Notes under the pieces: model-generated | The model's database searches: none | What the model saw: the letters and a program-made list of their open reading frames with translations, nothing else | What the model was told of the DNA's origin: nothing | Translations under genes and position numbers: made by a program | In this document: positions 1-64,000 of the stretch, piece after piece | Layout of the letters: each line of letters begins with the position of its first letter | Numbering within the stretch: the first letter of the stretch is position 1 | Source of the DNA: Methanomassiliicoccaceae archaeon | GTDB lineage: Archaea > Thermoplasmatota > Thermoplasmata > Methanomassiliicoccales > Methanomassiliicoccaceae | Direction: 5' to 3' | DNA: 64,000 nucleotides | NCBI GenBank assembly: GCA_963728405.1 | Contig: CAVSJV010000005.1 | Coordinates: 192,001 to 256,000 of the forward strand

Positions 1-776
1 TCGCCGAAGAACGCATCGGGCTTGGCCGACACCTGGTTGGTCACGGCGATGACCGCGTTGTGCAGGTCCCCGAACCTAAGCAGGTCGTGCATGTGCTTGT
101 TGAGGTTCTGTTGCCTTTCGGCCAGGGCACCTCGTCCGACGTACTCGGCTCTGAAGTGGGCCGTAAGTGAGTCGACGATCATCAGGCGGACGTTCAGTTC
201 ATGGGCCAGTTCCTGGGCCTTGTCCACCAGCAACATCTGGTGATGAGAATTGAACGCTCTCGCCACATGTATCTTCTTGAGGCATTCCTCTGGGTCGAGG
301 TCCAGGGCGGTGGCCATCTGGACAATCCTCTCCGGGCGGAACGTATTCTCGGTGTCGATGATGAACACATTGCCATTGAGCCCGCCCTCGCTCACAGGGC
401 GCCCGGCATTCACGGCCAGCTGGAAACACATCTGGGTCTTTCCGCTGCCAAACTCACCGAAGAACTCAGTGATGGCCTGCGTCTCCAGGCCTCCACCCAT
501 GAGCTCATCGAAAGCTTTGGAACAGGAGGTCAGCTTATGGATGTTCCTCCTTCTTTCAAGTATCAGATCTCCGGTCTCGAACCCACCGACGTCCGCAGCT
601 TGTTTGGCCGCAGCGATTATCTTCACTGCGGTGCTCTCCCCGATCTCCGCCACTTCGGCGAGAACCTTGGGAGATTCTACTGCTATCGCCATCAGGTCGA
701 TATAGCCGGCATCGCGCAGCTTCTCTGCAGTTGCGGGTCCTACTCCAGGCAACTCTTCTATGCTGTTTGCGGGCAT
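1..776 (-). CDS. radA: DNA repair and recombination protein RadA (N-terminal part; runs off the window edge)
   Basis: Manual minus-strand translation from ATG at 776: [25 protein letters not shown]... (HhH domain), then [22 protein letters not shown] (Walker A) and LMIVDSLT (Walker B). Absent from the ORF track because it is truncated. Confidence 0.96.
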
Positions 777-1157
777 TTATGCACCTTCTTTTTCACGAAC
801 TTCATCTGAATATAAAAGGACCCCCTCGGATAGCTGAAAGTACCTGTTACAATTAGCAGGCCAGCACATAACAGGCGACTGAAAAGCGAGGCGCTCAGAA
901 GGTTCGTTAACATCCATGATATGTATACGGGTGGTTTCTTGATTCAGGGAGTGATTATATTGACACAATCGATGATCATTATTGGCATCCCCAGCAGGGT
1001 GGAGCAAGTATCCTCCTGAAAGCAAAACCATAACGCCCCTTATCTCTCCACTCTGCTCTTAATTCTTAACGCCAGAGGCAATAATGCGACTGGACGTTTC
1101 TTTAGGGGTTAGGGGTTCAGAAAAGGTTTATTATGCGATTGTGTTTAGGGAGACCCC

Positions 1158-1502
1158 ATGGCCCGAAAGAAGAGAAAGGAAGAGAAGGAGGAAGAGTACG
1201 AGTGGGTCCCTCCAGAGTTCGATGAGAAAGCCTTTCTCCTGAAGGACATCGTGGGTACGAAGGCCTTGATGATCACCGCGGTTATGGCCATCGTCTTCGG
1301 CATCATTGCTTTTGCAGTGGGCGCCGCGATCGCCAACGCCGTTGGGTTCATCGCATACGTTGCTGGTGCCCTGGTGGTCAATTATTCTTATCGATTCTTG
1401 AAGATCGACCGGGCAGATATCGAGAAGAAGACCATGATCGGCAACATCGTTCTATATTTCCTCCTGGCCCTGGGCATCTGGATCATCCTGATGAACATAT
1501 GA
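1158..1502 (+). CDS. Small hypothetical membrane protein (about 3 TM helices)
   Basis: 114-aa ORF with a charged N-terminus and three hydrophobic segments; TATA-like TTTATTA upstream. Confidence 0.75.
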   Translation: MARKKRKEEKEEEYEWVPPEFDEKAFLLKDIVGTKALMITAVMAIVFGIIAFAVGAAIANAVGFIAYVAGALVVNYSYRFLKIDRADIEKKTMIGNIVLYFLLALGIWIILMNI

Positions 1503-1519
1503 CCTATCGAGAAGATGGG

Positions 1520-2848
1520 TCAAAGCTCCCAGTTCATCCTTTTATCGAGGAGCGCAGAAAGGGCTTCTCTATTCCATTCATTTATTGCGTCGGGGCCGGC
1601 TTCGACCTTAAGTCCCTTGAGCGCTCTGAGGCCGCTGCCTAGCGCCGCGGTCGAGAACCTGGCCTGGACCAGGCCGGCGGCGGTGGGATGGTCGCGGGGG
1701 GCGATGACCACCCAATGGCCGTTGTCCAGGAACGGCCTGCTCACTCCCTCCTGGTTCCAACGCTCCAAGAATGAGGAGGCGTTCTCTATCCAGGCCGGTG
1801 GCCCTGCATGCCTCCGGACCGGGGAGAGCTTTAGCGATTCTAGCTCGACGACGAATCGCAACCTCTCGTCCACGTGATAGGCGCGGTCGACGATTTTGAA
1901 GTCCTGAGACTCCAACAGGGCGCACAATCCATCCAGGCTCCTTCTCACCTGAGGATATAGGTTGTCGTCAATCAGTTCCGGTCTTTCCATTGTGGCCACG
2001 ATGGTCCCGGTCCCCCGCACCCTTAATATCCCCTCTATCGAAAGCAGGTCCAATGGCTCCCTGGGGCAGGGGAGGAAGAACCGAGCTGAAGGATCATGGA
2101 GATATGAGCGCGCAGCATGGATGAACACAGCCAGGCTTTGGTGGGAGACTGCCGATGCTACGTTCCTGTTGTTGTCCACTGGGTCGTAGAAGACAAGTGG
2201 CTCGTTAAACTTTTTTACGCCCCGGTCGTCCAAGCCAAGGATCGTCCCCTTTCTCCACTTGGAGGCGGCCTCCAACACCTTCCGGAAGCTTCCATATCTC
2301 ATAGTGAGCAGTTCGATAAGATATCCGGAGATGCCCTGGGTCTTGGCTTCGGCCCCGTACACCCCCACTCCCTTGGCGAACTGTTTCAGCAGTCGGACCT
2401 GGTCCTTCTGCTCCTCTCGGAGGTTGGCCTTGACATACCGGGTGTGGAACGGAGTTCGATCTACTGCCGACATTAACCGTGTGGTGTCCTTGATGTGGTA
2501 ACAAGGCACCATGTCGACCTCCAGGCCTCCCCACCGACCGTGGATGTAGGGATGCTCGGCGTAACGTTCCTCTCCCTTTCCCAAAACGCGTCTTCCTAGC
2601 TCAAGGCCGATGGTCTCTAGGCGGGCTCGGGACACTCCTTCCGGGAAGAGCAGAAAAATGTCTATATCTGGCTCTCGGAGGAAAGTATCTTTGGCCACCG
2701 ACCCTACTAGGGTCACCTCCAGGCCGATCCCCTCCTTTTGAGCTTCCTCTTCCGTTCTGGTCAGTAGGGTCCTTACCTTCCTGCCGATATCTTCTCTTCT
2801 CTCCGAAGAGGGCAATATCTCGTCCAGGACCTCCTGTTCCAGAGTCAT
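1520..2848 (-). CDS. cca: Archaeal CCA-adding enzyme (tRNA nucleotidyltransferase)
   Basis: GSVAKDTFL..DIDIF nucleotidyltransferase motif, YAEHPY, AVDRTPFHT, DPVDNNRNVA. Confidence 0.95.
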   Translation of the reverse strand: MTLEQEVLDEILPSSERREDIGRKVRTLLTRTEEEAQKEGIGLEVTLVGSVAKDTFLREPDIDIFLLFPEGVSRARLETIGLELGRRVLGKGEERYAEHPYIHGRWGGLEVDMVPCYHIKDTTRLMSAVDRTPFHTRYVKANLREEQKDQVRLLKQFAKGVGVYGAEAKTQGISGYLIELLTMRYGSFRKVLEAASKWRKGTILGLDDRGVKKFNEPLVFYDPVDNNRNVASAVSHQSLAVFIHAARSYLHDPSARFFLPCPREPLDLLSIEGILRVRGTGTIVATMERPELIDDNLYPQVRRSLDGLCALLESQDFKIVDRAYHVDERLRFVVELESLKLSPVRRHAGPPAWIENASSFLERWNQEGVSRPFLDNGHWVVIAPRDHPTAAGLVQARFSTAALGSGLRALKGLKVEAGPDAINEWNREALSALLDKRMNWEL

Positions 2849-3249
2849 ATCGTGGTCATGAACATCCTTGACGAAAAGGTTTTGCTCGACTGGAACAATG
2901 GGAATCCATTCGCTTAGTGTCCAAGGTCGGCGTGGTGGGGATTCAGAAAAAGTTGCTTAGGAGGAAAGTTGAGCCGCCGACCTCGGACACCATGATGAAA
3001 CAATCATTGCCGGTTATTTGAAAAATCCTGATAAAAAAAGCGGTCAGATATGTAATAATGAATATTCAGGCGGGTTGGGAGTGTTTCGATATAAATCGGT
3101 GCAGACCGGAGGGTAAATTGGGGAAATAGGCGTCATCGATGACCGCTTCTGACATCCCGTTGGCCAATATTTTATCTTATGCGCCTGGTGGGAGGATCAT
3201 ACACTTTACACCTCCCGCAGAATCATCTGGACGGGTGATGGAAAATTAG

Positions 3250-3406
3250 ATTATCTTACCAGATAATGAGTAGAAAAATACATTTTCCCTAGTTGGTGTT
3301 AATTGTCTTACAAACGATGGTTAATTTCATATATGCCGGAATAAAGTCTCCAATTAGAGAGCGTCAAGAGATGCTCTTTGCCCTATTGGAGGATAGGGTT
3401 GAGGTG
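3250..3406 (+). promoter_or_regulatory. Putative mtaCB promoter/leader: inverted repeat, TATA-like element, two leader hairpins and SD
   Basis: ATTATCT-TACC-AGATAAT (3250-3267); AT-rich TTCATATAT near 3330; hairpins 3358-3377 and 3381-3398; GAGGTG at 3401-3406. Confidence 0.45.
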
Positions 3407-3411
3407 CGAGC

Positions 3412-4197
3412 ATGTTAGACCTAAAGAGTGTGAACTACGACCGGGTTCTCAGAAGGTACGATATCCAAATGGAATCGAAGGAGACCCCGGAGGATATTGC
3501 AGGAAGAATGGTTCCGAAGGACCCACTTCTTAAGAAGATCGCAGAAGACGTTGTGTTCATGCGTTATAAGAACGTGAACGACGACGTGACCGCGGCGCTT
3601 AAGAATTTCAGCCCGGAGGAAGTAATCGAGCAGGGCTTGATCAAGGGAATGGATGTTGTCGGTGAATTGTACGGGCGCGGTATCTACTACCTTCCGCACG
3701 TCATGGTAGCCGCTGACGCCATGGACCGTGGTGTAAAGCTTTGCGAGTCCAAGATGAAGGGCGCCCGTGAGACCAAGGGAAAGGTTGTTATGCACGTTGC
3801 CGAGGGAGACCCCCACGACATCGGCAAGAACATCGCAGCTGTTCTGCTCAAGTCCAACGGCTACAGTGTCGTTGACATGGGAAGAGACATCGCCGTCGCA
3901 GACGTTGTCGCTACCGTTGAGAAGGAAAAGCCCCAGCTGGTGACCGGCACTGCTCTGATGACCACCACCATGTCCGCGTTCCCCAAGGTCGCGGAGAGGC
4001 TGCAGGAGAGCGGAATAAACATCCCGTTCATCTGCGCTGGCGGTGCAGTTAACAGGGCCTATGTGGAGTCCTTCCCTATGGGTGTCTATGCGTCTAAGGC
4101 CATACAGGGCCCCGTTCTGGCCAATGCGGCCCTCGGGGGATCCGACTGGAGAAAGCTCAGGGAGAACTGGGACAAGCTGACCGCAGCTAAGGAGTAA
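3412..4197 (+). CDS. mtaC: Methanol corrinoid protein MtaC
   Basis: B12-binding motif EGDPHDIGKNI, GTALMTTT, GG motif; directly upstream of mtaB. Confidence 0.93.
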   Translation: MLDLKSVNYDRVLRRYDIQMESKETPEDIAGRMVPKDPLLKKIAEDVVFMRYKNVNDDVTAALKNFSPEEVIEQGLIKGMDVVGELYGRGIYYLPHVMVAADAMDRGVKLCESKMKGARETKGKVVMHVAEGDPHDIGKNIAAVLLKSNGYSVVDMGRDIAVADVVATVEKEKPQLVTGTALMTTTMSAFPKVAERLQESGINIPFICAGGAVNRAYVESFPMGVYASKAIQGPVLANAALGGSDWRKLRENWDKLTAAKE

Positions 4198-4209
4198 GAG
4201 GTGACACAA

Positions 4210-5613
4210 ATGGCAATCAAGAGGTACACCAAGATGGAATACGGTTCTCCGGACGAGATGGTCTTCGGTGAGGCAAAGTACCCAGTTTCCTATGGTCTCG
4301 GACAGACCGTAGGTGCGGGTATGGTCGTTCCTGAAATCAACTTCGCCCCCAGGCCTGGCGCTGAGAAGAACCCTGAGACCCTAAGAAGGGAGTATGTAGA
4401 CTACATCACCAAGGATATCCTTGACAGGGCCATCACCCTGGGATTCCCCGCGGTGCAGCTGGAGAATGAGCACATCTTCCAGATGGTCAATGACCCGGAG
4501 AAGTTCGAGAAGCCCGTCGTCGCCGGCCAGAAGGAACTGATGCAGAAGTACCACGATGAATATGGTATCGCCCTGTCCATCAGGCACACCATCGCTGACC
4601 CAAGGCTCGCTGAAGAGGGCCTCAGGCCCGGCATGGATAAGAAGCACAGCTACCCTGAGAAGACCATCGAGGCCTTCGAGGTCGCTGCAGCGAACGGCGC
4701 CGACCTGCTCTCTGTCGAGACCATGGGCGGCAAGGAAGTCGCTGACTACGCCATCCTACACCAGGATATCCGTGGCTGGCTGTTCGGTATCGGTTACCTG
4801 GGCAGCATGGACATGGAATGGATCTGGCCCCAGATCGTGGAGATCGCCAAGAAGAACAAGGTACGCGCTGGTGGCGACACCAACTGCGCCGGTGCCAACA
4901 CCTCGATGTTCATGGCCGGCGGCTACCTGGACAAGGATATCCCCAGGACGTTCTCTGCCGTCACCCGTGCCATCGCTTCCGCCAGGACCCTAGTGGCCTG
5001 GGAGTGCGGTGCCACTGGTCCGGACAAGGACTGCGGCTACGAGGGACCGATCGTGAAGTCCATCGCCGGTAAGCCCTGCGCTCAGGAAGGCAAGGGTGCC
5101 CAGTGCGCTCACGCCGACCTGATGGGTAACCTTATCGCTCAGGTGTGCGACCTATGGTCCAACGAGTCCGTTGAGTACCACCCAGAGTTCGGCGGATCGT
5201 CCGTCCAGTGCTGGCTTGGCAACATCGGCTACGAGTGCGCCCTGATGAACACGGCCAAGCAGCTCAAGCAGGACAAGCTGCTCCGTGATATATACATGGC
5301 AACCGACAGGTACCGCTGCCCTGAGGCCTTCATCCTGGCCTACGACAACGCGTACAAGATCGGCCAGGCCATTGTGGAGAACGGCAACGACATATACCTG
5401 AGGAGCAAGGCTGCCGGTATGACCGCAGCCAGGCTCATCGAGGAAGAGAACAAGTCGGGGAAGCTGAAGCTGTCCAAGCACGAGCAGGACATGCTCCGGA
5501 AGATGATAACCGATCTGGCTGCCCTGCCTGACGAGGCGTCCAAGTTTGAGGAACAGTGCCTCAAGGCGTACAAGGACGTCCCGATGTTCAACCCCAAGAA
5601 CTACGGGCTATAA
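4210..5613 (+). CDS. mtaB: Methanol:corrinoid methyltransferase MtaB
   Basis: MAIKRYTKMEY start after SD GAGGTGA; SVETMGGKE, GGDTNCA, GPDKDCGYEG, DLWSNESVEY are typical MtaB motifs. Confidence 0.95.
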   Translation: MAIKRYTKMEYGSPDEMVFGEAKYPVSYGLGQTVGAGMVVPEINFAPRPGAEKNPETLRREYVDYITKDILDRAITLGFPAVQLENEHIFQMVNDPEKFEKPVVAGQKELMQKYHDEYGIALSIRHTIADPRLAEEGLRPGMDKKHSYPEKTIEAFEVAAANGADLLSVETMGGKEVADYAILHQDIRGWLFGIGYLGSMDMEWIWPQIVEIAKKNKVRAGGDTNCAGANTSMFMAGGYLDKDIPRTFSAVTRAIASARTLVAWECGATGPDKDCGYEGPIVKSIAGKPCAQEGKGAQCAHADLMGNLIAQVCDLWSNESVEYHPEFGGSSVQCWLGNIGYECALMNTAKQLKQDKLLRDIYMATDRYRCPEAFILAYDNAYKIGQAIVENGNDIYLRSKAAGMTAARLIEEENKSGKLKLSKHEQDMLRKMITDLAALPDEASKFEEQCLKAYKDVPMFNPKNYGL

Positions 5614-5639
5614 GGTCGAATTGTCTGATTCCCTCCTAG

Positions 5640-5670
5640 CCAAACCCTTTCCTTTATCATTTTTTTATTG
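5640..5670 (+). terminator. U-rich archaeal terminator after mtaB
   Basis: Pyrimidine tract CCCTTTCCTTTATCATTTTTTTATT just after the stop codon. Confidence 0.45.
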
Positions 5671-5932
5671 TGAGCTACTGCTCTCGTTTGAATTAATTGC
5701 CGTCAACCGGTCAGATCCCTCGGCAAATGCGTGTGACCAGGCGCCGGTCGTTCGGGCTCCACCATGAGCGGGGACGCGGTCATCATGATTCCAGATCAAG
5801 TACGGCCGTGATTGGTTTGTGGTGTTTCAGTATATGATGGGTTAAAACGCATTCATGTTGAGCGTCGAAATCGTAAAGCACGTCTAAATGCGGGTTAGAA
5901 GAAAGGGAGAAAGAAAAGGTTTCTTTAACGGT

Positions 5933-7568
5933 TCAGGTCTTCACCAGGTTCTTGGTCAGCTCCTTGAACTTGAAGCACTTCTCAGGGCAGATGCGCTCGC
6001 ACCTCAGGCAGGCAGTACCGTTGCACAGGTCCGAGGCGACCTCCAACTCGAAGCCAGAGACTCCCCCCTGGTGAATTTTGATAGCATTCTCGGGGCAATC
6101 ATTAACACAGGATTCACAGCCGGTGCAACCCGTGAAGCTACCTTTGATGTAGATGCCGATGTCTTTGAGGACCTGCAGTCCCTTGAAACCGAGATCAGGA
6201 ATGTCCCTCAGAACGGTCCTGGTGACCTTGGGCGTCTTGGTGATGGCCGGCAATGGCTGTATGTCCGCCATTTCGAGCATCATATTGTAGGCTTCAATGG
6301 GCATCCCTTCGGTCCAGTAGGCGAGCTCTTGGATGAACACCTTCTCGAATACCTTGTCGGTGGCGAACATGACTGTGGTTTGCCCTTATTGAGTTTGCCA
6401 GGCTCTGGAGTTTATCCATGAGTTCAGGGTCCCTTACCAGATCAAGGGCCAGGGCCAGAGAAGTGTTACCGAACTGGTAGATCTGACCACAGGAAGGCGG
6501 TACAAGACCGACCCTCTGGGCCTTCACGGCGTCGACATAGGTGCCCGACGCCCCGCTCATGTACATGATGTCCAGCTCCTCGAATTTAAGGCCAGCATGC
6601 TCGAGCAGGGTGAAGTGGCCTGCCCTCATGGCCCCGAAGGTCTTTGCCGCCTCGACTACGTCGTGCTCCTCGAGGACGATGCCGTCCTGGAGGTGTAGCT
6701 TGTTATCGATCGTGTTGATGTGGGGCATCTTGACCATTCCGTTGACCAAGCCCTCTGCAATCGCCGCTATGACCCCCGTTCCGGTAATGCCCACGGCCTT
6801 CCCGTGCATAATGCCTTCCGTAAGGGGTGCGCCAGTGCTGGGATCAACAGTGTCCCCCTCCTGAGGGAGGATGCCGTCGTCAAGGACGGTGCACTTCCAA
6901 TCAAGTTCAGCGTTCACGTCGCTTATGGCGCCGGGCGAAGCAAGCATGCCTGCCTTGATCGACTGGCCTTCGATGGCTGGACCGGCTGCGGCCGATCCCG
7001 TGTAAATGTCATCTCCGACCTTGAGGGCCATTTCGGCGTTAGTGCCATAGTCGGTCACAAGGACGTTCTCTTTCCTCTCCAGGAGCCCGGTCTTGTACAT
7101 CATGGCCAGCGCATCCGCGCCTATCTCGTGGCGGATGGCTGGAGGGACATATAGCTGGGTCTTATCGGGGAGGTCAAGCCCCAGGTCCACCGCATTAAGC
7201 ACCGCTGCATCGCGCCTTTGTACTTCAACACCCCGGGTCTTAAGCGCGGTCGGCATCGCGAATGCGAGATCTCGAACCTCCATGTTCTGATATATGGAAA
7301 GCTGGATGGGGTTCCCGCAGATGGCCACCCTTTCAACCTTGCTCAGATCTATATCCAACATTTTCATGAGCTTGTTGGACGTATCGATCAGAAGCTTGTG
7401 CGCGAGGTCCTGGTCCACCTCTATGCAAAAAGTGAGATGGTCCATCACATTCGCTCCAGGCACAGGGTGCCTTACGGTGATGGCCGTCGAGATGATCTTC
7501 TTCGATTCTAAGTCCACTGCGTGTATTCTCGTCCCGCTAGTTCCCACGTCTATAGCTAATCCGTACAT
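5933..7568 (-). CDS. ramA: RamA/RamM-type ATP-dependent corrinoid reductive activase (ASKHA fold plus C-terminal 2x[4Fe-4S]); apparent frameshift near 6373
   Basis: [32 protein letters not shown]; downstream frame has [12 protein letters not shown] and [14 protein letters not shown]. Removing one base from AAC-CAC-A-GTC-ATG joins the two ORFs. Confidence 0.88.
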
Positions 7569-7578
7569 TCCACCCACC

Positions 7579-7986
7579 TCAATGCCCGTGTTCGTGCTCC
7601 TCGATCTCAAGGTCCAGGGGGCCCTTGAGGGCCCCCAGGCTTTCCTCCATTAGCTCTTCCAACTCTTCGTCGCTCAGACCTATCAGCGCTGCCATAAACT
7701 TCATCTCTCCTTCGTCCACCGAAGGCGAGGTGATGCGGTTCACAATATCCGTGCCCAGCTCCAGATCTATTAGGTTGACCTTCAGTGAGCCGTAGGGCGT
7801 GGAGATGAATGCCTTGATGTGCCCCAGCAGACTTCCACGTCTTTCCATGACCTTCTTCCCGACATCGATCAAGACATCCTCGATCATGGATACGAACTGT
7901 TCTGTTGGTATTTCTTTGTGACATTGGAAATTTAATTTCATGCCGAACGATCCAGCATCGGCCAGTTCCTTGGAATCCTCGCTCAT
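7579..7986 (-). CDS. Hypothetical protein coupled to the CobW-type GTPase (GHIKAF motif, His-rich C-terminus)
   Basis: 135-aa ORF overlapping the upstream stop; ends EHEHGH. Confidence 0.75.
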
Positions 7987-8582
7987 TTTCCACCCACCAG
8001 TATTTGGACCAGCTGATCCACTCCCGTCCCATCCTTGGCCGATATGTAGGCGATCTTGGACTGCGGGCTGATGTCCTGGATGATCCGGGTCACCCGCTCA
8101 CGCAGCTGGTCGTCCGCCAGATCGATCTTGTTCACTGCGACGATGTCCGCCCCGGCGATCTGCCGGCTCAGGAACAGATGGGTCTCATTGAACAGCTTCA
8201 CTGCCCGGAAGGCATCGATGAGACATATGGTGAACATCCGTTCCTCACCCACCATGGCGGTTCGGACGAACTGTTTAATCTTTGATGGCAGGGCAATGCC
8301 GGTCGGCTCAATGATGATGAAGTCCGGCTGATACTCCTTGGCCAGTTGTCGGAGTGTATTCTGAAGGCTGCCGGACAGGGAGCAGCAGATGCATCCTTCG
8401 GTGATCTCCACGCTCTTCAGGCCGAAGGAATCGATGACCGCTCCATCCACTCCCACTTCACCCACCTCATTAACAATGATGGCGACTTTCTTGCCAGCCT
8501 TACTGAGGTCCGTGCCTATTCTTACTAGCAAAGTAGTCTTTCCGCTACCTAAAAAGCCCGCAAGCTGGCAGATTATCATCAT
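7983..8582 (-). CDS. CobW/HypB/UreG (COG0523-like) P-loop GTPase, putative metallochaperone
   Basis: GFLGSGKTT, NEVGEVGVDG, GCICC, EPTG, NKID. Confidence 0.9.
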   Translation of the reverse strand: MMIICQLAGFLGSGKTTLLVRIGTDLSKAGKKVAIIVNEVGEVGVDGAVIDSFGLKSVEITEGCICCSLSGSLQNTLRQLAKEYQPDFIIIEPTGIALPSKIKQFVRTAMVGEERMFTICLIDAFRAVKLFNETHLFLSRQIAGADIVAVNKIDLADDQLRERVTRIIQDISPQSKIAYISAKDGTGVDQLVQILVGGK

Positions 8583-8677
8583 AATTTTTAGGGCCTGTTC
8601 CTCATATAATTGTTACCATCGAAAGTAGTCAACGATAGTTATTGATGGGAAATCCAATAGTTATGGAGATGGCTGCG

Positions 8678-9530
8678 TCACTTGTCGAGGTCCACCGGCC
8701 CCTTCGCCTCTTCGACAAGCTCCTGGCCCCTCGACCGGGTCGATCGAATGATCTTCCCGACCTGCACGGTCATAAGGTCCTCGGCCGGCAGGGTACGAGC
8801 ACCTGAGTGTTCCTCGATGTAAGAGGCCTGCGTCTTGATCCCCTCATGGACCAGGCGCATCCCGAAGTGGGTGAGAAGAACGACCTCCGGTCCGACCTCC
8901 TTGGCGAGGGTGGCGGCGTCCTCGGTGCACAGATGCTTCGGTACCCGAGAGCCCAGGGGCCTGGTCAAGTTCAGTATGAGCACGCGGCACCCTTTATGGG
9001 CCGTGGCCAGCTCAGGGGTCAGCTCGGAGTCTCCGACGTAGGAGATGTCTCCGGTGGAGGTGTGGAATCGGAAACCCACCCCTGTGGGATCGCTGTGCGA
9101 GGTCCAGGTGGCCTCGATTTGCATGCCCTTGATCTCGAACGATGTCCCCGCCTTGACTTTGAGGACCTTGGCAGTGATGGATTGGTGATAGGTCGACACC
9201 GCGGGGCTGAAGCCGTTGGCCCCCTCGATGGCGCTCTGGCTCCCGACCAGCACGCCGGCCTTTTTGAACCCGCCCTTGGTCATACCCTCGATGAGCATCT
9301 CCGCGTCAGCGTAGTGGTCCGGGTGACAATGGGAGATGAGGACCGCATCGGTCTTGGCCGGGTCCAGGGCCAGGCGACGCATGTTCATCAGCGCCGATGG
9401 CCCGGGATCCAGATGTATTCTGGTGCCGTCGTTGATGTAGATGCCTCCAGTTGCCCTGATCTGATAGATGGTGGCGAATCGGCCGCCCCCGGTTCCCAAG
9501 AATGTTATGCTGGTCGTGTCCCTGCCCCAT
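8678..9530 (-). CDS. MBL-fold metallo-hydrolase; N-terminus frameshifted in a G run near 9526
   Basis: SHCHPDH motif, ITFLGTGGGRF N-terminus, THFG; ATG at 9530 needs one G removed to be in frame. Confidence 0.85.
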
Positions 9531-9626
9531 TTAGATTAGCGACCCTAACGCCTTTCATCGATAACTAAGCTTTTCGTGGTCGAAGATAGGTTCATTAGAA
9601 CCAAAATCATTGTTCGGACGATATAG

Positions 9627-10914
9627 ATGCTCACGCTAATCAAGGATGCCAGGATCGTTACCCAGAATGCTGGACGCCAGGTGATCGATGGGGACATTAT
9701 GGTCGAGGATGGCATTATCAGACAGGTGGGGGGGCGGGTACGGGGCTCCGCTGATGTGGAGATTGACGCCTCTGGGGATGTCATCATCCCCGGTCTGATA
9801 AACACTCACACCCATGTCTCGATGTCCATCCTCAAGGGCATCGCCGACGACCTCCCGTTCCCCAAGTTCCTGGACAAGGTGTTCGCGGTGGATGCCAAGC
9901 GCACTGAGCGGGACATTGAGGCCGGCGCCATGCAGGGCTGCCTGGAGATGATCCGGTCGGGGACGACCACAGTTCCTCGATCTCTATTACTCCGAGGATA
10001 TCATTGCCCGGGCGGTGGAAGAGGCAGGCATCCGCGGGATATTGGGCTGGGCAGTGCTCGACCAGCAGTTCACTACCCAGAGCGGGGTCCCCCTCGAGAA
10101 TTGCAAGCGGTTCCACCAGCAGTTCAAGGGCCGGCCGCGTATCTACCCGGCAGTAGGGCTTCAGGGGGTCTACGTGTGCTCGACCGAGACCTTCCAGGGA
10201 GCGAAGGAGTATGCCCTGGAGAATGACCTATTGCTTACCTTCCACCTCTCGGAGACCCGGAAAGAGGTGTCCGACTGCAAGCGCAAGGAGGGCAAGCGGC
10301 CGGGCGACTACCTCGCTTCCATTGACTTTCTGAACGATCACTGCGTGGCCGCCCACTCCGCCTGGCTCACGATCAACGAGGTCCGCGAGATCGCTCGCCG
10401 CGGTACCAAGGTGGCCACCTGCCCGGTCTCCAACATGAAGCTGGCTACTGGTGGGGTCGCCCCGATACCGGAGATGCTGAGCAACGGCGTCACCGTCTCC
10501 ATCGGTACTGATGGCTCTACGACCAATAATGGCCTTGACATGTTCGGAGAGATGAAGATGCTGTCCCTCCTGCAGAAGGCCAGCCGCTGGGATCCCACAG
10601 TCCTCCCCGCCCAGAAGGTCCTGGACCTGGCTACCATCGAGGCGGCCAAGGCCGTGCGAATGGACCATATGATCGGTTCGGTGGAGGTGGGCAAGAAGGC
10701 CGACCTGGTCATCCTGGATGGTAGGGCCGCGAACCTGCGCCCGGCCCGGTTAGACACCGTTGTATCCAACATCGTATACTCATCCTATGGTCTGAACGTC
10801 AAGACCGTGCTATGCGATGGGAAGGCGGTCATGCTAGACCACAAGGTGACTACGGTGGACGAGGAGAATGCGTTACAAGAGGCAGAGGAAGCGGCCCAGG
10901 CCCTCCTTGGTTAG
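9627..10914 (+). CDS. Amidohydrolase (MTA/SAH deaminase-like); frameshift near 9971
   Basis: PGLINTHTH, HLSET, AHSAW, CPVSNMKLATG, GTDG; two overlapping ORFs 9627-10226 and 10015-10914. Confidence 0.88.
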
Positions 10915-13900
10915 AGGCTCTTCTTTAGGAAGTCCCTCACTTTCTCTGATTCCAGCCATCCCTGGTCCAATTGGCTCAGTATGCCCTCGATCTCCGAGGC
11001 CCTCGGCTGTATCTTTAGTGAGACGTCGATTCCTCCGGTGTCGGCCTGGGCCACGATCGCGGACAGAGGATTCCTTATCCGGTCGACCAGGGTGGCGAAG
11101 TGCTCTATGTTCTTTTCGATCTGAGCAAATGCCTGGCGTCGCAGTTCGGCCTCCCGAATGCGCTCGGTGACGTCATCGAAGTTGACACATAATCGCTCGT
11201 CAGGCAGAGAGAACGCCCGGAAGGAGAAATTGCCATTGGTCGTGAGGTCCGAGTAATACACTCCATCTCTCCAGATGGTCCTTCCGCTCCTTACCACATC
11301 CAGGAACTCTTCCTTGGTGGCGAAGAACGCACCTTCTCTCCAGATCTGATCGAAGTCCTGGCCCAGCCTGTTCTCCATACCCCCCAGCAGGACATTGGCG
11401 GTCGGGTTCACGCTCAGCAGGCTCAGGCGATCCGGTTCCCGATACTGAAAGAGCAGTATGCCTGAAGGTATCTGCTGGATGATGTCGTTAGAGGTCTTCA
11501 GGGAGACTCGAAGAGCCCTTTCCGTCATCATCGCCGCGGTAACGTCCTCCATGGACATGATGACCCCGTTCATAGTGCCCGAACCATCGTAGATGGGCGC
11601 GGCGTTCAACAGGAGCATGATCATCCTTCCATTCGGCCATCGTATGGCATGCCGCAACCCATAGGCCGGCCGGCCGGTAGAGGTGACCACGGCGAACGGC
11701 AGCTCCTCCGGTGGGAACGGCCGACCATCGTAGTCGGTGATGGACCATTCGGGGCTGTCATATGTCCGTCCGATGATCCTTTCCCTACTGAGGCCTAGTA
11801 TGACCTCGGCGGAGCGGTTGACGAAAACGATGCGGCCTTCCCTGTCGATGAGAGCGATGCCCGAGGGGGTGGTCTCCATCAGTGCGGACATCTGTTCCTT
11901 CTCCTGGACCAGCTGCTCCTGGGCCCTCCTCTGCTCAGTTATGTCCGAACTGAACATAATGACCCCCACCACGTTCCCAGCTCCGTCGAGGTATGGCATC
12001 TTGTCTGTCTTTAGCCAGATGAAGTCCCCGTGGCCGTCCTTGGCCCTCTCCAAGATACCCAGCTTCGGCCGGTTCTGTTCGATCACTTCAATGTCGTCCC
12101 GATACTGCTGTGCCTGGACCTCAGGATCCTGGGAGACTGCCCATTTTCCGACGCTATCTTCGGTCAGGCCGAACTTGTCCAGGAAGGTGTGGTTGGCCAT
12201 CATCACCCTGTTCTGACCGTCCTTAATGGCGATCAACGCCGGCACCGATTCAAAGACCGTCTGGTAGTCCCTTCTCTGCTTTTGAATGGCCACCTCGTAC
12301 CTGGCCTTCTGCTCTAGGGTTCTAGCGTTCTCCAGGGCGATCGCCGCGCTCGAAGCAAGCCCCTCCAGGATGGTGACGTCATCAGCGGTGAAGTCCTTTC
12401 CATTGGCCTTATTGTGAACCTCTAAGCAGCCCAGGAGCTCGCCGCGGGGGTCTAGGATCGGGACGTTGATTACGTTGGTGAACTTCAGCTGCTCCCGGAT
12501 GTCGGGAACGACATGGATATCCTGGGCCGCGTTATTGGTCATGTAAGAATTTCTGGTATTGATGATCCAGCCGGGGACACCATAACCTCTGGGGAAGGAG
12601 AACTCGATGGGGAAGAGCCTCCCTTTCTCATTGTACTCCCTGAACTCCATGCGCCCATCCATATATCGGCCAGATGTCCCTGAGGTCCCCTCGGTCAGCT
12701 CCAAGGCCGCTCCCACTAGGGAGCGCATGATGATGTCGGTCTGCAGATGGGAGTTCAGATTGTTGCTCATCTCAGTAAGGACCTCCAACTGGTGAGTGCG
12801 TTGCCTAAGGGCATCCTCCGACCTCTTCCAGTCAGTGATGTCGGTCACGGAGGCGATGGCCCCGTTGAACTCCCCCTTCGGATCGAACAACGGAGTAATG
12901 TTCATCGAGAGGGCAATCTCCCTCTGGCCACCTTGTTCGAGCTTGAACTCCAGTCCGTGAACTGCCTGCTTGCTTTTCAACGCCTGGCCGAAGGGGGTGT
13001 TATCGGCGGACATGGGCTCATCGTTCATGGACCGCAGCCCCCATCGAGGATCATCGTGATGGCGCTCGAGGATCGAATCGCGCGGAAGATCGAGGAGCCG
13101 TTCGGCCTCTTTGTTGGCGAAGGTGAACCGGCCCCCTCGGTCTAGAACGACTATGGCATCGGGGACCGTTTCCACAAGCCCTCGCAGGAAGCCCTCCACG
13201 GCGCCCTCCGACTCGGACAATCGGGCGTTCTCCAGCAACAATGTGATGGAATAGGCCAGCTTGTTGGCGAAATCGACATGGGCATCGGTGAAGGTTCCCT
13301 CCCGGTGGTGGCAGAAGAACCCTAAGATCCCGATGGTCCTCCCTTTCGTCCTTAGAGGAGCCATAAGGAGGGAACGGATCCCCAAGCGGGCGACGAAATC
13401 TCGATTCACCCTGGGGTCGGCCGGTACGTCGTTGACCAGAAGCATCCGCCCGGTCCTCTCCACGATCCTGGCGGCGGCCGATTCATCGCAGGTGAAGGTG
13501 CCCGTCCTAAGGTACCGGGTGAGGCCGTCCTCGTAACGGGTGGTCCATGTATCGCCTTCCTTGAGGACGATTATGGCGCTGTCCGATCCGAGGGCGGTTC
13601 GAGCAGTCATCACGGTCGATCTCATGATGTCGTCAAAATCTAAGCGGGAGCTTATCGATGAGCTCATTCGGTCCAGGGTAGAATTGAGCATCTCGGCAAG
13701 GCGGAGATCTGTGATGTCCTTCCCCACGCGCACGATGATACTGCGCCCATCGATCACCATCCTCCTGGTCCGGACCTCTGTCTCGAAGGTGGTCCCATCC
13801 TTTCTCCTATGGCGGGCTCGGAAGGCCAGTTCCTCATCCTCTTCGACCTGCCTTACTCTCTTCTTCATTTCCGTTTCGTTCACCAGGACCAGGTCGAGGA

Positions 13901-14093
13901 TGTTCATCCCTTCCAACTCTTCGACGCTGTAGCCGAGCTTCTCTTGGGCCATGGGATTTGCTTCTAGGATGTTCCCGTCAAGTTCATGGATCAGAATGAC
14001 ATCTGAGGAGATCATGAACGCCGCCCAGAACGGAGATTCGGTCTGCCGGGCCCTGGTCCGGTGCTCCTCACTCGACCTCTCGACCGCCGTCAA
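10911..14093 (-). CDS. Multi-PAS/GAF sensor protein with degenerate HisKA-like C-terminal helix and no HATPase domain
   Basis: About five PAS/PAC repeats (DITD/DITE/EDVT/DDVT) and two GAF domains; C-terminal LVDRIRNPL. Confidence 0.85.
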   Translation of the reverse strand: MTAVERSSEEHRTRARQTESPFWAAFMISSDVILIHELDGNILEANPMAQEKLGYSVEELEGMNILDLVLVNETEMKKRVRQVEEDEELAFRARHRRKDGTTFETEVRTRRMVIDGRSIIVRVGKDITDLRLAEMLNSTLDRMSSSISSRLDFDDIMRSTVMTARTALGSDSAIIVLKEGDTWTTRYEDGLTRYLRTGTFTCDESAAARIVERTGRMLLVNDVPADPRVNRDFVARLGIRSLLMAPLRTKGRTIGILGFFCHHREGTFTDAHVDFANKLAYSITLLLENARLSESEGAVEGFLRGLVETVPDAIVVLDRGGRFTFANKEAERLLDLPRDSILERHHDDPRWGLRSMNDEPMSADNTPFGQALKSKQAVHGLEFKLEQGGQREIALSMNITPLFDPKGEFNGAIASVTDITDWKRSEDALRQRTHQLEVLTEMSNNLNSHLQTDIIMRSLVGAALELTEGTSGTSGRYMDGRMEFREYNEKGRLFPIEFSFPRGYGVPGWIINTRNSYMTNNAAQDIHVVPDIREQLKFTNVINVPILDPRGELLGCLEVHNKANGKDFTADDVTILEGLASSAAIALENARTLEQKARYEVAIQKQRRDYQTVFESVPALIAIKDGQNRVMMANHTFLDKFGLTEDSVGKWAVSQDPEVQAQQYRDDIEVIEQNRPKLGILERAKDGHGDFIWLKTDKMPYLDGAGNVVGVIMFSSDITEQRRAQEQLVQEKEQMSALMETTPSGIALIDREGRIVFVNRSAEVILGLSRERIIGRTYDSPEWSITDYDGRPFPPEELPFAVVTSTGRPAYGLRHAIRWPNGRMIMLLLNAAPIYDGSGTMNGVIMSMEDVTAAMMTERALRVSLKTSNDIIQQIPSGILLFQYREPDRLSLLSVNPTANVLLGGMENRLGQDFDQIWREGAFFATKEEFLDVVRSGRTIWRDGVYYSDLTTNGNFSFRAFSLPDERLCVNFDDVTERIREAELRRQAFAQIEKNIEHFATLVDRIRNPLSAIVAQADTGGIDVSLKIQPRASEIEGILSQLDQGWLESEKVRDFLKKSL

Positions 14094-14197
14094 CCCCCCT
14101 GGCTCATATAGTCAGAGCTGGGACCAATAGTAAGCAAAGCACCACCAATCTCTTTCTTGGGTGCCGAGAATATATAATCCAATCCGAAGCCTATGTT

Positions 14198-14563
14198 ATG
14201 CGAATGAGCCCCCTGATCCTAGTCGTAGATGATGATGATTTCATCAGAGAGGTATTCCGGGAGATGCTATCCAATTATGACCTGGTGGAAGCGGACAATG
14301 GGGGGCAGGCGGTCCAAGTGTTCAGGGATAAACACCCTCGTCTGGTCCTCATGGATATCCTCATGCCCGACATGGACGGCATAGAGGCTACTAGGAAGAT
14401 ACTTCAGATCGACGACCGGGCCATTGTCCTGGGCGTAAGCGCCTTCGCTGCGGTCAAGGGCGAGCAGATGCTCAAGGCCGGGGCCAAGGAGATATTGTCA
14501 AAACCTGTCCGGATGCAAGAGCTTCAGAAAAAGATCGAGAAGTACCTAGAAGATGGAAGATAG
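14198..14563 (+). CDS. Stand-alone response regulator receiver protein
   Basis: LVVDDD, LMDILMPDMDG, S, KP. Confidence 0.92.
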   Translation: MRMSPLILVVDDDDFIREVFREMLSNYDLVEADNGGQAVQVFRDKHPRLVLMDILMPDMDGIEATRKILQIDDRAIVLGVSAFAAVKGEQMLKAGAKEILSKPVRMQELQKKIEKYLEDGR

Positions 14564-14566
14564 GGA

Positions 14567-14679
14567 TGGTCCCGACTCCCGGATTTGAACCGGGGGCCTG
14601 CTGATATCGGCGGCTGTGATACCGGAAAACCGGAAACCCACTACAGTCAGCCGCTCTAGCCAGACTGAGCTAAGTCGGG
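14567..14679 (-). tRNA. tRNA-Tyr(GTA) with a 35-nt intron at 37/38 (14606-14640) and encoded CCA
   Basis: Reverse complement CCCGACTTAGCTCAGTCTGGCTAGAGCGGCTGACTGTAG-[intron]-ATCAGCAGGCCCCCGGTTCAAATCCGGGAGTCGGGACCA. Confidence 0.93.
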
Positions 14680-14889
14680 GTGCTGTGTCCTAATTACGGA
14701 TAGTGTATTTAGAACTTCCCCTGGGCCTAGGGTGCTATTGATGTTGGCCAGATACATATCCTGGTCTCTTTATGGCATTATATTATTATCATTTATGATA
14801 ATTTACATTCACCAATTTATATATAGTTCTCCGAGTATACCTTTGTCAGACAAAAGAGGTCGGATAGACCTCTTCTGTTACATGGTGCG

Positions 14890-15132
14890 ATGATGGAAGA
14901 GCCAGAGTTGGAGAAGGTGACAGTACGCCTTCCCGAACGCTACGTGAGAGCATTGGACTTCCTGGTCAAGGTGGATGATTTCCCCTCGCGCTCGGAGGCT
15001 ATCCGGGCAGCGATCAGGGATTTCATCTACATACGGGTCGATGTCGTAATGGATAAGGTCAAGAAGATGGAGGAGGCAGAGAAGACCCTCGCCGCCATGG
15101 AACAGTTCGAATCGGAATACTTAAGGAAGTAG
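14890..15132 (+). CDS. Ribbon-helix-helix (CopG/CdrS-like) regulator
   Basis: KVTVRLP...FPSRSEAIRAAIRDF; an inverted repeat AAGAGGTC-N5-GACCTCTT lies upstream (about 14854-14874). Confidence 0.85.
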   Translation: MMEEPELEKVTVRLPERYVRALDFLVKVDDFPSRSEAIRAAIRDFIYIRVDVVMDKVKKMEEAEKTLAAMEQFESEYLRK

Positions 15133-15355
15133 GGCTGTAAGATTGGGATGGGATGCACTCGAACAATAGCCTGCCTTCAACCTCCCCCTCTTTTTTTTTA
15201 ATTTGCTAAGATGCCATGTGCTTGCGCCTGGTACATTGCACCGCGTTGATAATGCAGCAATTCGTTGGCAGAACTTATGGAACGAATCACTTTGTCGTTC
15301 TAATCCACTGTGATCTGGATCGTGATGGTAGAAAGAAAAGGTAATGGAAGTTGTT

Positions 15356-16124
15356 TCAACCGATGTAGCCAAGGTCTTCGCGCCTTGGCTCGGCGGGGTT
15401 CTCGATCTCCTTGAGCTTTGAGGTGATGAGATCGATCTGCTCAGCCTTGCTCTCCAGGTCAGAGAAATCTATCTCGACAGTTCAGTATGGTTGCTAGTAT
15501 GCGCAACACCGCCTCTGCTCCCTTGGGATCGACAAAGTAACCGGAGGTCTCGCCCATCAGGCAGACGGCGTTGAGGCCATAGACCTTACCTAGGCCGAGC
15601 AACAGTCCGCTGGCACCGACGATGCCTGAGCCCGGCTCTCCCTTGGAGAAGATGACGCCTTTGCCTTTCATCTCCTCGACCAGTTCCTTGCTGGTGGCAG
15701 CCCCGAGCACCCTGGGGTGCTCGACCATCTTACCGATGCCATACCCCCCTAGGGTGTAAATGGTCTTTACTCCCCAGGTCTTGCACAGCTGCAGGATGTG
15801 GTCCGAAAGGTCATATTGTCCTTCCGGGGTGAGGCCCTGGTAGTCACCTACTAGGATGATGAGGTCAGGGTGTTTCCCGTCGGCCTTTGAATAGTAGATC
15901 TCGTTGTTAACGAGCTTAGTGATCCCCTCCTCGTCAACGATGACCTGAGGGGGGAAGTGCGAGGAGTATATGTCAGCGAACTTCTTCGCCTTCAACTGGT
16001 CCAGGAGGTGCTCCGCAGCGAGCTTTCCGACGTTGCCTACGCCTGGGAGTCCCTCGACCAGCACGGGGCCGTCGAACTGAGGTTCCTCACTGAATACTGC
16101 CTTGATCTTTTCCACAACCATCAC
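15356..16124 (-). CDS. PAC2-family proteasome assembly chaperone; frameshift near 15480
   Basis: EGLPGVGNVGKLA, GIVGASGLLLG, CLMGETSGY; alternative frame continues ...DLGYIG* to TGA at 15356. Confidence 0.88.
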
Positions 16125-16278
16125 ACTCCTTTCTCAATCTCCTTCGGTATTCTCCATACCGGTCCTCAGGGGAATATCTGGGGGGTATGGGTGTGTCCGT
16201 CCTGGACCCGCAGCGGGGGCACTGATCCGATAGGGTGTACTCCACGCACTTGGGGCATTTTCTTAGGGACGTTCTCAT
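16087..16278 (-). CDS. nop10: H/ACA RNP protein Nop10
   Basis: KCPKC..YTL..CPRCG..PPRYSPEDRYGEYRR; conserved operon context. Confidence 0.92.
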   Translation of the reverse strand: MRTSLRKCPKCVEYTLSDQCPRCGSRTDTPIPPRYSPEDRYGEYRRRLRKECDGCGKDQGSIQ

Positions 16279-16354
16279 GCTTAGACCTTTCGAGTCTGGC
16301 CAGACCGGCTCCCGGTCCGCTTTCCAGAAATATCACATGAGGTTCCGGATATTA

Positions 16355-17137
16355 TCATTTTGCCTCGCGGTGGAAGGTCGCCTTGCCGCCGCAGGACTGC
16401 AGATTGTTGATAATTTGTCCGGTCACCACCTTCATCTCTTCTTCCGCGGTCTTGTAGTCCGGCGCGGCCACTACCACTCGGTATTTGGGGGCGCCGATAT
16501 ACTGTATCTTGACCTGTTCCTTAGAAGAGACTATTCCGGCGATGAGCGCGTCCTTGATGCGATCCACGCCGTCCGGCGTGTAGCAGGTCATCTCCATGTA
16601 ACCATCGATCTGGACGTATGACGGGGTGACGTTCTCCTTAGCCACATCGATGAACACTGCAGTCCAGTTGCCTTCCAATCCCTCTTCCTCGAGGGACGGA
16701 GGGTGTGTCGCCACCGTCTCGAACGCTCCGAAAAGAGTGCCGAACCTGTCGATGAGGTCATAACCGAACTGGTCATAGGAGTCATCCTTCTTGATGCCTA
16801 GGCGCTCGGCCACTATCTCGATAAGCTTGTCGGCCTTGTTCTCGTTCTTCCACTGCTGGATCTTCTCTCTCTTCTGGTGCTCGTTGACCGACTTGAGGGA
16901 GAGATCGATGTGTCCCTTGGACGAATCGACGCCCAGGACCTTGCACACTATCTTTTGTCCTTCCCGGACGTAGTCGCGTATGTACTTTACCCAACCGGTA
17001 GCGACATCCCTGATGTGGATGAAGCCCTCCTTGCCGTCGTACTCATCGAGCGATACGAAGGCACCGAAGTTCTTGACGCTCTGGACCGTACAGACGACCA
17101 GTTCGCTCTCTTCAGGGAAATCGCTAACCCGCGACAT
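16355..17137 (-). CDS. eif2a: Translation initiation factor aIF2 alpha
   Basis: S1 domain GAFVSLDEY..EGFIHI, GHIDLSLK, YIGAPKYR. Confidence 0.95.
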   Translation of the reverse strand: MSRVSDFPEESELVVCTVQSVKNFGAFVSLDEYDGKEGFIHIRDVATGWVKYIRDYVREGQKIVCKVLGVDSSKGHIDLSLKSVNEHQKREKIQQWKNENKADKLIEIVAERLGIKKDDSYDQFGYDLIDRFGTLFGAFETVATHPPSLEEEGLEGNWTAVFIDVAKENVTPSYVQIDGYMEMTCYTPDGVDRIKDALIAGIVSSKEQVKIQYIGAPKYRVVVAAPDYKTAEEEMKVVTGQIINNLQSCGGKATFHREAK

Positions 17138-17139
17138 TC

Positions 17140-17319
17140 TTAATCGACCACCTCAACCAGCGTGCCGCGCAGTTCGCCCGCGCCGCCCCTGGCCTTAACG
17201 AGGGTGGACCCGCATACGTTGCATGCTACGTTGCTGGCGGGGTTCTTAAAGGTGATCTGTTCATTGCCGCAGTCGGGGCACTTCACCTTGATGAACTTAC
17301 CAGTGTGAACTTCTACCAT
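17140..17319 (-). CDS. rps27e: 30S ribosomal protein S27e
   Basis: FIKVKCPDCGNEQITF..CNVCG. Confidence 0.95.
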   Translation of the reverse strand: MVEVHTGKFIKVKCPDCGNEQITFKNPASNVACNVCGSTLVKARGGAGELRGTLVEVVD

Positions 17320-17324
17320 GTAAA

Positions 17325-17603
17325 TCACTCCTCCAGTTCGAACTTCTTAGCCCTAAAGCAGGGTCTTTGCAACGCCTTCTTGCAAATCTTGCACCGGTAA
17401 CGGAGAGAAACCCTCTTGGTCGGCTTCTCTCTCCCCTCTGGCTTTGGCCTGGGGAATCCGCCATATCCGGAAGTCGCGCGTCTGAATCTCCTCTGCCCCC
17501 ACTTCAGCTCACTGGCCTTTCTCTTCTTTACTCTCTCAACTTCATGATCCGTGTGAAGTTTGCACCAGGGGCAATATGTCTTGACAGTGTGAGGCATTTT
17601 CAT
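17325..17603 (-). CDS. rpl44e: 50S ribosomal protein L44e
   Basis: [28 protein letters not shown]. Confidence 0.96.
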
Positions 17604-18002
17604 ACTAACACCTAACGAAGTGAACTCTCCTAATACGCATTATCTATTTAAAATGTTAGCAACGGGGAAGGGGGTTAAAATTGGTCATCTGGATGACGCT
17701 TTTTTTACCATCCCGCGGCAGATATTCGTCAGGACTTATGACGCCGGCATACCCCTCACCCCCATAAATGCACCATCATTGACCACACAGGGTGTTACGA
17801 GCAGCTCATGAAGCATGATTTTTAATAATAATCTATATAGATAACACTAAATTAGCCCCTACATCTTTTGTTTGTAAGATTTGATACTAAGGTCACCATA
17901 TGAATGGAAAAAACATAGCTGGCTCGGTGTGGTTGCACGATATCACTAGCTGAAATAGAAAGTGATATATATGCTGTCATTAATAATTGATTAAGATAAA
18001 TT

Positions 18003-18377
18003 ATGAATGAGAGAGGCTTCACGAAAAAGGACGAAACGCTCGTCAAGCTCCTTATGCGCACCGATATGCCCAAGAACGTGGCGAAGACCTTAGTGTTCCT
18101 GCGCAAGAAGGAAGAGACCACCTCGGTGGAGATAGAGATTTCCACGGCATTAAGGCAGCCCGAGGTCTCTATTGCCATGCAGGAGCTGCGCCGCCGCAAG
18201 TGGGTCATCAAGCGGGACATCAAGAAAGAGGGAAAGGGCAGACCGGTCCACTCCTATAAGCTGGCCCTGCCGTTCGATAAGATCATTGAAACGTTAGAGA
18301 AGGAAGAGATGAAGAGGATAGAGGATATCCAGAACAATGTCAAGGCCCTGAAGCAGGCTGCCGTGCAGCAGGGCTAA
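18003..18377 (+). CDS. Archaeal wHTH transcriptional regulator (COG4738-like)
   Basis: TSVEIE..LRQPEVSIAMQEL..GKGRPVHSY. Confidence 0.85.
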   Translation: MNERGFTKKDETLVKLLMRTDMPKNVAKTLVFLRKKEETTSVEIEISTALRQPEVSIAMQELRRRKWVIKRDIKKEGKGRPVHSYKLALPFDKIIETLEKEEMKRIEDIQNNVKALKQAAVQQG

Positions 18378-19045
18378 ACTTTCTCCTTCACTATCGTTCC
18401 CTCATTCGTCCCTACGACCACGCAGGTCACCAGACCGAGGAATAGGCCGCTCTCCACAACGCCCGGGATCGAGTTGAGCTTGGACTCAAGCCTCTCCGGC
18501 TCACCTATCTCTTCGAACTTACAGTCATAGATGGCATTGCCATTGTCGGTGATGAACGGAGTGGCCCCGCCCCTCAGGGTCGCTACGCAACCCAGTGCCT
18601 CGATGGCTCGTTTGGTCCGTAGGTGGCTGAACTGTACGACCTCCACCGGCAGAGGGGTCTTGACCCCCAGGGTCTCGACCATCTTGGAGTCGTCCACGAT
18701 GATTATCTCCCGTTTAGAATAATAGGCCACGACCTTCTCCCGGAGCAACGCTCCGCCCAGCCCCTTGATCAGCCGGAACTGAGGGTCCACCTCGTCCGCA
18801 CCGTCGATGGTCAGGTCGATGTGTTCGACCTGGTCCAGGGTGGTCAGAGGAATGCCCAGTGAGCGGGCCTGCTTCTCCGTTTCCACCGAGGTGGGTATGC
18901 CCACGAGCTTGTAGCCTTCCTTGACCAGCTTGCCGATCTCGTCTACCGCCAGCCTAGTGGTCGATCCGGTACCCAGGCCGAGCACCATACCGTCCTGCAC
19001 GAACTCCACGGCCTTCCTGGCCGCCTGAAGCTTCTTCTCGCTCAT
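18374..19045 (-). CDS. rpiA: Ribose-5-phosphate isomerase A
   Basis: GLGTGST, DGADEVD, IKGLGGALLREK, PGVVESGLF. Confidence 0.96.
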   Translation of the reverse strand: MSEKKLQAARKAVEFVQDGMVLGLGTGSTTRLAVDEIGKLVKEGYKLVGIPTSVETEKQARSLGIPLTTLDQVEHIDLTIDGADEVDPQFRLIKGLGGALLREKVVAYYSKREIIIVDDSKMVETLGVKTPLPVEVVQFSHLRTKRAIEALGCVATLRGGATPFITDNGNAIYDCKFEEIGEPERLESKLNSIPGVVESGLFLGLVTCVVVGTNEGTIVKEKV

Positions 19046-19749
19046 CGTTCCACCCCGAAGGACTCCCGTACTTCGCTGGTCAACTGGTCGATGATGTATG
19101 AATTTAACCGTTCCCCCAGCTCGGCCGAGGCGGCGGGAGCATCGCCCACGAAGCCATCGGGCATGGATCGTTCCGGGTCTGATACGATCATGTATCCCTG
19201 GCTGACGTACTTTCCCACCTTTTTCTGTGGCTTGACCAGTTGCGGGGCGATGGCCATCATCCGGGACGTTTCCATCTTGCCGCCGTGGCCATCCCCTCTT
19301 TGGTCCTCGGGGAATCGCTTGGCGATATCATAGTCGGTCAGGAGCATTAGCTTGACGCCATTTTCCTCCACCACTTCTACGCATGCCTGCCTCAGCGCGT
19401 TCATGTGCGAGGAGCCGGCATGACCGCTGATGACCACCAGTTTGTCTGCTCCGTTGTCTACCAATGATCCAAGGATGTCCCTTATCACCCGGATGGTGGT
19501 CTCGAAACCGAGGCCGATGGTACCGGGCATGTTCCTGGTCGATGAGTGGAATGCATAGCGAAGGGGCGGGGCGACCAACCCGCCGACCCTTTCAGCGACG
19601 GCATCTGCGACGAACTCCGGCTGCAGGGAGTCGGTGCAAAGCGGAAGATGGGAGGAGTGGGCCTCGGTACCGCCGATGGGTAGGAAGACGATCGGTCTCT
19701 TCTTCATCAGCTTCTTGAACTCGGTGGAGGTGAGCTCATCCAACTTCAC
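19042..19749 (-). CDS. Creatininase/creatinine amidohydrolase family protein
   Basis: PIGGTEAHSSHLPLCTD, GHAG, HGGKMETS; GTG start overlaps the upstream TGA. Confidence 0.88.
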   Translation of the reverse strand: MKLDELTSTEFKKLMKKRPIVFLPIGGTEAHSSHLPLCTDSLQPEFVADAVAERVGGLVAPPLRYAFHSSTRNMPGTIGLGFETTIRVIRDILGSLVDNGADKLVVISGHAGSSHMNALRQACVEVVEENGVKLMLLTDYDIAKRFPEDQRGDGHGGKMETSRMMAIAPQLVKPQKKVGKYVSQGYMIVSDPERSMPDGFVGDAPAASAELGERLNSYIIDQLTSEVRESFGVER

Positions 19750-19904
19750 GATTGCACCTTCTTGTTCAGACTTATGAGCGGGGTGCCGCAAACGGGGCAG
19801 TCGCCATGCTCCAACGAATCCTGGTCGAATTTATCCTTCAACTCCTTGTTCAATTCGTCCAGGTTCTTGTTCTTGATGCTCCGTTCACAGCGCGGGCAGT
19901 ACAT
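19746..19904 (-). CDS. 52-aa zinc-finger micro-protein (not in the ORF track)
   Basis: Manual translation MYCPRCERSIKNKNLDELNKELKDKFDQDSLEHGDCPVCGTPLISLNKKVQS*; GTGA overlap with the creatininase start. Confidence 0.75.
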   Translation of the reverse strand: MYCPRCERSIKNKNLDELNKELKDKFDQDSLEHGDCPVCGTPLISLNKKVQS

Positions 19905-19981
19905 GGACCGTCCATTGGATTTCCTCGATATTAAGCTTCATTAGGCTGAAGATATAAGGCAGGGAGTTGCCATCCGCAACC

Positions 19982-20656
19982 ATGCGTTTGGCCGCCCTGT
20001 TCTCCGGTGGAAAGGATTCCACGTTCGCCACCTACCTCATGGAGCAGCAGGGCCACTCCGTCGATGTCCTGGTCAACATCCGGCCGAGCGACCCGCATTC
20101 CTGGGTTTTCCACACCCCGAACCTTGACATCCTTCCGCTGATGGCCGAAGCCATGGGAAAAGAGCTGGTCGTGGCCGGGAGCGTCGGAACGGAGGAGGAC
20201 GATCTCCGGGCGCTGAAGGACGTTCTTTCTCGGCTTGATGTGGACGGCGTGATCACCGGGGCCATCGCCTCGGACTACCAGTGGGACCGCATCAATCATG
20301 TGTGCGAAGGCCTTGGCCTGCGGGCGTTCTCCCCACTGTGGAGGAAGGACCAGAGCACGCTCATGGAGGAGATGGTGGACGCCGGGATAAGGGCCATCAT
20401 GGTCAGCGTCTCAGCGGAAGGGCTCGACAGCGCCTGGCTGGGACGGGAGATCGACGCCCGCTCGCTCGTCGAGCTTAAGGCCATCGCCCGCAAGCGGGGG
20501 ATGAACTTAGCCGGCGAGGGCGGAGAGTACGAGACCCTGACCATCGATTCCCCGTTGCACCGCAGGGTGCTTCGGATCGTCGATCAGGAAGTGGAAACGA
20601 CCCGGGACGGAGGGTCGTTGAAGGTCAAGAAAGCGGTGTTGGAGGATAAGACATGA
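19982..20656 (+). CDS. dph6: Diphthine--ammonia ligase (PP-loop ATPase)
   Basis: LFSGGKDS, GAIASDYQ, PLW, GEGGEYETL. Confidence 0.9.
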   Translation: MRLAALFSGGKDSTFATYLMEQQGHSVDVLVNIRPSDPHSWVFHTPNLDILPLMAEAMGKELVVAGSVGTEEDDLRALKDVLSRLDVDGVITGAIASDYQWDRINHVCEGLGLRAFSPLWRKDQSTLMEEMVDAGIRAIMVSVSAEGLDSAWLGREIDARSLVELKAIARKRGMNLAGEGGEYETLTIDSPLHRRVLRIVDQEVETTRDGGSLKVKKAVLEDKT

Positions 20657-21210
20657 CCGGACACAGGTTCCCTGCGGGGGAGAAGAAGCGATTGAACGAT
20701 GAGCATCGCCAGAAGGTCCAGCCGGCCGAGGGGATGGTGGAACGAATGGACCCCGCCCCGACCGAGATCGCCGCGGACCTGGGATGTGGGACCGGCTATG
20801 TGACCATTCCGCTGGCCCGCCGGGTCTCAAGGGTCTTAGGGTTGGACGCTCAGCAGGAGATGTTGAACGCTCTCATGACGAATGTGCCCGCTGATCTAGC
20901 ACACAAGGTCGTTCCCGTTCTCGGCGAGCTTCCTAATCTCCCCTTCGAGGATCGCTCCATCGACCGGGCTGTCCTGATCAATGTCGCCCATGAGGTGGAG
21001 GATAAACCGCTCCTGGTATCAGAACTAAAGCGCTGCCTGCGGACGGGGGGGAGGCTGAGCATCGTGGACTTCCCTAAGAGGGAGACCAGCTTCGGTCCGC
21101 CGTTGCATGAGCGGATGAGCGAGGGGGAGATGCTGGCCGCTTTTCCAGGGTTCGAGAAGGTCAAGGGGTGGAGCTTCCCGGAATTCTATCAGCTGGAACT
21201 CGTTCGCTGA
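20653..21210 (+). CDS. Class I SAM-dependent methyltransferase
   Basis: ADLGCGTG, GGRLSIVDF, GPP. Confidence 0.88.
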   Translation: MTGHRFPAGEKKRLNDEHRQKVQPAEGMVERMDPAPTEIAADLGCGTGYVTIPLARRVSRVLGLDAQQEMLNALMTNVPADLAHKVVPVLGELPNLPFEDRSIDRAVLINVAHEVEDKPLLVSELKRCLRTGGRLSIVDFPKRETSFGPPLHERMSEGEMLAAFPGFEKVKGWSFPEFYQLELVR

Positions 21211-21706
21211 TCGAGCCTAACTCTTGGCATTTCCTCAGAACCTCATCGTAGTTCGGCTCATCGGTCTGGGAGGTATCGTAGGAGATCCAAACGTAGCGCA
21301 TGACACCCTGCCGGTCAACGATGAAGACGGAGCGGCGAGACCGCCCTTTAAGATACCCTTCTTCGCCCATCAGCACCCCATACTCGTCGCTAACTCGCCC
21401 GTCGAAATCAGACAACAAGGGGAACGGCAGGTCGAGGTGGCTCTTCCAAGCGCTGTGAACGAACAGGCTATTGGTCGCTATGCCAACTATCTCTGCCCCG
21501 GCCTGCTTGAATTCATCGTACATGCTCTGGAGCTGCTTCATCTCTACCGAGCAGATGATGCCAAAGTCTCCGCTGTAGAAGACCAGGACGGCCGATCTGT
21601 CCTGCACCAGGTCAGATAGGTGTATCGAACCGCCGTAAGCCTCAGGAAGCTCAAAGTCCGGCGCCTTTTCTCCTACCATCGGTCCCGGTGTCATGACGCC
21701 CCACAT
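21161..21706 (-). CDS. Peroxiredoxin (AhpC/TSA, AhpE/BCP-like)
   Basis: APDFELP, FYSGDFGIICSVE, LPFPLLSDF, RSVFIVD. Confidence 0.85.
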   Translation of the reverse strand: MWGVMTPGPMVGEKAPDFELPEAYGGSIHLSDLVQDRSAVLVFYSGDFGIICSVEMKQLQSMYDEFKQAGAEIVGIATNSLFVHSAWKSHLDLPFPLLSDFDGRVSDEYGVLMGEEGYLKGRSRRSVFIVDRQGVMRYVWISYDTSQTDEPNYDEVLRKCQELGSISERVPADRIPGSSTP

Positions 21707-21903
21707 GATGAGGATGAGACGTATAAGCCATTGCCGCAGATAATTATCTATAATAATATATTATATGATGGCCGTTGGGTCTCGTTCGATGACGGGTCGA
21801 GCTCCTTCTGGATCGCCGCCCCACTCGTCCCGGTCGCGCTGGGAGACGCGGTGTCGGCATCGACAATTCTGGCCCCATGGTCGAGAAGAAAATGGGAAAG
21901 GGT

Positions 21904-23481
21904 TTAGCCCGCCCCTATTGTCTCTTTTATGTCCTCGTTGGACTGGGCCCCCATCGCGATGCCGACCACCAAGGAAGCTATGGCCAGCGGGAGGCCGATG
22001 ATCAAGGGGTCGATGACGTTGAAGGGCGCGCCCAGTAGGGTCACTTGCCCGAACAACGCCTTGCAGATGCCCAGCTGGGATGCTTCGGCCGTGTGGACGA
22101 ACACGGTCCACAGGAACCAAGAGACTGCTCCGGTCATCAGGCTGAGCTTTGCTGGGAACGCCGCTGGATGCTTGCTATACAGGGCATAGGTGAGCGCTGG
22201 AAGGAAGGAACAGGCGCACAGGCCCATGAACATCGCGGTGGCCCGGGCGATGATGTTGAGCGGCATCACGAAGGCCAGCGCAACGCTGATCACGATCATG
22301 ATGATCGTCCCGATCTGGGCCACCTTCTTGGAGGGATGTTCTCTCTTAGTGATGTGCTTGTATAGATCGTAACCGGCAGTGGTGCCCATGGTGTGGAACA
22401 GCGAGCTCAGCGTGCTCATGGCCGCCGCCAATAGTACGAGCAGGAAGGTCACGATGAACAGCTCGGGGGTAGCGGAGTTGATGAACAACGGTATGATGTT
22501 GTCGACGTTCTTACCCGCTGCATCGTAAGCGATCATTCCGGTGTTGTTCCAGAACCAGACGTTGGTCAGCGCTCCAACGGTGAAGGCGACGCCGGTCATC
22601 ACCAGCAGGAACGGTCCGCCTATCGCTACGGCTCGGTAGATGGACCGGTCGTCCTTAGCGGTCAGGAACCTGACGGAGAGCTGGGGCTGGGCTAGCACCC
22701 CGATCCCAACGCCCATGACGATGGTCGTCACCAGGGTGTACCAGGTCGTGGAACCCAGATCGGGCATGGAGGTCCAGGCGTGCAGGCCCCCGCTTTGCAT
22801 GAAACTAGGGATCTGCGGGGAGAGATTGGACAGGGCAGCGAATCCTTCTCCGATGCCGCCTACAGCGATGAAGGTGAGGACGAGCAGGATGGTCATGCCG
22901 AAGAGCATCAGGATGCCCTGCATCGCATCGGTGTACATGACCGCGATGAGGCCGCCGAACACGACGTAGGCCGCAGTTATCACGGCGAACCCGATCAACG
23001 CCAGGCTGTAATCCATCCCGAAGGTGGTCCTGATGAAAGTGGCCCCACCGATGATGATGGCGGCGCAGTACAGGGGCATGGCGATGATGATCATCGCGCC
23101 GGTGGTGTACTGCATGAACGGCGAGTTGAAACGCTTTCCCAGCAGATCAGGGAAGGTAATGGCGTTGAGCTTCTGTCCGATCTCACGGGTCTTCTGCCCG
23201 AAGACGATGAAGGCGATAAGAACGCCCATGCCGATGCACAGGACGGTGAGCCAGATCAGGCCCATGCCATAGAGGGCGGCCATGCCGCCAAAACCGACGA
23301 TGGCCGATGTGCTGATGAACGTTGCTCCGTACGATAGGGCCAGGACGATCGGGCTTACCTTCTTTCCAGCCACCATGTAGTCTTGGGCGCTCTTGGTCTG
23401 CTTGTATCCAAGATAGCCGAGGTAGAGCGTCACTCCAAGATAGAGGGCGGCGCAGAAGCCGAAAAGTAAGGTATTAACCAC
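21904..23481 (-). CDS. Sodium:solute symporter family protein
   Basis: About 13 TM segments; SYGATFISTSAIVGFGG, AAAMSTLSS. Confidence 0.92.
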   Translation of the reverse strand: MVNTLLFGFCAALYLGVTLYLGYLGYKQTKSAQDYMVAGKKVSPIVLALSYGATFISTSAIVGFGGMAALYGMGLIWLTVLCIGMGVLIAFIVFGQKTREIGQKLNAITFPDLLGKRFNSPFMQYTTGAMIIIAMPLYCAAIIIGGATFIRTTFGMDYSLALIGFAVITAAYVVFGGLIAVMYTDAMQGILMLFGMTILLVLTFIAVGGIGEGFAALSNLSPQIPSFMQSGGLHAWTSMPDLGSTTWYTLVTTIVMGVGIGVLAQPQLSVRFLTAKDDRSIYRAVAIGGPFLLVMTGVAFTVGALTNVWFWNNTGMIAYDAAGKNVDNIIPLFINSATPELFIVTFLLVLLAAAMSTLSSLFHTMGTTAGYDLYKHITKREHPSKKVAQIGTIIMIVISVALAFVMPLNIIARATAMFMGLCACSFLPALTYALYSKHPAAFPAKLSLMTGAVSWFLWTVFVHTAEASQLGICKALFGQVTLLGAPFNVIDPLIIGLPLAIASLVVGIAMGAQSNEDIKETIGAG

Positions 23482-23593
23482 TGCTTTCCTCTCCTCTATT
23501 CTTCTTTAACCAGCCATATAGGACGCAGACTGCCGCCAGCCCTATGGACAAGGCGTATCCGATAATAATCAGGGGGTCGTCGATACCCAGCAT
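23474..23593 (-). CDS. 39-aa single-TM symporter accessory protein (not in the ORF track)
   Basis: Manual translation MLGIDDPLIIIGYALSIGLAAVCVLYGWLKKNREEESSG*, overlapping the symporter start. Confidence 0.8.
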   Translation of the reverse strand: MLGIDDPLIIIGYALSIGLAAVCVLYGWLKKNRGEESSG

Positions 23594-23754
23594 ATGGTCA
23601 CCTGGTGAACGGGAGGACCTAAATCAATCCCCATATTTATAATATATGCTACATGGTAACAAGTAGCATACTAGCAAGTAGCAAGGCTGTAAAGCGAAAA
23701 GACACGCTGGACCAAACTATTAATCAATGTCGTCGTTCACATTTCGGTCTCACC

Positions 23755-24699
23755 ATGTCCGGCATGACGTTCACCAATCTGATCAACAAGGGTATGGGCC
23801 TGTATCGCGAAGGAAAGTTCTGGGAGGGGTACCTCCTGATGACCGATAACGCTGACCACATCCCGCGGAACGACGCCCAGGTGTACGACTTCCGGGTTTC
23901 CCTGGCCTGCTGCGCCGGTCGTCCTGAGCTGGGCCGTGCCTTACTGGAGGAGGCAGTGTTCGAGAAGGGGTGCTGGTACACCAGCAAGTACCTCCTTGAG
24001 GACGAGGACATCGAGCCGGCGACCGAACTGCCTGGATTCCTGCGGTTGCTGGACGTCTGTGCGGAGCGGGAGAAGGAAACGAAGGCCCAGTCGAGAAGCA
24101 AGCTTTTCTTGGTCAAAGGGAAGGAGACCGGCGAGCGGAAACCGCTCATCATCATGCTTCACGGCAACATGCAGAATGCAGCCATCGCGCAAGAGGACTG
24201 GTCCGCCGCCACCGATGCCGGCTTTGATATGGCGTTCGTTCAATCCTCGCAGGTCTCCTTCTACGAAGCGTTCGTCTGGGACGATCTTGAGACGGGCGTA
24301 AAGGACCTGAATGCCGCCTATGGGGCGTTGAAGGCCCAGGGGGAGCTGGAAGGTCGTGAGGTCATTCTCGCCGGTTTCTCGGCGGGGGCCCGTTTGGCCC
24401 TTCATGTGGTCCTGAACGACCTCATCGATGTCAAGGGAGCGATCCTGGTCGGTCCCTGGCTACCGGAGATCGAGGACTGGTTGCCCAAGGTCGACACCCT
24501 GTCGGGAAAGGGCATTTTCACCCTCATCGGTGACCAGGACACTGAATGCCTGCCTGGAACGAAGATGCTGGCCGATGCACTTGACCGCGTTCAGCTGCCC
24601 AACCTGCTGCACATCTCCAAGGGCATTGGTCATGACTACCCACAGGACTTCGGCAGCATCCTGTCCTTGGCCGTTCAAGTCGCGACCGGGCGCATATGA
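23755..24699 (+). CDS. Alpha/beta hydrolase with helical N-terminal domain
   Basis: LHG oxyanion motif, GFSAG nucleophile, GDQD, GH. Confidence 0.85.
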   Translation: MSGMTFTNLINKGMGLYREGKFWEGYLLMTDNADHIPRNDAQVYDFRVSLACCAGRPELGRALLEEAVFEKGCWYTSKYLLEDEDIEPATELPGFLRLLDVCAEREKETKAQSRSKLFLVKGKETGERKPLIIMLHGNMQNAAIAQEDWSAATDAGFDMAFVQSSQVSFYEAFVWDDLETGVKDLNAAYGALKAQGELEGREVILAGFSAGARLALHVVLNDLIDVKGAILVGPWLPEIEDWLPKVDTLSGKGIFTLIGDQDTECLPGTKMLADALDRVQLPNLLHISKGIGHDYPQDFGSILSLAVQVATGRI

Positions 24700-25150
24700 T
24701 CGGGAGAGATCCGGTGGACCGGACCGGCTACCCGGTCAGTCTTTCAGGTACCCCATGGGCCAACCGTACGAAGAATCAGATGAGCGATCGTACTTTACAG
24801 CACCTTCTTTCGTCAAGGTGAGGTCTCCATCGACCGGGTCGACGTTCCTTCCGATTCCTATGGGCCACGATCACCTCGTCGTCACAGACCTACTTTCATC
24901 GGACCCTCGCTCCAGGCCTGGTCGATAGGGGCGATCATCTATCAATACGCGAGGAGTAGGTACAGCAGGGGGCGGCCAACAGCAGGGATTGGGCCCCGGC
25001 CCTGGGCACACCGGTGGTTCTGACCGCGCATTCCTCCTCGCACAATTCATAGTTGGTCCGAAGGAGAACGAAGGGAGGGAAGAACTAGGGAGCTAAGCCT
25101 CACTTCTTCCGAACGGCGATGGGGCAGGTCAACGCAGCCGTAGGCTTCGC

Positions 25151-25567
25151 TTATCCCTTCCCCATCCATTTGACCTTGAGCGCATGGGTGAAGTTCACGT
25201 GCTTAGCTAGATTATAGGAGAAATCATCGAAAGCGAACCCCCTTACCATTTCGCCGCAGAAGGGACATCGCACCGCCTGGGGAACATCCTCCCCCGGCAG
25301 GCGCCTTTCCACTGGACCATGGGACTCTTTGATCGCCTCGTCTTCGAAGGAAAGAGGAGAGAGGTCCTCCTCCCTGACCTCGGTCCACGGATCCTTCCCA
25401 TGATCGGGGGTAGCAGTCCTGCTTCCTAGATCACAGAGGTCCTTGATCTCATGCACATCACGCATATGGACCTGCAGCGTTAGGCTGAGGTCGACGATCC
25501 CCTCTCCCGTGATCTTCTGATTACATAGCGGACATAGTACATCGGTCAATGGCGAACCCTCTAGCAT
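25151..25567 (-). CDS. Hypothetical protein with two CxxC...HxxxxH zinc-binding motifs
   Basis: CPLC...HMRDVH and CPFC...HVNFTH. Confidence 0.7.
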   Translation of the reverse strand: MLEGSPLTDVLCPLCNQKITGEGIVDLSLTLQVHMRDVHEIKDLCDLGSRTATPDHGKDPWTEVREEDLSPLSFEDEAIKESHGPVERRLPGEDVPQAVRCPFCGEMVRGFAFDDFSYNLAKHVNFTHALKVKWMGKG

Positions 25568-25609
25568 GTAAAAAAGGGTGCTCTCCTGATAAAAAATGAA
25601 CCCTTTGTC

Positions 25610-26285
25610 CTAAGCCACGGCCCGTAGCAACTTAACCGCCTCCTCCTCAGTGAGGTCATGCCATCGTTTGTAGGCGTCCGCCACGGCGAAAGGAGGCGAG
25701 CGGACGTTAAGGCAGAACAGCTCATCGACGTATCCAGCGATCATTTTGGCCGTATTGCCCGAGCCGGTCGGAACCGCTACCACGATCTTTTTAGGACGAT
25801 CGACACTCACCCTTTTAATAGCCGCCAGCATGGTGTAGCCCGATGCGAGCCCATCATCGACGAGGATGACGACCTTTCCGTTCAAGGAAGGAAAGGGCCG
25901 GTCGCCCCTCAAGGCCCGGTCCCGGGACCGACCCGCTTCGATGGCCCTCTTTTTTGCTAGTTCGACTGTCCGCTGCCGTGAGCCCCAGCTCCGTCATCAG
26001 ATCATCGTTCAGTATCAGGCCTCCGTTAAGGTCCACCGCCCCGAATCCCGCTTCCGGCTCATAGGGTATCTGTAACTTACGGACGATGACCACGTCCATA
26101 GATAATCCGAGGCCCTTCGCTATCTCGGTCCCGACCGGGATGCCTCCCGATGGTATCGCCAGGACGATAGCATCGGCCCCCCTGTATGGACTTAGGAAGC
26201 GGACCAGCATCCTGCCGGCATCGGTCCGGTCCTCGAAGACGAATCGCTTATCCCGGTACCTCGGCTCCTCTACGATCATGCCCAT
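25610..26285 (-). CDS. Phosphoribosyltransferase family protein; frameshift(s) near 25930-25980
   Basis: FEDRTDAG, AIPSGGIPVG, VRKL..P; second frame VILVDDGLASG. Confidence 0.85.
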
Positions 26286-26452
26286 AATATCGATCGGACG
26301 TTCATTTGGTCCACACCATTATAAAATGGATATCTAGCGCCCTGGGGGTTACAATGCCGGGAAGGACCTAGTTCGGCAGCCTAACGAATGATGGGGCAGT
26401 TGAGCTATGCAATATGGGAACTGTTGAAATTAGATTATTATTTACTATAATG

Positions 26453-26600
26453 GATGGTGATCGGTCTGCCCGAACTTAAGCCCCTGGCCATCTAGATGGC
26501 CTCATTATCTTAGTCAAAGCTCTAGGATAGAACTTTAGCTCCTTACTCGGTAAAACCTCCTTCTTCTTTTTCTTTTTAATAACTGCTGCTCTCCTGTTCT
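26453..26600. repeat. Repeat copy A: decayed tRNA-Pro 3' end plus ~130 bp flank shared with copy B
   Basis: GATGGTGATCGGTCTGCCCGAAC...CTCATTATCTT...GAACTTTAGCTCCTTACTCGGTA...CTCTCCTGTTCT aligns with 29586-29734. Confidence 0.85.
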
Positions 26601-26924
26601 AACACTCAAGACAGCTGTTTGGCTTCAATAACATGACATTAAACAGGAATGTGATTGCCATGGGGGCCTAATGATATCAAGTATCTTGAAGATGACTGGC
26701 TAAAGAAATAAATTTCCTTAAACAGAAAATAGTGGGCTGCGGACACGAAAAGTAAGAAGGAACCAGACCCCCCCTCCTTTCTTCATCAAATAGCTGTAAA
26801 GTAGTGACATATTCATTAATGAAAGAGGGAAGTAGTTTCGCAGCCCATTTCCTTGTTGCGCACCTTCACCTACCATTTTTGCGGTGGAGAGGTTACCGGC
26901 ATTGTCGTCCTCTTGATCTGGGCC

Positions 26925-27791
26925 TCAATTCTCCATTATGTGCACGATCGCCAGCCGCCAGGCGATACCTTCCGCGCCCAAGCTCGTCCAATAGCACTCT
27001 TTGTCGACCGTCGTCTGCGAGCTCAGGCTTATAAAGTAAGAGTAAGTGCCAAAGCCCGTGGACTCATTGACCATTCTCCAACCAATCGCCTGCACCTGCG
27101 GGAAGGCTTGGTAGTCCGGACCGTAGATGATGTTCATGCCGATCTGCGACGCATCGGCGTCATAGATCTCCACGCCATCGGACTGCATGCACCAGTAGGT
27201 AAAACCCGTACCGGCCACAAGCTGCGGCAGAGTGGCATTCATAAGAGCGCTGACATTATAGAGAGTGCTCACCGCGCCGATGAACTTGCCTTCATTGTCG
27301 AACACGGGACAGGCATACCCAGAGCCGCGTTCGATTCCCCGAGATTGGAAGGTATTGCTCATTGTGGGGACCTTGTACAAAAGGAGCTCGGCGGTCTTGT
27401 TGCCACCGCTCAGGTCCACGCCTTCGAGATAGCTGTACTGTGCCGGCTCCACAGCCTGCACGATGCCGTTCGTATCGAATGTCAAGATGTCGATGGCGAA
27501 GGGATTGAGCGCCAAGGTATGATTGATCTCATCTCGCGCCATCGTTCCGTTCAAGCCGGTCGCGCGCAACTGGAGGGCGAGGTCGTAAGTGAGGTTTCTT
27601 ACCATACCTATCTCTTCTTCGACCGCCGTCCTTCCCTTGTCCAAAATGGTGTTCATCTGCAGCTTTGTGGAGGAAGCTGTGCTATCCTTGCTCAGCTGTG
27701 CATCGGAGGTGAGCAGGACAACGGATACCGAGGTGGCAATGAGAAGGACCACTACCAAGATGGCCAAGAGCGCTTTAGCGCGGGTTATCAT
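26925..27791 (-). CDS. Membrane-anchored extracellular Cache-like domain protein with no output domain
   Basis: N-terminal TM helix; GYACPVF..GKFIGAVS, DGVEIYD..QIGMNI, W-R-L C-terminal strand. Confidence 0.75.
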   Translation of the reverse strand: MITRAKALLAILVVVLLIATSVSVVLLTSDAQLSKDSTASSTKLQMNTILDKGRTAVEEEIGMVRNLTYDLALQLRATGLNGTMARDEINHTLALNPFAIDILTFDTNGIVQAVEPAQYSYLEGVDLSGGNKTAELLLYKVPTMSNTFQSRGIERGSGYACPVFDNEGKFIGAVSTLYNVSALMNATLPQLVAGTGFTYWCMQSDGVEIYDADASQIGMNIIYGPDYQAFPQVQAIGWRMVNESTGFGTYSYFISLSSQTTVDKECYWTSLGAEGIAWRLAIVHIMEN

Positions 27792-28126
27792 GTCCGCCCG
27801 AACGCCTTTCGCGGTAATGAAGCCTAAGACTGCCGCCCCTGCTCCCACATGGCCTACTCGTAGAACGACGTCCCGACAAAGCCTCGGTGGATGTCCGCTT
27901 GAACACCACCAATTGACCACGGACAAACGGAAGGTCAATACCTAACGATCGAAGCGCACGAGCCGTCGCACCGTAACGCCGAAGGCATGAGGACGGAGCG
28001 CGGGTCGATAGATGAAGCAATGGTTCTTCGCTAGCAAGAAGCTAAGTGATCTGGGCGGGGAGGCGCTGGTAATAGTGTCCGACACCCCCTAATGACAACA
28101 GATTTGTGATGTCTGGATATAGATGA

Positions 28127-28144
28127 TGGCGGGTCTGCCTGGAC
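28127..28144. repeat. Copy C of the decayed tRNA-Pro 3' end (att-like)
   Basis: TGGCGGGTCTGCCTGGAC versus tRNA TGGTGGGTCTGCCCGAAT. Confidence 0.6.
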
Positions 28145-28546
28145 CGGTAACGCCACCCATCCATATGGTATTTAATTCGCAGCAATAACTCCCTTTTCGG
28201 CGTTTCTTGAGCTGAAGCCCATCCCTTATCCAACCCAACGAGATGGCGGTCGATCTTCTCGAGCTGAAAGCTGGCCATAAGCATCGATCCGGAACTCATC
28301 ATAATTGAGTTCGGAGTGAGAATGTCGGTCATGATTTGGTTGGGGCTAGGGTTGTTGCTGGCTGATGTATTCTTATTGCTTGGGTCATAGATCTCCTTGT
28401 AAGGGTTGAACTACTCCCCTCCTTTCCTATGCGATACTCTTCGCTTTCAAAGGAACGGCACGCAGCGAAGTTTAACCCACTGTGTCCCCGAGATGCTTGT
28501 GGCCTAGCACTGACCATGCCACTTTTCGTGGTATAGCGACTGACAA

Positions 28547-29368
28547 CTAGTGGCGGAGGAGCCATCGGAAAGCGTGCTCGATGAACTCCTTGCCGTCATG
28601 CTCAATGCAGCGGCCATGCGCGATTATCACCTTATCAAAGTCCCACGACAGCAGCCTCTCAAGCGACTCCCTCGCCCGATCTCGGTCAATGAAGGACATC
28701 TCGATGTCGAGGGGCACGCCGCCGTAGGGATACGCAACACCGGCGACCCTGAGCAACCTACTACGGAGGCGTTTGCCATCAGTCCGATGGCTGATCTGTA
28801 TCAGGTCGTCCAGGATTAGGGTCCTGGACCCCCTATGAAAGAAGATCACCTCCTCGATCAGAGGATTGCCCCTAAAGACCATCTGGTCGATGTCTCTTGC
28901 CCAGCCTGAGGCTGGAAAGTCGCCCAGGGTTCCCGTGAGCGGCAATCCTCTCTTTCCCAGCACCATGGCGCCTCTGAATCTGCCCTTGGTTTGAGGGGGC
29001 CCCCATAGCTCCGCCTCTGGGAACAGCGTATGCCACGACTCTAACCTCCATAGGTGTCTTGGCGTCCCTGCCACGATGTATCTCACTGGTCCCAGTGACC
29101 CAAGGTATTGCAATGTGCTGAAAGACAAAGGAACAGGAGAATCCACCCAGAGGGCGCCGCCATCGAGCTTGACGGCAACCATCCGGGTTGTGAATGGCAA
29201 TCCCATATCATGGACTATCGGGCCTTCAAATACCCATAGGTCCTTCGAGAACTCGCGCACATGATACTCTCGGTTCTTCGCGATAATAAATCTCCCGACT
29301 GCCTTGCGGGCATAACATGTCGATCGCTCCCCCTCCACCCGCGCCCAGATGATAAGGTCGCGCAACAA
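28547..29368 (-). CDS. DUF4336-family protein (MBL-like); true start probably near 29260
   Basis: FTTRMVAVKL..LWVDSP, GPVRYIVA..H, EVIFFH..TLILDD, WDFDKVIIAHG. Confidence 0.78.
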   Translation of the reverse strand: MLRDLIIWARVEGERSTCYARKAVGRFIIAKNREYHVREFSKDLWVFEGPIVHDMGLPFTTRMVAVKLDGGALWVDSPVPLSFSTLQYLGSLGPVRYIVAGTPRHLWRLESWHTLFPEAELWGPPQTKGRFRGAMVLGKRGLPLTGTLGDFPASGWARDIDQMVFRGNPLIEEVIFFHRGSRTLILDDLIQISHRTDGKRLRSRLLRVAGVAYPYGGVPLDIEMSFIDRDRARESLERLLSWDFDKVIIAHGRCIEHDGKEFIEHAFRWLLRH

Positions 29369-29585
29369 ATGGTCGGTTGAGATAGCGACGAAGTAGCTCG
29401 GGCATTCGGGACCGGATGAGACACGCCCCTTCTATGCGCAACTTCAGAGGGATGTGTTCTACGAAGAGCAGGACAGGATGCTCATGATGGGGGGTAGCTA
29501 ACAGTCCAATGCCGCCCCTTCGAGGTCAATCCAGATAGAACATATTTTCTATATACACATGAAGATAATGGTGCTGGATGAGAGT

Positions 29586-29734
29586 GATGGTGGGTCTGCC
29601 CGGACTTCCACCACTGACTAGCCAGATGTCTCATTATCTTGGTCAATGGTATTAGGATGGAACTTTAGCTCCTTACTCGGTATAACCTATTCCTTCTTTC
29701 TTTTTTCTTTGAAAAAGTAGTACTCTCCTGTTCT
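29586..29734. repeat. Repeat copy B: tRNA-Pro 3' end (15-bp exact) plus flank shared with copy A
   Basis: TGGTGGGTCTGCCCG (29588-29602) is identical to 33614-33628; 23-bp exact GAACTTTAGCTCCTTACTCGGTA shared with 26530-26552. Confidence 0.88.
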
Positions 29735-29950
29735 CCCATTTCCGTCAATATTCTGGCAAAACAGAACAGGAACTTAACAGGATAATTGTCACTGTTCCTA
29801 CTGTTTATGGGCAAATAGCCCCATTAGGTGTTATGCCCGGATTGAAGAGGTTTTTCTCTCACCAAACGACCAAGGTTGCACTTTATCATAATAGATACTG
29901 ATATAACCCTCCACCAATAACGTTGATTCAATGCCTAGGAGGCGTCGACG

Positions 29951-31398
29951 GTGAGGAGCGCCAACTCAAAGAGGGCGGCCCTTCTAGGGTCGATCCTTTT
30001 TCCTCTGGTGCTGGCTCAGTTCGTGTGTAGCTACGCCGGCTCAAATATGAACTGTGGCGGTCAACAGTATTGCCAGTGACCTGGGCACGGACTGTGCACG
30101 GCGTCCAGATAGCCATTACTCTTTTCACGCTCACCATGGCCGCCTTGATGATCCCCGGCAGCAAGCTGACCGACATCTGGGGCCGCAAGTTCACTTTCCG
30201 AATCGGGCTCATCGTTTACGGCTTGGGTGCGCTGGTGGGGGCATTGGCACCTGGCATAGGCATCCTATACATCGGTTATTCGATTATGCAAGGTGTAGGA
30301 TCGGCCCTCTTGATCCCGCCGGTCTATATCTTGGCCACAGTGAACTACACTGGTACGGAATCGCGCGCGAAAGCCTTTGGAGGGATCAGCGCCGCGGGGG
30401 GGATCGGAGCTGCACTCGGCCCGCTAGTCGGCGGCTTCTTGACTACCGCGATCAGCTGGAGAGCTTCCTTCATCCTACAGGCCCTGATCGTTTTGCTGAT
30501 CTTCGTCCTGGCCCGCCGGATCTCCGATCCTGGCGTACAGGGTACCAAGCCCAAGCTCGATATTATTGGAACCATACTCTCGGCATCGGGACTATTCTTT
30601 GTGGTATTCGGTATCCTCGCAACGGGAACCTATGGATGGTTCTCAGCGACGGTCTGGATACTTGTTGCGATAGGCATGATCATTATTGGCCTCTTCTTCC
30701 TGCACATCCGGTCCGCGGAGAGAAAGGGGAAGTCACCGCTCCTCTCGGCCCACATATTCCGTAACCGCACCTCTAACCTCGGGCTGGTGACGCAGTTTGT
30801 CCAATGGATGGTACTTCAAGGGGCCTTCTATGTGATCTCTGTGTTCTTCCAAACCGTTCGCGGGTTCAGTGCGGTTTCGGCAGGCCTGATAGTTACACCT
30901 GCAACGATCGGCATACTGCTGACAGGCACGAGAGCGAGGAAGCTGGCTACGAGAACCACTCAGAGGAGGCTCATCCGCATCGGCTTCGTTCTGACCACTG
31001 TCGGTATGATCCTGGTGATATTGCTACCATACCTCGCATCGGGTGCAGTCACTGCCAGCGTGTGGTATTTCGTTCCAGGTCTGTTCCTGATGGGGCTGGG
31101 GATCGGGACCATGCTCACATCCTCCGTTAATGTCGTCCAATCGGCGTTTCCAGAGAAAGACCAGGGTGAGATCTCTGGCCTATCGAGGAGCATGTCGAAC
31201 CTGGGCTCTTCCTTCGGGACAGCGGTTGCAGGATCGATACTGATCACGACGATTCTCCCGGAGACCCAGACCTATGGGTTTGCGCTCATCGCGATCATCC
31301 TCGTTTCGATCGTCGGCCTGATCGCGGCAATCCTTATTCCTCGCGATAGTGCCGCCCGATCCGAAAAGAAAGTTGAGGAGGGTGAAAATGCGGCTTAA
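29951..31398 (+). CDS. MFS transporter (DHA2-like, 14 TM); two frameshifts near 30052 and 30090
   Basis: GSKLTDIWGRK motif A, GAALGPLVGG; N-terminal ILFPLVLAQFVCSYAGSNMN lies in a different frame. Confidence 0.85.
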
Positions 31399-31573
31399 GC
31401 ATGGGAAATGGTCGAGTAAATATGTCACTGCGACCTTCGATGAGAATCGGTTCGTGCCCTGGCTTGGTCTCACCCAGAGTAAGTCAAACATAGAACAAGT
31501 TGAAGCAGAAATGAAAACGATGGAGCTAATGAAGATGTGTTGTGCTAAGTCATCCAGGAGGCGATTGTGTTGA
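31388..31573 (+). CDS. Small hypothetical protein (61 aa) overlapping both neighbours
   Basis: ATG overlaps the MFS end and the stop overlaps the GH15 start, suggesting translational coupling. Confidence 0.4.
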   Translation: MRLKHGKWSSKYVTATFDENRFVPWLGLTQSKSNIEQVEAEMKTMELMKMCCAKSSRRRLC

Positions 31574-33450
31574 TTTCTGGACCATTGAATGGTTACTGGC
31601 CCATCGAAGACTATGGGCTCATAGGCAACCGGCATGCGGCCGCTCTCGTGAACAGCGTCGGCTCGATCGATTGGCTGTGCTGGCCCCGATTCGACTCCCC
31701 ATCCATATTCGCAGGTATATTGGATCCGGACAAGGGTGGGAACTGGGACATCCAGCCGACAAGCGATTTCAAGAGCCATCATCGGTACCTGAAGGACACC
31801 AACGTCCTGGAGACGGTCTTCGAGTGTTCTCAGGGCAAGGTTGCGTTGCTCGATTTCATGGACATGACCTGGGCGGAACAGGATGTGGAAGGCGGCCCGC
31901 CGGGAAAGCTGATAAGAATCGTGAGAGGTCTGGACGGCAACGTGGAGATGAAATGCATCTGCCGGCCGCGACCCAACTATGCCCGCGACACCCCGAGAAT
32001 CAATCTAGGAGGCACCGAGGCATCCATTGGCCAGTTCGTGATCACCGGGCCTCAGGGGTGGCTGAAAGATGAGAACGACATGTCTCTTAATCAGACCTTC
32101 GTGGTCCGTCCGGGAGAGCAGCTCTACTTCACTTTGGCCAACGACCTGGACAAGAGCCCGCTGGCCTCCATCTCGGCAGCGCTGCAGTCGACCATGAGCT
32201 ACTGGAGGGGATGGGCTGATAAGTGCATGCTCCAGGGCCCTTACCGCGACATGGTAGTCCGCAGCGCCTTGACCCTTCAGTTGATGACCTACCCGCCCTC
32301 GGGAGCGATCGTGGCCGCGCCGACCACCTCGCTCCCCGAGACGATCGGTGGTGAGATGAACTGGGACTATCGCTTCACCTGGCTCCGGGACGGCTCCTAC
32401 ACGCTGCTCAGCCTGGTAATGGCCGGCTACCCTGACTTTGTCGAAAGATATGCCAAATGGGTGTACAAGACCGTCCAACCAGGTAACGTACAGATCCTCT
32501 ACCCCATCGTCCCTGAGGGGCAGACCAAGGAGGAGACCCTGGACCATCTGAGAGGGTACCGTGATTCGAGGCCGGTCCGCATCGGCAACGAGGCGGCCAA
32601 CCAGGTGCAACTCGATGTGTACGGCGAGCTGATGGGAGCGGGATACTTCGCATGGCGGTCGGGCTTGTTCACCCCTCCGGATGGCGGAAAGAGGATACGC
32701 GCGGTCCTTGATTGGGTATGCGATAACTGGCAAATGCCGGACGCCGGTATCTGGGAGGTGCGGGGAGGCAACCGCAATTTCGTCTATGGAAAGGCCATGC
32801 TGTGGTTAGCGCTGGACCGAGGGATCCAGATGTTCGAGGCGATGGATCTAGAAGGTGATATCAAGCGCTGGCGGGAGACGAAGGACATTATCCGCGAGGA
32901 GATCATGACCAAGGGATGGAGCACTAAGCTCAACGCCTTCAAACAATCGTTCGAGGACGAGTACCTGGACGCGGTCAATCTCATGCTTCCCATCATGGGC
33001 TTCATCGATGGGAAGGATCCCCGCATGCAGTCGACCATCGACGCCACATTGAAGAACTTGGTGGTCAACGGCCTGTGCTACCGGTACAACGAAGCTCCGG
33101 TGGGGGTGGCCGGGAAGGAGGCGACCTTCACATTATGTACCTTCTGGCTGGTTAGTGCTATGATCATGGCCGGTCGGGTCGAGGAGGCCCGCAAGATCTA
33201 CGATAATCTGCTGGCTAAGGCCACTCCCCTCGGATTGTTCGCCGAGGAGCTCGACCCGGAGACTGGAGCGCACGTCGGCAATTTCCCGCAGGCCTTCTCC
33301 CATCTGGGGGTCATACATGCGGCGGTCAACCTTGCCTACTTCGGAGGCATCGGCAAAATAGAATTCGACCTCAGGGAGGTGGCCAATAAGGTGTACGGGA
33401 GTAGCGAGGAAGGAAGGCCCATGGTGGTCAGCACCACGGCCCAAAAGTGA
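31567..33450 (+). CDS. Glycoside hydrolase family 15 (glucoamylase/trehalase-like)
   Basis: IEDYGLIGN, AAPTTSLPE..NWDYRFTWLRD, QLDVYGE, GIWEVRG, GNFPQAFSH. Confidence 0.93.
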   Translation: MLISGPLNGYWPIEDYGLIGNRHAAALVNSVGSIDWLCWPRFDSPSIFAGILDPDKGGNWDIQPTSDFKSHHRYLKDTNVLETVFECSQGKVALLDFMDMTWAEQDVEGGPPGKLIRIVRGLDGNVEMKCICRPRPNYARDTPRINLGGTEASIGQFVITGPQGWLKDENDMSLNQTFVVRPGEQLYFTLANDLDKSPLASISAALQSTMSYWRGWADKCMLQGPYRDMVVRSALTLQLMTYPPSGAIVAAPTTSLPETIGGEMNWDYRFTWLRDGSYTLLSLVMAGYPDFVERYAKWVYKTVQPGNVQILYPIVPEGQTKEETLDHLRGYRDSRPVRIGNEAANQVQLDVYGELMGAGYFAWRSGLFTPPDGGKRIRAVLDWVCDNWQMPDAGIWEVRGGNRNFVYGKAMLWLALDRGIQMFEAMDLEGDIKRWRETKDIIREEIMTKGWSTKLNAFKQSFEDEYLDAVNLMLPIMGFIDGKDPRMQSTIDATLKNLVVNGLCYRYNEAPVGVAGKEATFTLCTFWLVSAMIMAGRVEEARKIYDNLLAKATPLGLFAEELDPETGAHVGNFPQAFSHLGVIHAAVNLAYFGGIGKIEFDLREVANKVYGSSEEGRPMVVSTTAQK

Positions 33451-33613
33451 AACTGAGCCAGGTACGCGTCCTGTAACCAAGGCCTATTAGAACGATCGAG
33501 CTCGGATGCTCGATCGTTTGCAACCCCTCTTTGCCCATCATAGACCGTACTCTCCGAAAAACGGGAGGAAAATATAGAGAAAGCAGGATCCAATCATTAC
33601 TTGAGATGGATAG

Positions 33614-33691
33614 TGGTGGGTCTGCCCGAATTTGAATCGGGGTCTAAGGCTCCCAAAGCCCCAAGGATGGACCAAGCTACCCCACAGACCC
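33614..33691 (-). tRNA. tRNA-Pro(TGG) with encoded CCA
   Basis: Reverse complement GGGTCTGTGGGGTAGCTTGGTCCATCCTTGGGGCTTTGGGAGCCTTAGACCCCGATTCAAATTCGGGCAGACCCACCA. Confidence 0.93.
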
Positions 33692-33807
33692 GTGCTACCG
33701 GTGTAAGGCGACCTCATCAATAAAGCTTATCTTTTGGTCTATTCCGGGCCAGCGTTCTTGATCGTGATTTAGGAACACTTTTTAGCTTGGTCGGCGATGG
33801 CAGCGAG

Positions 33808-34971
33808 ATGAGAAAGGTAGGGGTCATCGCCGCCGTCATAGTGTTGGCGGCCATCCTGATCGGGGCGGGGTTCTACATCGTGGTGTTGTCGATGAACGGC
33901 AGGGCCGTCGGGTTCGATCCCACCGAGCTAAACAAGCCCACCATCAACTATGCCCAGGTTGTCGACAACACCCTGCCGACGCCGCTGACCGCCACGGTCC
34001 CGACATACGACGATGTTAACCTTTTCTGGAACATCACGGAGGACGTCTATGCTGGCTTCGGCGGAGCGCTGGACCTCACCATCCAAAACAAGAATCCCGG
34101 AAAGATGTTTGTTTATTCTTTTGGCCTACAATGGGTTACCGACGGCAGCTCCTACTTCCGCAATTGCAGCGTCACCATCGACCACAACCAGAAGACGCAT
34201 GTAGGGTTGCTGATCTTCGGGGCTCCCTCCGCCGGGAACCGCGACTACAAGCTCGTGATCAAGGCCGCCGTCTCCAATGTACTGGGAACCGCGTGGCATG
34301 ACATCGGAGAGCTGCCTAGCACTTCCAACGAAGCCCTGATAATCGATATGGGCGATCCCATCAACTATAACGTCGATCTCAATGTCGGCAGCTTCTACAA
34401 CCGCATCAACGAGCGGGTGAGCTACACCGACGTTTCGGTAGTGGCCAACTATGTCGAGGCGAAGTATCCGGGTAGCTACAGCGTCCTGCAGATCGCCGAG
34501 GCGTACGCCTGGGTGAAGCAGAACGTGAACTATCTCACGGACCAATCGGGCGACTACTGGCAGAGCGCCAAAGAAACGCTGGACCTGAGGACGGGCGATT
34601 GTGAGGACCACGCCATATTGATGGCGAGCATCATCGGTGCCCTGGGCGGAAGCGCCCGGGTCAATGTGATCCAGGAGCACGCTTTCCCCACCGTGTTCGT
34701 CGCTTCCACCTACGCCGACCTGATGAAGGTAAAGCTGTCTCTAGCCTCGTATTATGGTGTGGACGCCGCCACCTTCAAGATGGCCTACCTGACCGATGAC
34801 AATGGTTACTGGCTGGTCATCGATACCACCGGCTTCCCGTATGTCGGGGGCATCCCCGCCAAATCAGAACCGACCACCGCCGACGGGAACTGGACCGTTC
34901 AATCGAGCTACCTATACTTGATCGACGCGACCGGCGTCCCCGCGTCCAACGACCCGTTCGGCCTGTTCTAG
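33808..34971 (+). CDS. Membrane-anchored transglutaminase-like (Cys-His-Asp) protein
   Basis: N-terminal TM helix; DYWQSAKETL..GDCEDHA, EHAF, IDTT. Confidence 0.85.
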   Translation: MRKVGVIAAVIVLAAILIGAGFYIVVLSMNGRAVGFDPTELNKPTINYAQVVDNTLPTPLTATVPTYDDVNLFWNITEDVYAGFGGALDLTIQNKNPGKMFVYSFGLQWVTDGSSYFRNCSVTIDHNQKTHVGLLIFGAPSAGNRDYKLVIKAAVSNVLGTAWHDIGELPSTSNEALIIDMGDPINYNVDLNVGSFYNRINERVSYTDVSVVANYVEAKYPGSYSVLQIAEAYAWVKQNVNYLTDQSGDYWQSAKETLDLRTGDCEDHAILMASIIGALGGSARVNVIQEHAFPTVFVASTYADLMKVKLSLASYYGVDAATFKMAYLTDDNGYWLVIDTTGFPYVGGIPAKSEPTTADGNWTVQSSYLYLIDATGVPASNDPFGLF

Positions 34972-35926
34972 GCCAGGATATCCTGGACGGCCTGGCGGAT
35001 CGCTTCCCTGCTGTTCAGCCGGGGCTCCCAACCGCGGGCGGTCAGCTTATCGACGGCCAGTAGCATCTTCTTGACATCCCCGACCCAACCACGACCGCCC
35101 TTCACCCCGCCGGTCCACCGATACTCAACTGTCCGGCAGCCGCATCTCATCGATCACGATATCGGCGATGTCCTTGACCGTCATCCAGTCCTTGGAACCG
35201 ATGTTGTATATCTCGACCTGTTCCTTTGCCGCTTCCGCACCGGCGACCATGCCGCTGACGCAGTCCTTGACATGGACGTACGATTTGGTCGTCCCCGGCT
35301 CGGCCCCCAGGATCTCCAGGTGCTGCGGGTCTTCCCTCAGCTTGCGGATGAAGTCATGGAGCACGTTATGCGTCGATCTCGTGCCCACCACAGTTAGCGA
35401 AGCGGTAGATGACCGCATTCTGATCGAACGTGTGACAGTAGGATGAGATAAGCGCCTCGCAGGCTAGCTTCGATGCGCCGTAGATCGATATGGGGATGAG
35501 CGGTCCGTAATCCTCCGGGGTCGGGATGACCTCCGTCTCGCCGTAGATGGTCGAGGTGGAAGGGAACATGAGGTCCTTGACCCCATGGTCCTTCCCCGCC
35601 TCCAGCAGCCGGTACGTGACCTCGATGTTCTGCTCGAAATGCACCCTGGTGTTCTTCGCCCCCAGCCTGACGTCGGGATTGGCGGCGAGATGGCACACTA
35701 CCTCCACGTCCCTGAGCGCGGGGGCCAGGTCCATGGTGAGAAGATCGCCTTCGATGAACTCGAAGTTGTCGTTCTCGAGCATGCCGGTCATGAATTCCCG
35801 CTTTCCGGCGGAGAGATTATCCAGACCTACCACGCGGTTGCCGCGGGCTAACAGCTCCTCGGCCAAATGGCTGGCTATGAAACCGGCACATCCCGTGACC
35901 ATTATCTTCCTATCACTGAGCCTCAT
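34968..35926 (-). CDS. NAD-dependent epimerase/dehydratase (GalE-like); frameshifts near 35400 and 35130
   Basis: VTGCAGFIASH, HLAANPDV, YGASKL; continuation KSYVHVKD, YNIGS, GWVGDV in other frames. Confidence 0.88.
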
Positions 35927-36479
35927 CGAACCTTCTCCTTAGTTCCGCAGAGAAGGCTTGGACAGCCTTCCCCCGGTGGGATATACGATTCTTCTCCTCT
36001 ATTGATATTTCGGCAAATGTTTGCATGTAGCCAGATGGCACGAACAGGGGATCGAAGCCGAAGCCATCGGTCCCGGACGGCCTCAGCGCCATGGAGCCGT
36101 CGCATCGCCCGGTGACGGTGAACTCCTCGCCGTCGATGGAGGCGCCGATGCAGCATTCGAAGTGAGCGGAGCGATCATCCCGACCCTCGAGCAATCGGAG
36201 CACGCCGTCCAGCCCGATGGTCTTCAGCGCGTATGAGGAGTAGACCCCGGGGAAGCCTTTCAGGGTGTGAACGAACAGCCCCGAGTCGTCGATGACGAAG
36301 TCCTTCAGCTCCTTGTCCTTGAGCTGCTGGAGACAGGAGAGCACCACCTCCTGCAAAGAGTCGGCCTGGATCTCGTCGCAGTCCTCGGACGAGTGCTCCA
36401 CCTCGTATCCCAGGGGCGAGAGCGCCGAGCGGAACTCTCGTAGCTTGCCCTGGTTCGAGGTTACCAAACGGAGCTTCAG
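35913..36479 (-). CDS. rdgB: Non-canonical purine NTP pyrophosphatase (RdgB/HAM1)
   Basis: TSNQGKLRE, DDSGL, FPGVYS, GFGFDPLF, SHRGKA. Confidence 0.93.
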   Translation of the reverse strand: MKLRLVTSNQGKLREFRSALSPLGYEVEHSSEDCDEIQADSLQEVVLSCLQQLKDKELKDFVIDDSGLFVHTLKGFPGVYSSYALKTIGLDGVLRLLEGRDDRSAHFECCIGASIDGEEFTVTGRCDGSMALRPSGTDGFGFDPLFVPSGYMQTFAEISIEEKNRISHRGKAVQAFSAELRRRFDEAQ

Positions 36480-37090
36480 GTGTATCTCCCCCGACCCTCG
36501 ATCTCCTTCATCTTCTTGATGACCTCATCGGCCCGATCGAAGTTCAGACGGTAGGCTCCGAGGATGAGGGGGAACTTGTCCATGAGCGTGGAGTGAGCGG
36601 ACTGGAATGCTTCCTTGAGCAGATGGATGTCCACGCCCATCTCCTCGGTCATGGCGCATCTCGAGCCCAAAGAGAAGTCAATGAACCACATCCTTCCTTC
36701 GCTCATGATCATGTTGGACATGGTCAGGTCGCCGTGCACGATGCCCGCCCGGTGCAGCAGAGCGATTAACCGCCCCATCTCCTGGCATAGTGCTTCGACC
36801 TCTTCAGGGACGGCGCGGTCCAGCTCGTCCTTGACCCGTGGACCCTTCACCTCTTCCATGGTTATCTCGGCGTTGACCATGTCGATGTCATAGATGACTG
36901 GCGTCGGCACACCGTGCTCGCGGGCCTCATGGATCAGGCGGGCCTCGTTGCGGGTGCGGGTGACCCGTAGTGCGCGGTCCAGGTCCGGATGCCTATAGCT
37001 CTTAGGCACCCTGCTCTTGACCACTACCGCCCGGCCCATCCATTCTCCGGACCGGATCTCGGCCTCCGCGCCTCTGCGTATCACTGCCAC
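36476..37090 (-). CDS. bud32: KEOPS complex kinase/ATPase Bud32
   Basis: RGAEAEI, RVPKSYRHP, HGDLTMSN, IDF, RGRY C-terminus. Confidence 0.93.
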   Translation of the reverse strand: MAVIRRGAEAEIRSGEWMGRAVVVKSRVPKSYRHPDLDRALRVTRTRNEARLIHEAREHGVPTPVIYDIDMVNAEITMEEVKGPRVKDELDRAVPEEVEALCQEMGRLIALLHRAGIVHGDLTMSNMIMSEGRMWFIDFSLGSRCAMTEEMGVDIHLLKEAFQSAHSTLMDKFPLILGAYRLNFDRADEVIKKMKEIEGRGRYT

Positions 37091-37123
37091 GAGCGTGCTA
37101 AGCGCGGCCGGCCTAATAATCTT

Positions 37124-38938
37124 TCAGGCCGCTCCCTCCGCCCCTTCGCGATCGCCCACCATGGGCAGGGAATAGAACTCCACGAGGCGCTGCTCAAGGT
37201 CCCCCACCCGCTCTATGTCGACGTCATCGGGGAACGATGCACGCACCGCCGACAGCAGGTAGCGATCGTCCATCAGTATCACCGCCGCCCGGTCCCTCTC
37301 TCCCCTTATGGCCCGTCCGGCGGCCTGCAGCACCTTCGAAACGGCCGGGTACACCTGTACGTAGAGATTTGCCTTCCTAGGTCCAAAACGCTTCTCCATG
37401 CGGTCGAGCATCCCCTCCTGCTCTCGCGAGGGCGGCGACAGGGGCAGGCCGACCACGATGACCATGCTCAATAGGTTGTCGCGAAAGTCCACCCCTTCCG
37501 AAAGTGATCCGCTGATCGCCCCCAATAATAGGTTCCGCCCTTCCCGCAGCTGGCAGAGCACAGCGTCCCGTTCGTTCTTGCCGTGCTCTCTCCTCTCGAC
37601 GACCAGGCGGCGGTCCCGGACGGACGGCTCGAGGAGCTTTTCCACTTTCCCCAGGAAATCGTAGGAGGGGAAGAACACAGCAACATTGCCCGGTACGTTC
37701 TCAACGCATCTTGCCACCTCTCGGGCCACTGATTCATACATCGCCGGGGTCCGCAACCGGAAACGGGACGACACCCCCCCGGATGCAAGCACCAGCCGGT
37801 TCTCCGGAGGGAAGGGGGAGGGATAGCGGCGGCAGATCGCTCCCTCTGCTCCCAGCACTTCGGCGAACATCTCCGGCGGGTGGAGCGTGCCGCTCATGAT
37901 CAGTGTGCTGCGCACCCGGGCCAACACCGGAGCGGTCACCAAGGATGGGTCGATCAGGCCGACCACCAGGCGGGCGGGGTCGCCGTCAACATAGCGCACC
38001 GTGGCCTGGTTCGGAGCGCTCCAGGCATATAGGAAATCGACCAGCCCATCCAGGTCCGCCCCTCGGGAGGCGGCCTCGATCTCTTCGGCCAGACCTCCGG
38101 TGTCAACGCCACAGGCATGCTTCAGCGGCCCGTCCAGGTCCTCCGCTGTCATCTTCTCGGGGCGTCTCTTCTCCATTCGGGAGAGGATCTCGGCAATGAT
38201 GTCCAGGTCCTCGGTGAAGTGTTTCAACGATGGAGATGACCGAGCCCTCTGGAGGGCTGCGGCCGTCAAAGAACCGCTCCCTCCGTCCATCACCCTATTC
38301 GGCAGGTTGTGGGCCTCGTCCACCACTACGACCGCCTCATCCTCCCGGCGCCCCAGGCGCTGCAGCAGATTGGGCCCTCGGCCGAAGATCTGGTTATAGT
38401 CCCCGATGATTACCGTCGCTTCCGCTGCAGCCCGTAGCGCCACGCGATGCGGGCAGAGGCCGGCCCGAAGGCATAGGCGCATGCCTTCCTGAGTGTGGAG
38501 CGGATAGTCGAGGAGAAGCGACTGGGAGCCCTCGGGGTCCCGCGAGAAGAAGCATTGGCGCCCTTCGGCGCATGGTGCTCTCCTGCCCTCGTGACGCGCC
38601 AGGCACATATCTTCCCTGGCTATGAGGTCGACCACTCCGATCCGGCTCTTCTTCCATATGCCCCTCAGCGTCTCGATGGCGATGGCATGCTGGGCCTGCC
38701 GAGAGGTCAGGAACAGCACCACCCCACCGCAGGCCAGGGCCGTCTCCACCGCTGCGGTCAAGGCCACCGCGGTCTTGCCCAGCCCGGTGGGGGCATGGGC
38801 AACCAGATGCGTTCTTTGGGCCATGCACATCCGGGCATCCTCGAGGAACCTCTCTTGTCCCCCGCGGACAACCCGGTGGGGGAACAAGCCTGATGCCCGC
38901 CCCTCCTCTACCCTAAGATGTACCTCGCAGGCTTCCAT
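37124..38938 (-). CDS. XPD/Rad3/DinG-family Fe-S DNA helicase
   Basis: APTGLGKT, Cys cluster, DEAH, SGTL, FFPSY, EGVDF, QAAGRAIR. Confidence 0.9.
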   Translation of the reverse strand: MEACEVHLRVEEGRASGLFPHRVVRGGQERFLEDARMCMAQRTHLVAHAPTGLGKTAVALTAAVETALACGGVVLFLTSRQAQHAIAIETLRGIWKKSRIGVVDLIAREDMCLARHEGRRAPCAEGRQCFFSRDPEGSQSLLLDYPLHTQEGMRLCLRAGLCPHRVALRAAAEATVIIGDYNQIFGRGPNLLQRLGRREDEAVVVVDEAHNLPNRVMDGGSGSLTAAALQRARSSPSLKHFTEDLDIIAEILSRMEKRRPEKMTAEDLDGPLKHACGVDTGGLAEEIEAASRGADLDGLVDFLYAWSAPNQATVRYVDGDPARLVVGLIDPSLVTAPVLARVRSTLIMSGTLHPPEMFAEVLGAEGAICRRYPSPFPPENRLVLASGGVSSRFRLRTPAMYESVAREVARCVENVPGNVAVFFPSYDFLGKVEKLLEPSVRDRRLVVERREHGKNERDAVLCQLREGRNLLLGAISGSLSEGVDFRDNLLSMVIVVGLPLSPPSREQEGMLDRMEKRFGPRKANLYVQVYPAVSKVLQAAGRAIRGERDRAAVILMDDRYLLSAVRASFPDDVDIERVGDLEQRLVEFYSLPMVGDREGAEGAA

Positions 38939-39036
38939 GACTGGTCGATGTCGCTAGCCCCTAGCCATCGATTGTGACTAACCGTAAGCTGCGCTCAGAA
39001 ACAGTAATAACCGCGTCGCTTGTGTAAAACTGAACG

Positions 39037-40314
39037 ATGGAGCGGGGACGGGTCGATCGGCAGCGGCAGGGGGTGCAGATCGCCGCGATTCTATTCTTGA
39101 CCGTCCTTTCGGCCTATCTGGCCCGCATATCGCTCTCGGTCGCGTTGCCGTTCATCGCCCTGGACTACGGGTGGTCCGCCGAGCAGTTGGGCGGGCTGGG
39201 CGGAGTATTGCTGGGCATATTCCTGGTCGGTTACGGACTATCGAACATATTCATCAGCCCGCTCGCCGATTGCTACGGTCCACGGAAAGGATTGCTCATT
39301 GCCGTGCTGTCGTGGTCCATACTGACCTTGCTGACCGGTGTGGTGGGAATGTACTACGCCGCGTTCATCCTGCTGCGTACATCTCTGGGGCTGGCCCAGG
39401 GGGTGGTATTCCCCGCCGCAGGAAAGATCACTCAGGCCTGGTCCCCCCCGGAGCAGAGGTCCCGGATGAATGCGCTGTACTATGGTGCCATCGCTCTGGC
39501 CAATATTCTGTCGCCGCTCCTGCTGATCCCGCTCATCATCCTTACTTCCTGGAACATCATGTTCATCGTCCTGGCGGGCCTCGGGTTCGCCCTTCTGGTG
39601 CCGATGTTCCTCTGGCTCAGGGACTCTCCCGAAGGGCCGGCAAGCTGCGAGCAGAAGACCCTGGCCGATAACGTGGTATATGCCTTCAAAAATCTGAAGG
39701 AGGCCATCCGGGTCAAGGGGTTGTTCGTCCTTACGCTGGGCCACGCTCTGGAATCGATCGTATTCTGGGGCCTCTCCATGTGGTTGCCGACCTTCTTGGT
39801 GATGGCTCGTGGCTTTTCCCCCGACGAGCTAGTGTGGGCGGCCGCGCTTCCATACTTTGGATATATAGTCGGCCTGATCGTCGGTTCCTTCCTTAGCGAC
39901 CGCACCGGCAAGCGGTCCCGGGTCACTGGTCTGTTCTGCCTGGCCGGTGCCGCGGTTTTCTTCCTTATGATCCCTCTGGTCGGAAAGTGGGAGACCATCG
40001 CTGCCCTGGGTGTGGAGTTCTTCTTCATTGCGTTGGTGGGGCCGAACGTAGCGATGTTACTTCAGGGGTGCTGCACTTCCCGACTGACCTGTTCAGCGAC
40101 AGGGATAGAGAATGGGATCGCCAACGGTTTGGGGGCACTGGGCCCCATCCTCGTCGGCCTGGTGGTGCTGATGACCGGCTCTTACAATTCGGCCTTCTTC
40201 TTGCTCGCATTCCTCCTGATCTTGAGCGGGGTGGTCATCCTGAGGTTTAAGATATACGAGCGAGAGGCTAAGTGCCCTCTCCCTGAGCGAGGAGAGAAAG
40301 ATTATCATAATTGA
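39037..40314 (+). CDS. MFS transporter (ACS-like, 12 TM)
   Basis: LADCYGPRK, LSDRTGKR motifs and 12 hydrophobic segments. Confidence 0.88.
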   Translation: MERGRVDRQRQGVQIAAILFLTVLSAYLARISLSVALPFIALDYGWSAEQLGGLGGVLLGIFLVGYGLSNIFISPLADCYGPRKGLLIAVLSWSILTLLTGVVGMYYAAFILLRTSLGLAQGVVFPAAGKITQAWSPPEQRSRMNALYYGAIALANILSPLLLIPLIILTSWNIMFIVLAGLGFALLVPMFLWLRDSPEGPASCEQKTLADNVVYAFKNLKEAIRVKGLFVLTLGHALESIVFWGLSMWLPTFLVMARGFSPDELVWAAALPYFGYIVGLIVGSFLSDRTGKRSRVTGLFCLAGAAVFFLMIPLVGKWETIAALGVEFFFIALVGPNVAMLLQGCCTSRLTCSATGIENGIANGLGALGPILVGLVVLMTGSYNSAFFLLAFLLILSGVVILRFKIYEREAKCPLPERGEKDYHN

Positions 40315-40331
40315 ACTCGTTTTAAATTGCC

Positions 40332-41003
40332 ATGGACAAGCTGCCCTTCGGCTGCGGGAGCCTCGACGCCATGCTGGAAGGCGGCGTGGAAGCCGGTTGC
40401 GTCACCATGCTCTACGGTGAGGCCGGCACCGGCAAGACCACGCTCTGCCTCCTGCTGGCCAAGGACGTGGCCAGGGCGGGCAAGAAAGTGATCTATCTCG
40501 ACACCGAGGGGGTGTCGATGGATCGGCTGCGCCAGGTGGCTGGACCTGATTTCGAGGGGGTGGCCAAGAACATCCTGTTCTCCGCCATCAGCAGCTTTGA
40601 CGAGCAGGAGCGGATGGTGGACAAAGCGATCAAGCTCGCCCAGAGCAGCGTGGACGTGGGCATGGTCATCATCGACTCCATATCCATGCACTATCGATTG
40701 ACCAGCCGGGAAGAGGACCGCGGGGAGCGAAAATCGTTAGCCGGTCAGTCGACCAAGCTTACCAACCTGGCCCGGGAGAAGTCCATCCCTGTTCTGGTCA
40801 CTTCTCAGGTCTACACCGACGTGGAGACGGGAACGTTCGAAGCGCTGGGCGGGCATGCCCTGCATCACAACGCCAAGCTCATCGTGCGCGTCGACAAGGC
40901 CGGGTCCGGCGGGATGAGGAGGGCGGTGCTGATGAAGGCGCGCCATCTGCCCGAAGGCCTGGTGGCGGACTTCAAGCTCACTGGCACCGGGATCAGATGC
41001 TAG
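40332..41003 (+). CDS. radB: DNA repair protein RadB
   Basis: LEGGVEAG..YGEAGTGKT, YLDTEG, IIDS, short RecA core lacking the N-terminal HhH. Confidence 0.92.
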   Translation: MDKLPFGCGSLDAMLEGGVEAGCVTMLYGEAGTGKTTLCLLLAKDVARAGKKVIYLDTEGVSMDRLRQVAGPDFEGVAKNILFSAISSFDEQERMVDKAIKLAQSSVDVGMVIIDSISMHYRLTSREEDRGERKSLAGQSTKLTNLAREKSIPVLVTSQVYTDVETGTFEALGGHALHHNAKLIVRVDKAGSGGMRRAVLMKARHLPEGLVADFKLTGTGIRC

Positions 41004-41995
41004 GTCGTCCTGCCCACGGCGAAATCCATCAGTCCGCTTAGGAACTCCCTCTCCTTGCTGGGCGGGAGGCATTCCAGCTCCTTTTTGGCCTTCTCGGCAT
41101 AATCCGCGGCGGTCTGGCGGGCATGGTCTATGGCCCCGCAGTCCTGCAGGGCGTTGATGGCCGCTTCGATCTCTTCAGAGGTGGCCTTGGCGTTGCCCAG
41201 CGCTTTCAGCAGGGTCTTGCGCCGGGGGTCCGATCCATCGAGGCTGTGGAGCGCATGGAGCACGATCAGTGTCCGCTTGCCGTTGCGGATGTCGTTGCCG
41301 ACCGGTTTCCCTAGCGTCTTCTCGTCGCCGGTGAGGGCCAGAATATCGTCCCATACCTGGAAGCCCATGCCCAGCAGGCGGGCGTATTCCTTCATGCTGG
41401 TGATCTGCTCTTCGGTCCCGCCGGCGATGAGCGTGCCGCCCTCCGCCGCGCACTCGAACAGCACGGCGGTCTTCTTGTAGATCATGCTCATGTAATCGTC
41501 CATGGCCAGTTGGGCCGCGGGGATCTTTTCGAAGTCCATGTCCTCCTGCTGCCCTTCCGCGATGAGCCAGACGGTGTGGGCCGTGATCTTGAGGAGACGC
41601 TTCATTTGCTGAGGCGACACATCGCTCTCGGACAATACCTCGAAGGCGCGGGCGAACAGAGCGTCGCCGGCGATGATGGCGGTGGGTATGTCGAACAGCA
41701 CGTGCACTGCCGGCCGTCCCCGCCGCATCGAATCGTTGTCCATAACATCATCATGGACCAGGGTGAAGTTGTGAATGATCTCGAGCGAACAGGCGAACGG
41801 TATGGCCCTCTCTCCGGCCTTTCCCACCGCCTGCGCCACGACCTCCGCCAGTACCGGCCGTAGGCGTTTTCCGCCCGCGCTCGGATAATGCCTGACGGCC
41901 ATCATCAGCTTCTTATCATCGTCCCCCGCAAGGTACGACATGACCTGCCCATCTACAACTTTAGCTCGCTTGGTGATCTCTTTCAGGACATCCAT
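41000..41995 (-). CDS. idsA: Geranylgeranyl diphosphate synthase
   Basis: GGKRLRP, HNFTLVHDDVMD, RRG, GQ, KTA, FQVWDDIL. Confidence 0.92.
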   Translation of the reverse strand: MDVLKEITKRAKVVDGQVMSYLAGDDDKKLMMAVRHYPSAGGKRLRPVLAEVVAQAVGKAGERAIPFACSLEIIHNFTLVHDDVMDNDSMRRGRPAVHVLFDIPTAIIAGDALFARAFEVLSESDVSPQQMKRLLKITAHTVWLIAEGQQEDMDFEKIPAAQLAMDDYMSMIYKKTAVLFECAAEGGTLIAGGTEEQITSMKEYARLLGMGFQVWDDILALTGDEKTLGKPVGNDIRNGKRTLIVLHALHSLDGSDPRRKTLLKALGNAKATSEEIEAAINALQDCGAIDHARQTAADYAEKAKKELECLPPSKEREFLSGLMDFAVGRTT

Positions 41996-43059
41996 TGCCC
42001 ACCCTCCTGGTCGAACCATGCCCACTCCCTGGTGGAACTGGTAAGAATGTAATCTCTGGTCCCCAGCTCCCGGACGTTTGCCGCTCCGGTCAGGAACATG
42101 GCGATCCGAAGCTCCTCGATCATCAGACCGAGACGCTCCTCCACTGCCTTCGAGGACTCCATCGCCTCTTTGAGGACCGCTCGCGCGGTCCCGGCGCACT
42201 CGGCGCCCACCACGATGCTCTTGGCCGCCTGGAGGCCATTGACGATGCCCCCACTGGCAATGATCGGCAGGCCCACATCGGCCCACAGCACGGAAATGGG
42301 CGCCGGTATGCCCCACTCCCCGAACGTCTCGCCGATCCGCTCGCATCTCCGGTCCCCCATGTTCTTCGCCCTTGCTCCTTCCACCTTGGCGAAGCTGGTG
42401 CCCCCCGATCCGGAAACGTCGAGACCGCGCACCCCGATGCCCTTGAGACGCATCGCCACCGGCCGGGAGATGCCTGCCCCGGTCTCCTTGACGATGATGG
42501 GCAGCTCGCGAGAGAGCGAACGTATGCCGTCATAGCAACCCTTGGCCCTCGTGTCTCCTTCCGGTTGAGCGATCTCCTGCAGGAAGTTCAGATGGATGGC
42601 CAGGAGGTCGGCCCCGATCATGTCCATGGCCTCGCGGGCGTCCTCCGGACCGAAGGCGCGCTTGCGCTTCTGGGAAATGAGCTGAGGAGCGCCGATGTTG
42701 CCGACCTTTAGCGGAACGTCGAACTCCTTGATGATCTCGTAGCTCTTGCGGTCGCCCTTCTCCAGGGCGGCCCGTTGGCTGCCGACCCCCAGACCGATTC
42801 CCAGGTTCGCGCACGCCTCCGCCAGATTGCTGTTGATCTTCTCCGCTTTGGCATAGCCGCCGGTGATGGCCGTGACCATCAGGGGGCAGGCGAGCTTCCG
42901 GCCGAACAGCTCCGTGGAGGTATCTACGTCGTCCAGGTCGATCTCGGGCAGAGCGTCATGGACCAGCTTGACGTCGTCCCAGTAGTCATGGCAGGATGTC
43001 ACGTCCTCTTCCAAGGTTACCTGGATGTGGTCGGCCTTACGCTGCTCAATGCCCTTCAT
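41983..43059 (-). CDS. fni: Type 2 isopentenyl-diphosphate delta-isomerase
   Basis: RKADHI, AITGG, GSQR, HLNFLQE..PEGD, VKETGAG, GGTSF. Confidence 0.95.
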   Translation of the reverse strand: MKGIEQRKADHIQVTLEEDVTSCHDYWDDVKLVHDALPEIDLDDVDTSTELFGRKLACPLMVTAITGGYAKAEKINSNLAEACANLGIGLGVGSQRAALEKGDRKSYEIIKEFDVPLKVGNIGAPQLISQKRKRAFGPEDAREAMDMIGADLLAIHLNFLQEIAQPEGDTRAKGCYDGIRSLSRELPIIVKETGAGISRPVAMRLKGIGVRGLDVSGSGGTSFAKVEGARAKNMGDRRCERIGETFGEWGIPAPISVLWADVGLPIIASGGIVNGLQAAKSIVVGAECAGTARAVLKEAMESSKAVEERLGLMIEELRIAMFLTGAANVRELGTRDYILTSSTREWAWFDQEGGQWMS

Positions 43060-43835
43060 CGCTCATCACCCACTACTTTCGAGCCGATTACTTTTTCGCC
43101 CCGCAGGGCCGAGGCAAGACGGCCGGGTTTGAGACCATTAATTACGATCGCCTCTCCGCCGTACGAGGTTATCCTCATCATGGTCTCGATCTTGGCGAAG
43201 ATGCTGCCGGTGACGTCCGCGCACCGCTGGGTCCGCGGGAGCACATCCAGGGCGGAACGGTCCACCACCTCGATGAGCTGGGCCTCTGGATCACAGTTGG
43301 GGTCCTCGGTGAACACCCCATCGACATCTGCGCAAAAGATGATGCGCTCGGGAGCGAACTCCCTCGCCAGCGCTTCCATCAGCTGGTCCCCGGAACAGAT
43401 GCCGAACCGCCTCTCGCGGTCCAGAGCGACGTCCCCGAAGGTGACCGGGGCGATGCCCAGCTCCCGATAGTGTCGAAAGATCGAGAGGTCGATGCAGGCC
43501 AGCTCTCCGTTCGACAGCTCCGCCACCGCCGAGGGAGGGATGGAGACGGACGGGACGCCCGCGGCGTTCAATGCTGCGATGACCGCCAGGTTCAAGGTCC
43601 TGACGTCCTCCATGACCCGGGCCATGGCGGAGATCTGGGAATCGTTGCGGTAACCTTTCTGCAGCTGGTGCTCGGCGGCGATCACATGGCCGAAAGAACC
43701 GGCACCGTGGACCACTATTGCCGCTTGCCCGGAATCGGCGATCTCTTTGGCCAACCGGTGGACCGTCTCGTCTCGCAGCGTCCGGTAGCTCATCTTGTCG
43801 GTTATGACACTGCCGCCCAGCTTGACCAGCATCAT
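43056..43835 (-). CDS. ipk: Isopentenyl phosphate kinase
   Basis: KLGGSVITDK, VHGAGSFGH, SGDQ, DVTG. Confidence 0.93.
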   Translation of the reverse strand: MMLVKLGGSVITDKMSYRTLRDETVHRLAKEIADSGQAAIVVHGAGSFGHVIAAEHQLQKGYRNDSQISAMARVMEDVRTLNLAVIAALNAAGVPSVSIPPSAVAELSNGELACIDLSIFRHYRELGIAPVTFGDVALDRERRFGICSGDQLMEALAREFAPERIIFCADVDGVFTEDPNCDPEAQLIEVVDRSALDVLPRTQRCADVTGSIFAKIETMMRITSYGGEAIVINGLKPGRLASALRGEKVIGSKVVGDER

Positions 43836-43940
43836 GGTGAACGCTCGGAACATGAGCCGAGCCGTATAAAAAAGTGACAGTTATGGGGCAGCGATCGTCG
43901 AGGCCCATCCAATGTTATCTCGGAGCCCGACACGGATGCC

Positions 43941-44756
43941 TCAGATCTTCGCTCCACACTTACGACAGAAGACATCCTCCACGGATGCTTCACGGGAGCA
44001 GTTCGGGCAGGTCCTGGCCTCCTTCCTGGTGCCGCAGGCATGGCAGAACTCGTCGTCGGGACCAAGGTCGGCCCCGCATTTACGGCAGCTCTCAGAAACC
44101 GTGCTCGAAGGCACCTTCGGCGTTTCGCCGATGACCGTGACCGCCTTAGCACTCTCTGCTTTTTGGCCGCAGGTCAGCGCCCTCTTGGCCTTCATGGCCT
44201 GCTTCAGCGCTTCGTTGTAGTCCTCACCGTCAAAACTGGCCTGGGCGAGGTCCAGGGATCGCTGCGCTTCCTCCCTCGTCTCTGCTCGGGCCTCGGGGAT
44301 CAGGTCGCGGACGGTATCGATGACGAACTTGGATTCCAGATAGTTGGCGGGCAGCTTGCGTATGGCATGGGCGGGAACTTCCTTGCTCCCCTCGCATTCC
44401 TTATCCGCACTGGGTGGAGGAACGGGAAGGGTCAACAGGTCCTTCTCCTTGCAGTTGCGCAGGACGGTCTTGGCCCGCGTGGCCAGATCGATACTGTTTG
44501 TGAACTCGTGGCGTTCGTAGGCGCTCTCGGCCTGGTAAATGAGCACGTCCGCCTCGGTAGTGTCCCTTCCCGCTGCGCGCAGGGAGGTCGCCACGGCCTT
44601 GGTGGTAGCGACCGCATTGTATGCATCGTCCATCTCCAACGCGCCATCGAGCTTCACCGCCTTCTTTGAACGGATGTAACGAAGCTGAATGTAGGCGACG
44701 GCGGCTACGATAATAACGGCCAAGATGAGAATTATCGTCTCAGGGGGTAAGTCCAT
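43941..44756 (-). CDS. Membrane-anchored protein with C-terminal double zinc ribbon
   Basis: N-terminal TM; CRKCG..FCHACG..CPNC..FCRKCG. Confidence 0.82.
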   Translation of the reverse strand: MDLPPETIILILAVIIVAAVAYIQLRYIRSKKAVKLDGALEMDDAYNAVATTKAVATSLRAAGRDTTEADVLIYQAESAYERHEFTNSIDLATRAKTVLRNCKEKDLLTLPVPPPSADKECEGSKEVPAHAIRKLPANYLESKFVIDTVRDLIPEARAETREEAQRSLDLAQASFDGEDYNEALKQAMKAKRALTCGQKAESAKAVTVIGETPKVPSSTVSESCRKCGADLGPDDEFCHACGTRKEARTCPNCSREASVEDVFCRKCGAKI

Positions 44757-44791
44757 ACTTGCACCGGCTAGTCGAGTAACCGTCACCTAGC

Positions 44792-44974
44792 TTGACACTC
44801 CCACGAATGAAGTTCGTGGGATTCTGAGGCCACCGTCGTTCACGGCGTTGCCTCCTGGGGCGTATCAATGCGGCCCTTGCACCAATCTCTGTCTTGGTGC
44901 AATCGACACATGCCTTCTTCCAAGGAAGGACGCAACGCGATATTGAACGACGCGTTGGCGTCAGCGTGGTCAAC
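44792..44974 (-). mobile_element. IS200/IS605-family remnant: TnpB C-terminal fragment plus right-end hairpin (omega-RNA-sized)
   Basis: Minus-strand translation 44974-44840 gives VDHADANASFNIALRP...DTPQEATP* (TnpB RuvC-III motif), followed by GAATCCCACGAACTTCATTCGTGGGAGTGTCAA, a typical IS605 right end. Confidence 0.85.
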
Positions 44975-45190
44975 TGCCTGGTCGTCCCTAAGGACAAACC
45001 TACGCAGTTAATGTCAGAACTTGCACGCCCATTGAATTGCGGCAGTATAGTGACTAACGGAGGATTACCCTGAGAATACATAAAGGATTTGACTCCAGTC
45101 AGTCTACAATTAATAAATTGTGGTTTTCTTGCTCCACGGGTTAGTAGAAGTTTTTCGATACGTGTAGCATTGAACAAGAGAGATAAAAAG

Positions 45191-45315
45191 TGGCTGACAG
45201 CGCTCCATGGTTCCCGCGGGCTCGCGCACCGCAGTACAGCATGGAACGTTGGCGGGCTTAACTTCCGGGTTCGAATGGGACCGGGTGTATCCCCGCCGCT
45301 ATGGCCGTCACACCA
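45191..45315 (-). rRNA. rrf: 5S rRNA (stand-alone)
   Basis: Reverse complement ...GACGGCCATAGCGGCGGGGATACACCCGGTCCCATTCGAACCCGGAAGTTAAGCCCGCC...GCTGTC. Confidence 0.95.
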
Positions 45316-45378
45316 ACCCTCACAATAGAGAACATGTATATAAGCATTTCTCTCCGAGGCCCCTGCCATTCTCGCTGC

Positions 45379-46108
45379 CTAGAGCATAACGAATATCGCG
45401 CAGGCGAGCAGGCTGCTGATGGCCATGGAGAGCATGTTGACGTGCAGCTTGTTCACCAGACCTCTCCGTTCCAAGGTCGCACCGATGAGGCTATCGATCA
45501 TGCATCCGGCCACCCCCATGACGACGGGGATGAGGATCAAGGGGTTGAACAGCTGTTGCTGGATGATGATCCAACCGATGTAGGAGGCGAAGGCCGAGGC
45601 CACTATGCACGCCAGTGTGCCCACGCCAGATATCCCGCCGTCCGTTCCCGGCGGTACACGTTTGCCGGTGGTTATCAGATAGGTGCGATCGGAGAGAACG
45701 CCCAGCTCGCTGGCGGTGGTATCCGACGCGGCCACCGCCACTGCCGTGATGTACGCTATGGCGGCCAGGGTGGAGTCCTGGGCGCCCAGGAGATAGGTGA
45801 TGACCGCTACGAGGACCGGCACGAGGCCGTTGGCCAATACGTTCCGGTATGTTCTCTCTCCTTTCTTCCCTTCCTGGACTCCTTTCTTCTCCTTCATCTG
45901 GAAGCGGAACTTGGTGACGAAGAACCCCAGGAAACGTGAAGACAATGAGGGTAAGGAGCCAGCCGACCGAACCCAGCAAGCCGATAACCATCCCTACGAT
46001 GAACGAGGCCAAGGCGCCGCTCATCGTGAGCAGTCCGAACCGGTACGAGAGCACCGAGAGCGCCGCGCATAACACGAGCACGATGGCCAGGCTCTCCAGG
46101 CTTAGCAT
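45379..46108 (-). CDS. DUF92 (TIGR00297) membrane protein; frameshift near 45935
   Basis: RTYRNVLANG, ASDTTASELG, VPPGTDGGIS, DSLIGATLE. Confidence 0.88.
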
Positions 46109-46180
46109 GGGGGTAAAACAGGATGGCTAAATATTAATGTTGGGTGCCTTTTCCGACGCCAGATGTTGCTGAGATAGGTT

Positions 46181-49100
46181 CTACTGGCCATCTTTCCTGA
46201 TCTCATCGGCCAGGTCTGCCAGCTCGCTCGTCCCTGCCAAGGTCAATGAGGCGCCGCAGTTGGGGCACTTGGTCGAGTCCAGCCCGACGGTGGCATCGCA
46301 TACCGGGCACTCGATCGTCTCGGCTGGGGGACCTGGAACTTCTGGCTCGTTCTCCTCCTTTATGGGAATGATGTCCTTGATACTGCCCTTCAACAGGGGC
46401 CCGGCCCGATCCTTGATCCCCCGGACCTTGTCCAGGTCGCCGTCCCAGTCATGCAGGGCATCGTGGAAATCGGATTCCGCCTGGAATATGGTATCCCTCA
46501 TGCGCTGGGGCACCTTCCCCTCGCGCGTGCCGTGGAGAATCACTGCCAAGTAGATATGGTCGCCCTTCTCCACTAGGACCTTCTTCTCCCCGAAGTCCAT
46601 ACGGTTCAGGCCGGTGGAGGCCTCGTCCTTGAACGAATCACGTACGAAGTTCTGGATCGCCACCAACATGCTGCCCAGGATCTGGTCGTCCATGCCCGGC
46701 TTGAGCCTGCGGGTCTGGTGGGCGATCAGGTTGCCGTCCTCGTAGATGAAGAAGACCTCGTCGACGACCATCTTGAGGGCGCGGAAGTAGAGCAAGCAGA
46801 GTAGCGCGAAATAGTAGCCAAGGCCACTGCCAGGAGGTAGATCCAGGTGTCGCCGGCCGCTCCAGACGGAAATGGTCAGTGGCGTGGAGACGGAGCGTTG
46901 TGTCCTCCAGCGTCCTCGGCCCAATTGAAAGGTCAGCGGACCGGTGAAGTTGAGCGCCGTATGGTGGCCAATGAGGTATCGGTACCGGATATCCGACTCA
47001 TGACCATCGAATAGCTCTCGATTGTCTCCATCAAAGTAGAGGAGTGACTCTGACTATAGTGGACACATCGGTTACGTTGACGGTCACCATCAGATCGTCC
47101 CCGCGATAGGCCTTGGTCAGTACAGCAGCGGTGTCCAGTTCGATGTTCCGGGCCTTCGTTATCCACCAGTACAATGTGTCGGGCTTCCCACCATCCCCCC
47201 TGGTCGCGGACCTCCAAGGCTCACGGAGTAGCTGCCGTCTAGCGGTGTAGTTCTTCCAGGCGTTCTTGCTCGAGGACCACTCGGTCCAGCCGTTCCCTTC
47301 AGCGAAAGTTCCATCTGAACAGAAGCGATGAATTGTCGCTACGGTGTCCCAGCTACTTACTGGCGTCGAAGCTGTAGTTGCCGGGTTGAACTCCAGGGCG
47401 GTGACCGACGCCACTGGCTTCACGTTCTGGACCACCATGGTAAGAATCCGCTCGTTGAAGGAGTTCGGATCGTTTTCGAATCGTAGACCCTAACACAGAC
47501 TACATATTGCTTGGACGCGTGGTACGACCAGGAGGTCTGGTTAATCGAGATCCCTGAGGCCTCGACGAAGACCCTGACGGCATCGTAGTCAAAGTCCCAG
47601 GCGAACTTGGTGATGGGTACACGGGGAGCCTGCTGGGCCGAGATCTGGAAGCTGATCTGCTCGTCCATGTTGAAGGTGATTTTTCCTCCGTCCGCGATAA
47701 TTTCGTCCACGGTGGGCGAGGTCGGCTGAACAACAATGGTGCGGCTGGTCTTCGACACGACCCCGTCCAGGTCGGTCACTGTCAGGTTGACCAGGTAGGT
47801 CCCCGAGTCCATGTAGCTGCAGGTGACGTTCTTGGTGATGAATGTCCGACCATCACCCAGCTCCCAGAACAAGGAGGATACCCCATCGTAGGAGTATGAC
47901 ATATCGGTGAGGATGATGGTCTCCCCCTCCACGGGGTTCAGTTTGGACGGGGTGAACGAAGCGGTTGGCGGGGTGTCCCTCACAACGATGGTAACGTTAG
48001 CGACCGCCTGGTCACCGTCCGAATCGGTGATGGTGAGTGTGACATTATATGCGCCCTTGATGGGGAACCAGTGGATGGCGTCCTCGCTCGGGTCCGGCTG
48101 GCTGCCATCGTCAAAGTTCCAAGAGTACGAGGTTATGGTGTCTGGAGATGAGTACGAATCATCATAGAACGAGACCGTGTCGTTCTCGTCGATCGCAGAG
48201 GCGGAAACCCTGATGCCGGCGGTCGGGGACAGGTCGGCCACATGGACGTACTGGGAGGCGTTGTCAAATTTTCCGTCAGTGTCGGTGATGTTCAGCCACA
48301 CCCGATAAGTGCCGTCCTGGGCGTACTTGTAGGTAGTGTTCTGGGTGTAGGCATAGTTGCCATGGCCGAAGTCCCACCTCCAGGTTATCGCGTCATAGTG
48401 GATCGAGGTATCGTTGAACCATACGGTGTTGTTCTCCGGACCATTGTCCGGTACGAAGGTGAACGAGGCCACTGGGGCGATGTCGGCGACCACGACCTGG
48501 AAATAAGTGAAGTTGGTGAGCCCGCCGCGGTCGGTGACCCTCAGGTAGCCATCATAGGTCCCGCTCTTCGCAAAAAGGTACTGCCCGCTCTTGAGCGTCG
48601 ATGTGCCGCCCTGTTCGAAGAACCAGTAGTATTGGAGCGAATCCCGGTCGGAGATCGAGTCAGTGGAATTCGATGCATCATACCTTATCGAGTTTCCCTC
48701 GGTGAGCGTAAGGGTCGAGAGCCACCTGTCCGCTTTCGGTACCAAGTTATGCTGCAACCAGTAGCTAATGGCTGAGGATGCGGACGATGACGCTATGAAA
48801 TCATCCCGTCCGTCACCGTTGACGTCCCCCGCGAATGAACCGTTGGCTGGCCCCCCTGTGGTCATGTTGATCGGATTGACGAAGCCGGAGGCCCCCTTGC
48901 TAAGGAACAGTGCGATTTCAGGTCTTCCAGAGTAGCTGATCAAGAGGTCCGTCAAACCATCGTCATTGAGGTCTGCTGAACGCACCTGGTTTCCTGTGCC
49001 AGCGAGAGGGAAGGAGCTCGAAGGTGGAGTGTTGATATAGAATCCGATCTCGCTGTTCGTGAATATATAGGCCGAATTGGAGGAGGATGTCACGGCGATA

Positions 49101-51037
49101 TCGTCCCTGCCGTCGCAATTGAAATCACCACTGGCCATCGAAATCGGCGTTCGGGAGACCATATTGAGCCAGCGTTCGGTCCATGTTGGAAGCAGCTTCC
49201 AATGGACTCGCTAGCGTTCTTGTAGAAAACCTCTACTTGACCCGTTCCTAGATTCAATGCGGCAATATCTCCACCTTGATCCTAGTGGATTGAAGTTGCC
49301 AAGGATTACTTCGGTCCTGTCACCTGGTGAAGCGAGCCCAAGCACTTCATGGACCGGGTTGGAAAAAGCATCGTAGATGATTTCGACCCCATTCCTGCAA
49401 CCGATCACCAGTACTGTCTGGTCTATGTCTTGGACCCATCCTCCGGTGATCGACCATGGCTCCCCCGTGTGTAGGTCGATGTTGAAATCCGGCGCGGTTC
49501 GGGTCATGAAATCCGGCCCACCACGATAGATACTGATGCTGCTGCTCAATCGGTTTATCACAGCGAGGTCGCCGATGCCATCCCTATCCAAGTCGCCAAT
49601 GAAGAGTCCGCATGGTCCGTTTTGTGTGGTCAGCGTAGTGGCAATTGTGCCGGCAAGGTCGGTGACACGAACGGCATTTTGGTCTTGGATGATGGATGCA
49701 ATCACAGCAACGGAGACGTTGCCCGCCACTATGCCGGATGGTTTGCCGTTTTGGAAGATGCTCTTATCCGCATTTCCTATACCATTTGAACTATACTGGA
49801 AGAATTCAAGGGCAGTAGGAACTCCCCCACCCCCTGCAGAGAGGACATAAATGCCCTTCATTACCGTCCCTGAATCGATAGTGATTGTCCGGACGGGCGC
49901 CTTGTTCACCGGAAATCTAGAGTAGATGTTCTGGTCCAGAATGCCTGATTGACGAGGATAAATCTTGCAATCATTGTTCTGGGACGATATGATTACCAGA
50001 TCTGGAAGACTGCTGCCGCTCAATCTACCGAAGCTCATCGAGCATAATCCGGTAGCACCTAGAACCAACCGGGTAGCTGCGTTGGGAACTGTCGATCCTG
50101 TGTTGTTCCTTATCTCCACGCGGTCGTAGGCCGCATTGGCAATCGCAAGGTCTCTGATGCCACTGCCGGTATTGTTGATCATCCGAAGATCGACGATCGC
50201 CCCTCCCACATTGATCGTGCCATAGTTGCTCCAGGCCGAAGTGAGGGTACCCGCAGGCGAAGGTTGCACGAGCAAGGTCACATTTGGACCGTTGAAATCT
50301 CCAACTACGAGATCCTGTAAGCCGTCCGAATTAATGTAGCCGGCCGTTATAAGTTGGGGGTTGTTCTGATTTGTGAGCCCTATGATGGCCTTCGTGCCAG
50401 CACCGAAGAACGGCGATTTTACCAAGACCACAGATGAGAAGAACCCCAGGTCTCTGTCCCCTCCGCATACGACAGCGATATCGTTGGTGATGGAATTGTC
50501 AAAGTGGCCGATCACGACCTGATACGGATTTGGTATGATGATGTTCACATCAACCAGTAAGTTGAAGTCATTGCTCTGGTTGAAGATCGAGACGATGGGG
50601 TTGCCAAGGTTGTCAGTATAGGAAGCTGCGATGTCGTCCTTGCCATCGTTCGTAAGGTCTCCGATGGCGATACGGACCAAATTCGACATACCGATTTTTG
50701 ATATTATTCTCGGGGTCACCTGTAAATGACCATCGGAGGAACCGAAGTAGATGAAAATGTTCGTTCGGTTCGCCACCACCACATCGGTCAATGAGTCATG
50801 GTTGAGGTCGCCGAGTGCCATGTCCCGCACCTCAGCGGGCATGGGATATGAGATCGAGTGGTTCGAGAAGATCGTTCCCTGTTCGAATATGGTCGATTGA
50901 TCGTACTGTGGGGCCTCTGATGCAATATCATCTTTATGATCTGGTAGGTCAGGCATTACGCTCTGGGCCATTAGGAGCAGTGCTAACGCTAGTATGGACA
51001 GCAACCACGCTAAACCACTGGCTCTTCTCATCCGCAT
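46181..51037 (-). CDS. Giant surface protein: signal peptide, FG-GAP repeats, PKD repeats, TM, cytoplasmic longin/roadblock-like domain and zinc ribbon; broken by several frameshifts
   Basis: ORFs 49211-51037 (GDLNHDSLTD, GDLTNDGKDD, GDLDRDGIGD), 47420-49162 (GDFNCDGRDD, WDFG, WNFDDG), 47031-47438 and 46181-46924 (VDEVFFIYEDGNLIAH...GSMLVAIQNFVRDSF; CPVC/CPNC). Confidence 0.75.
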
Positions 51038-51227
51038 CCCAAGACGGCCAGATGGAAAGCGGCGAGTGTGTATATAATCCTAATCAGGATAATTCAACGT
51101 CTAAATAAAAAATAAGAGATCGACACATCTGGATATACTAAAACGGTCTTAATAAAATCAACGCGGATAATTGGAGACCAAGCCCTATATATCTGCCTCC
51201 CAGTAGCATTCTACAGGATGGGATGCA

Positions 51228-51617
51228 ATGTATTTCGATATAGCTCAGTTGACCTGTGATGTGGACAGCAGGCGCATTCTGTCTTCCATAGACAGAAAAC
51301 CAAGATCGGCCAAGGAGATCGCTCAGACCTGCCATATGTCCATCTCCCGGTGCTACCGCATGATAAGGGAGATGGAGGACTACCGGATCCTACGACGGGC
51401 CGAGGTGGACGGGCGCGAGGCCTCGTATATCTCGAACCTGCGCTCCATCGAGCTCAGCCTGGAGGACGACCATATCTTCCTTACCGTCGACTACCGGGAT
51501 GGAACCAGGACCGAGCTTCGGCTGGGTCCAGAGGACCTTGAGAGGGCCGCCCCGGCCTCTTTACCTCAAGGTCTTCTGGCGACCAATGATTCCAGCGAGC
51601 CTTCCACTGCCTCGTAG
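51228..51617 (+). CDS. ArsR/wHTH transcriptional regulator, divergent from the surface protein
   Basis: SRRILSSI..PRSAKEIA..ISRCYRMI. Confidence 0.8.
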   Translation: MYFDIAQLTCDVDSRRILSSIDRKPRSAKEIAQTCHMSISRCYRMIREMEDYRILRRAEVDGREASYISNLRSIELSLEDDHIFLTVDYRDGTRTELRLGPEDLERAAPASLPQGLLATNDSSEPSTAS

Positions 51618-51865
51618 ATCAGGTCGGCCGCCGAGGCAGCCCCCTCCTTGGACTCGATCCGAGAGATGAGCATGCGCCCACTGGTGTACAGGGTTATCTC
51701 AAAGTCGGCGGATCTGGCGATGAGCATGGGTCCCTGCATGGTGGTCTGGTAACCCTTCTGTTCTAGTAGTTCGGCAGCTTTGTTCAGGTCGTACCGCACG
51801 CTCTCGCTCGGAACCACGGACATGGCATCCTGTTTGCACAACCGGACCAGCTTGAACTTCACCAT
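51566..51865 (-). CDS. Hypothetical protein (TBP-like alpha/beta fold possible)
   Basis: 99-aa ORF coupled to the upstream kinase; EITLYTSGRMLI. Confidence 0.65.
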   Translation of the reverse strand: MVKFKLVRLCKQDAMSVVPSESVRYDLNKAAELLEQKGYQTTMQGPMLIARSADFEITLYTSGRMLISRIESKEGAASAADLIYEAVEGSLESLVARRP

Positions 51866-52394
51866 GCCCGGTCCAGCTCCTCTTTCGCCTTCGCGTGGAA
51901 CTCCTCCAGCGAGCTCTCATTGACGATCATCACATCGGCCAGGGCGATCAACGCTCCTAGGCCCCAGCCCAGCTCGCGTTCGTCCCTTTCCTTGAACTCT
52001 TGCCAGGTGTGGGGGGCGTCGTAACGGCCCCTGCTCCGCAGCCGGTCGAATCGGCGCTCTGGGGAAGTGTGGACGGCCACCAGTCTAACGCCCTTGCCAA
52101 GGGCAGATCGGAAAAGCTCGATCTCCGCCACGCTCCTGGAGCCATCGATGACGACATTTCCTTTCCCAAGAAGAGGGAGACAACGTTCGGCCCAGATCCC
52201 GGACCGTGGGCCTGCCGTTCCGAACTGGCGAACCCACCGACCCCCCGGTCGTCCATGGCCACCTTGCGCTTCTCCGCTTCCAGCCGAACCACATCGCCCA
52301 TTCGGATGACGGAGTAACCGTCCTGCTGGGCCACCTTGACGAACTCTTCCTTGCCCGCTCCGGGCATTCCGGTCAGGACGAAGACCTTGGACAT
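51859..52394 (-). CDS. Archaeal dephospho-CoA-kinase-like P-loop protein (UPF0200); frameshift near 52200
   Basis: TGMPGAGKEEF, MGDVVR; second frame VVIDGSRS, RGRYD, RDERELGWG. Confidence 0.8.
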
Positions 52395-52870
52395 GTGAAC
52401 CGCTCTTTTCCTCAAAGGGCCAATACCTGCTTATTACAAATCGATATCGCAAGAAGGCTCACGATCTCGATCGTTGGATGAATCGGGACAAATGCCGAAT
52501 GATGTTGCAAATAGGGCATCATTGCTGACAATGTCCGCTCCCTCATCGCTGTGAGCCCGCTCCTTCTTCAGCTCCGCAGCTCGTAACCTGTCTGTGATCA
52601 TCGCCCTAAAAATATCGACTTCGTCTGAGGGCCAAAAACATGCTCCTGGCCTTTAACATAAGCATTGGAGAGATTTTAGTGTCGAGCTTTCGAAGGCCAG
52701 AGGGTAGCAGCATTCGCCTCAACTTTGATGTGTACGGTCGAGGGTATCTGCACCTTCCATCGGACCTGGTTGGCGGCCTTGGTTCTTTGACGAATGGATT
52801 TATAATCATGCTATCGCTATCTACCTTCGTCCTAGGGAATTCCTAGTGTTAATGTCGTGGAGGAAAGTCA

Positions 52871-53260
52871 GTGCAGGACGCTAAATCAGTAGAAAATATC
52901 CTAGAGGAGATAATCCATGGGGAGTTCCCCCAGGGCAAGAACATCCAGAGCGTCTCCATCGTATCGAAGACGGGTCTGATGATTGCCGGTAAGGCAGCGT
53001 CCTCAGCTCGGGCCGAGACCTTTTCAGCCATGGCCGCCATTATGTTCTCAGCCGCCGAGGCGACCAAGAACGACATCTTCAAGGACAAGATCGACTACGT
53101 TCTCGCTGTTTTCCGCAACACCAAGCTCTTCATATCTGAGCTCTCGTCCAGCATGTTGATCGTCGCCACCGTGGACCGGGAGATCGACGATGGCAAGATC
53201 CTGGAAAGCATGGGCCGCATCGTCACCAAGACCAAGGAAGAACTGGTCTGGCTTCGGTAG
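52871..53260 (+). CDS. Roadblock/LC7 domain protein
   Basis: IQSVSIVSKTGLMIAG..ETFSAMAAIMFSAAE. Confidence 0.85.
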   Translation: MQDAKSVENILEEIIHGEFPQGKNIQSVSIVSKTGLMIAGKAASSARAETFSAMAAIMFSAAEATKNDIFKDKIDYVLAVFRNTKLFISELSSSMLIVATVDREIDDGKILESMGRIVTKTKEELVWLR

Positions 53261-53456
53261 AACCCTAAGAAAATAGTGGGCGTACCGCCCCCATCCTTTA
53301 TTTCAATCGTTATAATGGCTGAACAGTGGGCCTTCAGACGAGGGATTCTAAGTTCTGAATATTTAATTATTGAACGGACATGTTTTGATTATTTCCAGAT
53401 TGAATAAAAGGGGAAAATGGTTTCTGTCCTCAGAGGTCCGACTCCCACGCCAACAC

Positions 53457-54257
53457 CTACTCGCTCTTTCTCTTCTCGGACTTGCCCTTCTCCCTTTCGA
53501 TGATCAGTTCGGCGACCTTCTTTCCCGACAATAGCATGCCACCAAATATCGGACCCATGCGCGGTGAGCCCATCACAGCATTGCAGCACATCCCTGTAAC
53601 GTATAGGTTGGGGAACACTTCCATGGTGTTTTGCACCGTCATATTTTCCCCGACCTCGGCCCACATGCTCTTCTCTCCTTCTATCGAACCGGATGGTGTG
53701 GACAACCTTCCAGCCTTGCGCTGCACGATGTGGACGACCTCGGCCGGATGCCCCGTGCCATCTATTACGTATTTCGAACGGATCGCCAATGGGTCGACAT
53801 GCAGGCCAGCCACCTCGACAGCGCTAGAGTTGATGACCACGCCGTGCACCTCTTTCCCACGGATGATGACGTCCTCAACGGAGATGGTGTTGAACAATCT
53901 CGCACCAGCATCGATGGCAGATGCGATGAGCTTGGATGCAGCCTCTACAGAATCGGCGGTGTAGTACCCCTCGCCAGCGTCCGTCAGTTTCACCCCTATC
54001 TCCTCGAGGAGATGCTTGGATGCTTCCTGCACAACTATTACCGGAAAGGTCATCCCGCCACCCCACATCCCTCCGCCAGGCGTTAGTTTCCTCTCGAATA
54101 TCGTTACCTTTAGACCCGACTTAGCCAGGTATCTCGCCGCAGTGAGTGAGGCTGGCCCTGCTCCAGCGATCACAACATCAACATCCAGATTGTTCAGGAA
54201 TTCATCAGCGAATCGTTCAACGATCTTCCGGGTCACTTTGATCTCGTCTATTTCCAT
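53457..54257 (-). CDS. thi4: Thiazole synthase Thi4 (His-type, sulfide-dependent)
   Basis: GAGPAS, GGGMWGGG, GLHVDP, DGTGH, RMGPIFGGMLLSG. Confidence 0.93.
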   Translation of the reverse strand: MEIDEIKVTRKIVERFADEFLNNLDVDVVIAGAGPASLTAARYLAKSGLKVTIFERKLTPGGGMWGGGMTFPVIVVQEASKHLLEEIGVKLTDAGEGYYTADSVEAASKLIASAIDAGARLFNTISVEDVIIRGKEVHGVVINSSAVEVAGLHVDPLAIRSKYVIDGTGHPAEVVHIVQRKAGRLSTPSGSIEGEKSMWAEVGENMTVQNTMEVFPNLYVTGMCCNAVMGSPRMGPIFGGMLLSGKKVAELIIEREKGKSEKRKSE

Positions 54258-54348
54258 CGTTGTCCCCTCAATCTCTGGAAAACCATGGGCAGCCCTGGCC
54301 GGAGCACGCCTTCAATAGCACCAGTACCTCTATGTGATGAGGGATGGC

Positions 54349-54999
54349 TTATTCAACTTTAACCCCATCTTTCTTAGCCCGAACAATCAATGATCTTAAG
54401 GACCTAGCCGCCAAAGCAATATCGGGTTGGCTAACCACTGCTGAAATGACCGCGATGCCATCGGCCCCCGCCATTATGACATCATTGATGTCACTCGCCC
54501 CGATCCCCCCAATTGCGACGAGCGGAATGGAGACTGCTGCCCTCATATCGCGGAGGGAATCTAGTCCCACTCCCGGCCCAGCATCGTTCTTTGAGGATGT
54601 AGGGAAGATGGGGCCTAAGGCCACATAATCCGCGCCGAAGCCCTCTGCCCGGATCGCTTCTTCGATATTCGACACGGAAACGCCGATGATAAAATCCCTT
54701 GGAGCCAACATCCGCGCAGCTGACAACGGTATGTCGTCCTGCCCCAGATGCACACCATCTGCTTTACTGGCTAAAGCCACATCCATCCTGTCGTTTACGA
54801 TGAACATTGTTTCTGTACTACTGGTGATCGATCTGATCTTAATGGCGACATCATAAAGGTCCTTGGCCGAAAGCTCTTTGTCACGGAGCTGGACGACATC
54901 AGCTCCCCCACTCACGGCCTTTCTTGCGATTTCATCATGTCTTAGGCCGTGTGATAGTTTCTCATCTGTGATGACATATAGATCATACCTTTTGCTCAC
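54349..54999 (-). CDS. thiE: Thiamine-phosphate synthase
   Basis: LYVITD, QLRDK, IVNDR, GVHLGQDD, PTSSK, AIGGI. Confidence 0.95.
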   Translation of the reverse strand: MSKRYDLYVITDEKLSHGLRHDEIARKAVSGGADVVQLRDKELSAKDLYDVAIKIRSITSSTETMFIVNDRMDVALASKADGVHLGQDDIPLSAARMLAPRDFIIGVSVSNIEEAIRAEGFGADYVALGPIFPTSSKNDAGPGVGLDSLRDMRAAVSIPLVAIGGIGASDINDVIMAGADGIAVISAVVSQPDIALAARSLRSLIVRAKKDGVKVE

Positions 55000-55072
55000 G
55001 GGTTCATCACCTTGCTTGCTCGCGCTCCCCGTTCAATAGATTATAATGCCCTATCGAGACACGCCGGCCTGT

Positions 55073-55528
55073 TCAGACCAGGCGGTCGGCGAAGTCTTCC
55101 TGGATGCGGTCACAGTACAAGCAGCGTAGCACCACTGGCCTCTTGGACTCGACGACGAATTCGGGGTCCACCGGCTCGCACTTATTGGTGATGCAGTTGG
55201 GATTGCCGCACTTGACGATACCCCTGACGATGTCCGGCATCTTGACCTGGTACTTCTCGGCGACGTTGAAGTCCCGGATGATATTGATAGTGGCCTTGGG
55301 AGCAATGAGCGAGATCTTATCCACCTGCTGGGGTTCAAGCTCGCGGTCCTCGACCTTTACAACGTCCTTCCAACCATCTACTTTCGAGGGGACGTGCATG
55401 AGCACCGATACCGTCGATTGTACATCACCGGTGACGCCGATGATCCTGAGCACCTTGAGCGCCTGTCCACAGTCGATGTGGTCGATGACCGTCCCATTCC
55501 GGATGGGCGTGACCCTGAAGTCCTTCAT
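55073..55528 (-). CDS. pyrI: Aspartate carbamoyltransferase regulatory chain
   Basis: NGTVIDHI, CGNPNCIT, CLYC. Confidence 0.96.
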   Translation of the reverse strand: MKDFRVTPIRNGTVIDHIDCGQALKVLRIIGVTGDVQSTVSVLMHVPSKVDGWKDVVKVEDRELEPQQVDKISLIAPKATINIIRDFNVAEKYQVKMPDIVRGIVKCGNPNCITNKCEPVDPEFVVESKRPVVLRCLYCDRIQEDFADRLV

Positions 55529-56457
55529 TAGAGCTCGCCTCCTAGCACTAGATTGAGCAGGGCCATTCTCACCGGCACTCCGTTGAAGGCCTGTTGGAAG
55601 TATTTGGCGTTCTCAGTATAGTCCACTTCTGGGGCGATCTCGTCGACCCGGGGCAGAGGGTGCATGATGACCAGGTCCTTTTTGGCCTCTCTCAGCAGAA
55701 CATTGTCCACACGGTAGCAGCCCGCCACCTTCAGGTATTCGGACGGATCGGGAAACCTCTCCCTCTGGATCCTGGTGACATAGAGGACGTCGGCATCAGC
55801 GATGACATCTTCAAGCTTGGAACAGAGCCGTGCCTTCACACCCTCCTTCTCGAGATGCTTGGCAGTTTCCTTCGGCATCTGAAGCAGGGGCGGGGCAACG
55901 AAGGTCAGGTCCGCTCCGAACATGGCCAGCGCTTCAGCGAGCGAGTGCGCCGTCCGCCCATATTTCAGATCGCCCACCAGGACGACCTTCTTGCCGGCGA
56001 TGCTCCCGGTCTGCTGCTTGATTGTGAACAGGTCCAGTAAAGTTTGGGTTGGATGTTGACCTGCCCCATCCCCGGCGTTGATGACTGGCTTGGATGAGAA
56101 ATGGGCCGCCAGACGGGCCGCTCCCTCATGGGGGTGCCGCAGCACGATGGCATCCGAGTAGCCTTCCACCATGCGGATGGTATCGGCCAGCGTCTCTCCC
56201 TTGACGGTCGAGGAGCTCTCTGGCGTAGCGATCTCGATGTACTTGCCGCCCGCTCTGACCACGGCGCTCTCGAATGAGAGCCGGGTCCTAGTGGACGGTT
56301 CGAAGAACAGATTGGCCAAGACCTTCCCTTCCAGGGCCTTGGTCAGTTTCTCCCCTCTAGCGTAGGGGATCATCTTCTGAGCGAGGTCAAGGATCTGTTC
56401 GATCTGCTCCCTGGTCAGGTCACGAACGGAAACGACATCCATCCCTTTGAACGTCAT
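55528..56457 (-). CDS. pyrB: Aspartate carbamoyltransferase catalytic chain
   Basis: FFEPSTRT, HPTQTLLD, GDLKYGRT, HPLPR. Confidence 0.97.
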   Translation of the reverse strand: MTFKGMDVVSVRDLTREQIEQILDLAQKMIPYARGEKLTKALEGKVLANLFFEPSTRTRLSFESAVVRAGGKYIEIATPESSSTVKGETLADTIRMVEGYSDAIVLRHPHEGAARLAAHFSSKPVINAGDGAGQHPTQTLLDLFTIKQQTGSIAGKKVVLVGDLKYGRTAHSLAEALAMFGADLTFVAPPLLQMPKETAKHLEKEGVKARLCSKLEDVIADADVLYVTRIQRERFPDPSEYLKVAGCYRVDNVLLREAKKDLVIMHPLPRVDEIAPEVDYTENAKYFQQAFNGVPVRMALLNLVLGGEL

Positions 56458-56529
56458 GGCGGTCGATTGAGAATGGCCGATGGGGGTAATAATAGCTATT
56501 TCAACATATTGGGGGGCTAGACCCCATAA

Positions 56530-56892
56530 CTAGAAAAGATGCTCATCGAAGTGGGCTAGCGCATCCTGCATCCTTCTGTTCCATTCTTCGACACAGTGCT
56601 GCATCTTCATCTTGAGTATATCTTTGCTGACGGCACTGTACACATGGTAATAGCCACCTTTCTCCAGGCTCCTCGTCTCCCGATAGCACATCCCGCAACT
56701 GATCAGCTTCTGAAGTGCACGATATACGGTCGATCGCTCCTTGCCGATCTTGTCGGCCAGGTCATCAGCCCGCAAAGGGCCTAACGCGGAAGCGGCCCGG
56801 AACACCTCGATCTCGAAATCATTGAGGTTGAATGCGCACTGGACAATATCTTTGCATGAAGATATTTCCGTTATAGATTTCTGAGGGGGCAC
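56530..56892 (-). CDS. TrmB-like HTH regulator (COG3355 type) with Cys residues
   Basis: CKDIVQCAFNL..ERSTVYRALQKL..GGYYHVY; divergent from tusA. Confidence 0.85.
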   Translation of the reverse strand: MPPQKSITEISSCKDIVQCAFNLNDFEIEVFRAASALGPLRADDLADKIGKERSTVYRALQKLISCGMCYRETRSLEKGGYYHVYSAVSKDILKMKMQHCVEEWNRRMQDALAHFDEHLF

Positions 56893-56947
56893 CTATTATT
56901 ACCTTCCTTATGCCGTAACTTTCTTGGAAAAGTCTTATAAAGTGACG

Positions 56948-56982
56948 GTTATATATAGTTAGTGCAAAACCGTGCAAAACCG
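56948..56982 (+). promoter_or_regulatory. TATA box followed by tandem direct repeat GTGCAAAACC x2 (putative operator)
   Basis: TTATATATA at about 56949-56957; GTGCAAAACCGTGCAAAACC at 56962-56981, just upstream of the tusA ATG. Confidence 0.5.
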
Positions 56983-56997
56983 ATAGGATGTGAACAT

Positions 56998-57222
56998 ATG
57001 GTAGAGATACTGGATGCCAAAGGATTGATGTGCCCGATGCCCATCGTACAGCTGGCGAAGAAGATCAAGACCATGAAGGTCGGGGACGAACTTGAGCTCA
57101 TCTCGGATGATGTCGGTTCCAAAGAAGATGTGCCGGCGTGGTGCCAGAGGACCGGTAACCAGCTGGTCGAACAGAAGGAAGCGGGTGGCGTTTACACCTA
57201 CCGTATCAAAAAGCTGAAGTGA
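56998..57222 (+). CDS. tusA: Sulfur carrier protein TusA/SirA
   Basis: LDAKGLMCPMPIV, DDVGSKEDVPAW. Confidence 0.92.
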   Translation: MVEILDAKGLMCPMPIVQLAKKIKTMKVGDELELISDDVGSKEDVPAWCQRTGNQLVEQKEAGGVYTYRIKKLK

Positions 57223-57590
57223 GCGACATCATGGACAAGCAGTCGCTGATCACGACCCATGCGACGGACGATGCAGGGCGGTCCACCCTTCCGTTCGTTC
57301 CCGGAACGATGGCCATTGTCTCGGACATGGAACCGACCACACCGTTGCAGATGGAAGGGGCGTGGCTGGCCAGGGATGATCAGGCCCAGCTTGTCCGGGG
57401 CTCCGCGTTCCCGCCCCCTGTGGGCCTCACGAGCAGGTCTCTGGTGAGCAGAGGACGAGATCCTGGTCTGCGGACCCAGCGCCAAGAGGAGAGGACTGAA
57501 GCAAGGGGACCTGGTGGACGGCGTGACCATAGTCAGCGCCCCGACCATGATCAAGGAGACCGGGAAATCCGGTCAGTAATCACATATTGA
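57219..57590 (+). pseudogene. DsrE-family (COG2044-like) protein, frameshifted near 57440
   Basis: THATDDAGRSTLPF..LQMEGAWLA in one frame; EILVCGPSAKRRGLKQGDLVDGVTIVSAP in another. Confidence 0.7.
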
Positions 57591-57612
57591 AGATCACTAC
57601 GGAGGCAATCAT

Positions 57613-58023
57613 ATGGCAGATACAAAGAAATTGGCGATAGTGGTATCAGAAGGAACGTTCGACAAGGGCATGGAGGCGATGATCATCGCCAACACCGCGG
57701 CGAGCATGGGAATGGAAGTACATGTGTTCTACACCTTCTTCGGTCTGAGCCTGTTGAAGAAAGGAGTGAAGCCGAAGCTGCCTGGTATGTATCGCCTGTT
57801 CACCGGCATGTTCGTTAAGCGGATGGCCAAGGGCGGCATAACGGACTACAATGACCAGATACAGACGGCCATCGATCTGGGCGTGAACCTATACGCCTGC
57901 AGCACGACCATGACCTTGATGAACGTCACCAAGGAGAAGATGGTGGACGGGGTCAAGGTGCTCGGAGCTGCAGGCTTCCTCAACATCGCCGCGGACACTG
58001 ACATGCAGTACTTCATCGGCTGA
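57613..58023 (+). CDS. DsrE2 (DrsE_2) family sulfur relay protein
   Basis: ANTAASMG..VFYTFFGL, LYACSTTM, GAAGFL. Confidence 0.88.
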   Translation: MADTKKLAIVVSEGTFDKGMEAMIIANTAASMGMEVHVFYTFFGLSLLKKGVKPKLPGMYRLFTGMFVKRMAKGGITDYNDQIQTAIDLGVNLYACSTTMTLMNVTKEKMVDGVKVLGAAGFLNIAADTDMQYFIG

Positions 58024-58033
58024 AGGTGAGCGT

Positions 58034-58336
58034 TTGTCTTCTACGCTATTCATTCTAATGAAGGCGCCCCATGAGTACCACGACCTTGACGCCGTGGCCG
58101 CCCTGGGTGGTGAGGACAAGATTGGCATCCTCCTGTTCGAGGACGCGACCCTTTACCCCGTTTACAAGGACAAGCGGGATGAGATCCTCGACGTTGCTGA
58201 CGATATCTACGTCATGGGCGACGACCTGGAAGCCCGGGGCTTCAAGGGGCGGGCCGGACGTGGGTTCAAGGTGATAGATTACTCTAGGGCGGTCGACCTT
58301 ATCATGGAGGAGTACGACCAGACCATCACACTGTGA
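58034..58336 (+). CDS. DsrH/TusB-like protein
   Basis: ILLFEDA, YVMGDDLEARG, IDY..VDL. Confidence 0.82.
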   Translation: MSSTLFILMKAPHEYHDLDAVAALGGEDKIGILLFEDATLYPVYKDKRDEILDVADDIYVMGDDLEARGFKGRAGRGFKVIDYSRAVDLIMEEYDQTITL

Positions 58337-58345
58337 GGTGGAACA

Positions 58346-58702
58346 ATGGCAACATTATGCATTCAGTTGAGGACCGGCACCATGATGAACATGGATTCCA
58401 ACGTCGCCGTCAAGCTCGCCAAGGCGGCCATAGATAAGGGTCACAAGGTCAAGATATTCGGTTACGGCGAAGGCGTGTTCCTGATCAAGAGCGGGCAGGA
58501 CCCCAAGCGCTTCCCCAACGTTGGGAAGCTAACCGAAGAACTGGTCGAGCAGGGGCTGGAAGCCGTCGTGTGCGAGACCTGTTGCGCTGCCCGGGGCATG
58601 CACCGGGGCGAGGAGATCAAGGGAACGAAGATCGGCAGCATCACCAACGACTTCTCCCGGATGGCGTCCGAATCGGATCGTCTGGTAACGATCGCGAGGT
58701 GA
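58346..58702 (+). CDS. DsrE/TusD-like protein
   Basis: AKAAIDKGHKV.IF.YGEGV, VCETCCAARG. Confidence 0.82.
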   Translation: MATLCIQLRTGTMMNMDSNVAVKLAKAAIDKGHKVKIFGYGEGVFLIKSGQDPKRFPNVGKLTEELVEQGLEAVVCETCCAARGMHRGEEIKGTKIGSITNDFSRMASESDRLVTIAR

Positions 58703-58706
58703 AAGA

Positions 58707-59066
58707 ATGGCCGATAGCTTGCTCGTATTGATCACCAAGGGGCCGTATGGTCTGGAAGAGGCGTTTGCCGGTGCCCGGCTAGCGCTGGGCGGGAAGGTCA
58801 GCGGGTTGATGGAGACCTCCAACATCCTGCTGATGGGCGATGGCACCTTGAACGCGCTGGCGGCCCAGAACAATGAGGCAGTGGGGATGCCCTCGAACCT
58901 GGCCGCCCTGCAGGATGTCATGGACCTCGAGGGGGAGGTCTACTGTGTCGAATCGGACCTGCGCCAGAGGGTCGGGGACATGGATGCCCTGGAAGGTGTG
59001 AAGATGGTGTCCTGGGCCGAGGCCAGGGATCTTGTCAAGAAGCACCAGCTGGTCAATACCTTCTGA
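58707..59066 (+). CDS. DsrF/TusC-like protein
   Basis: ITKGPYG.E.A..G, LMGDG, YCVESDLRQR. Confidence 0.8.
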   Translation: MADSLLVLITKGPYGLEEAFAGARLALGGKVSGLMETSNILLMGDGTLNALAAQNNEAVGMPSNLAALQDVMDLEGEVYCVESDLRQRVGDMDALEGVKMVSWAEARDLVKKHQLVNTF

Positions 59067-59123
59067 ACTTTCCCAAAAACTCCTTCCCCCATTGTTTTTT
59101 AAGGACAAGGCCAATCAACGTGC

Positions 59124-60848
59124 ATGCTCGATGTCACTGACCGCTCCGGACCGGCCCGCGCCGGACGATGGCTGACCGGACAGTCCAAGATCGATATTCC
59201 AAACATCATGTTCCACAATTCAGCGGTCTTCCCCGCTCCGTCGTACGCCGAGCTGACCATCGGAGGGCAGCCGAGGCTCTCTATTTCCCCACCTGGCAAG
59301 GAAGAGCTGGCTGGCTTCGAGCAGCACGTCATTCGCCCTCTTGATGTAGGCAGGGAAGAAGCAGTGGTCGAAGAAGGCACCAATGTGGTCGTCGTCCGTG
59401 GGAAACTGGACAAGAACATGACCGAGCGCTCAGAGGAAGTGTTCGTCCTGGGCAACGCCTTCGAGCTCCGGCGGGACGCCCGCGCTTTCGTTGATACAGT
59501 GGTCTCACTGCGTGAGGCCATCGGTTATGATCGCCTGATCTACGCCCCTGGCATCATGGAGCCGTCCAACCTCGCGCTGCTATCGTACCTGGGGGTGGAC
59601 CTGTTCGATTCTTCCTTACCACTGTACCAATCCACTCGGGGGAAGGTGCTGCTGACCGAGGGCTCTCTCGCGGCAGAGGACGCCTCTTGGCTGGTCACTG
59701 GTCCGGAGCAAACACAGGCTCATAATCTGGAGGCCGCCTGGAGGGAGCTGAAGCTGGTTCGCCATATGATCAGGGTCGGCCGGCTTCGAGAGCTGGTGGA
59801 GACCCGGGTCAACGCCAGCCCGTGGATGGTCGCCGCGCTGAGGCTCTTCGACCTCGAGCACTACGGCTTCCAGGAAAAACGAACCGCGGTCGTGGGTCCG
59901 CCGTTCTATTGCAACTCGAAAGCTTCGCTGTTCCGCCCGGACGTTTGGAGGTTCCGGCGCAGGATCATGGAGCGATGGGAGCCGGCGCCGCATAAGAAGG
60001 TGCTGTTGCTCATTCCCTGCTCGGCCAAGAAGCCTTACTACACCTCAAAGAGCCACCGGACCTTCGAGGAGGTCCTTTTGTCCGTTCCGAACTCCTGCGC
60101 GGTGCAGGAGCTGATCATCACCTCGCCGCTCGGCGCGGTCCCCCGGGAACTGGAACTATTCTATCCGGCATCGCAGTACGATATCCCGGTCACCGGCAAC
60201 TGGGACCGGGAGGAGGTGGCGATGATACAGCAGCTGGTCAAGCGGGCCGCCTCGTTCGGTTTTACCAAGATCATCTCTCACCTGGGGTCGGAGAGCGACT
60301 TCGTACGGGAAGCGGTCGACTGCGTTGACACCACCGAGGGTCAGGGTACCACCACGAACGAGGCGTTGGAGCGAATGAGGCATGAGCTCGTCTCGGCCTG
60401 CGCCTCGGTGGAGAAGGCGCCCCGGGCCGCCGACCGCGTGGAGTTCCTGCGTTCACAGGCTCGCTACCAGTTCGGAAAGGAAGGCGAAGCGCTCCTAGAT
60501 GGGTGCACGGTGGTCGGAAAGTATCCCTATCTGAAGTTCATGAAGGGCAACAGCCAGATCGGTATGCTAACTCCCGACCGGGGAATGCTCTCTCTTACCA
60601 TGGATGGGGGTAAGGTCCTTTTGGATCAGGGCATCCACACCGTGCAGATGGGCGACTTCGATCTGGGCGGTAACCTCTTTGCCGTGGGGGTCAGCGGGGC
60701 GGACGAACGGATAAGGGCCGGCGATGAGGTGGCCCTCATCCGAAAAGGCGACCTGGAGGGCGTAGGTGTGGCCGCCATGTCCGGAGCGGAGATGGTCGGC
60801 AGCAAGAGGGGCGAGGCGGTCCGGATCCGGCACAAACGGAAGCGATAG
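59124..60848 (+). CDS. arcS: Archaeosine synthase subunit alpha (ArcS/TgtA2) with PUA domain
   Basis: GVDLFD, LLIPCSAKKPY..SKSH, TSPLGAVPRELE, YDIPVTG, C-terminal PUA. Confidence 0.9.
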   Translation: MLDVTDRSGPARAGRWLTGQSKIDIPNIMFHNSAVFPAPSYAELTIGGQPRLSISPPGKEELAGFEQHVIRPLDVGREEAVVEEGTNVVVVRGKLDKNMTERSEEVFVLGNAFELRRDARAFVDTVVSLREAIGYDRLIYAPGIMEPSNLALLSYLGVDLFDSSLPLYQSTRGKVLLTEGSLAAEDASWLVTGPEQTQAHNLEAAWRELKLVRHMIRVGRLRELVETRVNASPWMVAALRLFDLEHYGFQEKRTAVVGPPFYCNSKASLFRPDVWRFRRRIMERWEPAPHKKVLLLIPCSAKKPYYTSKSHRTFEEVLLSVPNSCAVQELIITSPLGAVPRELELFYPASQYDIPVTGNWDREEVAMIQQLVKRAASFGFTKIISHLGSESDFVREAVDCVDTTEGQGTTTNEALERMRHELVSACASVEKAPRAADRVEFLRSQARYQFGKEGEALLDGCTVVGKYPYLKFMKGNSQIGMLTPDRGMLSLTMDGGKVLLDQGIHTVQMGDFDLGGNLFAVGVSGADERIRAGDEVALIRKGDLEGVGVAAMSGAEMVGSKRGEAVRIRHKRKR

Positions 60849-60960
60849 GGCACTTTCGGTCTTCGATATTGGCAGCCAGAGAGGGGCTTAACGTTGCGGT
60901 TTTCGGAGACCTCCCCCCGTTCGGCATATAAAAAGGGTCATCTATCACAGTATCAGTGAT

Positions 60961-61167
60961 GTGATGACGGACCCCAAGGAAGAGGAATGTAGCTGGGAGG
61001 AAGTCTACCGAGCTATGGGCGTCCGTTGTGACATCGAAGTAGATGTGTCATCCCTAGACGAGCGCGGGGTTTGCCCGACCCCCCTCGTCAACCCCTTTCC
61101 CTTTTCTAACCACCGCTCGGAACGGTGGATCGGACGCAACATCACGCCACTGGACGTCTTCGCTTAG
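60961..61167 (+). CDS. Small acidic hypothetical protein
   Basis: 68-aa ORF with TATAAAA upstream; no recognisable motif. Confidence 0.35.
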   Translation: MMTDPKEEECSWEEVYRAMGVRCDIEVDVSSLDERGVCPTPLVNPFPFSNHRSERWIGRNITPLDVFA

Positions 61168-61168
61168 A

Positions 61169-61975
61169 TCATTTCGTGGCGGATAGGTTCATTCTTCGAA
61201 AGGTCTCGAAGTAACTGCCGTCCGGAGCCCTGGTCCTCTCCTTCATCTTCTCTACAACCAGGTCGCGCATCCCTTTCTTATCATTCTCATGGACCAATGC
61301 AAGCAAAGGAACAAGGGAAGGTTGGTCTATCCAACTCAATAGCTCATCCTCGGTGAAGAATCGATCGGCGTTCTCGGTCCAAGTTCGGTGTTCTGAGAAC
61401 TTCTTGCTGCGGACCAGGAACTCATACTCTTCCAAGGTAGGCATGAACCAGGGCCATTGTGCCTGTTCAAAATATCTTCGGTAGCGAGGTAGCTCCATGA
61501 CCTCTCGGGCCACGGCGAAGAAGTTCGAGCAGTTGCCGTCCCCGGCGAAGTTGAAGCGTATCCTCCCGCCGGCGCGAAGTCCGCTCCGGACATGATCCAA
61601 CAAACGGCCATGGTCCTTGACCCAGTGTAATGCTGCGTTCGAGAAGGCCACATCGAACTCTCCCTCGAAGGTGAGATCATTGATGTTCAGGACCTCGAAC
61701 CGAAGATTGCCACCCTCCAATTTCTTCGCAGTGTTGATCATAGAAGGTGATGAGTCCACCCCCAGGACCGATCCCCCAGGAACGCGTTCCGCTATCTGAC
61801 GGGTCAGTATGCCATCACCACAGCCTAGGTCGATGACCTGCTCGTTGCCGCGAAGCGCAAGCTCATCGATGAGCTTCATGCCCCACTCCTTCTGGTGGCG
61901 GGAGGCGGCCTTGTACTTCTCCCCATCGAAATCGGCCGCAGATGGAGCTTGGCCCTTTAACGAGGAATTGACCAT
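61169..61975 (-). CDS. Class I SAM methyltransferase (trans-aconitate methyltransferase-like)
   Basis: IDLGCGDG, GVDSSPSM, FSNAALHWV. Confidence 0.87.
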   Translation of the reverse strand: MVNSSLKGQAPSAADFDGEKYKAASRHQKEWGMKLIDELALRGNEQVIDLGCGDGILTRQIAERVPGGSVLGVDSSPSMINTAKKLEGGNLRFEVLNINDLTFEGEFDVAFSNAALHWVKDHGRLLDHVRSGLRAGGRIRFNFAGDGNCSNFFAVAREVMELPRYRRYFEQAQWPWFMPTLEEYEFLVRSKKFSEHRTWTENADRFFTEDELLSWIDQPSLVPLLALVHENDKKGMRDLVVEKMKERTRAPDGSYFETFRRMNLSATK

Positions 61976-62017
61976 GGAACGATAATGTGATTCATGCAAT
62001 ATAGAAGAAATGAAAAG

Positions 62018-62090
62018 TGCAGGTGCCGGGATTCGAACCCGGGCGTTTAGCTTGGAAGGCTAAAATCCTAACCAACTAGATTACACCTGC
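62018..62090 (-). tRNA. tRNA-Gly(TCC)
   Basis: Reverse complement GCAGGTGTAATCTAGTTGGTTAGGATTTTAGCCTTCCAAGCTAAACGCCCGGGTTCGAATCCCGGCACCTGCA. Confidence 0.93.
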
Positions 62091-62449
62091 GCGTTCTATC
62101 CTGACTCACTTCCCCTTTTTAACTCTTGTTGAGCTGTTCGCTCTTCTTAAAGGGAGCCCCTCTGCATCATTTTAAGCCTCTGCCATTCGCGCAATAGGTC
62201 AATGGTAGCAATATATCAGACAAGTCGTCGACATCGGTTCTTCCGACCTACTATTGGAAAGGCAACGGTACTTTGTTCGGAAATATGTGGCGAAGTGCCG
62301 ACTCCGTCGGAGAAAAGCCAGAGCAGTCGCGGGCATGAAGGATGCTTTGTCGGCGGACATCGTACTCCATCAATATTGGAATTATTGAAAGTGGGAAGCG
62401 GAGGAGTACTTTTAAAACTCTGAGGCTGGAGATGAAAAATAGAGGGGGT

Positions 62450-62477
62450 GAGGAGGCGCCCCATCCTGCGCCTCCTC
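62450..62477. terminator. Perfect 10-bp GC-rich hairpin
   Basis: GAGGAGGCGC-N8-GCGCCTCCTC, just downstream of the minus-strand ORF 62516-62764. Confidence 0.4.
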
Positions 62478-62515
62478 CAAAAGGCGGCCGTTTTCATTCC
62501 ACGATCGCGATTAGT

Positions 62516-62764
62516 TCAGCTGTCTCCCATCCTTGGCAGCTGTCCCTGCTCGATCTCTTCCAAGGCTTGGACGGTCTCCATGATCCCGTTAACGATCTCG
62601 CCCTTGTTCTCCAGTTCTCTGGCAAGGTTCTTCAGATCACTAACGGTATGGGTTTTCATCCAAGCGATGACTTCGGGATCGAAATCGTTGTTGCGGATCG
62701 ACGCGTGCCTGTTATTCATTGCTTGCATCCCATCGAAGATATTCGTCCGACGTTGGTCAGACAA
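62516..62764 (-). CDS. Small hypothetical protein
   Basis: 82-aa helical-looking ORF with a TATA-like element upstream and a hairpin downstream. Confidence 0.4.
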   Translation of the reverse strand: MSDQRRTNIFDGMQAMNNRHASIRNNDFDPEVIAWMKTHTVSDLKNLARELENKGEIVNGIMETVQALEEIEQGQLPRMGDS

Positions 62765-62964
62765 AGACAGGAAAGAGGATATTTACTATATAATGATTTC
62801 CATGTAATTTATTCAGCATCGTAAGATGAACCTCCCAGATGGCATTTGGGCCTGTGGTCCAACAAGCTCGTCCGACACTCGGCCGCCATGTTCCGTCCGG
62901 CGCGTCTGACTAGAAAAGCCTTTTTATGTACATACCACAATCAGCGCGCAATTACGGTGATGGG

Positions 62965-64000
62965 ATGGGATTTCTAGAATCGCTCCGCGACAAGGAGCTT
63001 AGAGGGCTCTTTAGGGCTCGAAAGCTGATAGAGAACGCAGACCTGCAGCTCGCAAACGGTCGCGGTCCAGAGGCACATGCCGAGCTCGATAAGGCCAAGG
63101 AGATGTTGTTCAAGGAAGGGCAGAGGGGTAGCCTCCACTCCAAGGACCACGCGGACGTGCTGATCATCCTGTCGGGGATCCTGGTCAAGGCCCAGGCCTT
63201 GGACGACGCTATGAAGGCGACAGACAAGGCGCTGACGCTCATGCCATCGGACCCTCTGGCCATGGCGGCGCGGGCCCGCGTGCTCGCTGCCAAGGGCTCC
63301 TACTCGGAGGCAATCGCTCTGCTGGGCAAAGCGATGGAGCTGAAGGGGGATGACAAGGGGCTCTACTTCGACAAGGCCCGGGTACTGGAACGGGCCGGAA
63401 AGAAGGAGCAGGCCGTTGCCGCCTACAAAAAGGTCGTGGAGATAGACCCAGCGGACATCGAGACCTATGATATGCTCATCACCCTGGATGACAAGCTAAA
63501 GTGGTCCTTACAGAAGGCCGAGGCGTTAATGCGGGCCAAGCGGACCGAGGATTCCCTCAAGGCGCTCGACGAGATCCTGGTCCAGGACCCCAAGAACATC
63601 GACGTCATGCTGGTCAAGGGTAGGATCCTTCTTGAGCAGCGGCGGTTCGATGAGGCCTCTGCCATCTATGATCGGGCACTGGAAGCGGAGCCAACCTCCT
63701 TCAGTGGGAATTTGGGCAAGGCCCAAGTGCTCCGGGCCTCGGGAGAGCTGGAGCATGCCGTAAAGTATTACAAAGAGGCCCTGAGGGCCGACGTGCGACG
63801 CAAGGAGACCTGGGTCGAGGTGGGGCATCTTCTGGAACAGCTCAAGCGCCTGGACGAGGCAGAAAAAGTATACGCAAAGGCGCTGGAGATCGATCCCCGG
63901 TATCTGGCGGCCCAGGAAGGTCAATATCGCACCCTGTTGGCCGAGGAGAAGTGGCCAGAGGTGGCCGAGGCCGCCTCTCTGCTGCTGGGTCAGAAGCCTG
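62965..64000 (+). CDS. Tetratricopeptide-repeat protein (N-terminal part; runs off the window)
   Basis: Open frame from ATG 62965 to the end: MGFLESLRDKEL..., repeated A..Y.KAL.IDP / KG..L TPR motifs. Confidence 0.88.
   Translation, partial: MGFLESLRDKELRGLFRARKLIENADLQLANGRGPEAHAELDKAKEMLFKEGQRGSLHSKDHADVLIILSGILVKAQALDDAMKATDKALTLMPSDPLAMAARARVLAAKGSYSEAIALLGKAMELKGDDKGLYFDKARVLERAGKKEQAVAAYKKVVEIDPADIETYDMLITLDDKLKWSLQKAEALMRAKRTEDSLKALDEILVQDPKNIDVMLVKGRILLEQRRFDEASAIYDRALEAEPTSFSGNLGKAQVLRASGELEHAVKYYKEALRADVRRKETWVEVGHLLEQLKRLDEAEKVYAKALEIDPRYLAAQEGQYRTLLAEEKWPEVAEAASLLLGQKP

What the first reader, a model, noticed from the sequence alone, without database searches (positions are those of the whole stretch)
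26453..29734. Conserved ~150-bp non-coding module attached to two of the att-like sites
Seen: 26453-26600 and 29586-29734 align end to end (CTCATTATCTT.GTCAA, an exact 23-mer GAACTTTAGCTCCTTACTCGGTA at 26530 and 29660, a pyrimidine tract, CTCTCCTGTTCT), although the adjacent cargo genes are unrelated. No shared intact ORF was found. Inference: a cis element (integrase arm sites, an attC-like signal, an origin or a small RNA) carried by each cassette, which would define the family.
Basis: partly seen in the sequence, partly recalled or inferred. Interest (0 to 1): 0.7.

Follow-up and report, generated by a model that had tools for sequence, protein, structure and literature searches.

The report
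Integrative-element end repeated beside tRNA-Pro fragments
The repeated 150-bp stretch is the conserved non-coding end of a family of mobile DNA elements that insert into a proline tRNA gene of Methanomassiliicoccus archaea; several decayed copies are stacked here, which explains the locus but is a familiar kind of biology.

Summary
Window 26453-26600 and 29586-29734 are true repeats (78% identity, E 4e-26), non-coding and without a conserved fold. Each is a ~22-nt copy of the 3' end of tRNA-Pro(UGG) (gene at 33614-33691, minus strand) plus a ~125-nt module lying 5' of it in tRNA sense. The genome holds four copies. Relatives in the order Methanomassiliicoccales hold more, and all of them abut tRNA-Pro-type cores.

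Two relatives (G020, G016) carry intact ~16-kb elements with the layout tRNA-Pro | integrase (stop codon abutting the tRNA end) - primase-polymerase - cargo | module | core. Remnants of that integrase's C-terminus follow several internal cores, including window site C.

The module is therefore the integrase-distal arm ("P arm", attR side) of the attachment site of a tRNA-Pro-targeting tyrosine-integrase element family. The window holds three decayed, integrase-less elements stacked in tandem. Their position as element ends is shown; a protein-binding function is inferred.

Split (SSV-type) integrase, small RNA, attC-like site and casposon readings were tested and not supported. It is a new member of a known kind, of moderate interest.

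The parts
33614..33691 (-). tRNA-Pro(UGG) gene, the integration target. Its last ~24 nt (33614-33637) are the sequence repeated downstream as the att core.
   Evidence: ARAGORN; repeat family D5; sequence printed; model R1 positions 84-111 match 33612-33639.
29735..33613 (.). Body of cassette 1 (nearest the tRNA): GH15/trehalase-like gene 31567-33450 (+) and MFS transporter 30070-31398 (+). No integrase.
   Evidence: Pfam. The whole cassette is present a second time on contig C13 at 87-95% identity.
29608..29734 (-). Module B, the P arm (integrase-distal arm) of the attachment site, read in tRNA sense on the minus strand.
   Evidence: R1 98.4 bits, E 3.7e-30; core-less profile E 1.2e-21.
29586..29607 (-). 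att core B, a copy of the tRNA-Pro 3' end (13-mer core at 29592-29604).
28205..29585 (.). Body of cassette 2: DUF4336 gene 28547-29368 (-) plus two small ORFs with no family match.
   Evidence: Pfam.
28144..28204 (-). Degenerate module at site C.
   Evidence: R1 match 28125-28204, 19.5 bits, E 1.5e-5, model 32-111. Not found by the core-less profile.
28125..28143 (-). att core C (13-mer at 28131-28143).
28030..28120 (+). Remnant of the integrase C-terminal coding region (P' arm), antisense to the tRNA, just past core C.
   Evidence: blastn 80% over 105 nt to the block that follows tRNA-Pro in G023. tblastn 20 aa at 75% to the G023 integrase remnant, E 1e-4 in a small database.
26601..28029 (.). 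Body of cassette 3: membrane Cache-type sensor gene 26925-27938 (-).
   Evidence: Pfam PF22309 and dCache_1.
26478..26600 (-). Module A, the P arm of the outermost (attR-like) junction.
   Evidence: R1 84.3 bits, E 9.7e-26; core-less profile E 8.4e-18.
26453..26477 (-). att core A, a degenerate tRNA-Pro 3' end (13-mer at 26462-26474). Chromosomal flank (PRTase gene) lies beyond it.
   Evidence: The flank is syntenic with G023.

Best explanation
The module is the conserved, non-coding, integrase-distal arm (P arm in lambda nomenclature; part of attR once integrated) of the attachment site of a family of integrative elements of Methanomassiliicoccales. These elements insert into the 3' end of tRNA-Pro genes by means of a tyrosine integrase.

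An intact element reads, in tRNA sense: tRNA-Pro | integrase gene on the opposite strand, its stop codon touching the tRNA end (its last codons form the P' arm) | primase-polymerase replication gene | cargo | module | copy of the tRNA 3' end.

Repeated integration at this target stacked elements in tandem. Internal deletions then removed the integrase and replication genes. What remains is cargo genes bracketed by a short integrase C-terminal remnant on the left and module + core on the right. The window holds three such relics.

Shown: the module is the terminal sequence of these elements, it is tied to tRNA-Pro cores, it is non-coding and unstructured, and its conservation is at the level of primary sequence.

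Inferred: the conserved blocks (TTACCGAG / TTGACCGAG repeat, GATAATGA, ATCTGG) are binding sites for the integrase and/or accessory proteins that assemble the recombination complex. In this genome no tRNA-Pro-type integrase was found, so the array is probably frozen.
For: (1) The repeat is real, and there are exactly four copies in the genome, each next to a tRNA-Pro-type core.

(2) The slot between tRNA-Pro(UGG) and the PRTase gene is syntenic in G023. It holds a different array of att-bounded cassettes in G000, G023 and G015. No integrase, plasmid or virus family was found among 73 + 56 ORFs scanned.

(3) G020 and G016 have PF00589 integrase ORFs of 358 and 379 aa, 74% identical to each other, ending at the base next to the tRNA-Pro 3' end. 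A shared ~1000-aa primase-polymerase gene lies beside each (66% identity over 400 aa). Module + core sits 16-17 kb away at the far end. That is 2 of 2 intact elements examined.

(4) Integrase C-terminal remnants, antisense, directly follow tRNA-Pro in G023 (aa 259-358, 66%, E 2e-35) and in G015. They also follow internal cores G023_11921, _22214 and _24606 and window site C.

(5) A profile of the module without its core gives 12 hits (11 unique places) in 235,594 bases of relatives' loci. Of these, 8 unique hits are followed by a strict Pro-type core and 3 by a degenerate one, spanning three families of the order.

(6) There is no conserved secondary structure on either strand: 0 covarying pairs, -2.95 and -3.61 kcal/mol, single-copy z-scores from -1.9 to +1.1. 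No reading frame is conserved. So conservation is of the DNA sequence itself.

(7) Both arms carry TATTGA(C/A)-N14-16-CTGG(A/C)T in mirror orientation around the core.

(8) The same geometry has been described for haloarchaeal SNJ2-type elements: the core is a tRNA 3' end, the Int C-terminus is encoded next to the core, and the P/P' arms are conserved (passages of PMC5861418).
Against: No binding or recombination data exist, so the function of the module as a protein-binding arm is inference.

The mirror-repeat score is significant in only 2 of 7 arm pairs (3/2000 and 48/2000 shuffles reach it; the other five range from 217/2000 to 1925/2000). The integrase-side motifs are also explained by coding for the integrase C-terminus.

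No 8-mer is repeated between the arms in G020 apart from stretches inside the integrase coding region.

The module is degenerate or absent at some cores: window site C, G023_17064 and G023_24606.

The second array, on C13, is not headed by a tRNA-Pro gene.

No free circular or viral copy was found: 0 hits in viral contigs and only chance hits in metagenome contigs.

The core-less profile does not reach the similarly organised arms of the sister elements that target tRNA-Ala.
Confidence: 0.7

Rival explanations
1. Transcriptional signal of the integrase gene that works only in the excised circle. On the integrase-sense strand (window + strand) the module carries an oligo-T tract about 90-105 nt past the core. 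This would terminate, or retro-regulate as lambda sib does, integrase transcripts only when the two element ends are joined. It could coexist with an arm function.
For: 8 of 11 copies have a run of 5 or more T on the integrase-sense strand, 86-108 nt from the core. The module lies directly downstream of the integrase stop across the core in the reconstructed attP. That oligo-T tracts terminate archaeal transcription, and the lambda sib precedent, are recalled knowledge and not from any call.
Against: 3 of 11 copies lack such a run (C13c, C13d, G015). The best-conserved blocks lie nearer the core, not in the T tract. There are no expression data.
Confidence: 0.12
2. Promoter plus short leader or small RNA transcribed in tRNA sense from the A/T-rich box. 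It would read through the core, out of the element when integrated, or antisense into the integrase gene when circular.
For: There is an A/T-rich, TATA-like tract about 25-30 nt upstream of the conserved GGTTTTACCGAG block (alignments; the reading as a TATA box is by eye and from recall). A conserved ATG in GATAATGA lies 29-33 nt before the core.
Against: No conserved fold and 0 covarying pairs. No Rfam family in the window apart from a 5S rRNA and two tRNAs. The ATG frame relative to the core differs in winA, G016 and G020, and G015 has in-frame stops.
Confidence: 0.07
3. Integron-like platform. The module + core would be an attC-like signal that lets integrase-less cassettes be excised and re-inserted by an integrase supplied in trans.
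For: The cassettes are small (about 1.4-5.1 kb between successive cores), integrase-less and carry ordinary metabolic genes. The same cargo (GH15, MFS, PsiE) appears in different order and orientation in different species. Cassette B occurs at a second locus.
Against: Integrase C-terminal remnants at the cassette left ends indicate decay from full elements. Cargo divergence between G000 and G023 (83-84%) is close to that of the flanking core gene (80%), which fits vertical descent. There is no attC-like hairpin. No integrase sits beside the array in G000, G023 or G015. The integron-integrase model scores far below its cutoff for the family's integrase.
Confidence: 0.06
4. Casposon relics. The core would be a target-site duplication at the tRNA-Pro 3' end, and the flanking mirror repeats would be terminal inverted repeats.
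For: The A. boonei casposon integrates, often in tandem, at the 3' end of tRNA-Pro with ~15-bp duplications, and family-2 casposons occur in M. luminyensis (passages of PMC9939771). Mirror motifs flank the cores.
Against: No Cas1 in G000 (93.75% complete), G020, G023 or G072. Of the other two genomes searched, G015's Cas1 is on another contig than its array and G016 has only a sub-threshold match on contig C13, not on C2 where its element lies. The mirror motifs start 12-15 nt from the core rather than at the termini. Tyrosine-integrase genes or their remnants occupy the left ends.
Confidence: 0.03
5. N-terminal exon and promoter of an SSV-type (suicidal) integrase gene that is split by integration.
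For: The conserved ATG opens a frame that runs through the core in 7 of 11 copies.
Against: The family's integrase is intact in the integrated state and lies on the opposite strand, ending at the core. All three sense frames are closed upstream of the ATG (read from the sequence). The frame differs in the two intact elements. No integrase-like coding similarity lies downstream in the same sense.
Confidence: 0.02

Closest known systems
Lambda-type attP with P and P' arms flanking a short core (lambda facts recalled, plus passages of review PMC8371274)
   Same: An element-borne attachment site much longer than the identity segment. There is conserved DNA on both sides of a ~20-nt core shared with the target. 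The integrase gene lies next to the site and is transcribed towards it.
   Different: No arm-type repeats or accessory-factor sites have been demonstrated here. The P' arm lies inside the integrase coding region. The host is an archaeon. The review passages I read say that archaeal att sites need extra nucleotides outside the conserved sequence, and my term search found no mention of arm-type sites in that review.
SNJ2-type integration modules of haloarchaeal pleolipoviruses and related elements (PMC5861418, passages)
   Same: The core overlaps the 3' end of a tRNA gene. The Int C-terminus is encoded immediately beside the core. Highly conserved P and P' arms are reported.
   Different: Membership of the Methanomassiliicoccus integrase in the SNJ2 family is not shown. 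It has only generic Xer-like matches below all curated cutoffs, and the single phage-record match is a distant one to Nitratiruptor phage NrS-1. The accessory Orf2/Orf3 genes were not looked for. The target is tRNA-Pro rather than tRNA-Met.
Tandem and decayed integrated elements in archaeal chromosomes ('gene capture'; integrase loss after integration)
   Same: Several elements integrated in tandem at one locus, with loss of the integrase gene after integration (passages of PMC8371274).
   Different: The She et al. 'gene capture' papers were seen only as reference-list entries. As I recall them, they concern SSV-type integrases whose gene is split on integration. Here the integrase is not split, and decay is by internal deletion. 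My searches found no description for Methanomassiliicoccales.
Integron attC sites
   Same: A short conserved site closes each promoter-poor gene cassette in an array next to a fixed attachment point.
   Different: There is no imperfect-palindrome fold, no adjacent IntI-type integrase, the core is tRNA-derived, and the cassettes bear integrase-gene remnants.
Family-2 casposons inserting at the tRNA-Pro 3' end (PMC9939771, passages)
   Same: Same target gene end in a related archaeal phylum, with tandem insertions and short direct repeats.
   Different: No Cas1 near any array and none in G000, G020, G023 or G072. No terminal inverted repeats at the element termini.

Membership tests
tRNA-targeting tyrosine-integrase integrative element (integrase not split by integration) | Element bounded by direct repeats of the 3' part of a tRNA gene | tested here: met
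   Cores at 33614-33637, 29586-29607, 28125-28143 and 26453-26477. The same is seen in G023, G015, G020, G016, G072 and G082.
tRNA-targeting tyrosine-integrase integrative element (integrase not split by integration) | Tyrosine integrase gene at one end, intact in the integrated state | tested here: met
   Met in relatives G020 (358 aa) and G016 (379 aa), PF00589 E 1e-7 and 4e-9. In the window itself only a ~30-aa remnant survives at 28030-28120, so the window copies are relics.
tRNA-targeting tyrosine-integrase integrative element (integrase not split by integration) | Excision to a circle and re-integration | not testable with these tools
   No sequencing run was listed for this stretch. No free copy in the viral or metagenome scans.
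Lambda-like complex attP (arm-type binding sites) | Conserved element-side sequence outside the core | tested here: met
   About 110 nt is conserved among 10 copies from 5 genomes, 76% mean column identity. It is found without the core by a profile.
Lambda-like complex attP (arm-type binding sites) | Repeated arm-type motifs in both arms | tested here: inconclusive
   There is a T(T/G)ACCGAG direct pair in the module and TATTGAM-N14-16-CTGGMT mirrored in both arms, but only 2 of 7 arm pairs beat shuffles.
Lambda-like complex attP (arm-type binding sites) | Integrase or accessory protein binds the arm | not testable with these tools
   Needs EMSA, footprinting or recombination assays.
SSV-type (suicidal) integrase module | att site inside the integrase ORF, so that the gene is split into int(N) and int(C) by integration | tested here: not met
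   The integrase is whole when integrated and ends at the core on the opposite strand. There is no conserved ORF across the core.
Integron | attC imperfect inverted repeats that fold, with an IntI gene next to attI | tested here: not met
   No conserved fold on either strand. No integrase beside the arrays of G000, G023 or G015. TIGR02249 scores 24.8 bits against a cutoff of 265.
Casposon | Cas1 casposase (with PolB) and terminal inverted repeats abutting the duplication | tested here: not met
   PF01867: 0 matches in G000, G020, G023 and G072. The G015 match is on another contig than its array, and G016 has only a sub-threshold match on another contig than its element. The mirror motifs are internal, not terminal. 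PolB was not searched for.
SNJ2-type integrase system | Integrase of the SNJ2 clade with accessory Orf2/Orf3 | not tested
   Only the site geometry was compared. There was no SNJ2 match at E 1e-3 in the phage collection, and the clade-defining residues were not examined.
Known RNA family (Rfam) | Match at gathering score | tested here: not met
   Only a 5S rRNA and two tRNAs were found in the window.

The most novel reading that the evidence does not exclude
The tRNA-Pro slot works as an integron-like gene-cassette platform in Methanomassiliicoccales. Each relic keeps a complete P-core-P' junction, so whenever a cognate element enters the cell its integrase could excise, reshuffle or transfer the integrase-less cassettes in trans. 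Examples of such cargo are the MFS/GH15 cassette and the single MtaA-like methyltransferase gene of G072. The module would be the cis signal that makes this possible, and could also act as a state-dependent terminator of the integrase gene.
Probability: 0.12. Interest if true: 0.7.

Novelty: new member of a known kind. Interest (0 to 1): 0.35.

Why it matters
It explains a puzzling repeat and annotates about 7 kb of the window as three relics of integrative elements. It defines a previously undescribed element family of Methanomassiliicoccales, made up of a tyrosine integrase, a primase-polymerase and a ~190-nt composite attachment site on tRNA-Pro. It identifies the tRNA-Pro-to-PRTase interval as a hypervariable slot through which transporters, glycosidases, sensors, defence genes (Type ISP R-M, SIR2) and even a methanogenesis-type methyltransferase are exchanged. 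The module and core give a practical sequence signature for delimiting such islands in MAGs. The conserved arm also offers a test case for whether archaeal integrases use extended, lambda-like attachment sites.

Tried and rejected
- **Viral contigs:** pattern scan for the conserved block gave 0 hits.
- **Metagenome contigs:** 2 hits. Like the one Saccharibacteria hit in genome contigs, they are low-GC and have no tRNA core beside them, so I read them as chance.
- **Sequencing runs:** none was listed and no RNA holder was listed, so excision junctions and transcription could not be examined.
- **Earlier notes:** nothing for this genome.
- **Homology with the tRNA-Ala arms:** the arms of the sister elements look alike by eye, but the core-less profile gives nothing below E 2.8 outside the four modules. 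I claim architecture only.
- **Whole-arm mirror symmetry:** mixed result.
- **Excisionase-like neighbour:** the small ORFs next to the module in G020 and G016 are unrelated (E 18) and have no family.
- **G072 "minimal integrase element":** my first reading was wrong. The 380-aa ORF is URO-D/MtaA-like.
- **MFS cargo:** the G082 and window MFS genes are only 25% identical, so they are not a shared cassette.
- **Head of the C13 array:** only an unrelated integrase fragment (35.7% over 70 aa to the integrase beside tRNA-Gly) and a tRNA-Ile-like fragment. There is no tRNA-Pro gene.
- **Phage records:** one distant match only.
Full report
**Observation.** The two stretches are present as described. 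The exact 23-mer lies at 26530-26552 and 29660-29682. The pair aligns over its whole length. BLAST against the 2.73-Mb genome gives 78% identity over 149-153 nt, E about 4e-26. The neighbouring genes are unrelated: a Cache-type membrane sensor at 26925-27938 versus an MFS transporter at 30070-31398 and a GH15 hydrolase at 31567-33450.

**Link to tRNA-Pro.** ARAGORN finds tRNA-Pro(UGG) at 33614-33691 on the minus strand. The left ~22-28 nt of each repeat also matches 33606-33633, the 3' end of that tRNA (family D5). A third partial copy of the tRNA end lies at about 28125-28143. In tRNA sense (window minus strand) the order is: tRNA-Pro, GH15 + MFS, module B, core B, DUF4336, (degenerate module) core C, Cache sensor, module A, core A, PRTase gene. 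The module therefore lies 5' of each displaced tRNA end, on the element side.

**Copies elsewhere in the genome.** The assembly (18 contigs, 93.75% complete) has two more full copies on contig C13, at 169671-169813 and 177092-177238. These carry 24/24 and 23/24 matches to the tRNA-Pro end. A profile of the module with its core removed recovers exactly these four places (E 2e-22 to 8e-18), and the next hit has E 2.8. The whole of cassette B (module, MFS, GH15) is duplicated on C13 at 87-95% identity. No tRNA-Pro gene heads the C13 array, and I cannot tell whether C13 is a second locus or strain heterogeneity in the MAG.

**Relatives.** Record titles of matching genomes place the organism in Methanomassiliicoccus. 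By BLAST, 8 of 24 genomes of the family (G000 included) match. Module-length matches are in G015, G016, G022 and G023, and three others match only ~21 nt of the tRNA end.
- In G023 the locus is syntenic with the window: RIO kinase, Ham1, epimerase, membrane protein, tRNA-Pro, array, PRTase, alpha/beta-hydrolase.
- The G023 array is different. It has five att-like cores downstream of the tRNA, three of them with a module. The cargo includes ADH genes, a CLC channel, GH15 + PsiE, MFS and DUF2252.
- G015 has tRNA-Pro, MFS (inverted relative to the window), then module + core.
- None of the 56 ORFs scanned in these relatives, nor the 73 in G000 loci, is an integrase, plasmid or virus gene inside an array.

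**Wider distribution.** A sequence-only covariance model of module + core matched 59 of 151 genomes of the order (G000 included). Most of those matches cover only model positions ~83-111, which is the tRNA-Pro gene end itself. By my reading of the table, about 20 other genomes have matches that start at model position 36 or earlier, with E from 4e-27 down to about 8e-3, and the weak ones are unverified. The core-less profile confirmed 11 unique places in the relatives' loci I held (235,594 bases), in three families. All are followed by a Pro-type core, 8 strict and 3 degenerate. In the window the model with filters off finds A, B, a weak C (28125-28204, E 1.5e-5) and the tRNA end.

**What the module is not.**
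- *Coding:* no frame is consistently open in 11 copies. The conserved ATG in GATAATGA is in frame with the core and open in 7 of 11. It has in-frame stops in G015 and sits in other frames in winA, G016 and G020. The copies also differ by 1- and 4-nt indels.
- *Structured RNA or folded DNA site:* RNAalifold gives -2.95 kcal/mol (tRNA sense) and -3.61 kcal/mol (opposite strand), with 0 compensatory pairs. Six single copies fold no better than shuffles, with z from -1.9 to +1.1. Rfam finds nothing there.

**What it is.** A PF00589 scan of five relatives showed integrase ORFs right next to tRNA-Pro in G020 and G016.
- In G020, tRNA-Pro(UGG) is followed on the opposite strand by a 358-aa integrase whose stop codon abuts the tRNA 3' end. 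Next come a 1002-aa primase-polymerase, Schlafen/AlbA and DNA-methylase genes among others, then module + core 16.4 kb away. A further DUF1214/1254 cassette with its own module lies beyond.
- In G016 the same arrangement sits at tRNA-Pro(GGG): a 379-aa integrase, a 1055-aa replication protein, a Type ISP R-M enzyme and a SIR2 gene, with module + core 16.7 kb away.
- The two integrases are 74% identical. The replication proteins are 66% identical over 400 aa.

**Integrase remnants.** With these integrases as queries, C-terminal remnants appear on the antisense strand directly after several cores:
- tRNA-Pro in G023 (aa 259-358, 66%, E 2e-35);
- tRNA-Pro in G015 (44-49 aa);
- the internal cores G023_11921, _22214 and _24606;
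- window core C (28030-28120; 20 aa at 75% to the G023 remnant, E 1e-4 in a small database; also 80% nucleotide identity over 105 nt).

Each cassette therefore began as an integrase-bearing element. The "second conserved block" I had noticed downstream of cores is the integrase gene's 3' end.

**Nomenclature.** In lambda terms the integrase side is P' and the module is P. The tRNA junction is attL (B-O-P'), internal junctions are P-O-P', and the outermost (module A, core A, PRTase flank) is attR (P-O-B').

**State in this genome.** G000 has no tRNA-Pro-type integrase. Its closest homologues are C18:19159-20211 (52%), C7:359048-360119 (frameshifted) and C4:277925-278899 (40%). All three abut tRNA-Ala(UGC)-type cores. 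The window array is therefore probably immobile unless a cognate element enters the cell.

**How it probably works.** Conservation is at the level of primary sequence and concentrated in blocks: GGTTTTACCGAG, AGCTAAAGTT, TTGACCGAGATAATGA and ATCTGG, about 15 nt before the 13-nt core.
- T(T/G)ACCGAG occurs twice in direct orientation.
- TATTGA(C/A)-N14-16-CTGG(A/C)T occurs in the module and, mirrored, in the integrase-side arm.
- The whole-arm mirror score beats shuffles clearly only for G023 (3/2000) and window B x site C (48/2000), and not for five other pairs. The integrase-side motifs also encode the conserved ...SID(N/K)...TGY C-terminus.

I therefore infer, but have not shown, that the module is a binding platform for the integrase and/or accessory proteins. 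The SNJ2 study of haloarchaeal elements reports the same geometry and "highly conserved" P/P' arms, and proposes that an accessory winged-helix protein binds them (passages). The review of archaeal tyrosine recombinases states that archaeal att sites need nucleotides outside the shared sequence, that tandem integration occurs, and that integrase genes are lost after integration. It does not mention Methanomassiliicoccales (passages).

**Secondary possibility.** The oligo-T run on the integrase-sense strand (8 of 11 copies, 86-108 nt from the core) could terminate integrase transcripts only in the circular form. The precedents (archaeal oligo-T termination, lambda sib) are recalled, not from any call.

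**Rivals tested.**
- *SSV-type split integrase:* refuted by the intact, oppositely oriented integrases.
- *Casposons:* the rival was raised because the review passages say the A. boonei casposon targets the tRNA-Pro 3' end in tandem, and that family-2 casposons occur in M. luminyensis. There is no Cas1 in G000, G020, G023 or G072. In the other two genomes searched, G015's Cas1 is on another contig than its array and G016 has only a sub-threshold match on another contig than its element. The mirror motifs are not terminal.
- *Integron-like cassettes:* there is no attC-like fold and no adjacent integrase. Cargo divergence between G000 and G023 (83-84%) is similar to that of the flanking core gene (80%), and integrase remnants point to decay. 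Trans-mobilisation of the relics is not excluded.

**Novelty and limits.** Searches of the paper library found no description of this element family or of tRNA-Pro arrays in Methanomassiliicoccales (listings only, apart from the three papers read in passages). Subscription journals are not covered. The kind of thing (an att arm of a tRNA-targeting integrative element, tandem decayed islands) is well known, so I rate it a new member of a known kind. There are no expression or excision data: no sequencing run was listed. Function rests on position, conservation and analogy.

Noticed in passing
G000 contig C13:177092-177238 versus C13:169671-169813 and window 29586-29734: Module C13d is a mosaic. 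Its distal 71 columns are 96% identical to window B (61% to C13c). The 71 columns next to the core are 99% identical to C13c (68% to window B). The switch is at the first ACCGAG motif. This suggests gene conversion between neighbouring copies, or a second exchange point about 75 nt from the core.
   Followed up: partly
G000 C18:19159-20211, C4:277925-278899, C7:359048-360119; att fragments listed: A sister family of integrases (40-52% identical to the tRNA-Pro type) abuts fragments of the tRNA-Ala(UGC) 3' end. Their far-side arms have a similar layout by eye: an A-rich tract, GGTTT, ATTGA, then CTGGCTA/TAGCCAG about 8-14 nt before the core. ATATCCAG follows the core in both families. A profile search did not confirm homology.
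   Followed up: partly
G000 C7:63612-63719 (minus strand): There is a weak module-like match (24.7 bits, E 4.9e-5) 3.4 kb downstream of tRNA-Pro(GGG) at C7:67157-67232, enclosing AsnC-type regulators and ABC-transporter fragments. It is possibly another relic at the second tRNA-Pro gene.
   Followed up: partly
L086 (G072:C1) 7577-8917: A single-gene cassette sits at tRNA-Pro(UGG) in another family of the order: a 380-aa URO-D/MtaA-like methyltransferase (PF01208, E 2.5e-48) closed by module + core. A paralogous URO-D gene lies just beyond. A methanogenesis-type gene appears to be carried as island cargo.
   Followed up: no
L085 (G016:C2) 66001-86000: The intact element at tRNA-Pro(GGG) carries a 1654-aa Type ISP restriction-modification enzyme and a SIR2-like protein, so it is a mobile defence island.
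   Followed up: no
window 25610-26285 (minus strand): The phosphoribosyltransferase gene flanking the array is split into two overlapping ORFs (100 and 143 aa), each matching part of PF00156. The G023 orthologue is one ORF of 224 aa. Likewise the GH15 copy on C13 is split into two ORFs. These are either frameshift pseudogenes or assembly indels.
   Followed up: no
window 14570-14679 (minus strand): Rfam reports a tRNA of 110 nt (55.7 bits) that ARAGORN did not call. It is probably an intron-containing tRNA gene.
   Followed up: no
G023:C1:33755-33860: A strong module match (50.7 bits, E 3.6e-13) lies on a different contig from the G023 tRNA-Pro array. Its context was not examined.
   Followed up: no
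window 29734-29790 and 26600-26660: Just beyond the module, on the cargo side, both window copies have an inverted pair: CTCCTGTTCT, then 40-50 nt, then AACAGGA. It is not obviously shared by the copies in other genomes.
   Followed up: no

Follow-up and report, generated by a model that had tools for sequence, protein, structure and literature searches.

Probable remnants of serially integrated elements, bounded by decaying tRNA 3'-end copies, at a tRNA-Pro gene of a Methanomassiliicoccaceae archaeon

Integrated elements that become trapped at archaeal tRNA genes pile up there, bounded by tRNA fragments. She and co-workers reportedly described gene capture by archaeal integrative elements and are said to have set SSV-type apart from pNOB8-type integrases; an SSV-type integrase gene contains the att site and is cut in two when the element integrates. 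Casposons also use tRNA-Pro 3' ends as targets and produce 14-15-bp duplications there. In streptococci, the accretion of ICEs and CIMEs yields att-flanked remnants that lack recombination genes and lie in tandem at one att site, and experiments there have demonstrated that a neighbouring element can mobilise CIMEs in cis. The tycheposons of Prochlorococcus are tyrosine-recombinase elements with a replication module and cargo that integrate at tRNA genes; successive insertions drive the older elements inward, leaving broken integrases and partial tRNAs scattered through the island (bioRxiv 10.1101/2020.12.28.424599). The Islander definition of a tDNA island takes an intact tRNA gene and a displaced 3' fragment as its bounds and expects an integrase gene inside (PMC4383910).

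We analysed a window of 64,000 nucleotides from a Methanomassiliicoccaceae genome (G000) that carries a tandem array of gene-bearing segments at a tRNA-Pro(TGG) gene. Like the tDNA islands of the Islander definition, the array starts at an intact tRNA gene and is further delimited by displaced 3' fragments, which recur as direct repeats at 29588, 28127 and 26455. The integrase gene next to att is present in G001, G005 and G006 and absent from the window; without it, the array would be missed by an Islander-type definition, and since the window retains only an integrase relic of ~32 codons, it holds remnants of elements and not the elements themselves. With tycheposon islands, the locus and its counterparts share a tRNA-targeting integrase, a replication module with cargo, serial accretion and integrase fragments, but the host is archaeal, the replication protein is of the Prim-Pol type and the window has no integrase; the likeness concerns architecture. 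As in CIMEs, the segments are att-flanked, lie in tandem at one att site and contain no recombination or transfer genes; in contrast to CIMEs, no cognate integrase was found in G000, there are no conjugation genes, nothing in the locus points to mobility, and a search for public sequencing runs of this stretch listed none. The locus also resembles archaeal gene capture in having elements trapped at a tRNA gene with tRNA fragments as bounds. Unlike SSV-type integrases, however, the intact integrase ORFs of G001 and G005 are not split: their stop codon abuts the tRNA CCA at the core, so that the gene stays whole when integrated, and PF16795 had no match in the window or elsewhere in G000. With such a non-partitioning integrase, trapping must come from later deletion. 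Tandem gene-bearing units separated by recombination sites recall an integron as well, but an intI and attI platform is missing, as is any integrase gene within the array or next to it; nor do the units consist of single promoterless ORFs of one orientation ending in attC, since their genes lie on both strands, and the sites are tRNA-derived, attP-like junctions with integrase-gene relics, not attC hairpins.

The att core corresponds to the last 15 nt of the tRNA-Pro(TGG) gene (33614-33628). A search of the 64-kb window for this 15-mer, TGGTGGGTCTGCCCG, gave 7 matches at <=3 mismatches. It recurs exactly at 33614 and 29588 and with 2 mismatches at 28127 and 26458, all four on the + strand; the match at 26458 is the copy placed at 26455 in the first-pass annotation, read with its extra bases. 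The matches at 18889, 25012 and 37441, with 3 mismatches each, look like chance. The bare count of 7 is not significant (shuffle mean of 2.7, with >=7 in 3 of 100 shuffles), whereas the homology of the flanks (E=3e-24 to 4e-22) is well above chance. The 26453-26600 region is 78% identical to 29586-29734 over 153 nt (E=3e-24), and 28113-28144 matches 29574-29605 with 78% identity over 32 nt, covering both sides of the core. The 28019-28139 region aligns with the tRNA end and integrase relic of G003 (79% over 123 nt, E=4e-22) and with those of G007 (E=8e-15). Because this flanking homology places each core copy inside a much longer conserved junction, we regard the copies as real. Thus, ARAGORN, the mismatch search and the flank homology agree with the first-pass annotation that copies of the tRNA-Pro 3' end lie in one orientation at 29588, 28127 and 26455. 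The tRNA-Pro was the sole Rfam match in the 25000-34500 interval, and the junction copies are therefore not known RNAs.

Each junction is composed of a shared P arm of ~150 nt, the tRNA core and a P' arm, which is the 3' end of a tyrosine-integrase gene (Table 1). The similarity of the bases 3' of CCA, remarked on in the first pass, is real: read as the reverse complement, these bases spell the final integrase codons (..SGY, stop). In an alignment, the same architecture was common to 13 non-tRNA copies from G000, G001, G003, G005 and G007. The nhmmer profile matched junctions 1 and 2 at window positions 29552-29697 and 28081-28228, respectively, both copies having belonged to its training set. 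Divergence among the three window junctions amounts to 22-27%, and the cargo that they flank is unrelated. Most internal junctions carry the integrase-derived ATCCAG motif, which is missing from the array-ending junctions (window 26458, G007a and G005C2a); accordingly, no integrase-derived P' motif was found on the outer side of junction 3. The core copies mostly decay with growing distance from the tRNA: those of the window have no mismatch, 2 mismatches and an indel, in this order, those of the island at tRNA-Pro(GGG) on contig C7 of G000 have 1 and then 3 mismatches, and in G001 and G010 the core is gone from the second junction. The five cores of G003 have 1, 2, 0, 0 and 2 mismatches, a decay that is not monotonic. 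A split integrase of the SSV type had been suspected from an ATG just before the core in the P arm; this candidate was dropped because the P-arm frames are unconserved between copies, with stop codons immediately behind the core, and because the real integrase is encoded on the opposite strand and on the opposite side.

Table 1. Features of the tRNA-Pro array, in order from the tRNA outward (window coordinates)
Feature	Position	Strand	Details
tRNA-Pro(TGG), integration target	33614..33691	-	ARAGORN; Rfam tRNA 49 bits
Segment 1	29603-33613		MFS pseudogene and GH15
GH15 glucoamylase/trehalase-like gene	31567..33450	+	Pfam Glyco_hydro_15 1e-68, TREH_N
MFS transporter pseudogene	29951..31398	+	Pfam MFS_1 5.6e-52 for 442-aa ORF
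Junction 1	29574..29736	.	P' remnant of ~14 nt 29574-29587; exact core 29588-29602; P arm 29603-29736
Segment 2	28142-29573		DUF4336 gene
DUF4336 gene	28547..29368	-	Pfam DUF4336 1e-11
Junction 2	28127..28228	.	Core with 2 mismatches 28127-28141; divergent P arm 28142-28228
Tyrosine-integrase 3'-end relic, P' arm of junction 2	28019..28126	+	~32 codons, one frameshift
Segment 3	26473-28018		Cache-like sensor gene
Cache-like sensor-domain gene, 337 aa	26925..27938	-	Pfam HK-GC-Chemotax_sensor 8e-20, dCache_1
Junction 3, terminal	26455..26600	.	Decayed core with indel 26455-26472; P arm 26473-26600

The stop codon of the integrase relic at junction 2 abuts the core. Direct tblastn of this relic gave weak matches (E 0.03-0.5), but it is 79% identical over 123 nt to G003 9934-10056, and the relic of 100 codons in G003 is 66% identical to the intact integrase of G001 (E=1e-38). 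Relics of intermediate length are found at other junctions (G003d, ~59 aa; G003a, 51; the tRNA of G007, 49; the tRNA of G009, 46; G003e, 34), with that of G003's tRNA being the longest and that of the window the shortest among them; no such relic could be detected at the window's own tRNA or at the 29588 and 26458 cores. The absence of a tyrosine recombinase from the array, as read in the first pass, was borne out: PF00589 had no match in the window, the sole match on contig C5 lying at 501 kb. The integrase that the first-pass annotation expected elsewhere in the genome did not turn up, as the G000 assembly (93.75% complete) yielded no cognate (Pro-type) integrase; the nearest one, with 54% identity, goes with a tRNA-Ala-type core.

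In congeners, the same core is occupied by intact elements: one of 16.4 kb at tRNA-Pro(TGG) in G001 and one of 16.7 kb at tRNA-Pro(GGG) in G005, the core of the latter being a copy of the GGG tRNA variant. Each encodes defence cargo, a Prim-Pol protein (1002 or 1055 aa) and a PF00589 integrase (358 or 379 aa) whose end is 0-3 nt away from the tRNA, and at least 236 aa of the same integrase are encoded in G006, up to the contig end. By BLAST, the G001 and G005 elements share with the window only the core and ~20-25 nt, their P arm being more divergent, and no element was seen in the 11 genus genomes that combines the window-type P arm (TTGACCGAGATAATGA..CATCTGG) with an intact integrase. At E<=1e-40, the integrase family was detected in 40 of 151 genomes sampled from the order; at the best 12 loci, the gene abuts a tRNA in 10, with tRNA-Pro in 7. 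A search of IMG/VR revealed no relatives of the G001 integrase, and a scan of GTDB contigs revealed one close relative only. Judged by title and abstract, none of the papers found on Methanomassiliicoccales and integrases describes this element family or the islands.

The cargo calls of the first pass (MFS, GH15, DUF4336 and Cache-like) stand, being supported by Pfam matches to MFS_1, Glyco_hydro_15, DUF4336 and a dCache-type sensor. MFS and GH15 are encoded on the + strand, DUF4336 and the Cache-like protein on the - strand; segment 1 has 2-3 ORFs, and one segment of G003 has at least 6. The MFS gene is disrupted by two 1-nt insertions near 30053 and 30093, so that tblastn with the intact 481-aa MFS of G003 spans three frames. 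GH15 homologues lie in the tRNA-Pro islands of G003, G007, G008 and G010, in other orders and orientations. With the window query, none of 23 other genomes of the family yielded a DUF4336 homologue. The Cache-like product is a sensor domain without an output domain; its homologue in G008 (72%) lies elsewhere in the genome, and the 3.9 kb around it contain neither an att junction nor a tRNA. Neither the DUF4336 gene nor the Cache-like gene provides another cassette context. The transporter, glycosidase and sensor cargo of the window is unlike the defence cargo of the intact elements.

The gene content at the tRNA-Pro locus differs in all 10 of the relatives' loci compared. Homology with G003 stops at 33611, the tRNA 3' end, and resumes on the distal flank at 26312. 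The first-pass expectation that relatives would vary at the att-like copies was thus upheld for the content and for the proximal breakpoint, which falls exactly at the tRNA end, but not for most of the other breakpoints between copies or genomes, which fall mostly at gene ends (e.g. 29884, 33450 and 33363) and less often at cores. At least ~9 kb of variable DNA is present wherever the far flank was located (G003, G004, G008, G009, G010 and the window). The empty attB site anticipated in the first pass was not encountered among the genus loci; because no site was found among the 11 genus genomes at which the tRNA lies directly beside the conserved flank, insertion is inferred rather than seen.

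We conclude that the island at tRNA-Pro(TGG) was probably built by the serial site-specific integration of one plasmid-like element family, followed by deletional decay. The elements would encode a Prim-Pol replication protein and a tyrosine integrase whose gene converges on the tRNA and has its stop codon right at the att core; their attP would consist of the ~150-nt P arm, a core that matches the tRNA's final 15-25 nt, and a P' arm overlapping the end of their own integrase gene. On recombination, the element's copy would restore the tRNA and the displaced tRNA copy would be left at the far end. The next arrival would re-insert at the restored tRNA and shift the older elements outward, so that internal junctions would become hybrids of P arm, core and P' arm. 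In G000, deletions would then have taken out all of the integrase and replication modules, leaving three cargo remnants between junctions that are more decayed the farther they lie from the tRNA, in an array that is presumably immobile today. We favour this accretion of autonomous elements with subsequent decay because of the integrase relics, the intact 16-17 kb elements of congeners, the decay of two of the three non-tRNA cores, the MFS pseudogene, the breakpoints lying mostly at gene ends, and the lack of a cognate integrase. The tandem array downstream of tRNA-Pro, bounded by decaying copies of the tRNA 3' end, is as first annotated.

Some observations count against this reading. Among the 11 genus genomes, the window-type P arm was not seen with an intact integrase; the decay of the G003 cores is not monotonic, and the window cargo differs from that of the intact elements. 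A second copy of the MFS-GH15 segment, on contig C13 of G000, is not accounted for by simple accretion at a tRNA: it lies at a site without a tRNA and is bounded by two junctions, C13a and C13b. In G008, a complete genome, the flanks of this site do not adjoin each other.

This copy bears on the reading of the first-pass annotation, which we consider unlikely, that the segments are or were att-flanked cassettes, not autonomous themselves, which an integrase gene elsewhere mobilised in trans; this would be a CIME-like or integron-like shuffling at tRNA-Pro. All of the internal junctions are complete attP-like sites with both arms, as such cassettes would have; the MFS-GH15 segment occurs twice in G000, once junction-bounded at a non-tRNA site; a full junction separates GH15 and MFS in G003, and other orders and orientations occur in G007 and G010; and 8 of the 8 aligned window-type P arms lie in integrase-less segments. 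However, the relics of 0 to 100 codons are as expected of random deletion end points, the cores decay with distance from the tRNA, genes occur in both orientations with several genes in some segments, and homology ends at gene ends (29884, 33450 and 33363) more than at cores. The C13b arm is chimeric, the breakpoint lying ~95 nt away from the core, which suggests, from the sequence, a homologous rather than a site-specific exchange. An integron-like capture of small cassettes by a trans-acting integrase is thus unsupported in view of the junction relics (32 to 100 codons), the intact 16-17 kb elements, the failure to find a cognate integrase in the assembly and the breakpoints that mostly lie off the cores. 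A more specific proposal, to which we give a slightly lower probability still, is that the integrase-less segments form a dedicated non-autonomous lineage with full attP-like junctions, moved in trans by the integrases of visiting elements; its junction would consist of a window-type P arm, the core and, from a defunct integrase gene, the end that bears the arm. If this were true, the tRNA-Pro islands of the genus would be an archaeal, tRNA-anchored counterpart of integron and CIME arrays that shuffles metabolic genes, and the junction-bounded MFS-GH15 copy on C13 would be one such move.

That the repeated junctions arose mainly by segmental duplication, gene conversion and homologous recombination in an old island, and not by separate integrations, seems to us very improbable. 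In its favour, both MFS insertions are also present in the C13 paralogue, and therefore an already broken segment was duplicated; the core-proximal 95 nt of C13a and C13b are nearly identical, and the halves of the paralogue differ in identity (94.7% versus 86.5%, the latter for GH15, which is split into two ORFs there). Against it, the window junctions are 22-27% apart with unrelated cargo between them, an integrase relic is present at 28019-28126, and intact congener elements use the same core. Chance matches, or target-site duplications of a casposon, could be entertained given the repeat length of 15 nt and a mismatch count that alone is not significant. They are refuted by the flank homology (E=3e-24 to 4e-22), the absence of Cas1 (PF01867) from G000 at E<=0.01, the absence of terminal inverted repeats bounding the segments, and the tyrosine integrase at the same junction in relatives.

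Serial integration followed by decay accounts for the variable region by tRNA-Pro(TGG) in the six genus loci whose far flank could be placed. Growth by serial insertion with loss of integrases is an ordinary route for genomic islands, and the island reveals no new mechanism. Even where no integrase is left, as this case shows, attP-like junctions and relics of integrase genes can mark the limits of an island; tools that require an integrase gene would overlook integrase-less islands such as this tRNA-Pro array. Beyond the locus, the analysis defines a family of integrase and Prim-Pol elements, present in roughly one in four of the order's sampled genomes, that carries defence and metabolic genes into methanogen chromosomes.

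We searched the window for the plus-strand 3′ end of tRNA-Pro(TGG), the 15-mer TGGTGGGTCTGCCCG, and found it exactly at 29588 and with two mismatches at 28127 and 26458, in the same orientation in all four copies, the tRNA included. The last had been placed at 26455 in the first-pass annotation, extra bases being included in the reading. Three more matches, with three mismatches each (18889, 25012 and 37441), look like chance, and the number of matches by itself does not reach significance (7 versus a shuffle mean of 2.7, 3 of 100 shuffles reaching 7). The core copies are real because similarity extends far past the tRNA-derived core: 26453–26600 matches 29586–29734 (78% over 153 nt, E = 3e-24), 28113–28144 matches 29574–29605 on both sides of the core (78% over 32 nt), and 28019–28139 matches the tRNA end and adjoining sequence in two congeners (E = 4e-22 and 8e-15). 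This long flanking homology bears out the earlier proposal of tRNA 3′-end copies. An Rfam search over 25000–34500 returned the true tRNA only. Across the source assembly, whose contig C5 contains the window (C5:192001–256000), there are four exact copies of the 15-mer (the tRNA, 29588, and contig positions C10:2673 and C13:169799), and a one-mismatch copy lies at C13:177224. The window cores worsen outward from the tRNA, from exact through two mismatches to an indel; such decay was also seen in the congeners G001 and G010 and in the contig C7 island at tRNA-Pro(GGG), and was not strict in congener G003. In the congener G004, the tRNA-Pro(TGG) gene lacks the CCA that all other copies examined encode (..CCCACTT); this may be the version that integrations have changed least.

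Features of the window (no prefix) and of other contigs (C) or loci (L)
Feature	Position	Remarks
tRNA-Pro(TGG)	33614–33691	minus strand
Segment 1	29603–33613	MFS, small ORF without family, GH15
Segment 2	28142–29573	DUF4336 gene
Segment 3	26473–28018	Cache-like sensor domain without output domain
Integrase relic	28019–28126	about 32 aa, with frameshift
Phosphoribosyltransferase gene	25610–26285	two overlapping minus-strand ORFs (25610–25912, 25854–26285)
Distal P-arm motif, third copy	25569–25588	..GCTCTCCTG after A-rich run; left of array, between two minus-strand ORFs
tRNA-Gly(TCC)	62017–62090	second tRNA gene of the window
Nearest relative of G001 integrase	C18:19156–20211	intact, 54% identical
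Relative of G001 integrase	C7:359048–360119	frameshifted, abuts tRNA-Ala(TGC)
Relative of G001 integrase	C4:277916–278917	4 internal stops
C13 paralogue junctions	C13:169708–169854, 177129–177277 (L009)	
C10 junction	C10:2631–2775 (L010)	core exact; PAS histidine-kinase genes on one side, GNAT gene on the other
Island at tRNA-Pro(GGG)	C7:51457–67232 (L080)	integrase-less; junctions about 63.6 kb (1 mismatch) and 51.5 kb (3 mismatches)
G004 tRNA-Pro(TGG)	L055, about 126–201	

The three junctions and the tRNA delimit three cargo segments. Relative to an intact 481-aa G003 protein, the MFS gene of segment 1 (29951–31398) is interrupted by a 1-nt insertion near 30053 and another near 30093. The DUF4336 gene was found in none of 23 other genomes of the family, and the Cache-like protein has a 72% homologue elsewhere in the genome of G008, with no junction in the surrounding 3.9 kb. 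A frameshift has probably split the phosphoribosyltransferase gene that adjoins the array on its outside and that in G003 is one 224-aa ORF.

The tRNA-Pro(TGG) locus is present in all 11 genomes of the genus. In G003 both flanks are collinear with those of the window locus (86% identical on the tRNA side); homology stops at 33611 and resumes at 26312. The 16.7 kb between these flanks in G003 contains five junctions and no integrase, its segments carrying unknown ORFs (1), wHTH, RHH, two zinc ADHs and flavodoxin (2), a CLC channel (3), GH15 and PsiE (4) and MFS (5), with DUF2252 past the last junction. Counted by nhmmer, with a profile trained on 13 of the same copies, extra junctions number three in the window, five in G003, two each in G001 and G010, one each in G007 and G005, and none in G004, G008 and G009; G006, whose contig ends inside the integrase gene, was omitted, and the G002 locus is divided between the ends of two contigs. 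The far flank, which is conserved and lies at about 22–23.5 kb in the window, was also placed in G004, G008, G009 and G010, about 9–18.5 kb from the tRNA, and no empty site was seen among the loci compared. GH15 and MFS homologues lie in the G003, G007, G008 and G010 islands in differing order and orientation. The C7 island carries a TBP gene, nitroreductases, HAD hydrolase, SDR, AdoMet decarboxylase, saccharopine dehydrogenase and a C5-methylase fragment, among other cargo.

To describe junction anatomy, we aligned 17 copies, 13 of them non-tRNA, from the source assembly, G001, G003, G005 and G007. The P arm spans ~100–150 nt, with conserved blocks GGTTTTACCGAG.. and ..CTATTGACCGAGATAATGA.CATCTGG in the non-tRNA copies (tRNA sense), and is weaker in 28127, the C10 junction and G003 junctions b and e; the C10 arm, on a 7-kb contig of lower GC, resembles that of G003 junction b. 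The core begins in the T loop or the acceptor 3′ strand and extends to CCA (15 nt in the window, 25 nt in both C13 copies). The P′ arm reads N4-7 ATATCCAG TCATCTCAAA..TTGTCAATAGGGGG. Since ATATCCAG is the reverse complement of the last integrase codons (..SGY, stop), the similar bases 3′ of CCA remarked on in the first-pass annotation are the ends of integrase genes. This integrase-derived motif is absent from the outermost window junction, 26458, as expected if native flank forms its outer side, and from the terminal junctions G007a and G005C2a. The third copy of the distal P-arm motif could be left over from an even older junction, or be merely a terminator-like motif.

Two congeners carry intact elements with the window's core. 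The core copy lies 16.4 kb beyond tRNA-Pro(TGG) in G001 and 16.7 kb beyond tRNA-Pro(GGG) in G005, where it reproduces the variant of the GGG tRNA itself (CGGACAG). The gene that adjoins the tRNA in each element, on the opposite strand and ending 0–3 nt from CCA, encodes a PF00589 tyrosine integrase (358 or 379 aa), and the second a Prim-Pol protein (1002 or 1055 aa); the genes beyond encode Schlafen/AlbA_2, DNA methylase, type ISP restriction enzyme or SIR2 proteins. The integrase stays whole on integration and is thus of the non-partitioning type; an SSV-type arrangement was rejected on this ground.

With these integrases as tblastn queries against the sequence beyond every core, matches were full length at the G001 and G005 tRNAs, at least 236 aa at the G006 tRNA (up to the contig end), 100 aa at the G003 tRNA (66% identity, E = 1e-38), about 59 aa at G003d, 51 aa at G003a, 49 aa at the G007 tRNA, 46 aa at the G009 tRNA and 34 aa at G003e. 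The window relic is weak by direct tblastn (E 0.03–0.5) and matches the G003 relic as DNA (E = 4e-22); nothing significant was obtained at 29588, 26458, the window tRNA or the C13 copies.

The source assembly has 11 PF00589 matches, none in the window, in agreement with the first-pass observation that no tyrosine recombinase is visible there, and no match to PF16795 (SSV-type). Its three nearest relatives of the G001 integrase are all followed by a core of tRNA-Ala rather than Pro type; therefore, no cognate Pro-core integrase was found in this assembly (93.75% complete). The same tRNA-Ala 3′ fragment follows each sister integrase region (C18:19156–21770, C4:277916–279000 and C7:359042–360119), a true tRNA-Ala(TGC) adjoining the C7 copy only. 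The C18 and C4 copies lack any neighbouring tRNA, and at C18 another relic follows after 1.5 kb. Homologues of the G001 integrase (E ≤ 1e-40) occur in 40 of 151 sampled genomes of the order. The gene abuts an opposite-strand tRNA in 10 of the best 12 loci (Pro 7, Ala 1, Arg 1 and an odd 98-nt "Cys" 1), the C18 locus being one of the two without.

The simplest account of the array is serial integration of autonomous integrase and Prim-Pol elements at the tRNA, followed by deletions. Such elements would integrate one after another at tRNA-Pro, every new arrival regenerating the tRNA and displacing older elements outward; later deletions would take the integrase/replication end, leaving the cargo end and P arm. 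This would explain the attP-like completeness of internal junctions, the arbitrary lengths of integrase relics, the outward core decay, the pseudogenes and the missing integrase. Integron-like capture of small cassettes, as first proposed, is not needed, and several points argue against it: integrase relics exist at junctions, gene orientation is mixed, some segments hold several genes, and homology between genomes breaks off at 29884, 33450 and 33363 rather than at cores.

Mobilisation of integrase-less segments in trans seems unlikely, with some room left for it by the lack of any intact element with a window-type P arm among those seen in the genus, and by a paralogue of the MFS–GH15 segment at C13:169.8–177.2 kb (halves 94.7% and 86.5% identical), bounded by two junctions at a place with neither tRNA nor integrase. 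This paralogue additionally contains PsiE, a gene related to LURP-one and a fragment of MFS; GH15 is broken into two ORFs in this copy. Its junctions are nearly identical for ~95 nt beside the core, after which the outer one matches the window 29588-type arm; judged from these matches, the outer junction is a chimera, a sign that sequence passed from one junction to another by homologous exchange or gene conversion. Both MFS insertions are common to the window and C13 (175353–177000) copies, the latter with one further 1-nt deletion; therefore, an already broken gene was duplicated.

CIME accretion in streptococci and "gene capture" in Sulfolobus follow the same island logic as serial integration at tRNA-Pro. 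Among the papers retrieved on integrases in Methanomassiliicoccales or Methanomassiliicoccus, judged by title and abstract, there was no description of this element family or its islands. The tRNA-Pro array shares its logic with the tycheposon islands of Prochlorococcus, where, as outlined in a preprint, repeated integration at island tRNAs leaves fragmented integrases and partial tRNAs behind (bioRxiv 10.1101/2020.12.28.424599).

Follow-up and report, generated by a model that had tools for sequence, protein, structure and literature searches.

A probable gene-less mini-transposon of the IS200/IS605 type with a predicted omega-RNA scaffold, located between 5S rRNA and zinc-ribbon genes of a methanogenic archaeon

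IS608 of Helicobacter pylori, the bacterial prototype of the IS200/IS605 family, is an autonomous element (tnpA and tnpB) that inserts 3′ of TTAC without target duplication, ends on its right side in TCAA and carries subterminal hairpins at both ends. The guide RNA (reRNA) of ISDra2 TnpB reportedly consists of a scaffold formed by the tnpB 3′ end and the right end (RE), and takes its guide from the DNA flanking the RE. The PATEs of Geobacillus stearothermophilus are described by Meers et al. 2023 (PMC10055086) as gene-less elements that depend on TnpA in trans and often encode omega-RNAs needing TnpB in trans from other IS copies. The same report shows the retention mechanism for bacterial relatives (PMC10055086). 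For Halobacterium salinarum, sotRNAs have been reported (PMC4615843), non-coding transcripts from the 3′ ends of IS1341-type tnpB genes. TldR is reported to be a domesticated nuclease-dead TnpB that acts with a guide RNA as a transcription factor (PMC10705468). In a limited, keyword-bound literature search, we found no paper on mini-elements of such a kind in methanogens, and a paper on circular archaeal omega-RNAs (PMC12558985) mentions none of the terms MITE, orphan, standalone, truncated and PATE.

Here, we analyzed a locus in a window of 64,000 nucleotides from the genome (G000) of a methanogenic archaeon, in which TBP was found at three loci and McrA at a single locus; the assembly is 93.75% complete and comprises 18 contigs. 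A sequence-only reading of the window had described the locus as an orphan omega-RNA that might be an expressed, trans-acting guide. Our analysis indicates that it is very probably a copy of a gene-less mini-transposon (MITE/PATE), whose parent in this family of methanogenic archaea is an IS200/IS605-family element with a TnpA remnant and a 339-aa TnpB. All features of this locus are given on the minus strand.

The two neighboring genes are located outside the element. Upstream is a 5S rRNA gene (45192-45312; Rfam RF00001, 95.3 bits, E 4.4e-20), and downstream is an ORF for a 271-aa protein that carries a double zinc ribbon at its C-terminus (43941-44756, ATG at 44756), which matches the Pfam families Zn_Ribbon_1 (2.4e-09) and DZR (6.7e-09). 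This ORF is intact, its orthologous ATGGAC start is present in relatives, and the element is co-oriented with it. Between the two genes, the last 44 codons of a tnpB gene (VDHADANASFNIA...QEATP, 44974-44843) are followed by a TGA stop (44842-44840); the full translation is VDHADANASFNIALRPSLEEGMCRLHQDRDWCKGRIDTPQEATP. Together with its stop (44840-44974), the remnant runs from DHADANASFNIA, the RuvC-III motif, up to the natural C-terminus in a tblastn comparison. It lacks the Zn-finger coding sequence and has an in-frame TAA 12 codons upstream. The right end comprises a hairpin with the arms CCCACGAA (44820-44813) and TTCGTGGG (44807-44800) around CTTCA, and then the terminal AGTGTCAA, which ends at 44792. 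Two further inverted repeats are present in the segment, TTGCACCAA-N8-TTGGTGCAA (44902-44877) and CAACGCG/CGCGTTG (44933-44939 and 44951-44957). The sequence-only reading had reported the tnpB tail with its upstream stop, the hairpin, the inverted repeats and both neighboring genes; because every listed feature is present on the minus strand, this observation is confirmed. The boundary at 44792 that it had proposed is exact, as six other copies in the genome share the terminus GTGTCAA and diverge beyond it.

A stretch of 1.4 kb around the locus was compared with 40 related genomes. In the closest relative (G003), the 5S side adjoins the downstream-gene side, and the flanks are 84-86% identical. 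With junctions marked by a slash, the empty site of G003 reads ...GAAAAATGTTTTAC/GCTAGGTGATG, and the occupied site of G000 reads ...GAAAAACTTCTAC/TAACCC...GTGTCAA/GCTAGGTGACG. Over a longer stretch, these become ...GTATCGAAAAATGTTTTAC/GCTAGGTGATG in G003 and ...GTATCGAAAAACTTCTAC/TAACCCGTGGAGCAAG...GGGAGTGTCAA/GCTAGGTGACG in G000. The core of the junction is TTTTAC/GCTAGG in G003 versus TTCTAC/352 nt/GCTAGG in G000, with zero duplicated bases. Based on this comparison, the inserted unit is the 352-nt segment 45143-44792, and its left end had been overlooked in the sequence-only reading. It directly follows a TTAC-like motif (here CTAC, 45147-45144), and the target is not duplicated. It is missing from this site in all ten same-genus genomes, in which the flanks are about 345-350 nt closer to each other than in G000; a check of relatives suggested by the sequence-only reading therefore finds no conservation. 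The intergenic sequences were examined for nine of the ten, and in G005 the locus is split over two contigs and a second copy of the 5S gene plus downstream gene is likewise short. The exact 26-nt right flank had no match in metagenomes searched for other samples of the species, so a presence/absence polymorphism is not visible.

The left end (LE; 45079-45143) contains GAGCAAGAA (45134-45126) and, next to it, a subterminal hairpin that has diverged, CCACAATT-TATT-AATTGTAG (45123-45104), which together begin 9 nt past the TAM-like CTAC. A motif of the form GAGCAAGAAAG-hairpin-GATGAATTGCGAC is common to nine LEs in relatives, and in these a TTAC-like sequence (TTAC in seven, CTAC in one and TTAT in one) stands 7-8 nt ahead of GAGCAAG. 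Between the left end and the tnpB remnant there is a non-coding middle block (44979-45052; CACTATACTGCCGCAATTCAATGGGCGTGCAAG...) that is specific to mini-elements. It is conserved in eight mini copies of five genomes and was not found in the full-length elements searched for it. A small hairpin within the block, GTCC-TTAG-GGAC (44995-44984), covaries among the copies and occupies the position of the Zn-finger coding sequence of full-length copies. One may speculate that the middle block serves as an internal promoter or as a 5′ extension of the RNA.

The eight mini copies are 336-375 nt long and reside at unrelated loci. Besides the present copy, the same architecture occurs in G000 at C3:62717-63052 and C4:129198-129572, and in relatives at L050 and L063 (G003), L052 (G010), L062 (G019) and L066 (G013). 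Common to the minis are the LE motif (GAGCAAGAA, hairpin and ATGAATTGC), which is also present in the full-length element of G010, the middle block and an identical junction to GTTGACCAC at the tnpB 3′ end. In addition, four metagenome loci, two of which are apparently one locus, carry the ends TTAC/...GAGCAAGAA and GTGTCAA. A search with BLAST and nhmmer located five complete right ends in G000, namely this copy, C3:307785-307985, C3:92293-92492, C3:62862-63052 and C7:328939-329140, along with one copy that is cut short on the 3′ side (C4:129376-129548) and two fragments; every complete copy finishes in GTGTCAA and diverges past it. A trend of mini copies to lie upstream of co-oriented genes was considered and rejected, as the contexts of eight G000 copies are mixed.

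These shared features bear on the alternative that a full-length insertion sequence entered the site and then lost its 5′ part in place, leaving a dead right end. Simple 5′-truncated ends or fragments do exist in G000 (C3:92293-92492, C7:328939-329140, C3:209858-209924 and C3:196549-196579), with no LE found in the 420 nt upstream of them. The present copy, however, has GAGCAAGAA and the hairpin 9 nt past CTAC, and it shares its middle block and tnpB junction with seven copies at other loci or in other genomes. Deletion in place would not yield such sharing, and we regard it as very improbable. The sequence-only reading is thus supported in that the retained piece represents an RNA scaffold without its own gene; a unique, decayed orphan is not supported, because the piece belongs to a two-ended mini-element copy.

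The transposed mini-element has a recognizable parent. In G010, a full-length element shows the order TTAC/LE, a 91-aa HUH remnant, a 339-aa TnpB and the RE GTGTCAA/. The 91-aa remnant has an HVHLF motif and a weak match to Y1_Tnp (PF01797, 25.1 bits). The TnpB matches PF07282 (Cas12f1-like_TNB, 6.2e-22), and its sequence matches in the PDB are TnpB and Cas12f chains (best 1.8e-18). The tnpB remnant of our locus corresponds to residues 296-338 of this TnpB with 88% identity (tblastn). Among 22 related loci, tnpB is a single 339-aa frame in seven, broken or truncated in four, reduced to the last 27-51 codons in ten (two of which are at contig ends and not classifiable) and without a protein match in one. 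The locus itself shows what is expected of a MITE/PATE, namely insertion next to a motif without duplication, hairpins at both ends and a small, gene-less unit at multiple loci. A Y1 (HUH) TnpA acting in trans is also expected of such elements, and PF01797 had no match in the 93.75% complete G000 assembly. Within the family, PF01797 was detected in two of 24 genomes, as a full gene in G013 and as remnants in G010. The missing TnpA bears on present mobility and not on descent, because the empty sites indicate past transposition.

The 3′ part of the element (44792-44978) is a predicted omega-RNA (reRNA) scaffold of 187 nt, composed of the tnpB 3′ end and the right end, and is homologous to the 3′ ends of the seven single-frame 339-aa tnpB genes. 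The fold of a 194-nt RNA from this region has an energy of -82.1 kcal/mol (z = -4.47), which none of 200 shuffled sequences reaches. A consensus structure was derived from an alignment of 26 right ends of ten genomes. It has 38 pairs, 19 of which show compensatory changes on both sides, and the RE hairpin (44820-44800) covaries across the 26 copies. The present copy keeps all 38 pairs, and no copy with an intact tnpB keeps more. Standard pairs fill 93.8% of the cells versus 85.5% in shuffles, and the covariation score is 0.322 versus 0.180 (in both cases, 0 of 500 shuffles are as high); on four of five measures no shuffle of the 500 matches the observed value, a control that overstates the significance because the aligned sequences are related. 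When the partners are slid by 1-3 columns, 35-47% of the cells are paired. The pair types are also distinct between copies, for example CACCAA/TTGGTG and CATGCA/TGCATG. A reasonable reading, based on the slid control and the many pair types, is that the 3′ 187 nt represent a conserved structured RNA.

The Rfam search (38000-52000 at gathering scores; 44600-45400 at E up to 10) returned only the 5S gene and no scaffold family. Weak matches to HDV-F-prausnitzii, mir-8229 and MS2 were discarded as chance (E 3.4-9.9). As no Rfam family recognizes the RNA, its identity as an omega-RNA rests on its position and on the homology to the tnpB 3′ end; the Rfam miss may simply reflect the lack of a model for such a scaffold. 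Sequence features that characterize omega-RNAs are present, since the segment overlaps the tnpB 3′ end, extends to the RE boundary with the flank as putative guide, and has a covarying structure.

The sequence-only reading had further suggested expression of this RNA behind the 5S gene. Oligo-T tracts end archaeal transcription. A T5 tract adjacent to the 5S gene (45185-45189), probably such a terminator, separates it from the element, and a T4-T5 run occurs at the matching place behind the 5S gene in ten related genomes. Because of this tract, transcription of the 5S gene is unlikely to continue into the element, which opposes co-transcription. The public runs X1, X16, X17 and X18 cover only the 5S gene and a portion of the upstream gene, and nothing on 44300-45145; in 20 of 22 runs, the share of sampled words does not exceed 0.11. 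These runs are uninformative on expression or habitat.

The T5 tract is one of several observations that weigh on the alternative, in line with the sequence-only reading, that an orphan omega-RNA has been kept as an expressed trans guide for a TnpB- or TldR-like protein and targets the zinc-ribbon leader or a second site. The would-be 20-nt guide, GCTAGGTGACGGTTACTCGA (44772-44791), lies directly 3′ of the RE and is also part of the leader of the co-oriented zinc-ribbon gene. The scaffold is whole although the left end has decayed, and TnpB-like proteins are numerous in G000 (16 stretches matching PF07282 and 14 matching PF01385, with several open frames of 407-424 aa). However, the guide is the flank by construction, as at any IS200/IS605 right end. 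The resident site is no target, because the element puts the TAM 352 nt from the guide match. No second site for the guide was found in the genome, where its closest 16-nt matches differ at three positions and its closest 20-nt match at four, so no trans target is apparent.

The protein side of this alternative is similarly unfavorable. The sequence-only reading had proposed looking for an intact or nuclease-dead TnpB in the genome. The only cognate tnpB in G000 (C3:306922-307928) matches the G010 TnpB with 68-90% identity in three pieces and three frames (tblastn), and the remaining TnpB-like matches share no more than 37% identity with the cognate protein. Alignment with two intact relatives shows that the cognate gene is broken by two +1 single-base insertions, neither of which is in a long homopolymer; it is most likely a pseudogene. 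In all 14 TnpB-like C-termini inspected by eye, the Asp of the last RuvC motif is retained, and thus no nuclease-dead candidate is seen at that motif. Because the assembly is incomplete and in 18 contigs, the absence of an intact tnpB or tnpA is not proven, as unassembled repeats could hide either gene. As to the marks of a TldR-type system, the locus has no adjacent gene for such a protein, it is absent in the ten congeners, and its guide has no second site. Two of the three findings that the sequence-only reading had itself listed as arguing for a plain decayed element, lack of a cognate TnpB and similar truncated ends elsewhere, were both obtained, in that no intact cognate TnpB was found and such ends occur at several other loci. 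We consider a retained trans guide highly unlikely.

For the mini-element, the following course would account for the observations. The copy was most likely mobilized at an earlier time by a Y1 TnpA acting in trans. Like its parent, it landed 3′ of a TTAC-like motif with no duplication of the target, and here this placed it between a BRE/TATA-like motif and the start codon of the zinc-ribbon gene. Its RNA, once transcribed and bound by a cognate TnpB provided in trans, would be guided by the adjacent 16-20 nt of flank. TnpB could then cut the emptied donor version of the same site, so that the element would be restored by recombination. The role would be homing and retention, as known for such elements, and not regulation in trans. 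In G000 this system looks defunct, with a tnpB pseudogene, no Y1 transposase found, CTAC as the TAM and a diverged left end. As both protein partners are apparently missing, the copy is probably immobile and inert at present, except for an effect on the promoter of its neighbor.

Such an effect is suggested by the insertion point. Between the oligo-T tract and the zinc-ribbon gene, nine congeners have an A-rich motif with a T-run and AC (e.g. CGAAAATATTTTTAC; in one, TTTTAGC) that lies about 35-45 nt ahead of the ATG. Its position, its composition and a comparison by eye with the archaeal consensus suggest a BRE/TATA promoter. In G000, the remnant of the motif (TCGAAAAACTTCTAC) is in the left flank (45144-45158), whose last bases are the TAM-like CTAC. 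The element sits exactly at the end of the promoter-like motif, the TTAC of which is the TAM. The insertion at this point moved the motif 352 nt away from the gene. In G000, the T-run is also broken (CTTCTAC).

The left end of this copy is unusual within the family. Its first 65 nt are 47-58% identical to the seven other minis, which are 54-82% identical among themselves, whereas its omega-RNA part is 68-90% identical to them (58-87% among themselves). The first 100 nt have a GC content of 38% versus 46-54% in the seven others. The TATA-like TTTATTAA inside the left-end hairpin (45117-45110) is the sole match to YTTAWWWW among the eight minis. When 23 family genomes were searched with the first 104 nt (E up to 0.1), nothing matched, so that a separate LE lineage is not demonstrable. 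The left end is far more diverged than the omega-RNA part, which uniform neutral decay of one transposed copy does not account for. Candidate causes are a chimeric ancestry, conversion of the 3′ part by other copies, and selection or remodeling of the 5′ part into a promoter for the displaced gene.

The last of these candidates leads to an extension that is compatible with the mini-element interpretation, namely that exaptation is under way. The zinc-ribbon gene would be transcribed from or through the element, with the left end (TTTATTAA, TTTATGTA) as its new promoter and the omega-RNA as a long structured 5′ leader. The displaced motif and its broken T-run, the low GC content and the single YTTAWWWW match are consistent with this idea, as are the intact downstream ORF and the fact that no AT-rich box is visible from the RE to the ATG. 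On the other hand, the promoter was assigned by eye against a general archaeal consensus, and the idea concerns one locus, with the other copies showing no common orientation towards genes. We regard exaptation as possible, although rather unlikely. A broader version appears still more doubtful. It would have an immobilized mini-element, its TAM altered to CTAC and its left end remodeled and AT-enriched, whose intact omega-RNA module separates a host gene from the displaced promoter, an mRNA led by a guide-RNA scaffold, and a family that constitutes a self-contained mobile omega-RNA gene with its own conserved middle module, parasitizing TnpB and TnpA in trans in methanogenic archaea. If it were true, the locus would show exaptation at an early step, with an omega-RNA element being drawn into the control of a host gene.

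Because the apparent unique orphan is an ordinary transposed mini-element, the locus does not merit follow-up as a new regulatory system. Its value lies in the documentation of an omega-RNA-bearing MITE family in methanogenic archaea, with exact boundaries, a TTAC-like TAM and a TCAA end, for which a relative supplies an intact 339-aa cognate TnpB. The covariation-backed RNA structure should aid the annotation of these genomes and the mining of compact TnpB/guide pairs. The insertion is also a clean natural case in which such an element has come to separate a gene from its promoter-like motif.

Comparison with the described systems places the element as follows. It resembles IS608 in its position 3′ of a TTAC-like motif and in its GTCAA end, and differs from it in having no ORF, CTAC as the TAM and a diverged LE hairpin. 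It shares with the ISDra2 reRNA the make-up of the scaffold and the predicted use of the flank as guide; in contrast to ISDra2, the scaffold stands here without a gene, and the cognate TnpB is shorter (339 aa). Both the present RNA and the sotRNAs of H. salinarum are archaeal RNAs of tnpB 3′ ends. The sotRNAs reportedly overlap intact tnpB genes (PMC4615843), whereas in our case the gene is gone and the RNA is predicted from sequence. Like TldR systems (PMC10705468), the locus has an omega-RNA-like guide near the promoter region of a host gene; unlike them, it has no adjacent or cognate dead protein, no TAM-flanked target for its guide and no conservation in relatives. The closest counterparts are the PATEs of G. 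stearothermophilus. The present element is likewise gene-less with left and right ends of the family type, but it is archaeal, has a middle block with a hairpin that replaces the Zn-finger sequence, and resides in a genome in which neither an intact cognate TnpB nor a TnpA was detected. PATEs that encode omega-RNAs have already been described (PMC10055086), and by that description the present element is one more, ordinary element of this type.

In genome G010, the parent-element loci L048 and L049 have the order left end, 91-aa Y1 transposase remnant and intact 339-aa tnpB. The remnant (L048:1480-1755, and also in L049) retains an HVHLF motif and gives a weak match to PF01797, the Y1 transposase (TnpA) profile. 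Because this remnant lies between the left end and an intact tnpB, the ancestor of the family was an element with both tnpA and tnpB, of which tnpA has since decayed.

The present genome holds other derivatives of the same family. L007 (G000:C3:209858-210181, minus strand) arose by an internal deletion different from that of the mini-elements, and keeps the left end with about 58 codons from the start of tnpB, whereas its right end is reduced to the terminal ~68 nt. In the 40-nt unit of L008 (G000:C3:196541-196580), the left-end motif is represented by its 5′ part (GAGCGAGAAAGCC), which is followed by a single hairpin and the right-end terminus AGTGTCAA. L008 looks like a fusion of the left and right ends, formed when their hairpins recombined with each other.

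Genome-wide, 16 stretches match PF07282 and 14 match PF01385, both TnpB-side profiles. The TnpB-like stretches span at least four TnpB lineages, and several are open frames of 407-424 aa. A genome-wide search found no match to Y1 TnpA, and any TnpA match occurs in only 2 of the 24 genomes of the family. Despite this scarcity of TnpA, the occurrence of both empty and filled sites demonstrates past movement of these elements.

At the locus itself, the mechanical ORF list contains a 209-aa ORF (window 44740-45369, minus strand) that crosses the 5S rRNA gene and the entire mini-element and is almost certainly not a gene. The genome has a further 5S rRNA gene at G000:C4:265067-265201, a stretch that matches the window's 5S gene region (positions 385-519 of the query in the locus search) with 100% identity. 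A partial TBP-domain match at G000:C18:52989-53102 contains a single interrupting TAG, so that either the match is a fragment of a pseudogene or this TAG is decoded as an amino acid.

The mini-element also contains a middle block (…TATACTGCCGCACTTCAATGGGCGTGCAAGTTCTGG…; window 44979-45052, minus strand), which is followed by the covarying hairpin. The same block is present in the mini copies L050, L052, L062, L063 and L066 of related genomes and in loci L005 and L003, and between genomes it is better conserved than the left end. The full-length elements of the family have no counterpart to this mini-specific block, for which an internal promoter or a 5′ extension of the RNA may be suggested speculatively as candidate roles.
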